Part shown: positions 1 to 64,000 of the stretch, in pieces
Layout: every line of letters starts with the position of its first letter
How positions within the stretch are numbered: position 1 is the first letter of the stretch
Origin: Podarcis tiliguerta
Lineage: Eukaryota
Direction: 5' to 3' (one strand)
NCBI GenBank assembly: GCA_965153285.1
Contig: OZ229121.1
DNA: 64,000 bases
Notes under the pieces: generated by a model
Told to the model about the DNA's origin: nothing
Database searches by the model: none
What the model saw: only the letters and a program-made list of their open reading frames with translations
Program-made: the position numbers and the translations under genes

Positions 1-796
1 ATGCGAGCCCCCACCCTGCAACAGCCAATGAACACACCTAGCAGACTAGAACATCACATGACTAGAGCAACCCCTTGCAAGAGCTTCCAGCTCAGCCCTG
101 CCTCTTCAGTCTGAGCAACACTCAGCTCACCACAGTTCTCTGCCAAGTATTTCCTGCCTCACTTTTTATCCGTGCCTCTTCCTGTGTCTTTTTACTTAAT
201 GCCAGTTGACCTAGCAGTCGCCCAGTCTGACGTTTCTCCACAAGTGCTTGGGGAATACAAGTCAGATTCATGCTTTTTCTTTCTCTGCTTTGCTCCCCCA
301 AACTCAAAATGCTATTAAGCTCTGTTTTTCAAAAAGCGAGACAGAAGCACAGCACGGCTACAATTAACGTCAACAGGGAAAAGCGGGTGATATGGAGAAA
401 ATATCGACTGGAAATACCATCGAGACCTCCCAAGCAAAGTATCAAGACACTCTTATTTTCAGACTAGGGCAGGCAGTGTGCAAGGTTTTGTTGCTGTTGT
501 TGTTCCAATGCCCAATGATGGAGTGGATGGCCTGGGTAGGAACAGAATACTATGGTTCAGTTCAGCATTGACAAGAAAACCATGGTTTCCTGCTATGTGA
601 ATGAACCACGGTGAGCTTTGAGCTTCTGCTCCCCACTCCCCTCTTTCATCTCCAGGAGTAAGAAGCTTCTGCTTCTATAAGAACAACAAACATAAGAGCA
701 GCCTGTTGGCTCAGGCAAATGGCCCATCTAGCACACCATCAGTTTCTCACAGTGGCCACCTAGACGACCGTGGGAAACCCGGAAGCAGGACCCAAG

Positions 797-1300
797 TGTG
801 GCGATCACACAGGGTCCCCAGACATTTCACCGTCTATTGATCCCTGTGCCACTACTTTATTTCTCGCTGCCACCACCCAGGCCCTACCTGGGACAATACT
901 GAATCCAGTCAGGGTTAAATTGGAACATAAACTTCTGTTTATTTATTGCAGTTTAACAAGCATGTGGTTTCATAAACGGTATCGGTCAATTACAATCACG
1001 GGGTGCCTATCCAGACCTATCACTTCCGCTACCTGCTCTCACTCACTAAACCACCTCTCAGATATTTACTTGTCTGCCTAGCCCCTAACTGTTCCTGACT
1101 CAGCTACACTAACTCAACCTGCCCACAAACTCTATCCCAATTCACTCCCACTCCAACCAACCACCCAACTCCCAACGAACTCTTCCTTCACCCCTCCCAG
1201 AGCTGGTTTTATAGTCCCACTGACTCCACCCCCTGGGTTCTGATTGGGTAACCTGTTTAACTATTTCACCTCCAGCACTCTCTCCTATGTTAACGTTACA
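797..1300 (-). mobile_element. Solo LTR
   Basis: TGT...ACA termini; 5-bp TSD CCAAG at 792-796 and 1301-1305; TATAAAA and AATAAA on the minus strand; splits an older CR1-like 3' fragment. Confidence 0.8.
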
Positions 1301-2154
1301 CCAAGCAGGACTCTTGTCTCCTGTGAAAGAGAAGCATTGCGGTCTCCAACTGTAGAGGCATTAAAGCGAGGAGCCATCAGCAGCTCTCTCCTGCGTAAAT
1401 TTTTCCAATCCTCTTTTATAAAACTTATGTTTATAATACATTTATCTTGACATCCAAACTTGGGAAACCCATGGTTTGTTTAAATTAAGGCGAGTACAAA
1501 TCAGGATCAAAACATAGGGAACTGTGGCTAGTTTAAAATCTGAAGCAGAATCCTCTAATCTCCCCTGACATGTGGAAGATTTGGGGGGGGGGGGGCAAGT
1601 GAACACAAAAGCCCAAGCAGCCTCATTCATGTAGAGGGGAACAATGGCTGCCTGTTGTGCCTGAGGGCCAATGGAGGAGGGCCTTTTCCTACTGGAGGCT
1701 GCCTGAACCATTTGCTCATCAGAGGCTCTCCTCCAGGTCCTCCCATCACCTAAAGCGAGGTGGTGGATGCCTAGGAAGAAGATTTTTTCCACCGTGGTGC
1801 CTTGCATTAGTAACACCTACCCCAGAGCAGCTCACCTGATGCCATTTTTGAAGCCTCTTCAGCACAAGGAAGAGGGTCTTTTTCAGCTGCCTAGCCACTG
1901 CAGCATGTTTTAGAGCATGTTTTATTTTCGTTTTTATAGCTCTGCTGGATTTTATGAGTGCTACCCTTTTGCACTTTTAACGTTTTATATAGAGATTTCA
2001 TTGCAGTTTCTTCATATAAACTGTACATCACTCAGCAGCCTTTGCAATGAAGAACTGCCGATAGATAATATTAAACAAATTCCAATATGTATGTAAGCAG
2101 CTTTGAGACACAACCTAAGGCTCTGTACAGCAAGATTACAAAGGCCTCATCGCA

Positions 2155-2530
2155 TCTGGAAACCAAGCCTTATGAGGAATGGTTTAGGGAGGTGGATATG
2201 TTTAAGCCTGGAGAAGGGCAGACTGAGATGTGATACAATAGCCACCTTCAAATATCTAAAGGGCTGTTACATGGGTGATGGAGCAAGCTTGTTTTCTACT
2301 GCTCCAGAGGGTAGGACTCAAACCAATGAATTCAAGTTACAAAAAGGGAGATTCCAGCTAAATATCAGAAGAGCTTTCAGATGGTAAAGCTGATCAACAG
2401 TGGAACAGACTCCCTCTGAAGGCGGCAGATTCTCCTTCATGGAAGGTTTTTAAGCCATCTGTCATGGGTGCCTTGCAGGGGGGTTAGACTAATGACCCTG
2501 GGGTCCTTTCCAAATCTACAATTCTATTTT
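2155..2530 (+). mobile_element. CR1 LINE 3' fragment
   Basis: Degenerate ORF2 end (SLEKGRLRCDTIATFKYLKGC...GRTQTNEFKL) and a CR1-type tail ending TTCTA. Confidence 0.85.
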
Positions 2531-3109
2531 TGTAAGATTCTTGCATCGACTCCTTTCAGGTTCATCCACAGCTTTGCAACAAAACAGCACCAACAATTCT
2601 ATAGCCATACAGCTGACAACCAAGGACTCATGTTTTACTTATTGCTTATTATTATACTATTATTTTTTTATTAACTTTATGTACCACCCTTCATCAACAG
2701 ATCTCAGGGCATTTTGGAATAAAATACAAGATAAAACACAATAATTAAACCAAAACCACAAAACAATAACCTCCCCCCCTTCCCACAGGCACATGTAAAA
2801 GTCTGTAGGATATTAATCAGCCAAATGCTTGGTTGAAGACGAACGTTTTTGCCCAGCGCCTAAAAATATATAATGAAGGTGCCAGGCGAACCTCCCCGGG
2901 GGAGAGCATTTCACAAATGGGGAGCCACTGCAGAAAAGGCTCCGCTCTCTACTCGACAGCCTTGCTCTGTACAAGAAGTCACCCAGAAACATATTAACTC
3001 AATTTAAGTCAGAAACTAGGTACCCATTCAAATGTCACTCAGCAGCCTCCTTTTCTCTGCATCCCCACCATCACAATTCCCCAATTTCCCCCCGCTCAAA
3101 ATTTCTTAC

Positions 3110-3169
3110 CTCAAGTAGCAGCAGGGTCTCTTGTTCTGTCCATTCTCGCCCAGCGCTAGCACTTTTGCT
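3110..3169 (-). CDS. SMARCC1: SMARCC1 exon 19 (start of SANT domain); gene continues beyond window start
   Basis: SKSASAGREWTEQETLLLLE; CAG acceptor, GTAAGA donor; 60 nt. Confidence 0.96.
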
Positions 3170-3394
3170 CTGTATGAAGGAGAAGGGAAACAGTTCACTC
3201 ATGTACCCAGTGCACAGGTGAGTACGGCCATTATTGTCAAGAGGTGGGATTGGCAATTTGTTCCATCACAGATGTGTTACTTGTTGGAAGGGGCCTCCCT
3301 AAACACAGATAAGCCCTAGTGGCACATGCCATGTCAAAGGAGAACCTGAGAAACTCTTGCAAGTTGCATCATCTGCATCATCATCTTTTCATTA

Positions 3395-3598
3395 TTTGTA
3401 TGGCACCCATCAGCCACTCTGGGCAGCTTCCATCAATCAATCAATCAATCAACACACATACACAAAATAAAACATCAAACTTTAAAAACTTCCCTATATA
3501 GGGCTGCCTTTAGATGTCTTCTAAAAGTCAAATAGTTGTTTATCTGTTTGACATCTGATGGGAGGGCATTCCACAGGGCAGGTGCCACTACTGAGAAA
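3395..3598 (-). mobile_element. L2-clade LINE 3' fragment
   Basis: FSVVAPALWNALP...TFRRHLKAALY motif; same family as 39980-40330. Confidence 0.75.
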
Positions 3599-4301
3599 AA
3601 TGACTGCTGCTCCTTGGGGCAACCTGACTCAGCAGTTGAGGCAAGAATCCCAGAAGCAATCAACACTCGCTCAGTAGGAAATCTGATCAGAATAGAGGGT
3701 TAACTATTTCTAAGGTTACGGATCTGTGTAATGGAGGAAGCGCTGCATGCAGGCACTTTCCCTTTAAGACAATGTTCGAACAAGTGAGGTAAAGTGCAAG
3801 AGCTCTCCTTTTAGCAACAGCCTACAAAGGAGAATAGTCCCGTGGGGGAGGAAGGGTTGCAGAGAAGGAAAGAAGGCAAAATGGCCCTCATTCAACACCC
3901 TGCACTGATGCTAGGATATGGCTGCTGATTCAAATACCAAGAGCAGATTAGCCTACCATCAGCCCAATTCTCTGCAACTAAGAGATAACAGGGATGCACA
4001 ACCTGCGTCAAATTTTAATAAATGCAACATGCCAGCAAGGACTGTGTTCAAGTGACTGAGACAAGCTCAGCTAAATAAATGGGCCCCAGCACAGGGGAAG
4101 GCTAACATGCCTGGTCCCAACATCTGCTTGTTTTCCTCTTCCCAAATATGGCAATCAAAAGCAATGCTTAGAATGTCCATTAAATCTCCCAGAATTCTCT
4201 ACAGGTGCTCATAAATATTTAGCATTCTAGGAAAATATCACCCCAGCCTTAAAATTAGCATTAATTCTTGTTGCTAAAAAAGCCAGGAAAAGGATCAATA
4301 G

Positions 4302-4345
<44 letters not shown>
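4302..4345. repeat. (GT)n(GA)n compound microsatellite
   Basis: Direct inspection. Confidence 0.9.
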
Positions 4346-4911
4346 AACACAGCTGTTCTGAACCAAACATACAGCATTTATAAAGATTTGACTATGTAGA
4401 AGTTCTGTGCGTGGTTCACAAACATAACAGGGGCACAAGTCTGAATATTTAATGACAGCCATGTATTTCTATTGAGCTATCATAAGCAGAGGGCAACAAG
4501 GAAATTCCTGCAGGACCAGGCAAAGGCCCATCTAGCCAGGCACCTCCTTCTCAGTGGCCGGTCAGATGCCCTAATGAGGATCCCTCAAGGAGGACTCAAG
4601 TGAAACAGCATTGTTCTGCAGCTGCTGGAATTCAGAGGCATACCGCCTCCAATACTGGTCCAAGTTGGTGGTCATTACTACATCTTTTGGTAGCAAATTC
4701 CATAGTTGGGACATGTGCTCTGTGAACGTCTGACTAGAATCTCCCAACACTGAGGTGTCTCCAGGAACCCCGCAAGCAGGAGATGAGTGCAAGATCCCAC
4801 GAATTACCCCCAGGAACCAGCAATCAGAGACATGCTGCTTTACATAGCCTTGGCTACTAAGTCGCTGCCCAAGAAACAGAAAACGTAATCTCTGCAAGTT
4901 CTTAATGTCTG

Positions 4912-4996
4912 ACACTGTATTGTTTTTAATATTCGGTTGGAAGCTGCCCAGAGTGGCTGGGGAAACCCAGCCAGATGGGCAGGGTATAAATAACAA

Positions 4997-5042
<46 letters not shown>
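4912..5042 (+). mobile_element. L2-clade 3' tail with (TTA)n microsatellite
   Basis: GCCCAGAGTGGCTGGGGAAACCCAGCCAGATGGGC...TATAAATAA followed by (TTA)n; also seen near 37920, 40280 and 42960. Confidence 0.8.
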
Positions 5043-5043
<1 letters not shown>

Positions 5044-5098
5044 ACACAAGGGGGGCAGGCAGGGGTCTGGAAAGGAAAGAGAATATCTAGTGCCTTGC

Positions 5099-5212
5099 CT
5101 TTGCCAATGTTTTCTTCGAGTATATGTCTGTACGAAGCCCAAAGTTCTGCAGGTCAGTAGGTTTATCCTTGTTTTTCTCGGGGAAATTCAACATCTGCTG
5201 AGCAGCTGGGAT
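5099..5212 (-). CDS. SMARCC1: SMARCC1 exon 18 (GC donor)
   Basis: [38 protein letters not shown]; CAG acceptor; donor AAG/GCAAGG; 114 nt. Confidence 0.93.
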
Positions 5213-5891
5213 CTGGGTAAAGAAATGTAAAAAGGATGAGAGCAGGAGGGAGGATATGAAAGCATCAGAACGGTCATATTAATCAGCCTATGTTCCTGGG
5301 GAAGTGCAAGTGGAATGTTGAAAACGTGTTTTTTATAGTAGATACTTCTACTACCACTACCACCACTACTTAAGAATGCTCGAGAGGAGAAGTTCTCACA
5401 ATCTGTCAGATTAAGAAAAACAGCTATAGTATCCCTTCTATGACCTATTTGCAGCTCCAGGACCACATGGCAACTGTGAATCCCTGCTAGTGTTTGCAAA
5501 TAGTTTTTTGTTGTTTTGTTTTAAAGGGACAACTCTCTAAGGCACTAAAAATCAGGGGTGAAACAGAATTATATAAAAGTTCTTAGCATTTGCCCCTCGG
5601 CGTCTGGATGGTATCAACTATTCTGGACAGCTGTTTGCTTGCTACGCGTTTGGGCCCCTCTTAATGATATTGTGACCAAATTTCAAGTTCCCCAAGTGCA
5701 ACAGGTTTCCCTCTATGTTTGGATACCACTGGCCACCATTTTGAACAAGGTGGCGGACTGAACCTTCCAAAACTGCACTGTTTTTTTGGGGGGGTCGCTT
5801 AGAATTCCCGAGTAACAGCAGGAAGGAGGCAGCTGGCCTTGCTACAATTCGTAGGGGGCAAAGGCGTTCCATGATGGCAGTGGATCTTTAC

Positions 5892-6045
5892 CTGAGGTGT
5901 CCGAAGGTGAAGAGGCATGAGTCCCGAGGGAGTGTCGGCAAGCACATTGAAGTGTGGGGTGGGAGGAGGCCCCATGGCCATGGGCCGGCTCTCAGGATCC
6001 ACTTGGTAATTAATAAGCCCCCACTGTTCCAAAAAGGCATGTACC
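5892..6045 (-). CDS. SMARCC1: SMARCC1 exon 17
   Basis: [51 protein letters not shown]; AG/GT boundaries; 154 nt. Confidence 0.97.
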
Positions 6046-6097
6046 CTAGGAGGTGACATTAAAAGAGCGAAAGACTGAATGGAGGAAAAGTTATCAG

Positions 6098-6693
6098 TGC
6101 CACAACAGCAGCAAGAGTACTCATAGCACAGCATTGGAAGACACAAGAGTTACCCACTCTGGAAGAATGGCAGATGAAAGTAATGGACTATATGGAATTG
6201 GCTGAAATGACCGGCAGAATCAGAGACCAGGGAGAAGAGACGGTGAAAGAAGATTGGAAGAAATTCAAAGACTATTTACAGAAATATTATAAGATTAATG
6301 AATGTTAGAATGACATCAGATTGAATGTAAAAGGTTATTAGTAAAAAGTTCTAAAATTAAAAGATTTAATATTTTAAGATATAAGAAGATTAAGCTATAT
6401 TAAGATATTAAAATTAAGACAAAGATTAATTAAGACAGAGGGAAGGGATTTGCTGATTAAATACACGATTTGGAGTACAGGGAAGGGAGGTGTGGGGAAG
6501 TCGGAGAAATAAGCAAATGCAAGAATTATCATGAAGATGGAATTGTTTTTATTATTGTTTTTTCTTTTTGATGCCTTTTGTTGTTCTGTGTTTGTGTAAC
6601 TTTGTATTTTTCTTTTCTGCTTTCTTTGTTGATTTTTCTCTTTTTTCATTTTTTGTGTAAAAAAACTTAATAAAATATTTATATATATAAAAA
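6098..6693 (+). mobile_element. 5'-truncated L1 LINE
   Basis: ORF2 C-terminus [35 protein letters not shown]...WKKF; AATAAA and A-rich tail; 15-bp TSD AGGAAAAGTTATCAG at 6083-6097 and 6694-6708. Confidence 0.88.
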
Positions 6694-7604
6694 AGGAAAA
6701 GTTATCAGAATGGGAAAGGCAGTGGGTCAGAAAGAGGGAACATTTCAGAATAGAAGTGGGGAGCTAGCCCTGAAGCATCTTACAATAGCTCCACATCCAT
6801 ATTTTCCTTTTACTCTTGTTCAGCTCATTGCAAGATGGGCTTAGGCAGAACTTCCCAGAATGCTGCATGCATGTGTGTACACACACACACACACACACAC
6901 ACCTCTGCCCCCTCCATGGCACACCAAGCCCATTACATGATGCAGCTTTCTCATCTTGCCTCAGGCAGGCTCCCCATCTGCTGAAGGGTGAGAAAAACCC
7001 TCTTCACTTGCCTTTAGGCAAATTACGAAGCGGTTATTGTGCCAGGCAATTGGTTTGAATTGAATTTTAACTCTCGCTCTCTCGACTGGCTTACCAAACA
7101 CTGGATTTTTTTGTGGCTTTGCGCTTTATTACGTTGGTCTGGTTATATGCTCTTTTGGCATTGTTTAAATTCTGATTTTATAAACATATAAAATTAAAAT
7201 AACCGAGGAAAGCAAAATTGTTGAATGAGCATTTGATAGAGTAAATCTGGCATTTCATAAAATGCAACCCTTCTGCAGGCCAATAATAATAATAATGTGT
7301 AGTCACTGGATTCTGAGATGGCTGACAGGAGGTTGTGGAAAGAGTATCAGAAAACACAGCACATATTGAGGAAGTTCTTTCCCAAATGCTTGACTGACAC
7401 CAATAAGTACTCAGAACTGACATCGTGGCCAGGAATGAGTGGCTTGATCACATCATGTGATCTCTACACCTTTCCAACCAGTCTCTATTGAAGCTATATT
7501 AAGCTATCAAGCTATTTTTAACCTAGACCACAGAGATGGGGATGGTGCCTGGAGCACCTTGTAAAAGAGGAAGAAAAAGGCAGCATAGGATATAAGCAAG
7601 AATA

Positions 7605-8101
7605 CAGTGGTACCCCGCAAGACGAATGCCTCGGAAGACAAAAAAACCCGCTAGACGAAAGGGTTTTTCGTTTTCTGAGGTGCTTCGCAAGACGGATTTT
7701 TCTAAGGGCTTGCTTCGCTAGACGAAACAGCCCTGCCTCTCCTGTCATGGCAACAGTCGCACGCTTGCTTCCCAGCTCCTCCGGCTCCCTCCCACCTTCC
7801 GGCCGACCTTCCGACCTTCCGGCTGCCTCGCGCCGCTGCCCACCGCCCTCGCGCACTCCCCTCAGGAGCCGTTGCCGCCAGCAGCCAGCATTGCAGCCGG
7901 AGTTGCGCTCCTGAGCCCCACCGCCCTCCAGCAGCCGCACCGCGCGGTGGCCACAAGGCGCGGGTGAGTCCGACGTACCGGCTGCGGCAGCTGCCCTGCT
8001 TCTCCCCACCCCTCCCCGCTGTGGTGCTTCGCAAGACGAAAAAACTCGCTCTACAAAAAAACTCGCGGAACGAATTAATTTCGTCTTGCGAGGCACCACT
8101 G
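7605..8101. mobile_element. Tc1/mariner (pogo/Tigger-like) MITE, family A, carrying GC-rich cargo
   Basis: CAGTGGT...ACCACTG TIRs and TA TSD; ends match the copies at 32933 and 62775; the internal 7729-8017 segment is unique to this copy. Confidence 0.88.
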
Positions 8102-8312
8102 TAGCTTCTTCCTTCCATTTCCCACACTGCCTTAGAAACACTCTGCGCATGGATACTCTCCAGGTCAGCTGACAGAAAAAGCAGCAGGTAAGAAAATGCA
8201 TGGCTGTATTTGGGCATAGAGTACATGTTCTTCGTCTTTCAAGCATTAATTAAACAACACTTTGCTGAGTTTAAGATCCTGTTCCACCTGCAGCCAAGCA
8301 GAGCAAGACTTA

Positions 8313-8456
<144 letters not shown>

Positions 8457-10872
8457 CTACACCTTCCCAATGTGAGTCACTTGAGAATGTTATGGTCTCC
8501 TTAACAGAGAAGACTATTACGATGCTGAATTACTCGCCCTTCACCCTAAGGTCGCAGGGCAAGTTATGACGCAATACAAAAAACAATTCAGAGCAGCTTA
8601 CAGTCACAAAGATAAGGTGGTCCCTAAAAATATGCACCTCAAGTGTCAAAAGCCAGGGCGAACAGATGCCTCTGTGGGGGTGGAGTTCCATAACTTAGGG
8701 GCCACCATAGAGAAGGCCCTCCCAGACTGCTGCCAACCCTCCTGAAGGAGGCAGTTTTTCAGGTAATATTGACAATTTAACTATGTGGTTGATCTTTAAC
8801 AACCTGTCTGAGGACAGGTCTATAGAGAAGCAAAACACCTTCAATCTCAGTTTCTGAATTGAACAGACACACTGACCTATTTCAAACAAAAACCAGTTCC
8901 TGTTATGCTTTGACTAGGGACCGAAGCAAAAAAAAAGGAAAATGAGGGCTTCAATGTGCAGCTTTTATGCCGTGTCTCATCTACTTGGGTGTCCTCGGTT
9001 TACTAGTAGGACACATACCTTTAGTTACAGCCCAGGCGTCAGAAGAAGTTTTGAGTTTCAGTTCAGTGGAGCCTTACAGAGGGGCACCAAGGAGGGCGCC
9101 TCTGGGGCAGGAAGGTGCCAGCTATTCCAAGGCAACTTCCCTTATGCAGTAAGCCTGAGAGGGTTTCACACATGGAAGAGCAGCTGAGGAAGACCAACTG
9201 GGACATCAGCCTGCTTCCTTCCGCACTCTTCCATGGTGAACCGGGTGGGGGGTGGAGGCGAGAACAAAAAGCAGAAAAGAAAAGAAAAATTGGAGAGAGA
9301 GAGAACAGCAAACATTAAGAAGAGGGATACAGGATAGAAACTACGGAGCTCAGGAGGCAGAAAGCAGGAAAATATTATCCAACAGCTACTTCCGTTATGT
9401 AAGGGAAATACATTTTCTCTTTATCTTGTTGGCCCACTTAATGATTCATCTTCTAAACACTTCATTTTCACGCAGAAAAAATAAACCAATGCAAAGTAAA
9501 GCCCAGGTGAGCTGTGTCTCTTTAGTACTTTCCTTGGTGCCTCCATCCCTAAAAAAAGTGCAGGTTAAAACTGCTCTCTTGGATGTAAGCCAGATGCCTG
9601 GCAGCAAAACCTCTCAGCGCTGGCTCCCAGGGAGGCAGGCCTCTTTCTCCTGCATTACCGGATTTAAGCAGCATCTCAGAACCTACAGCCTCCAGCAAAA
9701 TATCTTTTATTTGGAGCTCCAAACTCCCTGCCCGGAGGCCCAGGCCAGGCACAAGAACCCAAAGCCATCCAACTATTGTTGGGTTTTTTTGGGGGGGGGG
9801 AGAGGGAGGGAATCAGGCTTTGGAAGTGAACGCTTTTAAAAAAAAAAAAATCTTTATTGATTAAAAATTTACATATCTATATAAACATTATATGCTATCT
9901 CTTTACATATGAAGAAAAAGAAAATTATGTAGAGAATAGAAAATTTCCAAAGGAACAAAAAAGAGGAAAAGAAAAAAATAAAGACATAACAAAGATACGA
10001 AGTATAAAAAAAATTGAAAGAGGAAAAGACAAGACAAGATTATTTACACAACAAAAGTGTTCATCTACATAATCCTTCCCATCCTTCTCATTTGGAAGTG
10101 AACCCTTGGGAACACAGAAGCACTGAGGAAGGCTGCTTGGTGCACAATAAGGAATGCCCATAGCTCTGTTACACAGGACAGAAGAGACGACAGTTCGCAG
10201 GTATAAAAAACAACAACCAAAAACCCGTAATGATCATCCAAAGTGGAGGATAGGGGCAGGTGCCCCCCCAACTCTTGTGTCAAGGAAAAGAAGCCTCATG
10301 ACTCCTGCTTCTATCAAAATTCCAAACCTCAGGAGTAGATTTTGATGGTGGGAGAAGGGGCAGGAGAGGACAAAAGAGGAAGCCCTCTTCTGCTCATGGG
10401 GGTCTGATGGACCAGCAGAGATACAGTATTGGATACGGCCCAAAACACGCAGAATTTCAGCATGGCATGAAATCCTTAGGAAATTGACACAAACTCCACG
10501 TTTCTCCAAACCCGTCTTTCCAACACCAACTTTGTATTTACTTCCATGTCCTTACATTATGCTGGATGCAGACTGCACTCAGCCCTCAAAAACTTGCCTC
10601 TGAGTGAGTTGCTTCTAAAGACAGTGTCCGCAGCACACGGAAAGATCCAAGATGGATTCCTTGTGCTGTCTCAGATAGGCATGCATGCAGGAAAAGCCGC
10701 TTATGGTGTCAGGGAACTGCCAAGCTGAAGAGCAAGTCAAAAGCCCCATTGCAAGAGGTCAGAAATTGCTACAACTGTACCTGGCTGTAATTGCCCCGGG
10801 AATAACCACTGTGCCTGTTATAAGCAAAAAGGGAGACACAATACATGCTTACATTGTTCTGCCTTTACTTAC

Positions 10873-10944
10873 ATTTCTGGGGTCTTAGATTTGTTTTTCC
10901 CATTGAAGAATTCTGGAAGAGCACGGCGCTCGATTACATGAATA
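10873..10944 (-). CDS. SMARCC1: SMARCC1 exon 15 (SWIRM)
   Basis: IHVIERRALPEFFNGKNKSKTPE(I); CAG acceptor, GTAAGT donor; 72 nt. Confidence 0.96.
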
Positions 10945-13715
10945 CTGTGTCAGGAGGAAAAGCGGAATGTAGTCACTGTAGAACATGCCAAGATTCACTC
11001 AACACTGATCACACACTATGAACTAAGCAGACACGGCTAACAGCATGACATCTATCCAAGACAAGACCTTTTCTATAAATATAGGTTTAAGAAACAGTTA
11101 TTTAACCTTAAGAGTCTCCAGATCACTAATACCAAAGGAGGAGGGAATAAAATTCTGAATCTGCATTTGCAGGAAAATAAGTTTGGAACGAAGTGTAGTA
11201 TTGGTCACAACTGCAGGAACCCACAGCTTACGGATTTGCTATTTTGATCACTATTGACTTTAATATGTTACAGTCTTAGAGTTGTAGGACAGTCACAATG
11301 TCCACAGTAAAGTGCTTGCTTTACACATTATGGGCTGTAGCAAACAGCCATGTCAAAGCTAAGAAATAAACAAAACAAAACAAAACAAAAAAGCAAAACA
11401 CACCAACTCAACATATATGGATCTTGAGGTTTCAGCTCTGCTCCCAATTCCTTTAACATACAGAGCACTCTTCTACTTCATCTGCAACACACCACAATGT
11501 GCAGTGTTCTGGATATAATCCCTTTACCATCAACTGAATTATGAAATGGATTTTCTATTTCAGAGAACGATCGAAAGGCTAGTTCATTTATTGAAAGATT
11601 AGGTCGAAAATAATTGGGTAATGTGAATTTTCTTCCACAAATTGCTTTAATAGCCTCCAAGAGAGACTGCCATTCACAGAAGTTCCTGACTTGAAGGTCT
11701 TCAAATGCATTTACTTTAATTGTCCTCAACTGCCCCCACTCCCATAACAGAGCCGCATATATAGAAGGCGTTTCTCGGGATTTAGGCCAGAGCTGAGTGT
11801 TAGGACCTTCTCACCCAAGAGTGCTTGGCCACAGTCTTTTAACACACAGGAACAGAAAAGCAGGCCCTGCTGGATCAGACCAGGATCCAGTTTCCCACGG
11901 TGGCAAACCACATTCTCAGGGGAAGCCCAACAGCAGGACATGAAGGTAATAGACCTGAGCATCATTTACTGATGCTGGTGCTGTGTTAATTTTATTTATG
12001 GTACCCAGGTTTTTATTACAAACGTTATTGCCTCATGTTTAAATTGATATAGTGCATTGGAAGCTTTAGGAGGAAAAGTGACTCAAAATTTGCTTTGAAT
12101 TAAAGAAAAACCCTTCCTCTCTAGCACTAAAAGCTGTATATGGAAATGGTTAATTGAATTAGCAGGACAGGACAAATGGCAAAGAATACCTACACATCCT
12201 ATGCTCCTGGAGGAATGTAATCTGTGGCATGTCGTGCCTGACTTGGTTGAAACACAAGATTTAACGTTTGAAAGATTCACCACGGAAATGAAGGGAAACA
12301 GGCGGACATGGATGTAAAAATACCTCCTCCTTTTTGGCAACCAAATGACGCAAGTCTCGGAACGGCAATTATACCAGGCCAATTTGCATTCCGTTTAGAG
12401 GGTAGTGTCTAGCCTAGTTACAAGTGCTTGGGCATGCTTTGGATACGAAAACACTTTCCCCAGACAGCCATTAGACAAGCTGCGTCCACATACGTCAGAG
12501 CAAGGCACTTCAGTGCCGGAAGAATCAGACATGATTTTATTCATATCTACAACTGCATGAGGAAGACGGGTCCCATAGCAGCAAGGAAGAGAAAAAATGC
12601 GGAACAAAAATTTAGGGGGGTATTCAGTGTGCCACTCAGTTTTCTTTAAAGGAATTGGGAATAATTGGTTCTTATTTTTATGTGTAAAAGCTGCCTTAAA
12701 GAGTACAAATAAATAAAAATATCATCATCATCATCATCTCTTCAATGGGCAGTGAAGGTCTAACTCTGACATTCAGAAAGCCTACATGTATACAAAATTA
12801 AGTGCAGTCTAAGATAAGCCATAATGCAGAAGATTTAGCGTTTTATCGAACGCTATCTCAGTGGTATTCAATTTACACAATGGGACTTTCACTTCCTTTC
12901 CTTTCCCCAAGTCCCTCCTTCCCCAGATCAGCTCTGAGGGTCAACAATCTTCTGGAGCAGATTTTGAGGGTGTGTAGGGGGGCTGCAGGGGACTGGAGTG
13001 TGGGGAGGAAGGTCCATTGTATGAGCAGCACAGCAGCGATGGATAAAACCCTCAGGTTCCAGGGCCTGACACCTATTATATATTCAGCAGCGATATGGAT
13101 TTATCTACTGTTTTGGCTGAGAAAGTGACCTCAACACACACATTTAGGGCATGCTGCCTTCATTTAGGCAAGAGGGAAGAAGCAGATGGGTGCACCCCAT
13201 TCTTTATCCCTGCACTTCAGAATCCATTCAAAGGGAACAGAAACAGCTCATCTTGCAACCCAAGCACATCATCTATCCAACCTGTAGTGCCGAGCTCTAC
13301 AAAGAGGTTTGTTTCACTTATTTAACAGCCCTTCCAGGCAGGAAGCTGCTAGCAGCCAGTCTACAGGCTTAAACTGGTCATGGCCCACCAGGCTGAGGCA
13401 GAAGGCAAGGTTAGTTTTAACTGGCCATATGATTCTTGGGTTACACCTGGGCCACGTTATCTGGCATCCAGAACGGTTTGCAACAAATGGTGCATAGAGG
13501 CCAGTTTAGCTGAGATAGCTACAAAATGAAAATATGTGGTGTAGAGTGGAAAGGAAGGTTAATGTCAAAGGCTGCAACTTTCAGATTGAGGTAGTTTTTA
13601 CTGCTGTGAAATACATCACAGGAACATGAGGACAAGCTATCATGCAAGTGGCTGTCACACATAGCAGACTCTGGACCTGTGACTATTCCCTGGTTCCCTA
13701 CACCCTAGAACGTAC

Positions 13716-13837
13716 CAGTTATAGTCAAACCAGGATGCATAGCTGGGGATAATGATGTGATTTGTCTGTTCTGTGACATTGTCTTCTCCGGTATCTATCG
13801 AGCGGCTCTGGTCACCTTTGTTGGGATCTTCGTCTTC
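13716..13837 (-). CDS. SMARCC1: SMARCC1 exon 14 (start of SWIRM domain)
   Basis: [40 protein letters not shown](C); AG/GT boundaries; 122 nt. Confidence 0.96.
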
Positions 13838-14104
13838 CTGCAGGAGGAAAGATATAGAGTTGTTTGGGAGGGCAGTTATTGGCTGTGCAGAGCACACAAA
13901 AAAGTTCAAAAGGCCATAGTGATGTCAGGGGGCAGCGGTGGGGAACGTTTTCTGGCCACAAGGCCAAATCTTGAAACTTCTCAACTGCTGGAGGGCCCAA
14001 TTTGGCAGGCGGGCAGGGTTACCCACCTGACAGCACAGTGGCATCAGGTGAAGCTGCACTTTAGTTCATTTTTACTCATTCTAAACGAAGAGCTAGCAGT
14101 TTAC

Positions 14105-14142
14105 CTTTCCTCCCGTGGCGACCGTCTCCTCATCCTGCTCAT
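14105..14142 (-). CDS. SMARCC1: SMARCC1 exon 13
   Basis: (D)EQDEETVATGGK; AG/GT boundaries; 38 nt, phase fits neighbouring exons. Confidence 0.93.
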
Positions 14143-14515
14143 CTGGAAAATAAATGAGCAGAGAGAAATAATGGCACAACTAACAATCCTTTACACCTCG
14201 TGCCTTCCAGATGTTTTGGACTACAACTCCCATCAGCCCCAACACCCCACAGCCACGTTGGCTAAGGCTGCTGGGAGTTGCAGTCCAAAACCCTTGGGGG
14301 GGGGGCGCCTGGTCAAGGAAGGCTGCTTTGCCATCATTGCGCCTCAACGGGGCAATAACTGCAGCAAGAACAAGAGCAGAAAAATACGCACAAGCCACTG
14401 CTAGAGAAGTCATGTGACTTGGCAAACATAGAGCCTGTCACAGAAGAAAGAAAAGGAGCACGGATGTATTCCATAAGGGCCAGTAAATGGGCACTCGCTT
14501 AAGCAGAAGCCTTGT

Positions 14516-14850
14516 ATGGCCACAGTGATCCATGTGATGGTCATCTCCAGGCTTGACTACTGTAATTCGCTCTACGTGGGGCTGCCCTTGAAGCTGTCCC
14601 AGAAACTCCAGCGGGTGCAGAATGCTGCAGCGAGGCTCCTCACGGGGTCTCTGCCATGGGAGCATATTCACCCAGTGCTTTTCAAGCTGCACTGGCTCCC
14701 GGTGGAGTACAGGGTCAGATTTAAGGTGCTGCTTTTGACCTTTAAAGCCCTTCACGGCCTAGGACTCTCGTACCTACGGGACCGCCTCTCCTGGTATGCC
14801 CCACGGAGACCCTCAAGGTCCATAAATAGCAACACCCTAGAGGTCCCGGG
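14516..14850 (+). mobile_element. L2-clade LINE ORF2 fragment
   Basis: ISRLDYCNSLYVGLP...LQRVQNAAARLLTG...LHWLPVEYRVRFK, a typical L2 post-RT region. Confidence 0.85.
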
Positions 14851-15359
14851 AAAATAATCTTAAGACCTTATTTTATTTTTAACCCAGGAAATTACGAACA
14901 TTTTTGGGACTCGCACTGTTTCAAATGCATTTAACAAATAGCCAGTTTCATTTGTGAGTCTGTGATTTGTAACTGTCAGAAAAATTGTGAAGGTTCAGTT
15001 AACACTAGTGGCATTGTCTCGAAGAAATGCGAGCTTCCCTGAACATTGTTTTAGTAGGGCAGGTTATAAAAAGACTTGCCATGGCAGTGTCAGCTATTTT
15101 AGTGAAGAATCACCCTTCCCCTACCTACAGAGATAATTTTAAATGCCTGGGGCAGTTTTAAAAATAATAATCGTCTGGCTTCTCCCCTCTGCATCCTCCT
15201 TTAGGATGAGAGCTCTCCAGAGAGTAAGAATAAGCCTCTACAGAAAATTGCTCTCACACACACCCCTGGAACGGGCTGAGTTACAAAGCAAATATAGTTG
15301 CCAGCCTCAAAGAAGAGGGGGAAATCCATCATTAGAAAAAAACCAAGCAAAGAACTTAC

Positions 15360-15419
15360 CAAGGTCTGCTACTGTTCCTCCTTTCACAGGAGTGTTTTCA
15401 CTATCTTTCTTTGGATTTA
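15360..15419 (-). CDS. SMARCC1: SMARCC1 exon 12
   Basis: (V)NPKKDSENTPVKGGTVADL; CAG acceptor, GTAAGT donor; 60 nt. Confidence 0.95.
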
Positions 15420-18136
15420 CTGCAAAAATTAAACAAGATTGAGAACGTCAGGCTGTGCCTTCTCTGCAGTAACGCTGCATGGGTTGTTACATTATGCAAA
15501 GGTCGCCTAGCCACCTCTTCACTCTCCCCACCATCAATCATATGGTTCTGAACCACATTTTCTCATTATCTGGCTTTGCACACAATGAGCCCCTATCCCA
15601 AGCTAACAAGCTTCCTTTGCATTTGTTGGTGAGTTACATTTGATAAATAAAGAACGCAGGGTTAGGCTGGGCAATGTTAGGATGAAAGGCAGTGAGCAGT
15701 TCATTAGGATCATCCAGTTATGTTTCTGGTTCTCATAAAAAAAACTCATGAGCAAAGACTAGGACTGGCTGCATATAAGTTGAGGCCAGATGACCAAGGC
15801 CTCCTGATCAAAGCCCAGCTGACTGACTTGCTACTCTACAAACAGCAATTTTGAAGGACACTGTCCTACTACTGCAATACTCGACAGAAGAACCATCAAG
15901 CCTTCTATTCAGACTTGCTATAAGTAGTTATTTCGAAAAGCAGGTTCTTGCTCTTAGGATATTTCCGTTCCACCTTAAAAGGGAGCAGAATGTTTGTGTC
16001 ACAGCCTGCGCATTTCCTGTTTCACAGGATGTTTCTGTTGTGTCTTTGCTTTCGTTTCTCTCTCTGCTGGAACTCTGAAGCAGGCAGTCATGTTTTTTTT
16101 TGTTCTGATCAATGCAGAAATAAACTTGTAAATAATGCTTTCCTGACTGCATCTTTCGCTGTGCATTATCTGCTGATAGAGCGTGCACGGCTCTGGAATG
16201 TGGCAAGCTATTTCTGGAGCTCGTGTCGCTAATTGCTGATACTGCGTGTCTGTGGGAGATCGATGGACGTCCAGAGACGACGTGGAGTCATGATGGACTT
16301 TGTCTCCCTGGCAGTATCCCAACACTTGCCTGGAACATCAAGTCACTCTTACAGTTGAGTCTTACTTTCCCAGGCCTTTAAGACAAGAGACCACTGAAAA
16401 TCTTTGCCCAATAAAAAGAACAAAAAGAAGGGGCCAGTTGCTGGACCTGGCCAAAGAACCATCTAGTTCAGCACTGCATTCTCACAATGGCCAAGCAGAT
16501 CATTGCAAGCAGGACCTGAGAGCAACAGAACTCTCTCCCCCCCCCGATTCCCACTTTACGAAAAAGTTAAAGCAATGCAATTATCTATAAGAAGAAGAAT
16601 TAATAATTAGACTTCCAAAAAGTTAAAACAACAATAAAACAGATTAAAATCTGCATAAACATAAGCCACCATGATGAGTAGCCAATGATAATTATCCACC
16701 CTGAGACTGTGTAGGACTTCCAAGACACAACTGGGAGAAAGACCTTTGCTTCTACCATAGACCTCCATTGTTTTGTGGCTTGAGACTGAAGTGCCCACGG
16801 AATGGGGAGTAAGTAAGCTGCACTGCAGACATCAGCACTGCCTTAGTGCCTTGCCGCTCCTTCGCCAGCCTAATGAAACACTTCTAAAATTTCATGCTCA
16901 AGGCTTGTCAAGTGGGAGACCTGCAACTGCACAGCCGAGGTGTTAGAATAAAACACAGTAGCGATGGGGGGAAACAGAAGCCACTTCCTTGTTCCAGATC
17001 CGCAGGAGACCAAGGAGAAGACTGGCCAATAAACGCTGGTGCAGGATTCTGCACCTGGATTTGTACATTCACAGCTTGCTACATTTAACTGTTTACTTTG
17101 CTGATCTGTCCACCACAGTTCAGAAGAGGATGACAGGCACCACGCCTGCTGCAAGCCCAAGAGGGCACTGCTGTCAGCTTGCAGGCAAAACTGATTTGCG
17201 TTCTTGCAAGGGTCCTTTGTGAGTAACTGCGGCGAGCCATTATTCTTACACATTCTGGAAATTACTCTCTTGCCCAGTGCTGAAAATGTTACTTTTTGCC
17301 CATTGCTTCTCATGTTTCTGACAGTCACCTGTCTAGCACAGCCTCTGGTGCCTTGTCTACATCTTGTGCTAAACAAGATGATGGTAGATAAGGAACAGAG
17401 CCTTCCAATAACCGATCAGGCAGCTCCAGCTCCAGATCAGCAGAGTATTATGGCAGTATATCTTTTAAGCACGCATTTTGCTGAGAAAACACACTCCTCT
17501 TTCCAACAGCTAAAAATGTACACAAAGCCAGCTCTGAAGGGGTTTATTCAAGATCAAAATACAGACTAGATATTTTCGATGCTCCAAAGCAACGGAAACC
17601 AAATGCACTTCCACAATATATTCAGGGGAAAACAAACATTTATGTTGGCAGCTGGGGATTTATCCATTGGGAGGGAGGGAAAAGATTTCTGGGTAGTGGA
17701 GCTGATCACATAACTGTGAGCCAATTACGGTCTGCAAACACAGACAAAAGAGGCAGTTTTAGAAGGAAGGAGGAGGAAGTTCTGGATAGGAGAAGAATGT
17801 CTGGCTTGCTTCGGGAGGAAGGAGAGACGAAAGAATGGAAGCACTGGAGGTTAGGCCACCTCTTTTGCAGGTCAACTCCAGCAGGGGCTTGAACATATCA
17901 CCTTAAGACTTTTAACATGAACAATTGTTTTCACAAAGGGAAGCAAAGATTGGCCTTTAATTCTTGGGGCAGGGGGGGCCCTAAGAAAACAGGAAATTCC
18001 TAAATCTCCCAAACCATGCTCATCTTACACTGAGTTCCAGGATTGGACACACACACTCTCTCCCTTCTGCTTTGAATGCAGGAGAGGTGCAAAGAGCTGC
18101 TCTCTGTGAGTAAGCCTGATGGGTGCGCCATTGGAG

Positions 18137-18516
18137 CCGTGTTCGAAACTCCCATTGTTCTAGGCGCATTTTGTGACAGGGAAATGTCATTAGCACGAGC
18201 AGTTTCTGAGCCCCGGGCGCAGTACCGCGCCTAAGATTTCAGATTAAAACTGCAGAATGGAAGGAAAGGAGGAACTTTTTCTGCCTCCCCACTTCCAGCT
18301 ACCCTCTGAAGACTGGAGAAGAGACCCTCTTAAGAATATTAGGGGGGTGGGCAGGGGAAGTACTAGACCATGTGAAAAATGAACGTAATATTCATTCGTT
18401 TTCAGCTCTGTATTCTTGTTATAAAAAAAGTGCGACTAGACATTCTGTTGTTGCACTCATAATCTCGATTTAAGGTGCCATTTAGCTCCTAGCTTTCATA
18501 TCTGTTTCTAACACTG
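18137..18516. mobile_element. hAT-type MITE
   Basis: TIRs CCGTGTTCGAAAC / GTTTCTAACACTG; 8-bp TSD CATTGGAG / CGTTGGAG. Confidence 0.7.
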
Positions 18517-18714
18517 CGTTGGAGAGATATCTCTGCACGCATGGCAAGAGTGTGTTGTGCTCTGCAAGAGCAGTCACTCAAACCCAGGTTTTATGCAAAA
18601 AGTCCAGTTCAGTTCCATCAAGATTACCCATCATCAGCATCAACAAACAAGACATGGCAAAAGCCATGGTACGGAGACAGCTCAGTCATGGGGCAAGTAT
18701 TTGGAACACTGTAC

Positions 18715-18839
18715 CATTTTTAGGAAGTACCACTTCTTCTATGTTAGGCACAGGGGTTGGATCCTCCATGTCCTTGGTAAGATCTTCTTGCTCATCTTCT
18801 TCCTTTTGCCCTCGCCTTTTCCCATACAGACTTGCTTGC
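18715..18839 (-). CDS. SMARCC1: SMARCC1 exon 11
   Basis: [41 protein letters not shown]; AG/GT boundaries; 125 nt. Confidence 0.96.
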
Positions 18840-19097
18840 CTGTGACAAATTAAGCACAAACAACTAGTCACCTAATGGTTTCCTAACAGATGGCTGCATT
18901 GGCTACATTCTGTACTACTGTGATACTGCACCTCAAAAGTGTGGGCAGAGCCCATGGACCTATAAGAAAGTTCTGGGCAGTGGTATTCACTAGGTGAATA
19001 GAAACCACAATATTTCTGGCTGGATGGCCATCTGTCATGGATGCTTTGGTTGAGAATCCTGCTTAGCAGTGGGTTGGACTAAGGTACTGGGTACCTT

Positions 19098-19446
19098 GGG
19101 ACACGGGTGGCGCTGTGGTCTAAACCACAGAGCCTAGGGCTTGCCGATCAGAAGGTCGGCTGTTCGAATCCCTGAGACGGGGTGAGCTCCCATTGCTCGG
19201 TCCCAGCTCCTGCCAACCTAGCAGTTCGAAAGCACGTCAAAGTGCAAGTAGATAAATAGGTACCACTCTGCCGGGAAGGTAAACGGCATTTCCGTGCGCT
19301 GCTCTGGTTCGCCAGAAGCGGCTTAGTCATGCTGGCCACATGACCCGGAAGCTGTACGCCGGCTCCCTCGGCCAGTAAAGCGAGATGAGCGGCGCAACCC
19401 CAGAGTCGTCCGCGACTGGACCTAACGGTCAGGGGTCCCTTTACCT
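19098..19446 (+). mobile_element. Sauria SINE
   Basis: tRNA-like head GGTGGCGCTGTGG...GTTCGAATCC, Sauria core, ACCTTT-type tail; TSD GGTACCTT. Confidence 0.92.
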
Positions 19447-20630
19447 GGTACCTTAGGAGTACCTTCCAACTCCAACGAATTTCTAATTAATATTCTGAAG
19501 CTAACAGTATTCATTTTGTAGCGGTGTGACTTTCTGGGACTAGATAGATAACGCCTGGCAGAAATTAGCGATTGCAGGCAAATGCATTCTTCTCCATTTG
19601 TGGCATGGGGTTTTAGGAGATATGGAATTGGGGGTAAGTCTAATTGTAATAAGGAAAGGAGGGGTAGACAATTATGGCCTCCTTTCTTCAAGCTTCTCTG
19701 CCCACCCACTGAGCCACATTTGAGCTTTTTTAATGTCGTCAGTCCAGAACAGACCATTAATCATTCATAATATAATCTTAAGTGGCAGATCTGGTGTGTA
19801 TAACCGAGACGTGGTTTGAAGGCCCAAGAGAGTCTGTCTGAATCCAGCTATTCCTGATACAAGGTCACTGAAAAGTGTGGGGCCCTGCTAAGGAGATGGT
19901 CATGCTTAGCAGGGGCTCAGTCTAAGGCACAGCCCATTTTGCGTGTGTACACATAGTACAGGAAATCAGGACAGAATAAGGACTCTGCTTCAACCCACCA
20001 TGAACAAGAGAAGATTAATTCACTAGACTGGATCTTTAGTGAAGAGCCCGGCTTTCAGAATTTCAGGAATTCATTTCTGGAGAAAGCTGTTATCCCAATC
20101 AATAATGCTTCCTTTTAAAAAATTACATACACTATGATGCTGTTCAACTGTTTTAATTTAAGCTACTTTGAGGGGCGTATGGCAGAAAAGTCACACATAA
20201 ATTTCAAATATGAATAATGTGTGCAATAGCTTAGGCTCATACAAGGAAGAAAACAGTTGTCGTTTTTTACGTTCAACAACTGCACAGACAACTGTATTAA
20301 AGAACAGAGTTACATCAGGACAGACTTTGCCATATTGAGAAGTAAATTTGCTTATTAATGGTCTCCGCATGTCAACTGTGAGGCGCTCATTAGATTGGAA
20401 GTAATGACTGCGTCAAGTTTTCTTCTACTGGCAGGAGGTACATTCCCCTTGGATGATCAAGGAATGGAGCTCAATGTGCAGCAGCATTAAACATTCATTG
20501 ACTCAAGGAGACGGCATCTTAGCAGGCCGCTGTAAATGTGGAGTTGAGCCGAGCTGCTGGCTCATCTCTCTCTCCCTCAAATATTTCAGAAATAAATTAT
20601 TGTAAACTGCAGGAGCTGCAGACTACTCAC

Positions 20631-20755
20631 CCCTTCTTTCCAGCTTTCTTCCTCGATTCTGCTGGGGTGGGAGGAGGTGGCGGTGAAGGGGAGTGCCGCC
20701 GTTTTCTGGCACCTGTGGCTGCCTTCCTATCTCTCCGTTCAGGGCTATGGACTGG
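20631..20755 (-). CDS. SMARCC1: SMARCC1 exon 10
   Basis: PVHSPERRDRKAATGARKRRHSPSPPPPPTPAESRKKAGKK(G); CAG acceptor, GTGAGT donor; 125 nt. Confidence 0.95.
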
Positions 20756-21356
20756 CTGTCACGAGGGGGCGGGGGGGAAAGGTCATCAGCGATAGGCATA
20801 ACCTGTCCAGAACTAAGATGCACTTTGCTATCTACCAGGGCCTAGCACTGTCAGATTTTGCTTAGTAAGGAAGAGGCTGCCAACTACTTAAGGGTACTAC
20901 CCAGCCCTCTAAAGAGGCACTGCAAAAATCCACTTAAGGAAACAAGGTAGGATAAAACTTCAACATATGACCTACTGCAGATAAAAACTGACACATCACA
21001 CACACACACACACCCATGGAAAGAACTAGTCAAAGGGATTCAAGCAAAGTTAGCTGGTCTAAAAACCCCTCTTGGCTCCAGCAGACCCGAAGATGAGAAA
21101 TAGATGGGCCTGTGGAAGGTCAACAGAACTGGTCCCTGGCTCCTCCCAAGCCAGCTATACTTAGCTTGTTCACTTGCCATTTTAAGGAAAATTTGAGTCA
21201 TAGAGCTAAGTCCCACACTAATTTCAAGAAGAATACTGGCATTTCTTCGAGAACCAGACAATCGGCTTAGGTATAGCAGCAGAGTAAAACGAAAGAACAC
21301 CCAACTAATGCAGTTATTCTACATTACATCCATCACATGAAATAGGTAAGTCTTAC

Positions 21357-21482
21357 TTCTTCATTTTTCATATAGATACGCTGGCGAAAGCTGACCAACT
21401 TCTTGTTCTCATCTACTTCATAATCTTCTTCATTCATCCATTCATTGAATACATCTGTGTCCAAAATCCACTTAGCATGAAC
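21357..21482 (-). CDS. SMARCC1: SMARCC1 exon 9
   Basis: [42 protein letters not shown]; AG/GT boundaries; 126 nt. Confidence 0.96.
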
Positions 21483-21941
21483 CTGCAAAACCAAGTGCGA
21501 CAACACACAGGCACAGAGTGCATTTCAGACAGGGAGGCTCCTCTCATTATGAAAACACATGTTAAAAAAATTGTTGCAATCCACGTTATGAACAACTGCA
21601 GCAAGCAAGAAAGTCAGACCTCCTTACTTCCACATTAATTTTTATTTGTCAGAATTTGTAAACTGTTCTGCATTCAGATAATACCCAAGTAGTACACAGG
21701 AACAGAACACAAAACAGATCACAAAAAGCACTGCAACACAAAAACCACCAAGAATGAAGAAATGCAAGAGAGAGACTAAAATAATGACAATAATTTTATT
21801 GTTTATATGCTGCCCGTCTGACTGGGTTGCCCCAGCAGTTCAGGGTGGCTTCCAACAATGTACAGATGCCTTCCAGGGGTTACAGAGACACGCTATTCAT
21901 GTAGGTCTTAAATTCAGTTTGCAAAAGCAACCGTTGAAATA

Positions 21942-23148
21942 CCGTATTTTTCGCCCTATAGGACGCACTTTTTCCCCCCCAAAAAGGAAGGGGAAATGTG
22001 TGTGCGTCCTATAGGGCGAATGCAGGCTTTTGCTGAAGCTTGGAGAGCGAGAGGGGTCGGTGCGCACCAACCCCTCTCTCTCTCCAGGCTTCAGGAAGCT
22101 ATCCGCTAGCCATGGGAGCTAGCAGAGACCTTGCCAGCACCCAGAAGCTTGGGGCGCGCTGAGCTCCGCACGCCCCAAGCTTCGGGATTGGCGCAGCGCT
22201 CTGCTAGCTGTGGGAAAGCTGCGTGGCGCTGCGTGACTCTCCCACGGCTAGCAGAGACCTTGCCAGCACCCAGAAGCTTGGGGCGCGCTGAGCTTCGCAC
22301 GCCCCAAGCTTCGGGATTGGCGCAGCGCTCTGCTAGCCCTGGAAGAGCCACGCGGCTCTCCCACGGCTAGTGGAGACGTTGCCGGCACCCAGAAGCTTGG
22401 GGCGCGCTGAGCTCCGCACGCCCCAAGCTTCGGGATTGGCGCAGCGCTCCGCTAGCCCTGGGAGAGCTGCGTGGCTCTCCCACGGCTAGCGGAGACCTTG
22501 CCAGCACCCAGAAGCTTGGGGGCGCTGAGCTCCGCACGCCCCAAGCTTCGGGATTAGCGCAGCGCTCTGCTAGCTGTGGGAAAGCTGCGCGGCGCTGCGC
22601 GGCTCTCCCACGGCTAGCGGAGACCTTGCCGGCACCCAGAAGCTTGGGGCGCGCTGAGCTCAGCACGCCCCAAGCTTCGGGATTGGCGCAGCGCTCCGCT
22701 AGCTGTGGGAAAGCCACGCGGCTCTCCCACGGCTAGCGGAGACTTTGCTGGCACCCAGAAGCTTGGGGCGCGCTGAGGTCAGCACGCCCCAAGCTTCGGG
22801 ATTGGCGCAGCGCTCCGCTAGCCCTGGGAGAGCCGCGTGGCTCTCCCAGGGCTAGCAGAGACCTTGCCAGCACCCAGAAGCTTGGGGCGCGCTGAGCTCC
22901 GCACGCCCCAAGCTTCGGGATTGGCGCAGCGCTCCGCTAGCCCTGGGAGAGCCGCGTGGCTCTCCCACGGCTAGCGGAGACCTTGCCGACACCCAGAAGC
23001 TTGGGGCGCGCTGAGCTCCGCACACCCCAAGCTTCGGGATTGGCAAAGCGCACCTGGGGGGGGAAATAAAAATTTTTCCCTTTATTTCCCCCCCAAAAAA
23101 CTAGGTGCGTCCTATGGGCCGGTGCGTCCTATGGGGCGAAAAATACGG
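21942..23148 (+). mobile_element. Tc2-type MITE (CCGTAT termini), family C, with internal tandem array
   Basis: TIR CCGTATTTTTCGCCC...GGGCGAAAAATACGG and TA TSD; same ends as 26510-27067 and 41255-41689. Confidence 0.88.
22117..23045. repeat. Minisatellite: 8 palindromic units of 119-129 bp
   Basis: GAAGCTTGGGG recurs at 22144, 22273, 22392, 22511, 22639, 22758, 22877 and 22996. Confidence 0.93.
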
Positions 23149-24362
23149 TAATCTCCAGTAGCAGAGCTGAGAAACATTCCCATGGTGGAAGTTGGAGCCC
23201 AGCAAAATCTGGAGTCCAACAAGTTAGCCATTCCCAGTATACAGGGCGTGTTCATGAGATTTAGCTTGGCCTTCGCCAGGCTGGTGCCCTCCAGATATTT
23301 TGGGTGGGTGTGCTGGCTGGGGCTCAAGAGGGATGTAGACCAAAACAGCCCAGCATATTCCGTTCATAGCCAGAGAGGGGTCAACAAAAGGCAAGTGGAA
23401 ACAGCACCCACCTCTGTACAATTTGCCAGCCCCAAACTTTAAAAAGCTGAAATTTAAAACGGGTTCTTTTGCTTTTGTTTCAACAAGATTTGAGTTCAGG
23501 AGCATCTTATGTGGCACTAGAGTCCTGAGCCCAGTCTTTCCAGCCCACTGACACAGCTCTCCTCTGTTCCTTCACCTTAATTCTCATCACGTAATACTAT
23601 TATTCTGCTGACTGCAGGAAAATGAATTAATGAATCCGGGAATAATGTTTCATGTTGTCACACAAGTACAGCAATTATCTGAAAAGAAGCAGTTCTATTG
23701 AAACAATTTCCTTATTTTTCCCTCTCAACGAATGAAAACAGTCTCCACTCACAACTACTGCACACAGGCCTCTAATCATTCTGAAAGCAGAAATAAGGCT
23801 GTCAGTGTTGTACTGCCTCTAAGTTCAACAGACTCCAAAAATTACGAACCTTGTCATCATTAGCATGAACTCCAAGCCTTTAATCAGACAGACCTCCTTT
23901 GCCCTAACAAGTTCTCATTTCCAGCACTAGGGCTTTTTAATGATACATTGGCCCTTAAAAACAAAAGGCCCTTGCAATACAAGAACAAACATTTAATCTG
24001 GTTAATGAAATAGTTTACGAAGGACCGTTCCTGTGCTGTGGTAATGGGATAACCTGTGCTAGGAGCTGAAGTCCAGGCAAACCCCTCCTGCCATACTTTG
24101 GGGGCTTATCTCTGCCAGGAGAGATGAGAGCCACCCACTGCATTGCTTAAATATATAAATTCTCATTAAATTTTTAAACCATTTGCAGCATTGAAGAGCT
24201 CAATTCTAAACAGTTTCTTTCTGCAGTTCCAATATATTTATTTCATGAAATTTACATACAGCTTAATTGTAAAAAAATAAAAACACCTCAAAGCAATTTG
24301 CATGTGTTTTTATTATTTTATAATGTAGTCTTAAAATATTGGTTTTGGTGTGTTTTTTTATA

Positions 24363-24588
24363 CAGTGGTACCTCGGGTTAAGTACTCAATTCGTTCCAGA
24401 GGTCCGTTCTTAACCTGAAACTGTTCTTAACCTGAAGCACCGCTTTAGCTAATGGGGCCTCCTGCTGCTGCCGGGCCGCCGGAGCACGATTTCTGTTCTC
24501 ATCCTGAAGCAAAGTTCTTAACCCGAGGTACTATTTCTGGGTTAGCGGAGTCTGTAACCTGAAGCGTATGTAACCCGAGGTACCACTG
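24363..24588. mobile_element. Tigger/pogo-like MITE, family B
   Basis: TIR CAGTGGTACCTCGGGTTA...TAACCCGAGGTACCACTG; TA TSD. Confidence 0.9.
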
Positions 24589-24862
24589 TACTATTTGTAC
24601 ACCACTTGAAGTATTTATGTTTTTAAGGAACACCTTAATAAGTAAATAAATAAAGGGAGCTTTTCCTGCTGCCATGGGAAGAATTAGTTTGGTTTAATAA
24701 TACAAGTGCTTTGTCTATTGCTATTCTAGACTTACTGTTTGCCCTCTTTTGTACTTTGCATGTGTGAAATAACACGCTGCATTCTTTCAAATACCATTTC
24801 CCTCTGGGAACGGAAGGCTGTGAAATTACGTCAGCGCAATTTCGGGAAGAGCACACACTCAC

Positions 24863-24938
24863 CTTCCATGGCTTCTCTGGAATCGGAGGGTCTTCGATTT
24901 CGGCATCTATATCAGTAGCATGAACCCAAGTGTCATAG
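24863..24938 (-). CDS. SMARCC1: SMARCC1 exon 8
   Basis: YDTWVHATDIDAEIEDPPIPEKPWK; TAG acceptor, GTGAGT donor; 76 nt. Confidence 0.96.
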
Positions 24939-26112
24939 CTATAAAGGAAATTCAAAAGCAACAATGTGAACCCATCCCTTAGGTAGTTTCATTATGGTAG
25001 CACTGCCATAATAAAAGCATCCAGTGATTTTGCATCACATTCATTGTGAAAGGAAGGAAGGAAGGAAGGAAGGTAGGAAGGAAGCCTTTTAAAAGACATG
25101 GTATGCTGAAGCTGGGAAAATGTGTTGAAATAAGTGTAATGAAATAGCAGATCTGGTGGCAAAACATATCTTTGGGCAAGGCAGTAGACACAGCAGTTGA
25201 GCAAAAGGAGCCCTCAGCTACCATTTCAATGGAACAGCTGCTCAACACCTTAAAGAGGCCAGCAAATATTTATTTCTACAAGAATTATGCCACTTAATAT
25301 AATCTAATCCGGTTAAAAGAAAAACAACACAACACAATTAAACATTTCCTAAAAACTATTAATAAAAACATGATAAAAACAAAGCAATTGCAAGGCAAAG
25401 GCTGCAACAGTTGACCCAAAATAACATAATGTGTGTTTATGAAAGGATGTGGACAGTGTAACAGATGGCAGTTTCCGGTCAGTTACGAGGAAGGAATATA
25501 TTATGGATTTTTGGGGTGGGTTAGTGTTTCTCAAGATCACCATATCTTCTTCTCTCAGCAGAAGATGGTGCAGACATAATGTCAAAACATCACATGTGGT
25601 TTGTTGTACTGCCTGAAGCAACAATTACGGGGGACAAAACAATGGCTTGCAAACAGCCGTCAAAACAGGATCTGAACCACAGTCTGAAGACAGCCTGCAT
25701 AGGATGGTTTAGGAAAATGGCAGTTTGTTATGACTGCACTGAGGGGCTGCTGTTTGGGAGAGCACCTGTGAATTATCAAGGGAGGTAAGGGGAAAGGAAA
25801 CCACACAAACTGGAGCTTGCTTGTCTATTTGGAAGGGAAAATATGGTTTGGGGTCTACTCTACGGTTAGGGAAAGCCATGGTTTGGTGTTACTTCTGAAC
25901 CAATCCTGTATTATCAAGGTGAGGATATTTCATATATTTAATGATGGATTGTCTTTTATAGGGGTCACAGCAGCAGTGCTCTTGGACAAACATCCGTGCA
26001 GGCAGCCACCTTGGATTTTAAATGGTAGGGACAGAATGTATCATTCCCACCAGATAAGCAAGAGGCAATATTTTTGAAAAATGGGTACCGGCACTTCAAT
26101 CCTTGTCATTAC

Positions 26113-26182
26113 CTGTCTGGGTAATAGCCCCAATGCACAAGAACTTGCTTGTCTTTCTTCATTACAGGTCTTAGCCACTCTT
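26113..26182 (-). CDS. SMARCC1: SMARCC1 exon 7 (chromo-like region)
   Basis: [23 protein letters not shown](S); AG/GT boundaries; 70 nt. Confidence 0.95.
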
Positions 26183-26483
26183 CTGCAAAAGGGAAAAATA
26201 AAATGCCGTCAGGGTCAGAAAGTGATCCAGCTTTGACACCATTCCAGTTTCACAAGCTTGAAAACATTCACTTTTGTCATCCCAAAAGGAAGAGTTCTCA
26301 AGAGGCTGGAATGGAGATTCATTTTCTTAATGGAATGTCCATCTACAAAGGGCTCACACTAAGCAGCAAAACTGGAAGGTAACTGCTGCTCAGATTGGCT
26401 CAGTTCTCAGTATCTGGGTAAGAGCTTTGTCAGCGTGGAGCAAGGAGACAAGCAGGAGTACAGAACAGAATAGGAGAGAAATT

Positions 26484-27264
26484 TAGTGGTACCTCTGGTT
26501 ACAAACTTACCATATTTTTCGCCCCATAGGACGCACCTAGGTTTTTTTTGGGGGGGGGGGGATAAAGAAAAAAATATTATTTCCCCCCCAGGCACGGGGC
26601 TGGCGCGGGGAAAGCCCGAGCTTCCCCCAACCCCAGCCTCCAGAACAGCCTGCAATCTGCAAGCCTAGGGAGCCGCGCCGGTCTACCCAGGCTTGCGGAG
26701 AGCAGCGCAAAGCCCGGGCGCGCTCTTCAGCATGCCCCAGGCTTCGGAATGCAGGCAGTTCTGCACAACCTTTGGGAGCCCGGCGCGGCTTCACGCCGGG
26801 CTACCTAGAGTTGCACGGAGCTGTGCGAAGCCCAGGAGTGCAGGCAGCTCTGCGCAACCCTCGGGAGCCCGGCGCGGCTTTGCGCCGGGCTCCCGAGGGT
26901 TGCGCAGAGCTTCCTGAAGCCTGGAGAGCGAGAGGGGTTGGTGTGCACCGACCCCTCTCACTCTCCAGGCATCAGCGAAAGCCTGCATTCGCCCCATCGG
27001 ACGCACACACATTTCCCCTTCATTTTTGGAGGGGGGAAAAGTGCGTCCTATAGGGCGAAAAATACGGTAATTTGTTCCGGAGGTCTGTTCTTATCCTGAA
27101 ACTGTTTTAACATGAGGTACCATTAGCGAAAGTGCATTTGGCGCGCGATTTCCACTCGCATCCCAGAGCAAAGTTCGCATCCCAGGGCAACTACATCTGG
27201 GTTAGCGCAGCTCATAACCCGATGCATGCGCAACCAGAAGCGTTCGTATCCAGAGGTACCACTG
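26484..27264. mobile_element. Family B-related MITE interrupted by a family C MITE
   Basis: Left end 26484-26509 and remainder 27068-27264 rejoin across the insertion at a duplicated TA. Confidence 0.8.
26510..27067 (-). mobile_element. Tc2-type MITE, family C (nested)
   Basis: CCATATTTTTCGCCCC...GGGCGAAAAATACGG, TA TSD, internal hairpins. Confidence 0.88.
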
Positions 27265-28726
27265 TATTTTTATTTCCAACATTTATACACTGCCAAACAG
27301 CAGTGTTTGCCTGTAAACAATAAAGTGTAAAACAGGAACAGATGATGACATCTATATAGCAAAGTTCACACCAAAAATTTCCCACTTCTTAAAACTCCAA
27401 ACACATACAAGAGACTTAGGAAATCACTAAAAGATGAAAATGCCCTAACACAGGTGCCCTAACCAGCTAAGTCTCTCTGGGCAGGGCATTCCTTAACCAG
27501 GGTGCCATCCCTGAAAAGGTCTTCTCTAGTTGCACCCACTGCATCACATTTGGCAGGGGCATCCCAAGGAGGGCCTTAGAGGCTTCTGGTTCTGGTCTGC
27601 CTTAATGGAGGCAGCTCCCACAACAGTGGGAGAGCATAGGCCATGGAAAAACAAGAACAGAGGGTAAAAATGGACTTCACTCGCAGTCCATCTCGGTACA
27701 TATGCAGGGGTCAGTGAGGCGCTGAGTACAAAAGCACCTGGCCTGGAGAAAACCCTCCAACGCCGCCATTAAGAAGCAGAGGTTCTCCTGTTAATTAGAG
27801 CTTAATTGGACTAAAGTACAGGTGCGTGATAGGAGAGATAAGATCACAAACTGCAGAACAAAACCATCTGCAAGGACTTTAAGGTTTGAACGTGAGATAA
27901 GACTTTACTCGGTGCAAAAGACGGTTGAGGGGGGAGGGGAGCCTATAATTTCTTTATTTAAAGTTTTCTTCTCTACATTTAAGATTCGGCAACCCTCCTC
28001 TGAATGTTAGTTCAGATTATATTTGTACAAGCAAGGATGGAAGAAATTGGATTATAAATATGAAATATAACATCAAATTGAACTATGTGTGTAAAACAGA
28101 AAAGAAAAAGGGAAGCAAACTATTTTGAAAAAGGTTTACAGTGGAAACTTAGAACTGACTATTCCCCATCCTTTATTGTATATGAAGTAAACTGAACGTT
28201 ACGAGGAATTAAATTTGGTAGCACCTAAGTTCCCGCTGTATAGGATAGCTGGCTGGGACTGATGGGAGTTGTAGTCCAAAACACCCGGAGGGCACTGGGT
28301 TGGCAAAGGCCACTTTATTCTTATTGCATCCTTGTGCACAACTGGAGCAAAGGCTTTGGTCCTCAAAAGGTCCCTGTAGATTTCATTACTCCAGTGAAAC
28401 TATTAAATCTGAGCCCTATCTATTTCCCATTAAAATTTCTAGAAGTTGGAGACTGTATACGTGTTGCTTTTGCAGTGATGAGGGTTGCCACTAATGGTGC
28501 ATCTCAACACTTCATCCCCACTCCTTCGTCCTACTCAGCAAGTTACTAACTAGCTTTTAATTGCATTTGAGAAACGTTTTATTCTGGTTGTTCTACAGAG
28601 TTTTCACAATGTTAGCCGATGTGAGGTTCTTGAAGGGACATAAAATGTAAATAAATAAATTTGCTCCATCATTTCAAGGTCACGGGAGTTTAACATTAGT
28701 AAATGAGACCCTGTGGATATTGAGTA

Positions 28727-28968
28727 CAGTGGTACCTCGGGTTAAGTACTTAATTCGTTCCGGAGGTCCGTACTTAACCTGAAACTGTTCTTAACCTGAA
28801 GCACCACTTTAGCTAATGGGGCCTCCTCCTGCTGCCGCACCACCGGAGCACGATTTCTGTTCTCATCCTGAAGCAAAGTTCTTAACCTGAAGCACTATTT
28901 CTGGGTTAGCGGAGTCTGTAACCTGAAGCGTATGTAACCCGAAGCGTATGTAACCCGAGGTAGCACTG
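28727..28968. mobile_element. Tigger/pogo-like MITE, family B
   Basis: Near-identical to 24363-24588; TA TSD. Confidence 0.9.
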
Positions 28969-30127
28969 TATTGTTCCTCTGTGCAGCTTTGTATTTGGCA
29001 GATTGTCTTGAGTATAGCATTTAAATGTCGCAACTCACATTTCGCGGACAATTCTTAAACCTGCCTTTAACCATAATATGTCAGCATCTTGTAGCTCAAA
29101 CCTATTTCATGCAAATGGAGGAAACTGAACGTGCACAGCTTTACTTGGCCAATGCTATTGTGACGACAATCTTGCAACCAAGGAGTGGCAGAGGACGGGA
29201 TGCTGTGGGGAAGCAGAGATGCTGAGGCTCAGGCTGGCTGGGGGCTGACAGGTCATGGAGAGTTCAGAGAGAGGAGAGGAAAGACGCTGCATGCAGCCAG
29301 CTTCCAAAAGAGTAACACAATTCTTGGCATAATTCCTCCCTCTATTGTTCCCTCCCGCCCCCCACCTTGGACTTTCTCAGGCCGAGAACCAGGGCAAAAG
29401 CAGCATTCGCACACAGAGCAGCTTCTGCTCCCCACGTTTGCTCCCTTCATTATCACCTCTGAACATCCTGCCAAACACTATTCCTACCCCCCCTTTTTCT
29501 TTCTTTTTTGTAATCTGCACTCAGCCCAGCTCAAAAGGATGGTGCTTTCTTCCAGATAAAGGAAGCGGAGCACAGCTTTCAAGTGATACTTCATTCCCAG
29601 AAAGAGGAAACGCTATTTTTGAAGTGAGAAATCCTATCCTCCCCTGAGGGCGGAGCGGGCTGACACGGCAGAATTTCAAGGCTGAGCAGATCTCACAGGA
29701 GTCTAGACCGCTGCCTGAGTGTGCTTGTCATTGGAGAGGCGGCAGGCTGCACCAGCAGAGAAGCTCCTCTGCTAAAAGACTTAGAAAAATGTAAGCTCTT
29801 TTACAAACACCGCAGTTAGCACAGATTTGGTATGCAAATCTATTCTGCTTCCTCCCCACAAGCAGTAGTTGGATGCCACCAACTCGAATGGCTTCAACAG
29901 AGGGTTAGGCCAATCCATGTGGAGCGACTCTGTCAATGGCTACCAGCCAGAATGAAGATGCTCCCCCAACACTGTCAGAGGCAGTGCTCCTCTGAATACC
30001 AGCTTTTGGGAAGCACAAGTGGTTAGAGGGTTGTTGAGCTCAGGCCCAGTAAGGTGCGTCCGGCGCATGACTCTCCTTCGCCAGTGTTCAATTGGATTGT
30101 TTTCGTTTTAGAGCCAAAACTCTAGTT

Positions 30128-30377
30128 CATGGATAGGCAAACTAAGGCCCCCGCGGGGGCCGGATCCAGCCCAATCGTCTTCTAAATCTGGCCCATGGAT
30201 GGTCCGGGAATCAGCATGTTTTTACATGAGTAGAATGTGTCTTTTTATTTAAAATGCATCTCGGGTTATTTGTGGGGCATAGGAATTTGTTCATACCCCC
30301 CCCCAATATAGTCCGGCCCCCCACAAGGTCTGAGGGACATTGGACTGGCTCACTGCTGAAAAGGTTGCTGACCCCTG
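30128..30377. mobile_element. hAT (Charlie-like) MITE
   Basis: Imperfect TIR CATGGATAGGCAAACT / AGGTTGCTGACCCCTG; 8-bp TSD CTCTAGTT. Confidence 0.8.
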
Positions 30378-30419
30378 CTCTAGTTGGTTAGCAATTCTTG
30401 CCTCCCTGTTTTTATTCTG

Positions 30420-30905
30420 TTTTTTTTTTTTTATTTCTTTTTATTAAGTTTCACTTACATAACCAAAAGAAAAAATAAAACGACAGTTACAGGAAAAAAG
30501 AAAAAAAGAAAGAAAAAAAGGAAAAATATCTATACACAACACAAAAATAATATCAATTTCCGTTACAGTTCCTTATCTTATTCCTTGAATCTTTATCTCT
30601 TTACATATTTAAATCTTTCCTCTACACACCTATTGACCTCCTTCCCTCCTGTTTTCGGGCTTCTTGATAAAAATTCTTTCTTTTTTCTGCAGCCACAGGT
30701 TGTTATGGTTAGCACATCCTAAAATTTATTTCAGACCTGCGGTGGTTTTTAAGTTTCTATAGTTTCCTTCAATATATACCATAAATTTATTCCAATCGCT
30801 AATAAACTTTGTATTTTTTTTTTTGGTTTCTAATTTTTTGCGTCATTCTTGCTAGTTCAACATATTCAAATAATTTTGTTTGCCAATCTCTGACCGTTGG
30901 GGTAT
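30420..30905 (-). mobile_element. 5'-truncated L1 LINE
   Basis: Poly-T at the left end; minus-strand ORF2 end PTVRDWQTKLFEYVELARMT; 22-bp TSD TTGCCTCCCTGTTTTTATTCTG at 30398-30419 and 30906-30927. Confidence 0.88.
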
Positions 30906-31021
30906 TTGCCTCCCTGTTTTTATTCTGGCTTGTTTTTATAATAATTGTATATTGTTATTACAAGACTTGTATTTTCAGCCACTGCTGGTCTATGACTGTA
31001 ATAAACTGACTGATTGATTAA

Positions 31022-31170
31022 GGATCGGGGCAGCTCAATTGGTGGAGCATGAGACTCTTAAATCTCAGGGTCTTGGGTTTGAGCTCCACGTGGGGCAAAG
31101 GATTCCAGCATTGCAGGGGTTTGGACTAGATGATCCTTATGATCCCTTCCAGCTCTACAATTCTATTATT
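31022..31170 (+). mobile_element. tRNA-derived SINE with CR1-type tail
   Basis: GCTCAATTGGTGGAGCATGAGACTCTTAAATCTCAGGGTC (tRNA-Lys-like head) plus GGACTAGATGA...TTCTA tail. Confidence 0.7.
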
Positions 31171-31848
31171 TTAAGAAGAGGGTCATCCCCCCCCAAAAAA
31201 AAGATGACTAGGGGAAAAAATGTTGACAGCAATGGGAAAAAAATACATCAATACAGAGAACGCTGCCCAGATCAACCAAGCATATCCAAAAGCTGGGTAT
31301 AGGAGAAGAGAAAGTTTCCCCTTTCCGCTCTGAGTGGGATGAAGAAAGAAAAGAACCTCTTCCCTTCCAATGCAAATATGTTCAGTCAAAAATACTCGGT
31401 GACCCACATAAGGACAACAGGGTAAACAAGCAGGCACGTGTTCATACATGCTTTTTTCACGATGCCATTACAGCAGCTCTGCTTTGTGCTTATGCAGAAG
31501 GAAAAGATGGATGGGCCAGAACAAAAGGCTACTAGCACAAGAGGCTGCTTTAGGGTAGCACCTGAATTTTACTCAATTTTTTCCAACAGCTAAATAAAAA
31601 TGATTCGCCGGTCCCTTTAAACAATCTCAGATTCAATACAACGCAGCGGAAAATACATCACAATGAATTAAGCACATAGGAAAATTCAACAGACACCACT
31701 AGAATGCAAAACACACACAGCACGGATGATGAAGCCACCGTGCGCTCAAAGCTCCACACAGATGAATGCTGCCATCTAGTGTTGCTCCGAAACAGATTGG
31801 GATCAGTTCAGGGGATTGGAGTGGTGGTGGTTAGAATAACCCCATTGT

Positions 31849-31993
31849 CATAGAATTATAAGAGTTGGAAGGGGCGCTGAGGATCATCTAAGTCCAAACC
31901 TCTACTGTGCAGAAATATCCAGCTGTCCCATCCACGGATCCAACCTGCAACCTTGGTGACATTAGCACCACACTCTAACCAACTGAGCTATCC
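31849..31993 (-). mobile_element. tRNA-derived SINE with CR1-type tail
   Basis: Minus-strand head GGATAGCTCAGTTGGTTAGAGTGTGGTGCTAAT, with a CR1-like tail. Confidence 0.7.
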
Positions 31994-32377
31994 ATGGAGT
32001 GACATGGTGCTCTTCATTGGGAGTTCTGATGTCTGGGAATTGCAGACAAGGCTTGCTCTTAATGGACTTGCTTTAGATAGCTTGCCATTCATGGTTTGCT
32101 CAAACCAACAAACAAACCACAATCTGAGTTTGTATAACACAGTGTTTGTGTCACATTTGCAAGGCAGGAATGGGATGTTCAGAAGTAAGCTGTGGTTCAA
32201 AACGAAACGGTGGCTTAGCACGATATGCAAACCAGCTCACAATATGCAAGGCTCAGAACATCTAATGGGATTTCTCATGCTAATTATTAGTTTGAAAGGT
32301 GCTCTTCTGTGAATACTTAAATGACTCCACCCCCTTCTCCCTTATGGCCTTTTCTTCCTGACACCTCCTCTCAGATC

Positions 32378-32730
32378 GGTAAAGGTAAAGGGACCCCTGA
32401 CCGTTAGGTCCAGTCACGGACAACTCTGGGGTTGCGGAGCCCATCTTGCTTTATTGGCCGAGGGAGCCGGTGTACAGCTTCCGGGTCATGTGGCCAGCAC
32501 GACTAAGCCGCTTCTGGTGAACCAGAGCAGCGCACGGAAACGCCGTTTACCTTCCCGCTGGAGCGGTACCTATTTATCTACTTGCACTTTGACGTGCTTT
32601 CGAACTGCTAGGTTGGCAGGAGCAGGGACCGAGCAACTGGCGTTCACCCCGTTGCGGGGATTCGAACTGCCGACCTTCTGATCGGCAACTCCTAGGCTCT
32701 GTGGTTTAACCCACAGCGCCACCCGCGTCC
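32378..32730 (-). mobile_element. Sauria SINE
   Basis: Reverse complement of the 19098 copy; TSD TCTCAGATC. Confidence 0.92.
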
Positions 32731-32932
32731 TCTCAGATCAGTAATGTGCACCAAACTGTTCCTGGAAAACTCATCTTTACTGTGAGACCCCACACCTTAC
32801 TTCTCATCCTAAATTGAAATAAAGCCTAAGTACATCTAATCACATTTGCTTAGATTCATTCTGCTTACCTTTGACATTTCTCTACACCATTTCATCTCTA
32901 CATTTCTCTCCTCTACTGTCAAAATTAAAATA

Positions 32933-33195
32933 CAGTGGTACCCCACAAGACGAATGCCTCGGAAGACGAAAAACTCACAAGACGAAAGGGTTTTCCGTTT
33001 TCTGAGTTGCTTCGCAAGACGGATTTCCCTATGGGCTTGCTTTGCAAGACGGAACGTCTTGTGCCTTTTTTTTAAAGCCGCCAATGCATTCCTATGGGAA
33101 ACCGTCAATACGCAGCGGTGCTTCGCAAGACGAAAAAACTCGTAGAACGAAAAAACTCACAGAACGAATTAATTTTGTCTTGTGAGGCACCACTG
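32933..33195. mobile_element. Tc1/mariner MITE, family A (no cargo)
   Basis: TIRs and TA TSD; repeated CAAGACG motifs. Confidence 0.88.
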
Positions 33196-33462
33196 TACCC
33201 TACCCTGTGTAGGGCAGGGTATTGTATTATCCACCTGTATTCATTTGTGTTGTGGACACTGACAGTGTAAATGAAGTTATATACAAAGCTTTCCACTCTC
33301 CAGAACACCTCCTCAGTATTTTTTTTTAAATCTGTTTTTTTTTTAATCACAAAACTGATGGGATTGGTACAAAATATTTCATTTACTTAGAATACTTCTA
33401 TATCAGCTTTTGGTCCAAAGACCCTTGAGGTGACTAGTAAGAAATGAATGAATGAATTTTAC

Positions 33463-33532
33463 CTTCATCCAATGAGGTAGGAACAGGATAAATATGGTGG
33501 GTGGCTTTAGACTTCTCATCTGTGACTGTGCC
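33463..33532 (-). CDS. SMARCC1: SMARCC1 exon 6
   Basis: GTVTDEKSKATHHIYPVPTSLDE; AG/GT boundaries; 70 nt. Confidence 0.94.
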
Positions 33533-34740
33533 CTAGGAAAGAACAAAAACAGGTATTGCATCAGAAATACGTAAAGGAATAAATGCATAAAGAATCACCT
33601 TCCTTTCCCAGCAACATGCCGTATTTGGAGCCTGGATACAACATGACACTAGATGGCATTGGAGTAGTGATCTATAGGCCCCATTTCCTCAACTGGACTC
33701 TGGGCATAGTAAGAGCACACCCATTTGGTTTCTTACCAAGGAAAACCCCTAAAAATTCCAGCCGTTAGTGCAAGTGAGGTAGTCTAAACTGCTTCCTCTT
33801 TCTTTCAAGATACAGGAGAGTCATCTATTAATTCAAATAAACTACGAGCATCACCCAGCACTGATCCCACAGTGAATCTGCACATTAGATTTCTTATACA
33901 CCAGTTTATACATAAATTGTTTTGTAAGCATCATCATTTGCAATTCAGATTTCCTACCCCTTTTAAATGCAGATTTGTTTTAGAAGTTATAGGCAAATGT
34001 TTTCATTACTTGTGGGGGAGGGGGTCTAAGTTGCTATCCCCTCCAGCTAACAATGGAAACAAAAGACTCCTGTCTGCTGGGTTCTTTTTCAGCGGACTCT
34101 TATAAATATTATATCACCTCATCAATATATAATAAATATAAACCAACTGCATTCTATTAGTGTCATTTAAATCAACTTGACCTGACGTTGTTTTCAGCGA
34201 TGTGGAAACCTGATGTCTTGCAGGATGTTCTTTCTATACTTAATCAATAAGCTGTTTCTTATATTTAATAAAATCTAAGAGCATATTTTCTACCTCTGCC
34301 AGGGCCCATTTTAGTGAATGCCATAATTTTAGATTAAGTGGACATGCTGCCACCTGCCCTTAGTGTTAAGACAACTTAACATTAATACGCCTTAATCCAC
34401 TGCTGATTTCACAAGCTATATAAACACTAAGCTGCTTTTAGCGAGAAGCACAATACACTTAAGTCCATTCTTAGATACCATTTTGGTTGTGAGTCCTAGA
34501 AAACCTGCTCCCTGCCTTGCAGGCCTTTTCCCACCTGGCTTGGGAGGGTGGGACTCTGACTGACCCCAGCTACACAAGCTGAGGCTGCTGAACAGACTCT
34601 TGTTCTAGTGTACTGTGTAAGGATTTTGCGGGAAGAGGGATGCTGCTGCTGTTGTTACGTATTTTTATTTTAGATCTTATGGTTTTTGTGGGAATTGTTC
34701 CGCTTGGGTGTGTATTTTTTAACGTTCCATTTATTCTTTA

Positions 34741-35170
34741 GGATGCTTGATGATCGTCTTCCAAAGCAACTAGTCTATTCCGAACTTAAAAGTGGAAAGC
34801 GTAATGCTGGTGGTCAACAAAAGAGGTTTAAAGACTCTTTCAAGGCAAATCTTTAAAAAATGTAGTATAAACACTGCCAACTGGGAAACACTGGCCTGTG
34901 AGCGCTCCAGTTGGAGAACAGCCTTTACCAATGATGTCATGGGCTTTGAAGACACTCAAACTCAGGGGAGAAACGTGCCAAGAGGAAGGCACACTTGGCA
35001 AATCCACACCGTGATCAACTCCCGCCCGGAACCAATGTCCCCACTGTGGAAGGGCGTGTGGATCTGGACGTGTGGATCCAGAATTGGCCTCCGCAGTCAC
35101 TTACGGACTCGTTGTTAAAACCATCTTTATGGAAGACAATCTTACTCGGCTACGAGTGATCACCAAAGGA
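34741..35170 (+). mobile_element. RTE-clade LINE 3' fragment
   Basis: DDRLPKQLVYSELKSGKRNAGGQQKRFKDS...NWETLACERSSWR followed by a Cys/His remnant (CGSRIGLRSHLRT). Confidence 0.8.
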
Positions 35171-35851
35171 AGACTGTTTAGGACTTCTCCTGTTACATTG
35201 CAATTACATGTTTTTTCATGTTGTAAGCAGCCTGGAGGATGGTCTGAACTGTGGAAGGGTGGCATACAAACGAAATTACATATGTATCTACATATGTATT
35301 CTCAGCTTTGCCTTCAACTATTTGGGAGAGAAGTTAATCTTCAATAGGAAAACTGAAGAATGCCGGCATGTTCCTCTCATTTCCTTTGGGAGTGGGGGAG
35401 AAGAGGGAGGAAAGAACCTCTTTCCAATTCACACAGCTAACAGAAGCACAGGTACATTCTGGCGTCATGAAGTCAAGGATTGAATCTTGCCATTATGACA
35501 AAAAGCCAACCAGTGCTTGTTCCAGGTTTATGAGGCCAGTGGACAAATGTTCCCAGGAGCCCCTTTTCAGCTGTGGAGAAGAGAAGACAGCCACTGCAGT
35601 GGAAGTTCTTCCCTAGCTGTTCTCTCAGAGAGGAAGGGCTTAGGAGGAAAGCAGCTCCTACTCTGCAGTCCAGAGTAATGTGGACCCCAGGTTGGAAGGT
35701 AGCAAATGATGAAGATATTACTAATAGGCACCTGACACCAAGATTGTAGCCTTACAATCTGACATCATGTTGCACCTGTGAACACACCTATGGTGCCAAA
35801 AAGGTTTTCACAGGGACAGGATACATGTAAAATGGAAATATTACAGTTAAA

Positions 35852-36080
35852 CAGTCATACCTCAGGTTACAGAGGCTTCAGGTTGCTTTTTTCCGGGTTA
35901 CAGACTGCCGAAACCCAGAAGTACCAGAACGGGTTACTTCCGGGTTTCGGCGGTCGCACATGTGCAGAAGCGCCAAATCGCAACCCGCACGTGTGCAGAC
36001 GCGCCGCTGCGGGTTGTGAACGCTGCGGGTTGCGAACATGCATCCCACACGGATCACGTTCACAACCCAAGCATCTACTG
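35852..36080. mobile_element. Tc1/mariner-type MITE
   Basis: CAGT...ACTG termini, TA at the right flank, CpG-rich interior. Confidence 0.6.
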
Positions 36081-36423
36081 TATGAAGGTGAGCAAGAAAT
36101 ACATTTTAGTCACCTGACTCAAGTCTACATCACAAGCTGAAGCAAATCACCGCCTCCTTCAGAAAGTTCTATTAGCTAGAGCAGACATGGGGAATCTGTG
36201 GCCCTGCAAATGTTGCTGAACTACAACTCCCATAATCCTTGGCCATTGGTCATGCTGTCTGGGGCTGATAGGTGTTGGAAGTCCACCAACATCTGGAGGG
36301 CCAGTAGCTCTGCAGCCCTGAGATAAGAGTCTGAAATAATTATGTTCCTATGTGCTGAGTCCCTTTGCAATTATGCTAAACAGATCAACATTTGACATGC
36401 TAAATGTATGATGTGCCTAATAC

Positions 36424-36516
36424 CTGGTGACGTTTGACAATGTCCTTTAGCTTATTGGCTAACTTCAGTTCAATTTCTGGTACGAGGTAGATGGTTGGTC
36501 TGCTCAGACAGTTATT
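36424..36516 (-). CDS. SMARCC1: SMARCC1 exon 5
   Basis: [31 protein letters not shown]; AG/GT boundaries; 93 nt. Confidence 0.95.
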
Positions 36517-36868
36517 CTGGAAGAGAAAATAAAGGAAAGATCATTTTATTAAAAACAAAAACCAGTAATAAAGAGATTACCGGCACAACTATGGTAATCC
36601 ATTACACACAACCTGGAAATGGCGGGAGAGAGCTGGAGAGTCTTCATGGCTTGCAAGGGGACCATACCTGGAGCCCAAAGAGGACAACTGCGAGGGCAGA
36701 GGAAGCCCCAAAGAGGTGCAGCCGGGCTTTGTTTAGGTTGCTCAGCCTCTGTGCCTAACAGCTGGTGAGAGCGGTAGCAGCAGTAGCTGCTTTCCCACAC
36801 ATCCTCCAGCCGACCCCAGAGCTTCCATTCTAGTTGTGAATATTTTTGTATACAGTATTCTTTGTCTA

Positions 36869-37220
36869 GGGATGCGGGTGGCGCTGTGGGTTAAACCACA
36901 GAGCCTCTTGGGCTTCCCGATCAGAAGATTGGCAGTTCGAATCCCAGCAACGGGGTGAGCTCCCGTTGCTCGGTCCCTGCTCCTGCCAACCTAGCAGTTC
37001 GAAAGCACATCAAAGTGCAAGTAGATAAATAGGTACCGCTCTAGCGGGAAGGTAAACGGTGTTTCCTTGCGCTGCTCTGGTTCGCCAGAAGCGGCTTCGT
37101 CATGCTGGCCACATGACCCGGAAGCTGTATGCCGGCTCCCTCGGCCAATAAAGCGAGATGAGCGCCACAACCCCATAGCCACGACTGGACCTAATGGTCA
37201 GGGGTCCCTTTACCTTTACC
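36869..37220 (+). mobile_element. Sauria SINE
   Basis: Full-length; 12-bp TSD TATTCTTTGTCT. Confidence 0.92.
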
Positions 37221-38914
37221 TATTCTTTGTCTGGATTGGAGACAGTGTGGCAGAGAGGGCATTTAAAGGATGCTCCCCACTTATGCGCATGGGTTCTGGA
37301 ATATAATTTCTGTCTAGGTTTTTTTTTTGGGGGGGGGGGGGACACCTGCATGCACTATTTGAATAAATACTTCCTGTTTGTATGTTCTGAATCTCTGCCC
37401 AGATTCACCAGAGAACCTCATTTGGCTCCAGCATCACGAGGAGGAGAAAAACTTCTCCATCTACTTTCCCCTCACTGTGCTAGTATTCAGCTGTGGCTCA
37501 GGGCACAGAGACACTATAAGCAGCCAAGAGTTCAACTGAGAAACCAAAAGAATCAAGGATCAAGAGCATTAAGATGCACCAGGGCTAGTTTATTCCACAC
37601 TAGGGCTCAGTCCATCACAATTAATATCTCATTATTCCCACAACCAGGAAAGCAACAGTTATCTGCTGTGTTTGTTTAGAATTAAACGTATATTTAATGT
37701 CAAAATTTATGATAATAGCAAGCTTCCAAAAACAATGCAACATGTTCAACATGGAAGGTGCTTGGGATTTCCTATGTCTGCAGCAGCCGCCGCCTCCTGC
37801 ATCATGTGTCAAACCATGTATGAAATTGAGGGACTTTTCAAAGGAGTCTCTCATAAGGGATGGGGATCTGCTGTGCCAAGTAAACTTCCCACTAGATGTG
37901 CTTTATCAAGAGGGAATCCAGAGTGGCTGGGGCAACTCAGTCAGATGGGCGGAATATAAATAATAAAATAATAATAATAATTGTTGTTGTTGTTGTTGTT
38001 GATGATGATCTCTATGGATCCAAGCCAGTATCTTTTATAAGGCTAATTTCTGCTGGTAGAGATGGAAGTTTTCATATTGCAGAAGCTCTGTCAAGGTGAA
38101 CTCGAAGACAGCTAAATATCAGGTATGCACGCAAAGTGGTGAGTTGAACAGAATACTGCTCTCAGCTAAGTTTGTGCTGGTGACATCCCAGCACATGAAT
38201 TATCATCAGAGCCCAGCAGGTTTGCTGGTGAAGTATCAACAGCCAAAAAGAAAGTGAGGTATAGGATCACCATTTGTGGTTTTCTTTGTCCATGCCTCCT
38301 TCGTAGTACAATTTGAAATGTAACTTATTATTTTGAGGTTCATTCATGTAAGGTTCTATTATAACCAAACAGTATATGAATTGTTTACTAAATTAAGAAC
38401 TGAATTTTGCAAGCATAACCAAGTGCGCTAGCATGGGCACCTAGACCTGGCACATCTGCCATATGGCTCCAGGAAAATCATGTTTGCTCTGCTGCAGTAT
38501 CCCAAACATGACTGATCTGCCTCACAGGGTTATTGGGAAGGTAGGCAAGACTGAAGAACTTTGTGCCAATTAATTGTTCTACAAGTGATAATCCTGCTTT
38601 TTTTTTTTTTTAAAACAAACATTTATTCTGCTCTTTGTACACCAGTCATCAGGGGAAAGCGCGAACGCAATCCTGCTTTATAAATTAAAATAATTGCTTC
38701 CCTTCCTGAATTCTTAATTACATACACACTTATTCCCTTATCCTCCTGCTAAACTTTATTTTTAACGGGACGATATGCCAGCAAGCTACAAATGCAATTT
38801 TTACGTACGTTCACAGGTGGGCCTGTGACCACATTCACAGCAGGCCTTACAGCTAGAAATAAATTTCCACACAGAAGACCATAAATTAATCATTATTATT
38901 AACAGAATTCTTGC

Positions 38915-38996
38915 CTGCACCAATGTTTTTTCAATATTCATAAACATTTCGACGTTTCGATCCATTCGGGAAGGGTTCTGCAAATCAAATCGGCGC
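38915..38996 (-). CDS. SMARCC1: SMARCC1 exon 4 (GC donor)
   Basis: [27 protein letters not shown]; CAG acceptor; donor CAG/GCAAGA; 82 nt. Confidence 0.94.
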
Positions 38997-39946
38997 CTGC
39001 AACAAAAAATATTTATATAGTACTTAGAATAGATAAAAACCTTTAGACATGTTTGGGATAATTCAAGACAGCATTGCATGGAATTAGGGCTATACAGCAT
39101 CTGATAATGATATAGTGATGGTCCTGTGCATTTAATAAGGCAACACCTTTTTCCATCAATTCCATCAGAAGTTCTGTCCATGAATACAGAAACGTTTCCT
39201 AGGGAGCCTTTAGACTTAGGGCACTCCAAGGAACCCCAACTTAAAGGGGTGGAGAGAGAGAAAGGAAGATGAGGCCAGACAAAAAACAAAGGCAGTGAGA
39301 ACAACCACAATTATCTAGGATTTGGGGAAAGGGAGATACCCCAGAAAAATGCTATGCATCAAAAAGAAAATAAGCAGCCCTATAATGGAATTACAACAGT
39401 CCATTATATTCACCACAGACCCTACGTGCAACAGGAAAAGCATGTATGCATACAAGTGTATGGACTAAACTGTTTCCTTTCCTCCTCTTCTCTTCTCCAA
39501 GCCTTGAAAATTTAAAGAGTTGCATTGCTGGCTCAATCCAAAACCTAATCCAGTGTTTTGTTTAAGGATAGCAGTCAGCTAGATTATTTTCAAAGTTACA
39601 GGGAAGAATGAGATCTAATGCTCTTGCCCTGTTTGCTCCGGGCACCTGTTTGTTCCTTTATTCTCACTCATCATGAAGTGAATGCCAGAATCTGAAACAC
39701 TAACAAGGTCTGAAAGGAAATTTGAGCGGTCAAAAGAAAAACAAGCGACTATTTAAAAAATGCTATGCCACTCTGCTTCAGAAGTTCTCTGATGGCATGT
39801 AAAATCACCAGATAGGATCCACAGATAAGCATGAAGCTAGACAGAGAAAGCAAACTTTCCTCTGCCTCCGGAAGTTGCTACAACATGATTCACACACACC
39901 CTGCCCCCTGGACATGCCAGACCACCTGATCCCACAGAATCTATAG

Positions 39947-39977
<31 letters not shown>

Positions 39978-39979
39978 GT

Positions 39980-40330
39980 TAGGCCTCGGTTCAGTATACC
40001 TGAAGGAGCATCTCCACCTCCCTCGTTCTGCCTGGACACTGAGGTCCAGCACCGAGGGCCTTCTGGCGGTTCCCTCGCTGCAAGAAGCCAAGTTACAGGG
40101 AACCAGGCAGAGGGCCTTCTCGGTAGTGGCACCCGCCCTATGGAACGCCCTCCCACCAGATGTCAAAGAGAAAAACAACCACCAAACGTTTAGAAGACAT
40201 ATGAAGGCAGCTCTGTATAGGGAAGCTTTAAATGTTTAATAGGTTACTGTATTTTAGTGTTTTGTTAGAAGCCACCCAGAGTGGCTGGGGAAACCCAGCC
40301 AGATGAGCGTGGTATAAATAATAAATTATT
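39980..40330 (+). mobile_element. L2-clade LINE 3' end, preceded by (GT)n
   Basis: RQRAFSVVAPALWNALP...TFRRHMKAALY plus a 3' hairpin tail and TTA repeats. Confidence 0.82.
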
Positions 40331-40602
40331 ATTATTAGTAGTAGTAGTATTACTACTACTACTACTATTGGAAAGTCAACTTTGCCATGCTTATCTATGG
40401 ACCCAACCCACTATATTACAAAATAACAACATACAGGAAAGAATCAAGAGAGCAATTTTCCAATGAAAAACCTGATTTAACTACAAGTTCTTTGAAATAA
40501 AATCATTTTCATCTGTCCACCTAAAACTAATGCAGCGAGTGCCACATGCTCATGAGCAGGACTTGGGAATTCTGTGGAAAAGATGAAAAGAAAAAGACTC
40601 AC

Positions 40603-40688
40603 CATCCTTGCTCATTTTTGTACTTATATGCAGCACCGAGAATGTGACATAGTGTTCCTCCAGCTTTGAAGTCCATGAAGCACTTTGC
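40603..40688 (-). CDS. SMARCC1: SMARCC1 exon 3
   Basis: AKCFMDFKAGGTLCHILGAAYKYKNEQG(W); TAG acceptor, GTGAGT donor; 86 nt. Confidence 0.96.
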
Positions 40689-41254
40689 CTAAAAAAGAGA
40701 AAATATCAAGGTGACATTCATACTCACAGTAACAAAAGCAGAAGCAAGCAGTGAGGCAGCAGAATATTAAACAGTACAAGCCTCCCAAGGAACCAGTGGG
40801 GGGGGGGGGAATCACATTATTTAAGCAAAGTATTGGAGGGTGAATCTCAAAGTACACACACCTCACTGGTCTCCTGTATCTCCCACCCCCCACAATGTTA
40901 GAGACTTCAAGTTACATTTGGGTCCTGTATACTGTCCTTAAAGTTCATGTGAATCTAAAATATTAAAGAGTACACTGCTTGAAAATCTGCAGCATTGCAA
41001 ATCCGTAGTGCAAAAATTGACAGGCCATGTGTTCCACAGAAACAACTCCCAGAGTGTATGTGAACAGTTATTTCACCCCTACCCTCCTAATTAATCGGCA
41101 CAACGAACTAGGAGCAAATGATACGAACCCAAACAGAGTCAGGGTCCTAGAGAATTACTCAGCACCAAATCAGGGCCCCTTGAGGTCTAGTGAGTCCTCT
41201 GTGTGTGACTATCCTAGCTATCCCTCTTGTAGTGAAATATTCTACAATAAAATA

Positions 41255-41689
41255 CCGTATTTTTCGCCCTATAAGACGCACCGTCCCATAAGGCGCACCT
41301 AGTTTTTTGGGGGGGAAATAAAGGGGGGGGGAAATTATTTCCTCCCCCCCCAGGCGTGGGGCTGGGGAAGCCCGAGCTTCCCCCGACCCCAGCACAGGCA
41401 ACTCTCCGCAAGCCGTGGGAGCCCGGCGCCAGGCTCCTGCGCCTTGCGGAGAGCTGCGCCCAGCCTTCAGCATGCAGGCAACTCTCCGCAAGCTGTGGGA
41501 GCCCGGCGCGGGCTCCCACGGCTTGCAGAGATCTGCGTGAAGCCTGGAGAGCGAGAGGGGTCGGTGCGCACCGACCCCTCTCGCTCTCCAGGCTTCAGCG
41601 AATGCCTGCATTCGCCCCATAGGACGCACACACATTTCCCCTTCATTTTTGGAGGGGGGAAAGTGCGTCCTATGGGGCGAAAAATATGG
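41255..41689 (-). mobile_element. Tc2-type MITE, family C
   Basis: CCGTATTTTTCGCCC...GGGCGAAAAATATGG, TA TSD, internal palindromes. Confidence 0.88.
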
Positions 41690-42111
41690 TACGTGATCTC
41701 TCAAGTTGCTCCAGTACTGTGGCCAAAAAGAACTACATAAGGAGGGGTAATCAAGACTGATCTATTTAATTTAAATCATAAAGACAAAAAGATCAATTGA
41801 AATGCAAGCCATCACTGAATTTGCCATCTTGAAGTTCACAAAAGGAATTGCAACTCAAGATGCTGGCAATTACCTATGAAATCCTAAATGGCTTGGACCA
41901 AGCACATATTTGGGTTCCATCTACTTTAATACATAAGTCTCAAAACAAAGCCCAGATTTAATCCTACAGTATTCTTAGTATATTGAACCCTGCAGGGTTG
42001 TTAGCAGATATAACAGCACAAGAATTACAAAGAGTGAAGGCTAAATTGGTCAACTTGTGTTTCTGACACCAAGTGAAACAGGAAGAATCCTTTTGCTTCT
42101 GGGTTCAAATA

Positions 42112-42336
42112 CAGTAGTACCTCAAGTTAAGTACTTAATTCGTTCCGGAGGTCCGTTCTTAACCTGAAACTGTTCTTAACCTGGAGCACCACTTTAGCTA
42201 ATGAGGCCTCCTGCTGCCACCGCATGATTTCTGTTCTCATCCTGAAGCAAAGTTCTTAACCCGAGGTAGTATTTCTGGGTTAGCAGAGTCTGTAACCTGA
42301 AGCGTATGTAACCCGCTTTACAGTACAGTACCACTG
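42112..42336. mobile_element. Tigger/pogo-like MITE, family B
   Basis: Homologous to the 24363 copy; TA TSD. Confidence 0.85.
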
Positions 42337-42457
42337 TACAGCCTCCCACTCTTAAGTGTTGGCAGCTTTTCAGGAGGCAGCTATAGACCTATTTACTTTG
42401 AAGTATATGGAAACACAACAGCTGAAGAAACATTACAAGAGCGTTTTAAATACTCAC

Positions 42458-42577
42458 AGGGAACTTTGTAAAGGCAGGGTTGGCAACATGTTTTCCGAAG
42501 GCATCTTCCTGAAACTGCAGCAGCTGCACCACAAGCCCAGCCAGTGTTTTATTGGTAGGAGCATCTGCTTGAACATA
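42458..42577 (-). CDS. SMARCC1: SMARCC1 exon 2
   Basis: [40 protein letters not shown]; CAG acceptor, GTGAGT donor; 120 nt. Confidence 0.96.
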
Positions 42578-45049
42578 CTGAAAAGCAAACATTTTCCAAA
42601 TCAATCTTTGTCTTTTCACTCATCCGGAAATCACTCACAAGCTATAGCAATTTTAATGCCACAAATTCAAGGTTCATTTCTGCCATGTTGGTGACTTTTT
42701 AATCCTGACTTTTAAGAGTTATTCTGGAACACAAGTTATTAGCTAGGCAGTCAAAGAGGAGCTGTCATTAGATTTAAATTTGCCAAGTTCACTTAAGCTG
42801 CTATTAGTTTTCAATACATTAAATGCAAACCATCACTGGCAAGGCCAGTACTACTCCTGTGTTCAACACTATACTGCTGCTGCTGCTGCTGCTACTAGAG
42901 TCTCTACTACTACTACTACTACTACTACTAATAATAATAATAATAAATTATTTGTACCATGCTCATCTGAGTGGGTTTCCCCAGCCACTCTGGGCATCTC
43001 TCAAGCATTAAGGGCACCCTATTTATATTGCATGGATTTCTTATAAACAGCATCTCACAGTGGACAAAGCTGATAACCATTTGCTACCCCAGATTACGTT
43101 CACATTTTTGTCCGCTGTTCAAATGCATGAGCTTGCACCAGTAAGAGAAATGCACATTGGTATGGACATTTCACAAATTAAAGTGATCCTCAAGACCCTC
43201 TTTCCGTGGAGCCTTTGCTTGACACCCGGCCTTCATACCCAATTGCAACAAAGTCTGTGTATTGACATTTGTTTACCAGTATCCAGAACTGCCATTGCCT
43301 CTCTCACATCCCTTTCCTCTGTCATATCGACTGTCAAATTTCAAAGCAGTCACTTCCTTTGCACAGCAACCCAGTTTTTTTTTATTTATGCTGTAAACCA
43401 CCATGTGCACTGACAGATGTGTAAAAGAAATGGTATTTCACAGGAATTTGAAAGTTTGGTCTAGGTAGACATTGCTTATGGTCCCCACTAAGCCTTAACC
43501 CTCCCCACATATCTAGTCTTGCATTATCACAGGCAATGTGGAATAATCACACACAGGTGAGTGGACACTGGGCTGCCATCTGCTGGAGACAAAGAAGTGT
43601 TGTATTTATTTCTATCATGGGCATGAAGGAAGCCAAGCGAAGTGCCACCTTCACTGAATCTCTCTGGTATCTCCCTGAATTTCTGAGCTAGGAACAAAGG
43701 GAAATTCCCTCCTCTGCACTCTGCACAGAAGCAAAGTCAATCTTACTAGTCTCCTTTTTCCTTCATAAAAAGAGTTCAGCCTCTGCCAACCACTTTATGA
43801 GAAAAAATAAAACTACAGGTTAGTAATTTCTGTGGGCTTATTGGCAAGGCTGCCTGAGCCCTTTGGCAAGAGATGGGGAAGTGTATCGCACCTGACACTG
43901 TGCAGCACTTCAGAGGCAAAGCACTGGGGAGTTCTCAGTGATTCTGTGCCTCTTTGATCCCAGGTAAAAGCTGGGGTGTGATTTGTGCCTGGTATTTTTA
44001 TACTGCAAGCATCTCCTAGTCTGGTATCCCCTGGCATTAATTATTTACTTTACAACACTGTTATTCGCTTGAATGTTATCTGCTGCCTGGTGTTTTGTTA
44101 GAGGTGGACCAGGGGAGTTAAGTGTCGAAGACAGGGAAGGTGAAAGAGACTGCCATCTTTCTGATGACAGGAGATGGGTGGCTGTCTTGGGACTTCACAG
44201 CATCCATGTCAACCATGGGGCTGCCTTGGTACTCTAATGACTTGTGTACACTGAAGCAGCAGAACTGACAGCAAGAGCACAGGTGGCATCAACCTTCAAC
44301 TCTAAATGAACATGGGTGAGAATGAACTACTACACTAACCATGTGGCAGTGATAGCAACCAAGAAAGCTTGCTTCTCTGTCTCTGCTGTGTTTGCAAACA
44401 GCCATTCAGCAGAGCTTTTCTGAGTGATGAATGCCCTTTTGACATTTGGCCCACAAAGCACTGTTTTGACATCTTTAGCAGCCTCCTCTAACTAAGTTGT
44501 GCTGTCCTTTAGGGATAAAGGGGCTCAGATTTGGACAAAGTTGGACACCACAGTTACAGCACAGTTACTCCAGCAGAGTTCTCCAGAGCACTACCTGTTC
44601 AATCTATACAGCATCAGTTCCAGTTGTAGCCGGGGGGGGGGGGGGGACTACTGCAGCCAGGCTATACCGAACCAGGAATGGCCGTAGTTGGTGAACCAGC
44701 AGATATCAGAAATACCACTGATGCTACTTTGGCTTCCACACAAAGAGAGATCTGGGACTACTCCCAAGGTATGCACCTGGCCACTTCAAGGGGACTGCAA
44801 CTCTGTGCAAAACAGGCCTCTTGCCCAATTCCTGGACATAAGAGCTACAAAGCCACCTGTTTTGTTGGGTTTAACTTCTGTTTTCTGGCCCCCAACCAAA
44901 GCATTTCTACGTCAAAGCAATGATCGAGCAGTTATACAGCCTTAACTGATTAAGGGAGAAACAGGAGCTGGGTGCCAACCACATTCTAAAGACTCTGTTC
45001 CAACGCTACCCCGATAACCACTCATACAGATGTTAAAAAGCATGGGGGG

Positions 45050-45440
45050 TCAGGAAGGAGCCCCAGAACCACATAGCCGGCTTGCTATGGGCTCACACAG
45101 CAGTCCCGCACTGCCACTCTCTGGAAACTGCCATACGGATAAGACAGAACAGAACCACCATATCACTCTGCCTTCAACACACAACCAGCCGTGCCACTCC
45201 AGATGAATACCATGGAGAACAGTATCAAAAGCCACTGATAGAAAAACCAAGAGGGTCAATCCTCTCCCAGCACAGTTCATCAACCAAGGCTTCTTCATTG
45301 CAAAATTAGGCCTGAAACAAGACTGAAATGGGTCCAGGTAATCTGATTCTTCCAACCACGCATGGAGCTGGATGGCAACCATCCTCCCAAGCGCCATCCT
45401 CAAAAAGGGAATAATAAAGCCATCACATCTCTCTGGGTCT
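45050..45440 (-). mobile_element. Old L2/CR1-group RT fragment
   Basis: Degenerate YLDPFQSCFRP...LVFLSVAFDTV reverse-transcriptase motifs. Confidence 0.6.
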
Positions 45441-46979
45441 AGGGAAACATGTAAATGTAGTTTTAATTCTGTATATATGCCCTGTGTTCCTGCATTGATA
45501 GTAATTATTTCCTCATCTATTAAATTCATGCTTTTAAAGAACACTTCCAACAGTTTCATTCGCTAACCTCTGAGACTTCAATAATGCTTTTTACTGCTAT
45601 GTTAATAATGTTTTAACTGTCTCAGAGATTATATGCTGCTATGAACGTTATACCTTTTACTATGCCAAGACATCTCGTAAAAAGGGGAAACAAGCCCATA
45701 TTTAAAGTTCCACATGGTACGTAATTTCTTGGCCACGCACAGAGGACCTTGGACACACTTCACGGTTTCACCACCACCTTAGAAATTAGTGCAAAGACAG
45801 CTTCAGCTAGACTTAAATGAAACCGATAGCCCTGTCAGCTCACACATCTAGGCCCAGAAGTCCTCTTAGGACAAAAGACCACACTGAGCATGTGCCCCAG
45901 GGACCTTTAGAAATGGACAACCTCCTTCCTCCGGTTTTGTTCCATCACGCATTATCCCTCTGACCTCTTATAGCCCCCCCCCCCCCCGCAGAAAGGCTGA
46001 AAATAGAGAATAACAGCAACCTGATATTTGAAGCAGGGACAGCTTTAACATAACAAGCCCCACAACTGCAGGGTGAAGAGGCAGCTGGCCCTTTGTTAGC
46101 TCTTCCCAGGGAAAGCAAAGACCTTGCCTCTTCCGCACAGAGCCCGCCCCCTTCCCTTCACACAAGAGCTCCCATTCAACTGGAAAAGGCTATCCTCTTT
46201 CCCCTAAACCCAGGTAGGTAAAAGGACACCCGGACCAAGTCTGAACCAATTTGCACAAGCCACTCCCCTTTTAAACTACCATTCTCAGGAGACAAGGAGC
46301 CTAGGTCCCTGCCCCCAACTATTCCCAGGATTACACTCCATTCAGTTCCTTTCTCTCTTAAGCCACACACACCCCTTCTGTTTATTCATTTATTGAATTT
46401 GCACGCCACCCTTCATGCACAGGTCTCAGGGCAGTTCACAGCATAAGAATACAAGATAAAAAAATACAGAATATATAATGAAAACAAACCAATGAGCCTC
46501 CTCCCCTCCAATACTCATTCTGTATGTAAACATCTACATTCACAAGATAAACACAAACCACATGACCCGAAAAGGGTCACCCTTCCGCCTGCCATCAATT
46601 CAGCACCTGTTTATTGCAAAATGCAACCTGCACAAGCGTGTTTACATGCTCCCCTATGAGTCCCAAAGGAAGTCGGCTGGCTGAAGTCCTGTTGATCCAC
46701 CCCTCAAATACTCTTTATAATAGGAAACAACCCTCCAGAGAGGACGCCCATCCCTCACACCCCAGTGTTGCCCACCAAGTTGCTCTTAATTCCCTCGCCT
46801 GCACCTGGCCCCCTTTGAGTCCCCACCCGGCTTCCCTCCTCCTTATTCTGCACACCCTTACTCGGGAGTAAACCCCGCTGACTTCGGAGGCACTTCAAAG
46901 GACACCCCCCCCCCGCCAGATCACCTCCCATCTTGGGGCTTTTGTTTTCTTTTTGGCACTCAAGTCGCCTCCCTTTGTC

Positions 46980-48050
46980 ATGCCCCCCTCTCCGCCAGCC
47001 CCGCGAGAGGGAGGCTCCCTCGGGCAGAGAGAGGGTCCGGTGCCAGGGATGGGAGGGGGCGGCTTCCCCCCTCAGGCCCCGCCCTCCCTCCCTCGCCGAG
47101 GGAAGGAAAGGGGCCCGTGAGGAGAAAGAGGGAGGGGAGGCGGCGGCGAGGCCCCCTGAGGGGAAGAAGGCGAGGCCTCTTTCTCCTCAGGCGCCGCCGC
47201 CGGGGCCTGGTCTTCGGCCTCCTCACCTTCTTGCAGTGCTTGCCGAGCCAGGCCCGCGCGGCGTCCAGCTGAGAGACGGTGTCGGGGCTCTCCCAGAACT
47301 TCCCCGAGGGGCCGCCGTCCTTGCGCCGCGACGCCGACAACGGGGCGGCGGAGGAGACCCCCGAGCCGGGCGCGCCCCCTAGGCCGCCGCCTGCAGGCAC
47401 GGCCGCCGCTGCTGCTGCTGCTGAGGCGGCCGCCGCTGCCGCCGCCGCCATTGTCCTTCCCGGCCTTCCGCGCCTCCTCCGCCGCCACCGCCGCCGGGGC
47501 CCGACGCCTCCCACTCGCTTGGCCCCGCGCATGCGCAGAGCCCGCGGGACGCCGCGGCGGCGGCTGCTGCCACACCGCCGCCACTCTCCCGCGCGCACGC
47601 GCAGCGGACGAGCCTCCCACGCGCTCTTGCCTCACGCCGCGCCTTCCCCGCCCGCGCGCGGGACGCCGGCTCCTCGCGCTGGCTCAGGAGGCGGGAGTGC
47701 TGCCGGGCGCATGCGCACCAAGGGACGCTTCTACGGCCGCCCCCCTGGAGACGCCCTCTCCGCGCAGGCGCCGGCTGCGGGCGGGCCACGCCTCCCGGAG
47801 GATGTGCGCATGGGCGAGGCGGGAGCGCTTTCTTCCCCCCCCCTCTCTGCGCAGGCGTGCCGGGAAAAGCTGCGCGCCTGCGCGCTGAGGGGCCCTTGTT
47901 CTGGTCGCTGCCGGGCGGAGCGGCGTGGCGGGAGCTGGAGCAGCAGGCGGGCAAAGAAGCAGCCCGGGCCTGGCAGGAAGGAAGCAGCAGCAGCAGCAGG
48001 GTTTGGCGCCAGGGATCCCCAGCAATTACTCGGATCTGTTGCGCCCAGCT
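46980..48050 (-). promoter_or_regulatory. CpG-island promoter / 5' region of SMARCC1 with clustered NRF1-type sites
   Basis: Very GC/CpG-rich and spans exon 1. Perfect GCGCATGCGC at 47527-47536 and 47707-47716, with near-matches around 47590, 47805, 47848 and 47875. Confidence 0.85.
47227..47451 (-). CDS. SMARCC1: SMARCC1 (BAF155) coding exon 1, ATG at 47451
   Basis: Encodes MAAAAAAAASAAAAAAAV...RRKDGGPSGKFWESPDTVSQLDAARAWLGKHCKK (75 aa), matching the SMARCC1 N-terminus. Donor AAG/GTGAGG; lies in a CpG island. Confidence 0.95.
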
Positions 48051-48237
48051 GAAGATGCAGTTAATTGAGCGTGCAATTCTGCATTGTGCAGAAGGAGCAA
48101 AAACAACAGCAGGAGAGAGAGGCTGCAGGAGGCTGGCTCCATCAGCTTTGCCAAAAGCCCAGCTCCGTCAGGCGCCTCCTGCCCCTGAACTGCCAGCTGG
48201 TCAATACAGGAACAACTCGCCAGAAATGGGGGCCTGG

Positions 48238-48656
48238 GAAAATCCGACAACAGGGCGATGAAATATTTCAAACAGAATGGAAGAATGTTGTACGCAGGAA
48301 AGATTTGTGTGAAATAGAGAAACCAGTAGAATCGAAACAAACCTCATAATGTGTAATATAAATACGTTCATTGGAATAATAAGAAGTATAATGTAATTAA
48401 AGTAACCAATGGTAGCCATATAGACAGACAACAAGAATTGTATATATAGAAGGGCTTATTTATTTACAATCTATGGACCAATGCGTAAGCAGAACAATAT
48501 GTAAAATAGATAAAGACAATGCGAAAAAATTAAAAGCGACATGAAGTCAGAAGAAGGAAGGAGGGAAGTCGGCTCATAGGGGCAAATTATAAATGTATAA
48601 TATAATATGTATTTGAAGTATGAAGTCTGGAAAACTAATAAAGATTATATTTTAAA
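48238..48656 (+). mobile_element. 5'-truncated L1 LINE
   Basis: ORF2 end KIRQQGDEIFQTEWK; AATAAA; 16-bp TSD AGAAATGGG(G/T)GCCTGG at 48222-48237 and 48657-48672. Confidence 0.75.
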
Positions 48657-48800
48657 AGAAATGGGTGCCTGGAGGGTCATATCCCCCCCCCCCCGCCTTC
48701 CTTGTTCCTTGCCCTTTATGTGATGTGTTTTCTTAGATCATAAGCCCGCAGAGACTGACTGTGTTTTCATTGACTGTAGCCCTTTTGGCTGATAAATGCT

Positions 48801-49144
48801 GGTGGCGCTGTGGGTTAAACCACAGAGCCTAGGGCTTGCCGATCAGAAGGTCAGCGGTTCGAATCCCTGCGGCGGGGTGATCTCCCGTTGCTCGGTCCCT
48901 GCTTCTGCCAACCTAGCAGTTCGAAAGTGCATCAAAGTGCAAGTAGATAAATAGGTACCGCTCTGGCGGGAAGGTAAACGGCGTTTCCGTGCGCTGCTCT
49001 GGTTCGCCAGAAGCGGCTTAGTCATGCTGGCCACATGACCCAGAAGCTGTACGCCGGCTCCCTCGGCCAGTAAAGCGAGATGAGCACTGTAACCCCAGAG
49101 TCAGCCACGACTGGACTTAATGGTCACGGGTCCCTTTACCTTTA
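48801..49144 (+). mobile_element. Sauria SINE
   Basis: Homologous to the 19098 copy. Confidence 0.92.
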
Positions 49145-49494
49145 ACTCAGTGGTAAAGGACCCAATTCAATCATTAATAGCATTTTCTGATGGGGCTGGG
49201 AATGTCTCCTGGAGAGCTGCTGGCAGTCGGACAACACAGAACTGGGTAGTTCAAAGGTCGGACTCCTAAAAAGGAATTTCCCAAGTTGCTATGGCACTGA
49301 GGCGGCTAGAGCTGAATGTTAGAAGCTCTTGAAGCTGAGCCTAGCTCAGTGGTACTGCTTTGGATGGATAAAAGTCCCAGGTTCAATCCTAAGCACAGGG
49401 CTGGGAAAGAGCACTCACCTCAGAAATACCAGAGTTGCTGTCAGTCAGTGGAGACGAAGCTGGATACAGCTTTTATGCTCCTAACTTTAAGACA

Positions 49495-49702
49495 AAATAA
49501 AATAAAATAAAAAATTTTCCAGCAGCACCTCAGAGACCAACTAAGTTTGTTCTGGGTATAAGCTTTCGTGTGCATGCACACTTCTTCAGATACCACGAAA
49601 GCTTATACCCAGAACAAACTTAGTTGGTCTCTAAGGTGCTACTGGACTATTTTTTTATTTATTTCGACTGTGTCAGACCAACACGGCTACCTACCTGAAT
49701 CT
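49495..49702. mobile_element. Penelope-like element remnant (inverted pseudo-LTR)
   Basis: About 50-bp inverted arms (49518-49570 versus 49594-49646) around a hammerhead motif; ends in ...AGACCAACACGGCTACC..., as recalled for reptile Penelope pLTRs. Confidence 0.75.
49555..49594 (-). ncRNA. Minimal type I hammerhead ribozyme (Penelope-type)
   Basis: Minus strand reads GGTAT-CTGAAGA-A-GTGTGC-AT-GCACAC-GAA-AGCT-T-ATACC: stem I GGUAU/AUACC, CUGAnGA and GAAA cores, stem II, and a short palindromic stem III (AGCU). Confidence 0.75.
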
Positions 49703-49807
49703 TTGTTTAAGACAGAACAATTCTATTGAAGACCTCATCTGCCAGACTCCCTTCTGAGCCGATTCTGCTTGTGTACAGAACTTAAGTGTCATAGGGGAGA
49801 CGTTATT

Positions 49808-50164
49808 AAGGTAAAGGTACCCCTGCCCGTACGGGCCAGTCTTGCCAGACTCTAGGGTTGTGCGCCCATCTCACTCAAGAGGCCGGGGGCCAGCGCTGTC
49901 CGGAGACACTTCCGGGTCACGTGGCCAGCGTGACATCGCTGCTCTGGCGAGCCAGAGCCGCACATGGAAACGCCGTTTACCTTCCCGCTAGTAAGCGGTA
50001 CCTATTTATCTACTTGCACCCGGGAGTGCTTTCGAACTGCTAGGTTGGCAGGCGCTGGGACCGAGCAACGGGAGCGCACCCTGCTGCGGGGATTCGAACC
50101 GCCGACCTTTTGATCGGGAAGCCCTAGGCGCTGAGGCTTTAACCCACAGCGCCACCTGCATCCC
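49808..50164 (-). mobile_element. Sauria SINE (different subfamily)
   Basis: Same architecture with a divergent 3' half; flanked by TTATTA. Confidence 0.88.
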
Positions 50165-50399
50165 TTATTACTACGTGATTAATAAGAGACCACCAGGAAT
50201 TAGCTTTGAAAAGAGAAAACACAGGAAAACAGCACTGCTGGTCAAAACACCTCAAGCATTTCATACTCCTGTCACTTTTCAGACCCTTTTTTTTCTCCTG
50301 CTTTGGAGGGTAGGACTTAAACCAATGGCTCCAAGTTATAAGAAAAGAGATGCCAACTAAACAGGAAGAACTTTCTGACAGTAAGAGCGGACTCCCTCA

Positions 50400-51030
50400 T
50401 TATTGAGGGGAAGTGTGTGGAACAGGTCTTGGTGTTTCGATTTCTGGGAATGGAGTTGAGAAAACAGCAAAGACCTGATGAAGAGAGCACAGCAGAGGTT
50501 ATATTTTCTGAGAATCCTCCGGAAAAATAAGCTCTCAAAGGACCTGTTGAAGGCATTTTACCATTGTACTGTTGAGAGGGTATTAACTTATGGTCTCTGT
50601 GTGTGGTTTGGGTCAGGGAAAAAACAATGCTGTCCAGGGCTGTAAAGACTGCAGAGAATAATTGGGTGCACTCTTCCCACCTTGGATCAAATCTACGCTT
50701 CCAGGTGCCATAAGAAAGCTGCAGAGATAGCGCAGGATAGTGCGCACCCCGGAAATGATCTTTCAGCTTCTGCCTTCTGGAAGAAGGTCCAGGGTTATAA
50801 AGACTAGGACTAGCCGCCTGAGAAACAGTTTCTATCCAAATGCGAATTTTGGTTTTATACGCAGTGTAAGGTAGTCTCTATGGAAGTATATTATATTTAA
50901 TTATGGGGTATCAGAGTTTTTAGGGGGCTAACCAGGCTGGGATAGCAGGCTTGTGGGTTTTTGAATGTCCGATGTAGATTTTTCAATGTTGTTGTTCTGT
51001 ATGGGACAATGACAATAAAGGTTATCGTAT
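50400..51030 (+). mobile_element. Rex1/Babar-clade LINE 3' fragment
   Basis: AQQRLYFLRIL...FYHCTVE...LLPSGRR...TRTSRLRNSFYP motifs and an AATAAA end; lies between pieces of a CR1-like tail. Confidence 0.75.
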
Positions 51031-51602
51031 AATGGACTCCTTCCTTGGAGGTTTTTAAACAGAGGTTCTATGGTTCATGCTCCTTCATAGGCTGCAATCC
51101 TATACACATCTGCGAAGCCCTTTGAAGTTGGTAGATTGTCCTTCATTCGAGGCTTTGAAACAGAGGCTGGATGGCAATCGGTCAGGGATTCTTTAGCTGC
51201 AATTCTTGGATTGCAGGGGGTTGGACTAGACGGCCCTTTTGGGGGGGGATCCCTTCCAACTCTTTATCATTCTGTTACTTCAGAGTCAACATGTATAGGA
51301 TTGCCTTGCCAGTCAACCAGCATAATCCAGATCAGTCAAGCCACATTGGGTGCCCTGCTAGGGCCAATGTCATAAAACGTTTCTCTGGTAGTGAAGATAA
51401 TAGAATTGCAGGGAAAGCACTGTAAATTTCTACTGAGCTACAGCTGCACCTGTTTAATAAGCCACACTGTATATATGCAAGCAGAGTAAAACATTTGGGT
51501 AGTTCTTCTAAGTATTCATGCCATGGTTGTTGTCCTTCTGATGATTTTTGGAGTCTCTTTTTACTTGGATGTTGAAATTTTAATGCAGCCTTTCTCAAGG
51601 TT

Positions 51603-52153
51603 CATAGAATCATAGAATCATAGAGTTGGAAGAGACCACAAGGGCCATCGAGTCCAACCCCCTGCCAAGCAGGAAACACCAGCAGAGCACTCCTGACATA
51701 TGGTTGTCAAGCCTCTGCTTAAAGACCTCCAAAGAAGGAGACTCCACCACACTCCTTGGCAGCAAATTCCACTGTCAAACAGCTCTTACTGTCAGGAAGT
51801 TCTTCCTAATGTTTAGGTGTTTAGGTGGAATCTTCTTTCTTGTAGTTTGGATCCACTGCTCCGTGTCCGCTTCTCTGGAGCAGCAGAAAACAACCTTTCT
51901 CCCTCCTCTATGTAACATCCTTTTATATGTTTGAGCATGGCTATCATATCACCCCTTAACCTCCTCTTCTCCAGGCTAAACATGCCCAGCTCCCTTAGCC
52001 GTTCCTCATAAGGCATCGTTTCCAGGCCTTGGACCATTTTGGTTGCCCTCCTCTGGACACGTTCCAGTTTGTCAGTGTCCTTCTTGAACTGTGGTGCCCA
52101 GAACTGGACACAGTACTCCAGGTGAGGTCTGACCAGAGCAGAATACAGTGGCA
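51603..52153 (-). mobile_element. CR1 LINE 3' end (relatively young)
   Basis: [39 protein letters not shown]...[12 protein letters not shown]; (ATTCTATG)n tail. Confidence 0.93.
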
Positions 52154-52740
52154 CAGTCCCCAGATGTTGTTCGACTACAATTCCCATCATCCCTAGCTTG
52201 CAGAACCCATTCGTCAGCGATTATGGGAGCTGTAGACCAACATCACCAGGACAGTTAGCAATTAAGGATAACTTCCAAGTTCTTGCAGTTGCCTCCGCAC
52301 CACGGACTAACCTGGGCGTGCTAAGAAGGCAGGGCTGAAACAAGAAATGTGGGCTGATGAGCAGGAAACAGCAGCCATTCCATCAGGGTGTAAGAGAGAA
52401 AAAGATGGCGCTGCAGGGCTTCTTCCAGTGAAAAACATGCAGCTTTGGGCTCAGCCTCTAGCATTTCCATTCCAGCTGGTCATTGCAAGAACTCTGGAAG
52501 GGTGTCTTGAGTTCACTTCTGCTTCCAGCCAGAGGCACTAATGTTTTCAAATCCCGGTTGCTGGAAACCAGAGTGTGTTCTCACGCTCAAGTCCTTCTTG
52601 CGAGTTTCCCACAAGCTTCTGTTTAGCCACTGTGAGAACAGGAAGCTGCACAAGAGAGCCACTGACCAGATCCAGCAGGTTTTTACATCCCACTCCCTGG
52701 GTGAAGGAAATCTCTGGTATTTGCAAACTGATTTGGGGGC

Positions 52741-53195
52741 TGTCACAGTCCGGTACATGGGCGATCGAAGTCCCAGCTAGGGACGTAGGGACGGGGAGCA
52801 AGATGGCGGGGTGGGAGCAGGAACGGGAGTCCAGAAGCCTGGAGTCAGAAAGCCAAGAGTCCGAGGGTCAGAGAGCCGGGAGTCAAGAAGCCAAGGGTCC
52901 GAGGGTCAGGAAGCAAGGAGTCTCGAAGGCAAGGGTCCGAGAATCAAGGAGCAGGAAGTCACGAAGTCAGGGGTCTGAGGATCAGGAAGCAAGAAGCCAA
53001 ACGCAGCAAGGCAGGAAGCGTGTTGCTGTGGCAAAGAGCCGAAGGGAAATGCTGACTTTATATCCCTTCCCGGCTCTTGCCACCAGGTGCTGTGAGTTAC
53101 CAAGCGGCCTCACCTGTGTGGCCAAACTTAGGAAGGCCCCAGTGATGCAAAGTCCCATTGGTCACAGGGCCTGGCTCCTGCACGCACACCCGACA
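52741..53195 (-). mobile_element. Solo LTR (probably Gypsy-type)
   Basis: TGTC...GACA termini; 5-bp TSD GGGGC at 52736-52740 and 53196-53200; minus-strand TATAAA; internal degenerate repeats. Confidence 0.8.
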
Positions 53196-55068
53196 GGGGC
53201 TTTCTTTTGGCTGCAGAGCAGGGTGAAATGCTTGTAATATGCAAGAGTGGCTAGGAAGATTAAAAATGCAGCAGAGCTGGGTAAGACAGGCTCTGTTCAA
53301 GGCTGCCTTTGGAAAGTGCTCAGAAACTTCCAACTGGCTCAAAGAGCTGCAGCCAGACTCTGGAATGGGGCTGGTTTTAGGGAGCAGACTGGCTAGCAGT
53401 CTGTTTCAGAGCACAGCTCACAGTGCTGGTTATAACCGATAAAACCCTACATGGCTTAGGCCCAGGCTATGTCAAAGACCGTATTCTCCCATACAAACCT
53501 GCCCCGGGCCCTGAGATCTTCTCTCAGTCCAACCACCATCACAAGCAGGTGTCATGGGAAGAGGGCCTGGAAGTCCCTTCCTAGAGAAGTTAGACCGGCA
53601 TACAAAGACCTTTTCATTCCAACAGGCCTTTAGGAACTGGCTGTTTTACAGGAAAAGGACTAGTGCTGTGCACTTTTTATTGTTAGTATCTGTATTTTTA
53701 ATATAATTTATATACATGTCACTTTAATTCTATTCGTCTTTAATTACTCTTTATTTCATAAAATTATGTCTTGCCTCTAGAAAGAAATCCTCAAAGCGGT
53801 TTTAAAAAAAGATAATAAAAATCAGTTAAAAATTGTAATACTTTAAAACATACAAAAGTTAAAAGATTAAAATTCACCTTAACCTTCTATTGATAATTTT
53901 CTGTTTTTAGCTTTTCTAGTTTATCTGTGTTTTTATATTTTTCTCTGCAAGCCGCCTTGAGTCCTTAGGTCTTGGGAGGGGGGGAGAAGACTATAAATAA
54001 ATGTAATAATAATAATGCCTGTATCATCTGTGTCCTTTCCACACCAATGTGTGTGTCTCACCTGGTATGAGGAGTTTTAAAATATTTACTTCTGTGAAAT
54101 GGCGTTTACATGGGGGGTGTTCCACACCTGCTTTTTCCAGTAAATTATGCAACTCCACGGCTACAACAAGAGAAAGTTCTACCTGCTAGGCTACCTTTTC
54201 TTTGTTATTCTCATTGTTTGCTTTTCACAAGACCTGGAGAGGTTCTCACCAGAACTCTTGAAACCCTTTGCATGAAACATTTATGCTCGTTGACTTTTCT
54301 CAGCTGTGCTCAACCCAAGGCAAGATGACCCGAAAAACAAATGCGAGTTTATGCAAAGGAAAAAGACTTTGCTACTGTGTTTGTAAGAGCCACTAGCTTT
54401 ATTTTTTTCTCCTGATTTCACAGGATTTTTGCACAACATGCTGTGAAGTCATTCCTGGCACATAAGCCTTTCATGACTCAAGTTATAAACAGAGTTCAAA
54501 TATGAAAATGCCAAAATGACAGAAGGGAGTCTACATACAGAACGACACAAAGTGTGTGCCTACTAGACAGTGCTGGCGCTAGCTTCGCTAGATCCAAACT
54601 TTGGAGGGGGTGCAAGTATGATTGGGTGGATTTGGGTGTTGTAAAAAAAAACCCTTAGAGAAGTGAGACATTACCAAACTCCTTGAAGTTGAAGTTGCTC
54701 TAACTTTGACAACCGCCCTGCACTGTCTCCTTGAACGTTGCCTCCAATAGGCAAACCTTTCAGTAGCAAGTTCACTAAGCTCATCCTGATGAAGCGTCAC
54801 AAGTGAAACGCCATGGAATTCAAGAAAACGGATTGTAGGTTATTGAGTAGAATGGAAATCCCTTTCTGCTGGAGGCGAAACTGAATCCTCGCCAGCTTTG
54901 TTTAAAGACACACACCTATTCCATCAGAGAACGGATTTCAAAAGGTAAATCAAACTACCTGGGTGATTAAAATATTATGAAGTTCAATCCCATTTTTTAA
55001 CGACCAGATCCTTAATCAGGAGGACAACAACAACAAAACGACCACCCAAAACATCCAACCTGTCACGT

Positions 55069-55074
55069 TTTATT
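55069..55074 (-). terminator. Candidate polyadenylation signal of the KANSL1-family gene
   Basis: AATAAA on the minus strand, followed by a GT-rich downstream element (GGATGTTTTGGGTGGTCGTTTTGTTGTTG), about 0.9 kb after the stop. Confidence 0.5.
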
Positions 55075-55959
55075 TCATGTGCTGGGAGATAAATTAGAAC
55101 ATCCCATACAATGAACAAGATTTACAGTTTCTCTGAAGGAAATGTAAAAAAACAAACAAGCTTTATCATGATTTATTGTTTATTATTAGCAACAATAGCA
55201 TTTCTGCAAGGCCAAGAAAACATGATTTGCATGTTAAGAGAATCAGTGATTTCAGAACTACATTTAAAAATTAAAAACCATTATGAAAAATTTGTAGGGG
55301 AAGCATCTGTCCTCCCCTACAGGCATTTATTCAGCGCTCACGCACACACACACACCAACTACCCCTTGGTTATATCCCTTGCTGCCATCTGCGGCACCGG
55401 GACAAAGCCTGTGATCTGTGCGAGTGAGTTTCCACAATCGATACTTAACTCCTGCCCCCAAAAGTGGCATAAAAACCTCATGAGGACTACATGTTCAACT
55501 GACTGGCACCCTTTCAAAGAAGTGTTGCCTGAGTAACAGACATCCAAATTGAAACAGCTCAGCCTCCCCCTTCTTTTGCTGCGTCTTCCATCCTCTTTGC
55601 TGCTCCCTTTTTGGGTTACACCTTGGGCTGCTGCACTTGTGGCACCAGCACCTAACCTTGCCAGCGAGGCGCAAGAGTTCTTCTGCCCAGAAACAACCTG
55701 CAACTGGGCTTTCCTGGATGCCTCCCCCCCTCTTGCCACACTAGGGAGGCCCAGCACCTTGCCTCTGCTGCTGCCTGTCCAACCCTTACTGATCTAGGGC
55801 AGCAGGAGCTCCAAGTTCACAGCTGGACCTCTGCTCCAGGCACAGCAGTGCTCTCTGCCGCCACTGCCTTGCTAGGCCAACTCGTCAGCCAAGCTCTGTG
55901 ATACCAATCTATAGAGTATGGGTGCAACTCTTCCACGGGTTATCATGGGGCCCCAACGC

Positions 55960-56241
55960 TCATCTGTTGTTGATGAGCACTGGCGGGACGCAGGGCTGGC
56001 CTGCAAACTCGTCTTGCTGCTTGCTGACGCCTGGTTGCACCTGCCAACCGGATACAAATGGCTCCCTAGGATTAGAAGCGCTGGAATTTATATTGTTAGT
56101 CCTCAAGCCCTGATTGCTCCTAGAGTTCCACTGCTGAATGGTACTTGTCTGCTTGCCAGGAGCTTCGCACGGTGGGTCCTGAAGCGCCTTATACTCTGTG
56201 TCGGAAAGGGGGAATGTGCGGGGCTCCCACGGCTGGACGTT
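55960..56241 (-). CDS. KANSL1-family terminal coding exon, TGA at 55962-55960
   Basis: NVQPWEPRTFPLSDTEY...PPVLINNR*, matching KANSL1 VQPWERRTFPL; strong polypyrimidine tract plus TAG acceptor. Confidence 0.88.
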   Translation of the reverse strand, partial: NVQPWEPRTFPLSDTEYKALQDPPCEAPGKQTSTIQQWNSRSNQGLRTNNINSSASNPREPFVSGWQVQPGVSKQQDEFAGQPCVPPVLINNR

Positions 56242-57201
56242 CTACGACAGAGAGAAAGAGCAGCAGCGTTAACGGAACGGAATATATTATTGTCATTTGA
56301 GGAGTAGGCGCGAGAAAGAGAGAGATTATGCATGCTTCCATCTTGCATGGATGAGATTAAAAAACAGGAGAAGCTTTTCTCTTGAAGGAACAACAAAATC
56401 AACAGTAATCATCCTCTCAACCCTTATTCATAGGTCTAGTTTATATATGCCACTTTCTTTATCTTGATAAATATGATGCCTTCCATAGAATGAGAAGCTG
56501 TTTTAAGTCACTGGCAACAGGATGTCAAGGTGCTCAGCTCACATATCATGCTAAGCACAATTAAAAGGCCACACCATAGAATAAGCATTTAAGCAAACCG
56601 TGCTTTAGAGATCCACGTCAGCTTTTATTCTTCATCTGCTTAGCATTCAGCTTCATTGGCTTCCTCCTATTTCACTGGGGCACAGATAGACACACTAGGT
56701 GCCTCAACTGTCTTAGCTGTGCCTCTTTAACTGCGGTAAGATCAAAGACAACGTAGTTTGCAAACTAGTTTCAATACTCTTGTTTGGCTGCCTTTACAAA
56801 CCATGGTTTATGAACCAATATAGGTTCAGAGGTAAAAACTATGGCTTGGCATAACAACCCAACTATTGTGACACCTTTTTGGAAGTAAGGTTACAAGGTT
56901 TAACTTCTGTTTCCCACCCACCCACAGCACACAAATGCAAACAATCCACTGCAATGATACATTCAAAGTCCAAATCTAGAAGGTTTATTTGCATCCCCTT
57001 CAGCCCCAGAAATGCTTGTGAGCAATTCATCGATTGTATTCTCTTGTCTTTCATGGCAAATCCAAGATGGTGACATCATTTTATACTCTGAATGAGAGAC
57101 CATGGTGGGCAATGAAGATGACGGAAAAGCTTCGAATATGTATGGTTTGCCAAGTAAACAGGCTGTATACAAGCTCTCCAAGTAGAAACACAGGTCCTCA
57201 C

Positions 57202-57427
57202 CTGAATATCTTCGTCCATTTCTGAGAAGGAGAAACTTGTGTCTTCACTAAAGGACAGACTGTTTCTGCCCCTGCCCTTTATGAGAAGGGGCTGCAGAAC
57301 ATTGGAAAGTTCTGGGCTGAGAGACCCCATGGGAGAATTTGCATACTGGAGATGGTTAAGATTATGTGACGTGGCATCTGGAGAGCCCGGCTGAGGAATC
57401 CATCGGCCATCTGCTCTGTTAGAGCTC
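57202..57427 (-). CDS. KANSL1-family penultimate exon
   Basis: SSNRADGRWIPQPGSPDATSHNL...LSPEL...SEDTSFSFSEMDEDIQ, collinear with KANSL1 SDGR/SPD/SPEL/SEDT/DE motifs; TAG acceptor, GTGAGG donor; 226 nt. Confidence 0.88.
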
Positions 57428-58410
57428 CTAAAAGAAAAACACGCCACAAAAAAAACAATCACGCTGCCAATGTGAAGCCACACTGTGTTGACAACTGTTA
57501 CATGTGAGAACTGCAAAACTCAAGGAAGTGCAAGCTTAGAAGCAGAGAGAGCTATAGCCAAGGTATCATGCAGAATTTCAAAATGAACTCTTCACCCATA
57601 CTGCACACTCTTTAAAAACAACAGGAGTGGGCGGGGTGGGGGAAGAGAGTCTACTTGACTTTTCACTGCCATATTTACAGCCAGCACTCTCACTCTGGCA
57701 ATAATTCTACTCATGGATTTGACAATGAGGCTAAACTACTGGAGAGATTCTGCCTGGTTTAAGTAAGGGAATGTGGCTTAATACAGAGATCTTAGCTGCC
57801 ACATATTGCAATAATTCTAGTCCTCAGTGTTTGCAGCAGCACAGGATACTAAGGCTCTGAAATTAAAACGAGATCCAATGGCAAGTCTTCCTACAGACAG
57901 AGGTAGGTGTGTGTCTGTGTGTGTGTGTGTGATTTCATTCATCCTGTTATGCTGTTAAGATGCTTCCAAATCTTCATGGAAGCCAATTCTCTTCCTACCT
58001 GCTCTTACTCCATTAATTTCTGAAAACACAGAGGCTCAAAATATGATAAATCTCTATTATAAGGGAAATTCCACAGCGCTTCCAAGCCCGCTTGCATACT
58101 TTTGGAGCACCCTTAACAAAAGCTTATTCATTCATTATTTCAAACCTGTCAACAGTTAGGAGGGATATGTGTGTGGGGGGGTGTGAACTGACCCAAAGCT
58201 ATCAAATTATTTCCTAGCTAAGGAGAAACTTAAATCTTGTCTACTAAGGCTCAGTGCAAAACTGCTAATCCACCCAACCAAAGTTCACTTTCCTCACTCT
58301 TCATTAATGCTTTGCTCACAAGTTATGCAGGAAACAAAAGTTTTGAATATAATCTGACTTGGGAAGAGAACTACTCCACAACACACAGCCAACAGCAAAT
58401 GTTAGGATAC

Positions 58411-58523
58411 CTGTTCCCTCGCCTGTGGGAAATGGTTCCTGCCCAGGAATCCCAGCGGGCCCTTTCCAGCTCTTCATATTTTTGGTGATGGTTCAGATAT
58501 GTCTCATCAGAAATATCTTCCAG
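58411..58523 (-). CDS. KANSL1-family exon (PEHE core)
   Basis: LEDISDETYLNHHQKYEELERARWDSWAGTISHRRGN(R), carrying the PEHE pattern E-D-x-S-D...H-x-K-x-E-x-x-E-R-A-R-W; AG/GT boundaries; 113 nt. Confidence 0.93.
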
Positions 58524-59160
58524 CTAGGACAAAATAAAGTTATTTTTGACACATTCAAGAGAGTCAATAGATACTGTCCGTCCACCCACCCACCCAAGGA
58601 TACACAGGAAAAATAACCACATAATCTGTACAGGCCCAGCAGTGCAAGAGTTTAATAAAAGTACAGTTTCCCCCTTTCCACAGTTGCTAGAACATCACAG
58701 GTGTACACAAGTAGATAGGACTGTTTTGGTAAACGTGGCTACCAAATAAAGTACAATAATTTTGTCCAAAAACAGAACCAATTCTGCACCTTAATAACTA
58801 AATTTATGGAATATGTGTATACAACTTTTTGGATATACAAGAATGGAGGTTTTCTCACACAAAATAGGTTTTACGCTCCTCCATGGCAGTGTTATTCAGT
58901 CTTGCAGTCTTGAATGAGAACAAACCAAAAGGAATATGTGTTTGCTTTGATGACTGATTGGTTCAAGACGCAAAATGAATGTACTGACTGCTGGCAGGAT
59001 AAGCAAGGTAAGAATGGCAGTCTGTCACTCAAGGGAGTCAATTCTATGTAAAGTGAAGCTCTACACAGTAAATACAAGGCAAGAGAAGCCCTGGTCCGTG
59101 CAAGCCTAGTTAGACAGATGCACTGCTTGAGGCATAATGACCAGATCTGTTCCTCCTCAC

Positions 59161-59215
59161 CTCTGAATCTACTTCTCCTGAGGTCTTGAGCTCTTTGAGA
59201 TCCACCATTCTCCAG
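59161..59215 (-). CDS. KANSL1-family exon (PEHE)
   Basis: (S)WRMVDLKELKTSGEVDSE; CAG acceptor, GTGAGG donor; 55 nt; in phase with neighbours. Confidence 0.9.
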
Positions 59216-59649
59216 CTGCAGGAAGAAAATGGCAGTAATTAGGGTAATTTCTGCACATATTGCAAACAACTGCATCAACCAAAAGTGTACTCCAGGGCTT
59301 GGCTTGCTATGGTGCTGCTGCTTCCTCACCAGTAGACACTGAGGCAATGCCACATTCTGAAGTCAAATACCTTCTCCAAAAAATCGCCAAAGGAGGCGTC
59401 AAAACAGGCTATGCCTAGTTAGCTCTGGTGCTCACTTGTGCGAGTCCTAAAAACCATGCAGGTTTCACCTTCCTCATAAGCAAGTGGACCTGCTAAATAT
59501 CTACTGCTGAAATAGGGCGGGGGATGACGACAAGGTGGGATGCACAGAAGCAGAGTAAATGCTATCCTCCAGCACCAGGAAATAAACCCATTCCTTATTC
59601 ATGGCTACCGGGCTTCTTCAATTCCACTCTTAAAACATACATTGATGTA

Positions 59650-59839
59650 CAGTGGAACCTTGGTTCTCAAACTTCATCCGTTCTGGGAGTCTGTTCAACT
59701 CCTGAAACCGTTTGAAAACCAAGGTGCGGCTTCCAATTGGCTGCAGGAGCTTCCTGCACTCAAGTGGACTTCTGGGTTTTTGGAGTTCAGGAGCCAAAGC
59801 GTAAGAGTACCAAGGCGTTCAAGAATCAAGGTACGGCTG
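59650..59839. mobile_element. Tigger/pogo-like MITE remnant
   Basis: CAGTGGAACCTTGGTTCT...AGAATCAAGGTACGGCTG with TA flanks. Confidence 0.7.
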
Positions 59840-60632
59840 TACAGTACAGAACTCAATCACCCTCAACCTTACCACTGCTCTTGACTGTGTAGCACGAATG
59901 GATTTATTGGGGGGGGGGTCATATAATTATTGGGGAAACTGCCTTGTGTGCTATATGGCAGAAAAAGGTCGTGTGTGCGCGCGCACTTGTGTGTGTGTTT
60001 AAAAGCAAGTTTCTAACCCTCCATCCTGTGGAAGCAAACATACATCGCTTGCACCCAATATTCCTCAAGAGCCCTGAGGGTTAGGAAACTGCTCCACCGC
60101 AGCAAAGTAACTTTAAAAGGAAACAAGAGTTGGCAGTGAATGAAGATGTGCTTTAGGGTCAGGTACAAGTAACCTGTGAAGCTCTAGATGGATGTTTCTG
60201 GACTCCAATTCCCATCATCCCTGCCAACTGGCTACACTGGCTGCAGATAATGGGAGTCAGGATTCCAGGGGACCCTGCTGTAATACACAATTCAGCCACT
60301 GAGTCTTTGGCCAGTTCATGGTATTTTAAGTTCCTCCACACCAGGAAATACAGCTAATGCTACACCAGGAGGTACAGTTAGGAAACTGCCACCGTGCCTC
60401 AAGGCACTTTAGAAAGGAGTGTGTTGATGTGACAACTTCAAGAGGAGTTGTTGTTGTTAACTCAGCCCTGTCCTTGACTAGCAAAACGCAATTTGGCATG
60501 GCGTGCTGTATGTTTACTATTACAAAAGGACAACTGGATTTCTTGCAAAAATTATGAAAAACAACGCTCTTATGTCTAAATCAACATGCTCCAGCTGCTG
60601 TTTAAATCTGAAGAGCCTCCAGGTGAACCCAC

Positions 60633-60754
60633 CTTGGTGTCAAAATCTCTTTATACTGTAGCTTCTCCACCCGTGTAGCTGCAGCCATTGACATGGGGAT
60701 CACTATATTGTTGATGTCATAGGAACATTCCACCTTTTTCTTCTTGGCAGGCTG
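60633..60754 (-). CDS. KANSL1-family (KAT8 regulatory NSL complex subunit 1-like) exon, start of PEHE region
   Basis: [40 protein letters not shown](S), the signature KANSL1/KANSL1L/NSL1 motif; NAGNAG acceptor; AG/GTGGGT donor. Confidence 0.93.
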
Positions 60755-61123
60755 CTGAAACCAAACAAGGATCATCAGAAAAGAATACAAAAACATAGTA
60801 CTGTCATTCGCATTTCCTCCCAACACATCAAGTAGGTCAGCACTGATATGCCTACAACAGCACCTCCTATTATGGGCCCAATGCTCCATGCAGAATCAAT
60901 CTTGCCTGAATAAAAGGACTCTTAGGTGTGCCACATTTTTGCATTGATTTGCTGCAACTGCTCTGTGCAGCAGTTGTTCTTAGCTGCCTTGAGCATGCCA
61001 ATGGAAAGAGCTTAAAAAATGGACGCATCTTAAAACATGAATAATGAGCAGGCAACTAACATTGAATGTGCTACAGAGCACAGAATGGGATGGAGAAAGT
61101 ATCTTGACAGGGTGGGGCTAGGG

Positions 61124-61262
61124 CAGGCTTCTTCAACCTCGGCCCTCCAGTTGTTTTTTTTGGCCTACAACTCCCATGATCCCTAGCTAGCAGGACCAGT
61201 GGTCAGGGATGATGGGAATTGTAGTCTCAAAACATCTGGAGGGCCGAGGTTGAGGAAGCCTG
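61124..61262. mobile_element. Palindromic hAT MITE
   Basis: CAGGCTTCTTCAACCTCGGCCCTCCAG...CTGGAGGGCCGAGGTTGAGGAAGCCTG; 8-bp TSD GGCTAGGG; degraded relatives near 14205, 28250, 36185, 52160 and 60180. Confidence 0.85.
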
Positions 61263-61952
61263 GGCTAGGGGATGAAGTTTTCCAGGCAAAACTCCAAAGG
61301 CATTTCGGCCACCATGGAATGAAACGCTATTAGCCTGAGATATGGTTACTGAGGTCCTTCCAATAGGGCAAGAGGTAACCATATAATCACACTCAGGCAG
61401 TTTATTGATAAACACGGAAGCCATCTGAAATACAGCTTAAGGCTTTTTAAAATACAAAGAGAGCAAACAACCTCAGGATGAAAAAGGGTGAAGTAATATA
61501 TAGGAAAACACCCAAGACAAGAAGCTGAAGGACACAGGAATGTTCCGCCCAAAGCAAAAATGAAAAGGGGATAAGTGGATAGTCTTCTGCCTCTATTTCC
61601 ACGGTACATTTTATTCAACCTTCAAGGCTTCCTTTTTCTTTTGAAAAACCCCAGCAATGGTTTTTGGTTTTTTTTAGTGTAGTAGTCTGCATATCTAACC
61701 AATAATATTCCTAAAAGAAAACAAAAAAAGCCACCAGGAGATATGCTTGAAACAGCATAGCAAATGAGTTAGGAGACAATTCAAGGTTAAGAGAACAGCG
61801 CATCCTTTAAAAAACGTTTTGCACTCCCAAACACGCCTCGCTCAGGGGAAAGATGAAAGAGGCTTAAGTTTAAAGGGAAGTCCCCCAGCAACACTAATTC
61901 TGTATTTCCTCTTTGCGGTTCTGTTTGCCAGAGGAACTATGTTCCAACTCAC

Positions 61953-62119
61953 CAACGTCGAGCTGCTAGCAGTCATGGAATTGCCAGGGACTTGGTTGGA
62001 GTGGGGGGCAGGTGTGTTTTCAAAGCACAGAGATGGCACGTGATGTAAAGAACTGGGTTTGTAGGTTTGAGGGCTAGGAACAAAGAAGCCGCGACTGGCC
62101 GATCCTTTCAGCAGAGGAC
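61953..62119 (-). CDS. KANSL1-family gene, probable internal exon (Ser/Pro-rich linker before PEHE)
   Basis: (G)PLLKGSASRGFFVPSPQTYKPSSLHHVPSLCFENTPAPHSNQVPGNSMTASSSTL; CAG acceptor, TTG/GTGAGT donor; the phase-0 end fits the next exon. Homology is weak. Confidence 0.7.
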
Positions 62120-62774
62120 CTGGTAATGAAAACATGAAATTAAGAGGATATACTAACTCTGCAACTTCTGCTTAACCACAAGGTAGATGCGAGTTCATTT
62201 TTTCTACTGCACTTTCTGGAAATAGTTTATCTGGTTTTTTTTGATGTAGCTTTACTGGAGGAGCAACATCAAGTGGGAGTGAACCGCAAGTGTATCAATA
62301 TATATGTTACCCTAAAATATTGCTCCTGGTGCCCCCGTTTTGTGGATGTCCTACCTAAACCACCAACAACCCTACTGTTAAAATTGATGCACAATGATGG
62401 AGAGACTCGACGGAGAATTTTCTTTTGCCTCTCTTGCAAAAAACAAGCTTGTGTTCATTCAATAAAATCAACACAATCGTTTTAGGAGAGGGAAAAGGAA
62501 AAACTCCATTTAGAATAATGAATAATGAACTTAGGAAATTCTCTGATACATGATAAGCTGACCACTCAGGTGCTTTTAAAAACCATCGGGCAAGTTCATG
62601 GAGGACTGTTATCATGACCAATAGGTACTGATAGGTATAAGCAGAACTCGCCTGGACAGAGTCAATAGAGCCCTGGTTTCAGATACTGGGGACAAACAAC
62701 ATGCTATATCCACCTCTTTCCGGCTGCTGTCAGTGGACCTGACGATCCTTTGGTTTGATTTTGCCCATACAGTA

Positions 62775-62984
62775 CAGTGGTACCTCGCAAGACGAATGCC
62801 TCGCAAGACAAAAAACTCGCAAGACGAATTTCCCTATGGGCTTGCTTCGCAAGACGAAAACGTCTTGCGCCTTTTTCTTAAAACCGTCAATGCATTCCTA
62901 TGGGAAACCGTCAATGCACAGTGGTGCTTCGCAAGACGAAAAAACTCGCAGAACGAATTAATTTCGTCTTGCGAGGCACCACTG
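62775..62984. mobile_element. Tc1/mariner MITE, family A (no cargo)
   Basis: TIRs and TA TSD; interior matches the 32933 copy. Confidence 0.88.
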
Positions 62985-63628
62985 TACATTTCCTTAGACA
63001 GAATGCGGCACCTTGAATGGGAACTCAGGCCAAGAGCTAAAATAATGCTTTACTTATATTGCATATAATTTACCAGATGCAGACAGGGAAGATGAACAAA
63101 TGTTGTTGGTAAGGTCTTTCAAACCCCACTGGGGTATCTTGAGAGTCTTGAGTTTATGACTCAACCTGTGGTCCTCTCTCAGCAAGGCTTCAAAGTGTAA
63201 ATGAAGAGGGTTGCCTATTAGCAGAAGAAAACAAATTAACCCACACTTGTTATTATTCGTTATCCAAATTTATATCCTGTGATTGTTACAAATAATTCAC
63301 AAATCATGATAATTGCACGGAATACTTCCAATAATTATAGTACATACATATTAATGGTACAATATTTTGCTTCAAGTTTTTTTTAAAAGATGAGATCGGT
63401 TAGATTTCACATACTGTTCTTGTAGGTTTATGTACTTTACATTGTGGGGTATTTTGTACCTTGATGCTTTGTGTGCAACTATATTATCTTACTTAAAAAG
63501 GGAAAGATCTCGGTGAAGGCATGATTTATTTTCTTTGTACTTGCAACTGGTGCCAAGCTCAATACCGCCCATTTGGTATTTAACTTATATGGCTTTCCTG
63601 AATTACATTTTACTCCCAACCATACTGA

Positions 63629-63875
63629 CAGGGCTGAGCAATATATTGATGTATTGTCCAAAACCAGATTAAAGTCTATATTGTGGTATTTGTTTCATAC
63701 TTTATGACCTGGAGATGTTGTGAATTTTCTCTCTCTGTGTGTGTGTGCTTTGCAAAAATCACAACATTGGGAAAATAGCTCCACCCTTATTTCAGACATT
63801 GTGATATATCGTTATATCACAATGTTTAGCTGGTGATATATCGCAATGTTGAAAACCAGGTATCGCCCAGCCCTA
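63629..63875. mobile_element. Probable hAT-type MITE
   Basis: Imperfect TIR CAGGGCTGAGCAATA / TATCGCCCAGCCCTA; TSD unclear. Confidence 0.55.
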
Positions 63876-64000
63876 CATAAACACAATCCATTTCAATATT
63901 AACAGAAAGTAAATGACTAAGGCTTGTCACATGTCACAGCACAGGAATCCTGCATGCTCTGTAAGCTACGGTCAGCAAGGTTAAGTGTGGATCTTCACAG

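Follow-up and report, generated by a model that had tools for sequence, protein, structure and literature searches.

A third KANSL1-family paralog of jawed vertebrates lies next to SMARCC1 in the lizard Podarcis tiliguerta

The window analyzed here is a 64,000-nucleotide stretch of contig OZ229121.1 from the Podarcis tiliguerta assembly GCA_965153285.1. Between positions 63214 and 55960, its minus strand carries seven in-phase exons, and a script check found AG acceptors and GT donors throughout and no internal stops. Six of these exons, with canonical splice sites and without stops, had been described in the original prediction; all six were recovered on the minus strand with the peptides given there, while the exon count itself grew by a seventh, upstream exon at 63214-63074. 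Searches were run exon by exon, and the gene was represented in alignments and trees by P0225, the NCBI Podarcis muralis protein "KAT8 regulatory NSL complex subunit 1-like," to residues 454-820 of which exons Z to F are collinear and 97-100% identical. Exon Z (63074-63214) encodes (G)NPLHLHFEALLREDHRLSHKLKTLKIPQWGLKDLTNNICSSSLSAS between the acceptor ctaatag/GC and the donor G/gtaaat and in tblastn was 100% identical to P0225 residues 454-501, up to the donor. Exon A (61953-62119) starts in phase 1 and encodes a low-complexity linker (PLLKGSASRGFF...SSSTL) with 98% identity to residues 502-556. Exon B (60633-60754) encodes a family-invariant block of (Q)+39 residues that is 100% identical to P0225 and P0240; its acceptor is of the NAGNAG type, so that the exon can begin at either 60754 or 60751. 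The PEHE domain begins with the PSWR motif in exon C (59161-59215; (S)WRMVDLKELKTSGEVDSE; 100% identity to residues 597-614) and has its core in exon D (58411-58523; LEDISDETYLNHHQKYEELERARWDSWAGTISHRRGN). Exon E (57202-57427) encodes a Ser/Pro-rich linker (SSNRADGRW...SEDTSFSFSEMDEDIQ; 100% identity to residues 653-727), and exon F (55960-56241; coding from 56241 to 55963, with 97-99% identity to P0225 and P0240) is the last coding exon, which contains the invariant NVQPWEPRTFPL motif and ends in ...VLINNR and a stop codon at 55962-55960. The phases agree across the junctions, as in ILTP + S (AG/C) + WRMV and RRGN + R (AG/G) + SSN. The window thus holds the 3' end of the gene, namely, the last seven coding exons with about 367 codons or the C-terminal 45% of the protein. 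Residues 1-453 (P0225 numbering) fall past its right end, and the 5' half is presumably intact in this genome, as it is in close relatives.

The neighboring gene belongs to the SMARCC family. An exon of the SWIRM region near 5.9 kb (5880-6095) matched PDB chains of SMARCC2, RSC8, and SWI3, and exon 1 (MAAAA...RRKDGGPSGKFWESPDTVSQLD) lies on the minus strand at 47300-47460 (about 47.4 kb) in an open frame at 46981-47631, within a CpG-rich promoter island at 46-48 kb with a GC content of 0.63. The stop codon of the KANSL1-like gene is about 8 kb upstream of this exon, and the two genes have the same orientation. The adjacency that had been predicted was therefore recovered at the level of the family; the neighbor is probably SMARCC1 rather than SMARCC2. 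In human, SMARCC1 lies beside DHX30 and MAP4 at 3p21.31.

Exon D alone matched the Pfam PEHE family PF15275 (E = 1e-11; 45.9 bits against a gathering score of 34), so the intact PEHE domain that had been claimed is borne out above the curated cutoff; exons A, B, E, and F gave no Pfam matches. Among 26 proteins from cnidarian to lizard, the invariant columns read DI.NIVIP.S...E...YKEI..P.W, E...D......H...E..E, and P...R.FP, and all of these C-terminal residues are present in exons B, C, D, and F of the window, including E616, D620, H627, E631, and E634 in exon D and P731, R735, F737, and P738 in exon F. With exon B as the query, phmmer returned 361 matches from a library of 1.84 billion proteins. 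Through a family profile, the PEHE core and the exon C part could be aligned to the MSL1 chain of two solved MOF complexes, 2Y0M and 4DNC (E = 3e-5), with a common core of PSWR...E.L.D..F..RH.K.E..E..RW, and outside this domain MSL1 belongs to a different family. MSL1 was reached in the PDB with the family profile only, a single exon or P0225 as the query falling short: exon B alone had no match there, and the sole match of the whole-P0225 search, mL80, was discarded as a low-complexity false match. A Win motif (AAR.RP), of the type that binds WDR5, occurs upstream of the window as CVAARIRP in P0225 and is kept across the third clade described below.

The phylogenetic position of the gene was examined with 43 proteins and 718 columns in a maximum-likelihood tree (LG+G4), which was preceded by a FastTree tree and in which KANSL1 was represented by nonsquamates and KANSL1L by nonsauropsids. 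P0225 fell inside a third clade that spans the gnathostomes (support, 100/99) and was sister to KANSL1 (97/96), with KANSL1L as a separate clade (100/100) outside both and the lampreys outside all three. Branching within the third clade mostly followed the species tree, the exception being a bichir/paddlefish pair outside sharks and rays. Forcing the squamate proteins into KANSL1 was rejected in the AU test (p = 7e-55; delta lnL, 299), and the alternative topologies KANSL1+KANSL1L (p = 0.034) and third+KANSL1L (p = 0.031) were weakly rejected. The tree thus placed the gene inside neither KANSL1 nor KANSL1L, in agreement with the prediction of a distinct third paralog. In amniotes, the third paralog evolved about twice as fast as KANSL1, with a koala-penguin path of about 0.87 compared with a whale-flycatcher path of about 0.39. 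This faster evolution could mean a relaxed or changed function.

P0225 is about 35-39% identical to KANSL1, which lies beside MAPT in human, and the two share the order of N-terminal MAxMAPALT, coiled coil, WTWLQAQVSDLEYRIRQQTD block, CVAAR.RP Win motif, Cys-rich block, PEHE, and QPWE.R.FPL. Amniote third paralogs are shorter, with about 740-880 amino acids compared with about 1040-1105 in KANSL1, a difference that looks largely N-terminal. The third clade has the signatures VECSYDINN, PMSMAAA, EDTSDE.YLNHH.KYEELER.RWDSW, and QPWEPR, whereas KANSL1 has GESSFDINN, PMSVAATT, EDLSD.AF..H.KCEE.ER.RW, and QPWERR; several PEHE positions thus depart from KANSL1, with Y in place of F and HH in place of RH in the third paralog, for example, which counts against an equivalent role as a scaffold. 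KANSL1L, a PEHE paralog that lies near MAP2 in human, has signatures of its own (DIDN and PMSLVA.SK) but has SYDI, RWxxW, and HRR-type residues in common with the window gene, which explains why the gene had originally been read as a mosaic of KANSL1 and KANSL1L. A separate sister lineage of KANSL1 with its own signature residues is a better description.

Members of the third clade were found in sharks, rays, bichir, paddlefish, coelacanth, lungfish, amphibians, tuatara, squamates, turtles, many birds, marsupials, and echidna. The third lineage is therefore older than the divergence between cartilaginous and bony vertebrates. Because the clade extends from sharks through marsupials and echidna, the gene is not the sauropsid specialty that had been proposed, and its supposed absence from mammals holds at most for eutherians, since marsupials and the echidna, a monotreme, have it. 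Protein searches, including one with a koala query, found no eutherian protein of this clade, which is consistent with a loss in eutherians. Each of the genomes checked from turtle, bird, frog, caecilian, ray, and bichir contains both KANSL1 and the third paralog, on different chromosome-scale records, with sizes of 16.1 and 262.5 Mb in Chelonia mydas, 46.9 and 79.4 Mb in Aquila, 52.4 and 154.5 Mb in Xenopus tropicalis, and 87.8 and 825.6 Mb in Rhinatrema; the records likewise differ in size in Narcine and Erpetoichthys. In turtles and birds, the record with KANSL1 is small, measuring about 7-47 Mb and in most cases 7-17 Mb, and the third paralog is on a much larger one. KANSL1L and the third paralog were seen together in the whale shark only. 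The matches listed in a KANSL1 search with a turtle query (at least 120) were from turtles, crocodilians, and birds, and a separate KANSL1 is therefore demonstrated for nonlizard sauropsids, not for a lizard.

The prediction that the gene might already exist as unnamed database models was correct. Orthologs are annotated as "KAT8 regulatory NSL complex subunit 1-like" in Podarcis muralis (P0225), Anolis sagrei, Spheniscus, Phascolarctos, Tachyglossus, Rhincodon, and Xenopus tropicalis (XENTR_v10015709), while clade members from Pogona, Chelonia (X5/X6), Caretta, Sarcophilus, Bombina, and Latimeria carry the NCBI label "KAT8 regulatory NSL complex subunit 1." The "KANSL1-like" models are orthologs of the window gene and do not differ from it in kind, but they are automatic, inconsistently named, and without a gene symbol separating them from KANSL1 or KANSL1L. 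Because the automatic names alternate between "KANSL1" and "KANSL1-like," orthology tables and cross-species expression comparisons can be corrupted. Our literature searches found no paper describing a third KANSL1 paralog.

With regard to origin, the alternative that fares best, although we regard it as unlikely, is that KANSL1 was duplicated on a small scale (as a segment or a single gene) in the stem gnathostome; the third paralog would then not be the 2R ohnolog in the MAP4 paralogon that had been proposed. The gene adjoins SMARCC1, the neighbor of DHX30/MAP4 in human, and the event is older than the split of cartilaginous and bony fishes, with the lampreys outside all three clades; both points argue against a small-scale event. 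So does the published paralogon, which unites 17q21 (MAPT, KANSL1, and MYL4), 2q (MAP2, KANSL1L, and MYL1), and 3p21 (MAP4 and MYL3) and in which the KANSL slot at 3p21 is empty (PMC4815063); the third paralog would occupy this vacant slot. What favors a small-scale duplication is that the KANSL topology, (KANSL1L,(KANSL1,third)), is unlike that published for the MAP genes, where MAP4 branches off before the sister pair of MAP2 and MAPT (PMC4815063), but the other KANSL topologies are only weakly rejected (p of about 0.03).

Transcription was examined in contigs from four public runs of four studies, which were typed "RNA?" (a guess) and whose contigs come from closely related organisms, not necessarily Podarcis tiliguerta itself. 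In these RNA-like contigs, exons A to F are spliced exactly at the predicted boundaries (56241 to 57202, 57426/7 to 58410/1, 58523 to 59161, 59215 to 60633, and 60751 to 61953, the last of these choosing 60751 as the start of exon B), contig pieces for exon A span 61953-62120, and depth over exons is about 10 times that over introns. Differences from the contigs of the related organisms number 11 in 626 letters in exons compared with 44-47 in 1018 in introns, about 2.5 times fewer, and three of the four differences in exon E are synonymous. Upstream exons that are disabled and unexpressed, which would have spoken against the prediction, are thus not what is seen for the seven exons of the window, all intact, or for the six spliced in relatives. 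That this lizard carries a decaying or nonfunctional copy, either a pseudogene or a relic without expression, is accordingly very improbable. Such a reading could draw on the faster evolution compared with KANSL1, on the window covering the 3' half only, and on the apparent loss in eutherians and perhaps other lineages, by which the gene would be dispensable in some contexts; the intact frames and splice sites, the spliced contigs of four runs, the retention of all family-invariant residues, the lower exon divergence, and the maintenance of orthologs for about 450 My, branching largely as the species do, weigh against it. Least probable of all is that the gene is a lizard KANSL1 or KANSL1L ortholog relocated beside SMARCC1, a reading for which the plain "KAT8 regulatory NSL complex subunit 1" labels and the absence of squamate KANSL1 and KANSL1L from the compared set leave some room but against which stand the separate clade, the AU rejection, the true KANSL1 of turtles and birds on another, smaller record of the same genome, and the whale shark with both KANSL1L and the third paralog.

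We are therefore highly confident that the gene is a third gnathostome KANSL1 paralog, in a separate clade from KANSL1 and, in the genomes checked, on a different chromosome, and we consider it probable that the window contains the 3' part of its intact, transcribed lacertid ortholog acting as a KANSL1-type scaffold. KANSL1 serves as the scaffold of the KAT8/MOF NSL complex and is dosage sensitive, haploinsufficiency for it being the cause of Koolen-de Vries syndrome, and its PEHE domain has also been reported to bind the HAT domain of KAT8/MOF. The PEHE domain of the third paralog (exons B to D plus QPWE.RTFPL of exon F) would bind the same HAT domain in the manner of the MSL1 PEHE domain, and on sequence grounds we favor binding of KAT8 by this protein. 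The upstream CVAARIRP motif seen in the Podarcis muralis protein may bind WDR5, and the two interactions together could produce an alternative NSL-like acetyltransferase complex.

The KANSL1 family has been studied in human, mouse, and fly, and to our knowledge the third paralog is missing from all of them. We tentatively propose that noneutherian jawed vertebrates possess a second, KANSL1-independent NSL-type scaffold around which KAT8 and WDR5 form a complex of its own, perhaps in certain tissues or stages only, and that its loss in the eutherian stem moved its functions to KANSL1 or KANSL1L. If this is true, the loss emptied the KANSL slot at human 3p21.31, between SMARCC1 and MAP4, and may have a bearing on the dosage sensitivity that KANSL1 shows in Koolen-de Vries syndrome. 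With a third scaffold in Xenopus, lizards, many birds, marsupials, and sharks, the makeup of the NSL complex in most vertebrates would be unlike the mammalian textbook picture, which would represent a eutherian simplification.

The coding features of the KANSL1-like gene all lay on the minus strand when the three minus-strand frames were compared with the raw sequence, and this frame reading recovered each of the six exons in the original prediction: exon A (62119-61953), exon B (60754 or 60751-60633), exon C (59215-59161), exon D (58523-58411), exon E (57427-57202), and exon F (56241-55963), with the stop codon just after it (55962-55960). An AG acceptor with a preceding pyrimidine tract and a GT donor were found at every exon, and the split codons were consistent (...ILTP + S + WRMV... 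and ...HRRGN + R + SSN...). By itself, exon D scored 45.9 bits in a match to the Pfam PEHE domain (PF15275; gathering score, 34), the domain with which KANSL1 and MSL1 bind KAT8/MOF. Local BLAST, exon by exon, against all proteins fetched in the analysis showed that all exons were 97-100% identical to P0225, a Podarcis muralis protein in NCBI ("KAT8 regulatory NSL complex subunit 1-like isoform X2," 820 aa), with strictly collinear matches of exons A to F (residues 502-556, 557-595, 597-614, 615-651, 653-727, and 728-820); P0240, a "hypothetical" protein of Podarcis lilfordi, matched as well as P0225. These identities place the window in a lacertid lizard, either Podarcis or something very near to it. 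Mapping P0225 onto the window with tblastn revealed a seventh, minus-strand exon at 63214-63074 (100% identity, residues 454-501), upstream of the originally predicted span and overlooked there. The N-terminal 453 residues must be located past the right edge of the window, and the gene runs off its right end.

Splicing of exons A to F was seen in contigs from sequencing runs. Eighteen runs, guessed to be RNA, each contained 9 to 19% of the words sampled from a 5,991-base stretch, close to the fraction of it that is exonic. Four of the runs (four studies, two coded organisms) were compared with window positions 56150-62140, and all four had contig joints at 56241|57202, 57426/7|58410/1, 58523|59161, 59215|60633, and 60751|61953. 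They coincide exactly with the predicted introns, whose ends read CT..AC on the plus strand and thus GT..AG on the minus strand. Summed contig depth was approximately 40 to 180 over exons versus 0 to 17 over unique intron sequence, and 1.8-kb contigs extended upstream past exon A. The contigs come from close relatives. Mismatches to the window numbered 11 in 626 letters for exon pieces and 44 to 47 in 1,018 for intron pieces, and three of the four listed differences in exon E were synonymous. Spliced forms with a weak intron signal are the pattern expected of RNA-seq, with the RNA label being guessed and level, strand, and tissue not readable from the contigs. Exon B begins at a NAGNAG tandem acceptor (cag|cag, 60751-60756, minus strand), where the RNA-like contigs, likewise P0225, use the second (distal) AG at 60751, without Gln; the extra Gln is present in P0240 and several other models, and database models occur both ways.

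The introns also contain repeats. A palindromic MITE-like element at 61118-61268 has 40-nt arms (90% complementary) with 71 nt between them. The RNA-like contigs reach a very high summed depth over this element (31,000 to 131,000) and show many joints of the fold-back and cross-copy kinds, which marks it as a member of a very abundant repeat family; ~60190-60240 holds a related copy. A MITE at 62772-62990, which carries 25-nt terminal inverted repeats (GTACAGTGGTACCTCGCAAGACGAA; 96% complementary) and has a second arm internally, looks like the same family as an element at ~7.7-8.0 kb in a SMARCC1 intron. Between exons B and C, the intron includes a further high-copy repeat (59550-59950; contig depth, ~500 to 3,000).

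The search with exon B against a library of 1.84 billion proteins gave 361 matches at an E value of ≤0.001. For the phylogeny, P0225 represented the window gene in alignments and trees, and representatives were named from protein-cluster look-ups. The KANSL1 rows came from Rhinatrema, Xenopus, Narcine, Erpetoichthys, Gadus, a whale, and a flycatcher; the KANSL1L rows ("KANSL1-like protein") from Rhincodon and Microcaecilia; and the invertebrate NSL1 rows from Saccoglossus, Patella, Argopecten, and Nematostella. Lamprey proteins formed their own clade in the look-up grouping. A third set of "KANSL1-like" models came from tetrapods (Phrynocephalus, Chelonia, Spheniscus, koala, Rhinatrema, and Discoglossus) and fishes (Latimeria, Protopterus, Narcine, Erpetoichthys/Polypterus, and Polyodon). 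In the maximum-likelihood tree (IQ-TREE, LG+G4, 43 rows, 718 columns), this third clade, which includes P0225, had support of 100/99, KANSL1 and KANSL1L had 100/100 each, and the lampreys took no resolved position at the root of the vertebrate proteins. Forcing the squamate proteins into KANSL1 was rejected by the AU test (delta lnL, 299; p = 7e-55). Given these clade supports and AU tests, the window gene is certainly distinct from KANSL1 and KANSL1L, as originally proposed. The placement of the third clade as sister to KANSL1 is favored and moderately secure: the two grouped with support of 97/96, and AU tests gave p = 0.034 for KANSL1 plus KANSL1L as a single clade and p = 0.031 for the third clade plus KANSL1L. 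Branching within the third clade approximated the species tree [(bichir, paddlefish), (shark, ray), lungfish, coelacanth, amphibians, (monotreme, marsupials), (turtle, birds), (tuatara, squamates)], with one departure, the ray-finned pair falling outside sharks and rays.

KANSL1 and the third paralog also coexist within single species, on chromosome-scale records of different lengths (KANSL1 and third paralog, respectively): Chelonia mydas, 16.1 and 262.5 Mb; Caretta, 16.7 and 271.8 Mb; Eretmochelys, 16.6 and 270.9 Mb; Aquila chrysaetos, 46.9 and 79.4 Mb; Dromaius, 11.9 and 170.3 Mb; Ciconia boyciana, 8.0 and 169.4 Mb; Xenopus tropicalis, 52.4 and 154.5 Mb; Rhinatrema, 87.8 and 825.6 Mb; and Narcine, 103 and 376 Mb. 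The whale shark has both KANSL1L (P0138) and the third paralog (P0280). Sauropsid KANSL1 among the matches listed came from turtles, crocodilians, and birds, and we infer separate KANSL1 and KANSL1L loci in the lizard itself. As the original prediction anticipated, the gene is already in databases without a name of its own, occurring in dozens of NCBI annotations as automatic models called "KANSL1-like," "KANSL1," "hypothetical," or "PEHE domain-containing." This naming merges two genes: in Chelonia mydas, "KANSL1 isoform X3/X4" on the 16.1-Mb chromosome is the true KANSL1 and "KANSL1 isoform X5/X6" on the 262.5-Mb chromosome is the third paralog, which is likewise named "KANSL1" in Caretta, Pogona, Sarcophilus, Bombina, Xenopus laevis, Discoglossus, and Latimeria. 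A full-text literature search found no publication recognizing a third KANSL1 paralog; the one paper there that deals with KANSL paralogy lists KANSL1, KANSL1L, and, wrongly, KANSL3, and no others.

The taxonomic spread was examined with a penguin and a koala query, taking the best 120 matches of each after scoring the 8,000 candidates that shared most words; every one of these matches fell in the third clade. Among the matches listed were many birds, turtles, the tuatara, lizards, and snakes; koala, wombat, possums, wallaby, dunnart, devil, opossum, and echidna; and many frogs, a caecilian, the coelacanth, sharks, rays, and skates. In the koala results, marsupials ranked first (83 to 100% identity), followed by the echidna (56%) and sauropsids (~49%), and no eutherian protein was found among the best 120 matches, down to an E value of 3e-135. 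Eutherians are the best-sampled vertebrates, yet within that range a eutherian model of the third paralog is absent from the protein collection. Thus, the proposed absence from mammals holds for eutherian protein models and fails for marsupials and the echidna, and a role as an alternative scaffold for sauropsids was too narrow a view, given the gene in amphibians, marsupials, echidna, coelacanth, sharks, and rays. Crocodilians, Galloanserae (galliform/anseriform), passerines, and teleosts were not among the best 120 third-clade matches of either query, and ratites, turtles, and many neoavian birds were; these gaps may be lineage-specific losses or limits of a search in which 8,000 candidates were scored.

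A SMARCC gene occupies the left 47 kb of the window on the minus strand. Its SWIRM-region exons at ~13.8 and ~5.9 kb matched SMARCC2, RSC8, and SWI3 chains, and we take its peptides to resemble human SMARCC1, not SMARCC2. Exon 1 (~47.4 kb, minus strand) lies inside a CpG-rich island (46000-48000; GC, 0.63), and the KANSL1-like stop codon is ~8 kb upstream of it in identical orientation, which bears out the adjacency of the two genes. The island has long open frames on both strands that arise from GC-rich low-complexity sequence, and tblastn matches there of the Ala/Pro-rich N terminus of P0225 were dismissed as spurious. In humans, SMARCC1 is followed by DHX30 and MAP4. According to Sündermann et al. 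(2016, PMC4815063), 17q21 (MAPT, KANSL1, and MYL4), 2q (MAP2, KANSL1L, and MYL1), and 3p21 (MAP4 and MYL3) make up a single paralogon, for which no KANSL gene is given at 3p21. The window gene fits this empty KANSL slot, and the duplication is older than the gnathostome radiation, so the predicted ohnolog origin is plausible; it falls short of being shown because MAP4 and DHX30 are not covered by the window and the KANSL topology departs from the published MAP topology.

Across 26 aligned family members (Nematostella to Podarcis), 27 columns were invariant. These include A373, R374, and R376 in the AAR.RP (Win) motif, with which KANSL1 binds WDR5; D568...W597 in a conserved stretch, DINNIVIP.S...E...YKEI..P.W; the PEHE-core residues E616, D620, H627, E631, and E634; and P731, R735, F737, and P738 in QPWE.R.FPL. 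The window exons retain every invariant residue within them, and the Win motif, upstream of the window, is intact in P0225 and throughout the third clade. The family profile also aligned the PSWR...ED.SD..F..RH.K.E..E..RW core with MSL1 of two MOF-MSL1 crystal structures (E = 3e-5). Because these motifs are conserved and the PEHE core aligns with MSL1, the third paralog most likely works like KANSL1, as a KAT8/WDR5 scaffold: a long, mostly disordered protein whose PEHE domain would hold KAT8 and whose Win motif would hold WDR5. Compared with KANSL1, the third clade has its own signature residues, and in amniotes it evolves approximately twice as fast by tree path lengths and its proteins are 200 to 300 residues shorter; for these reasons, its partners or regulation may differ from those of KANSL1. 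Overall, the gene is well supported as a KANSL1-family member, and its predicted mechanism would be an ordinary one.
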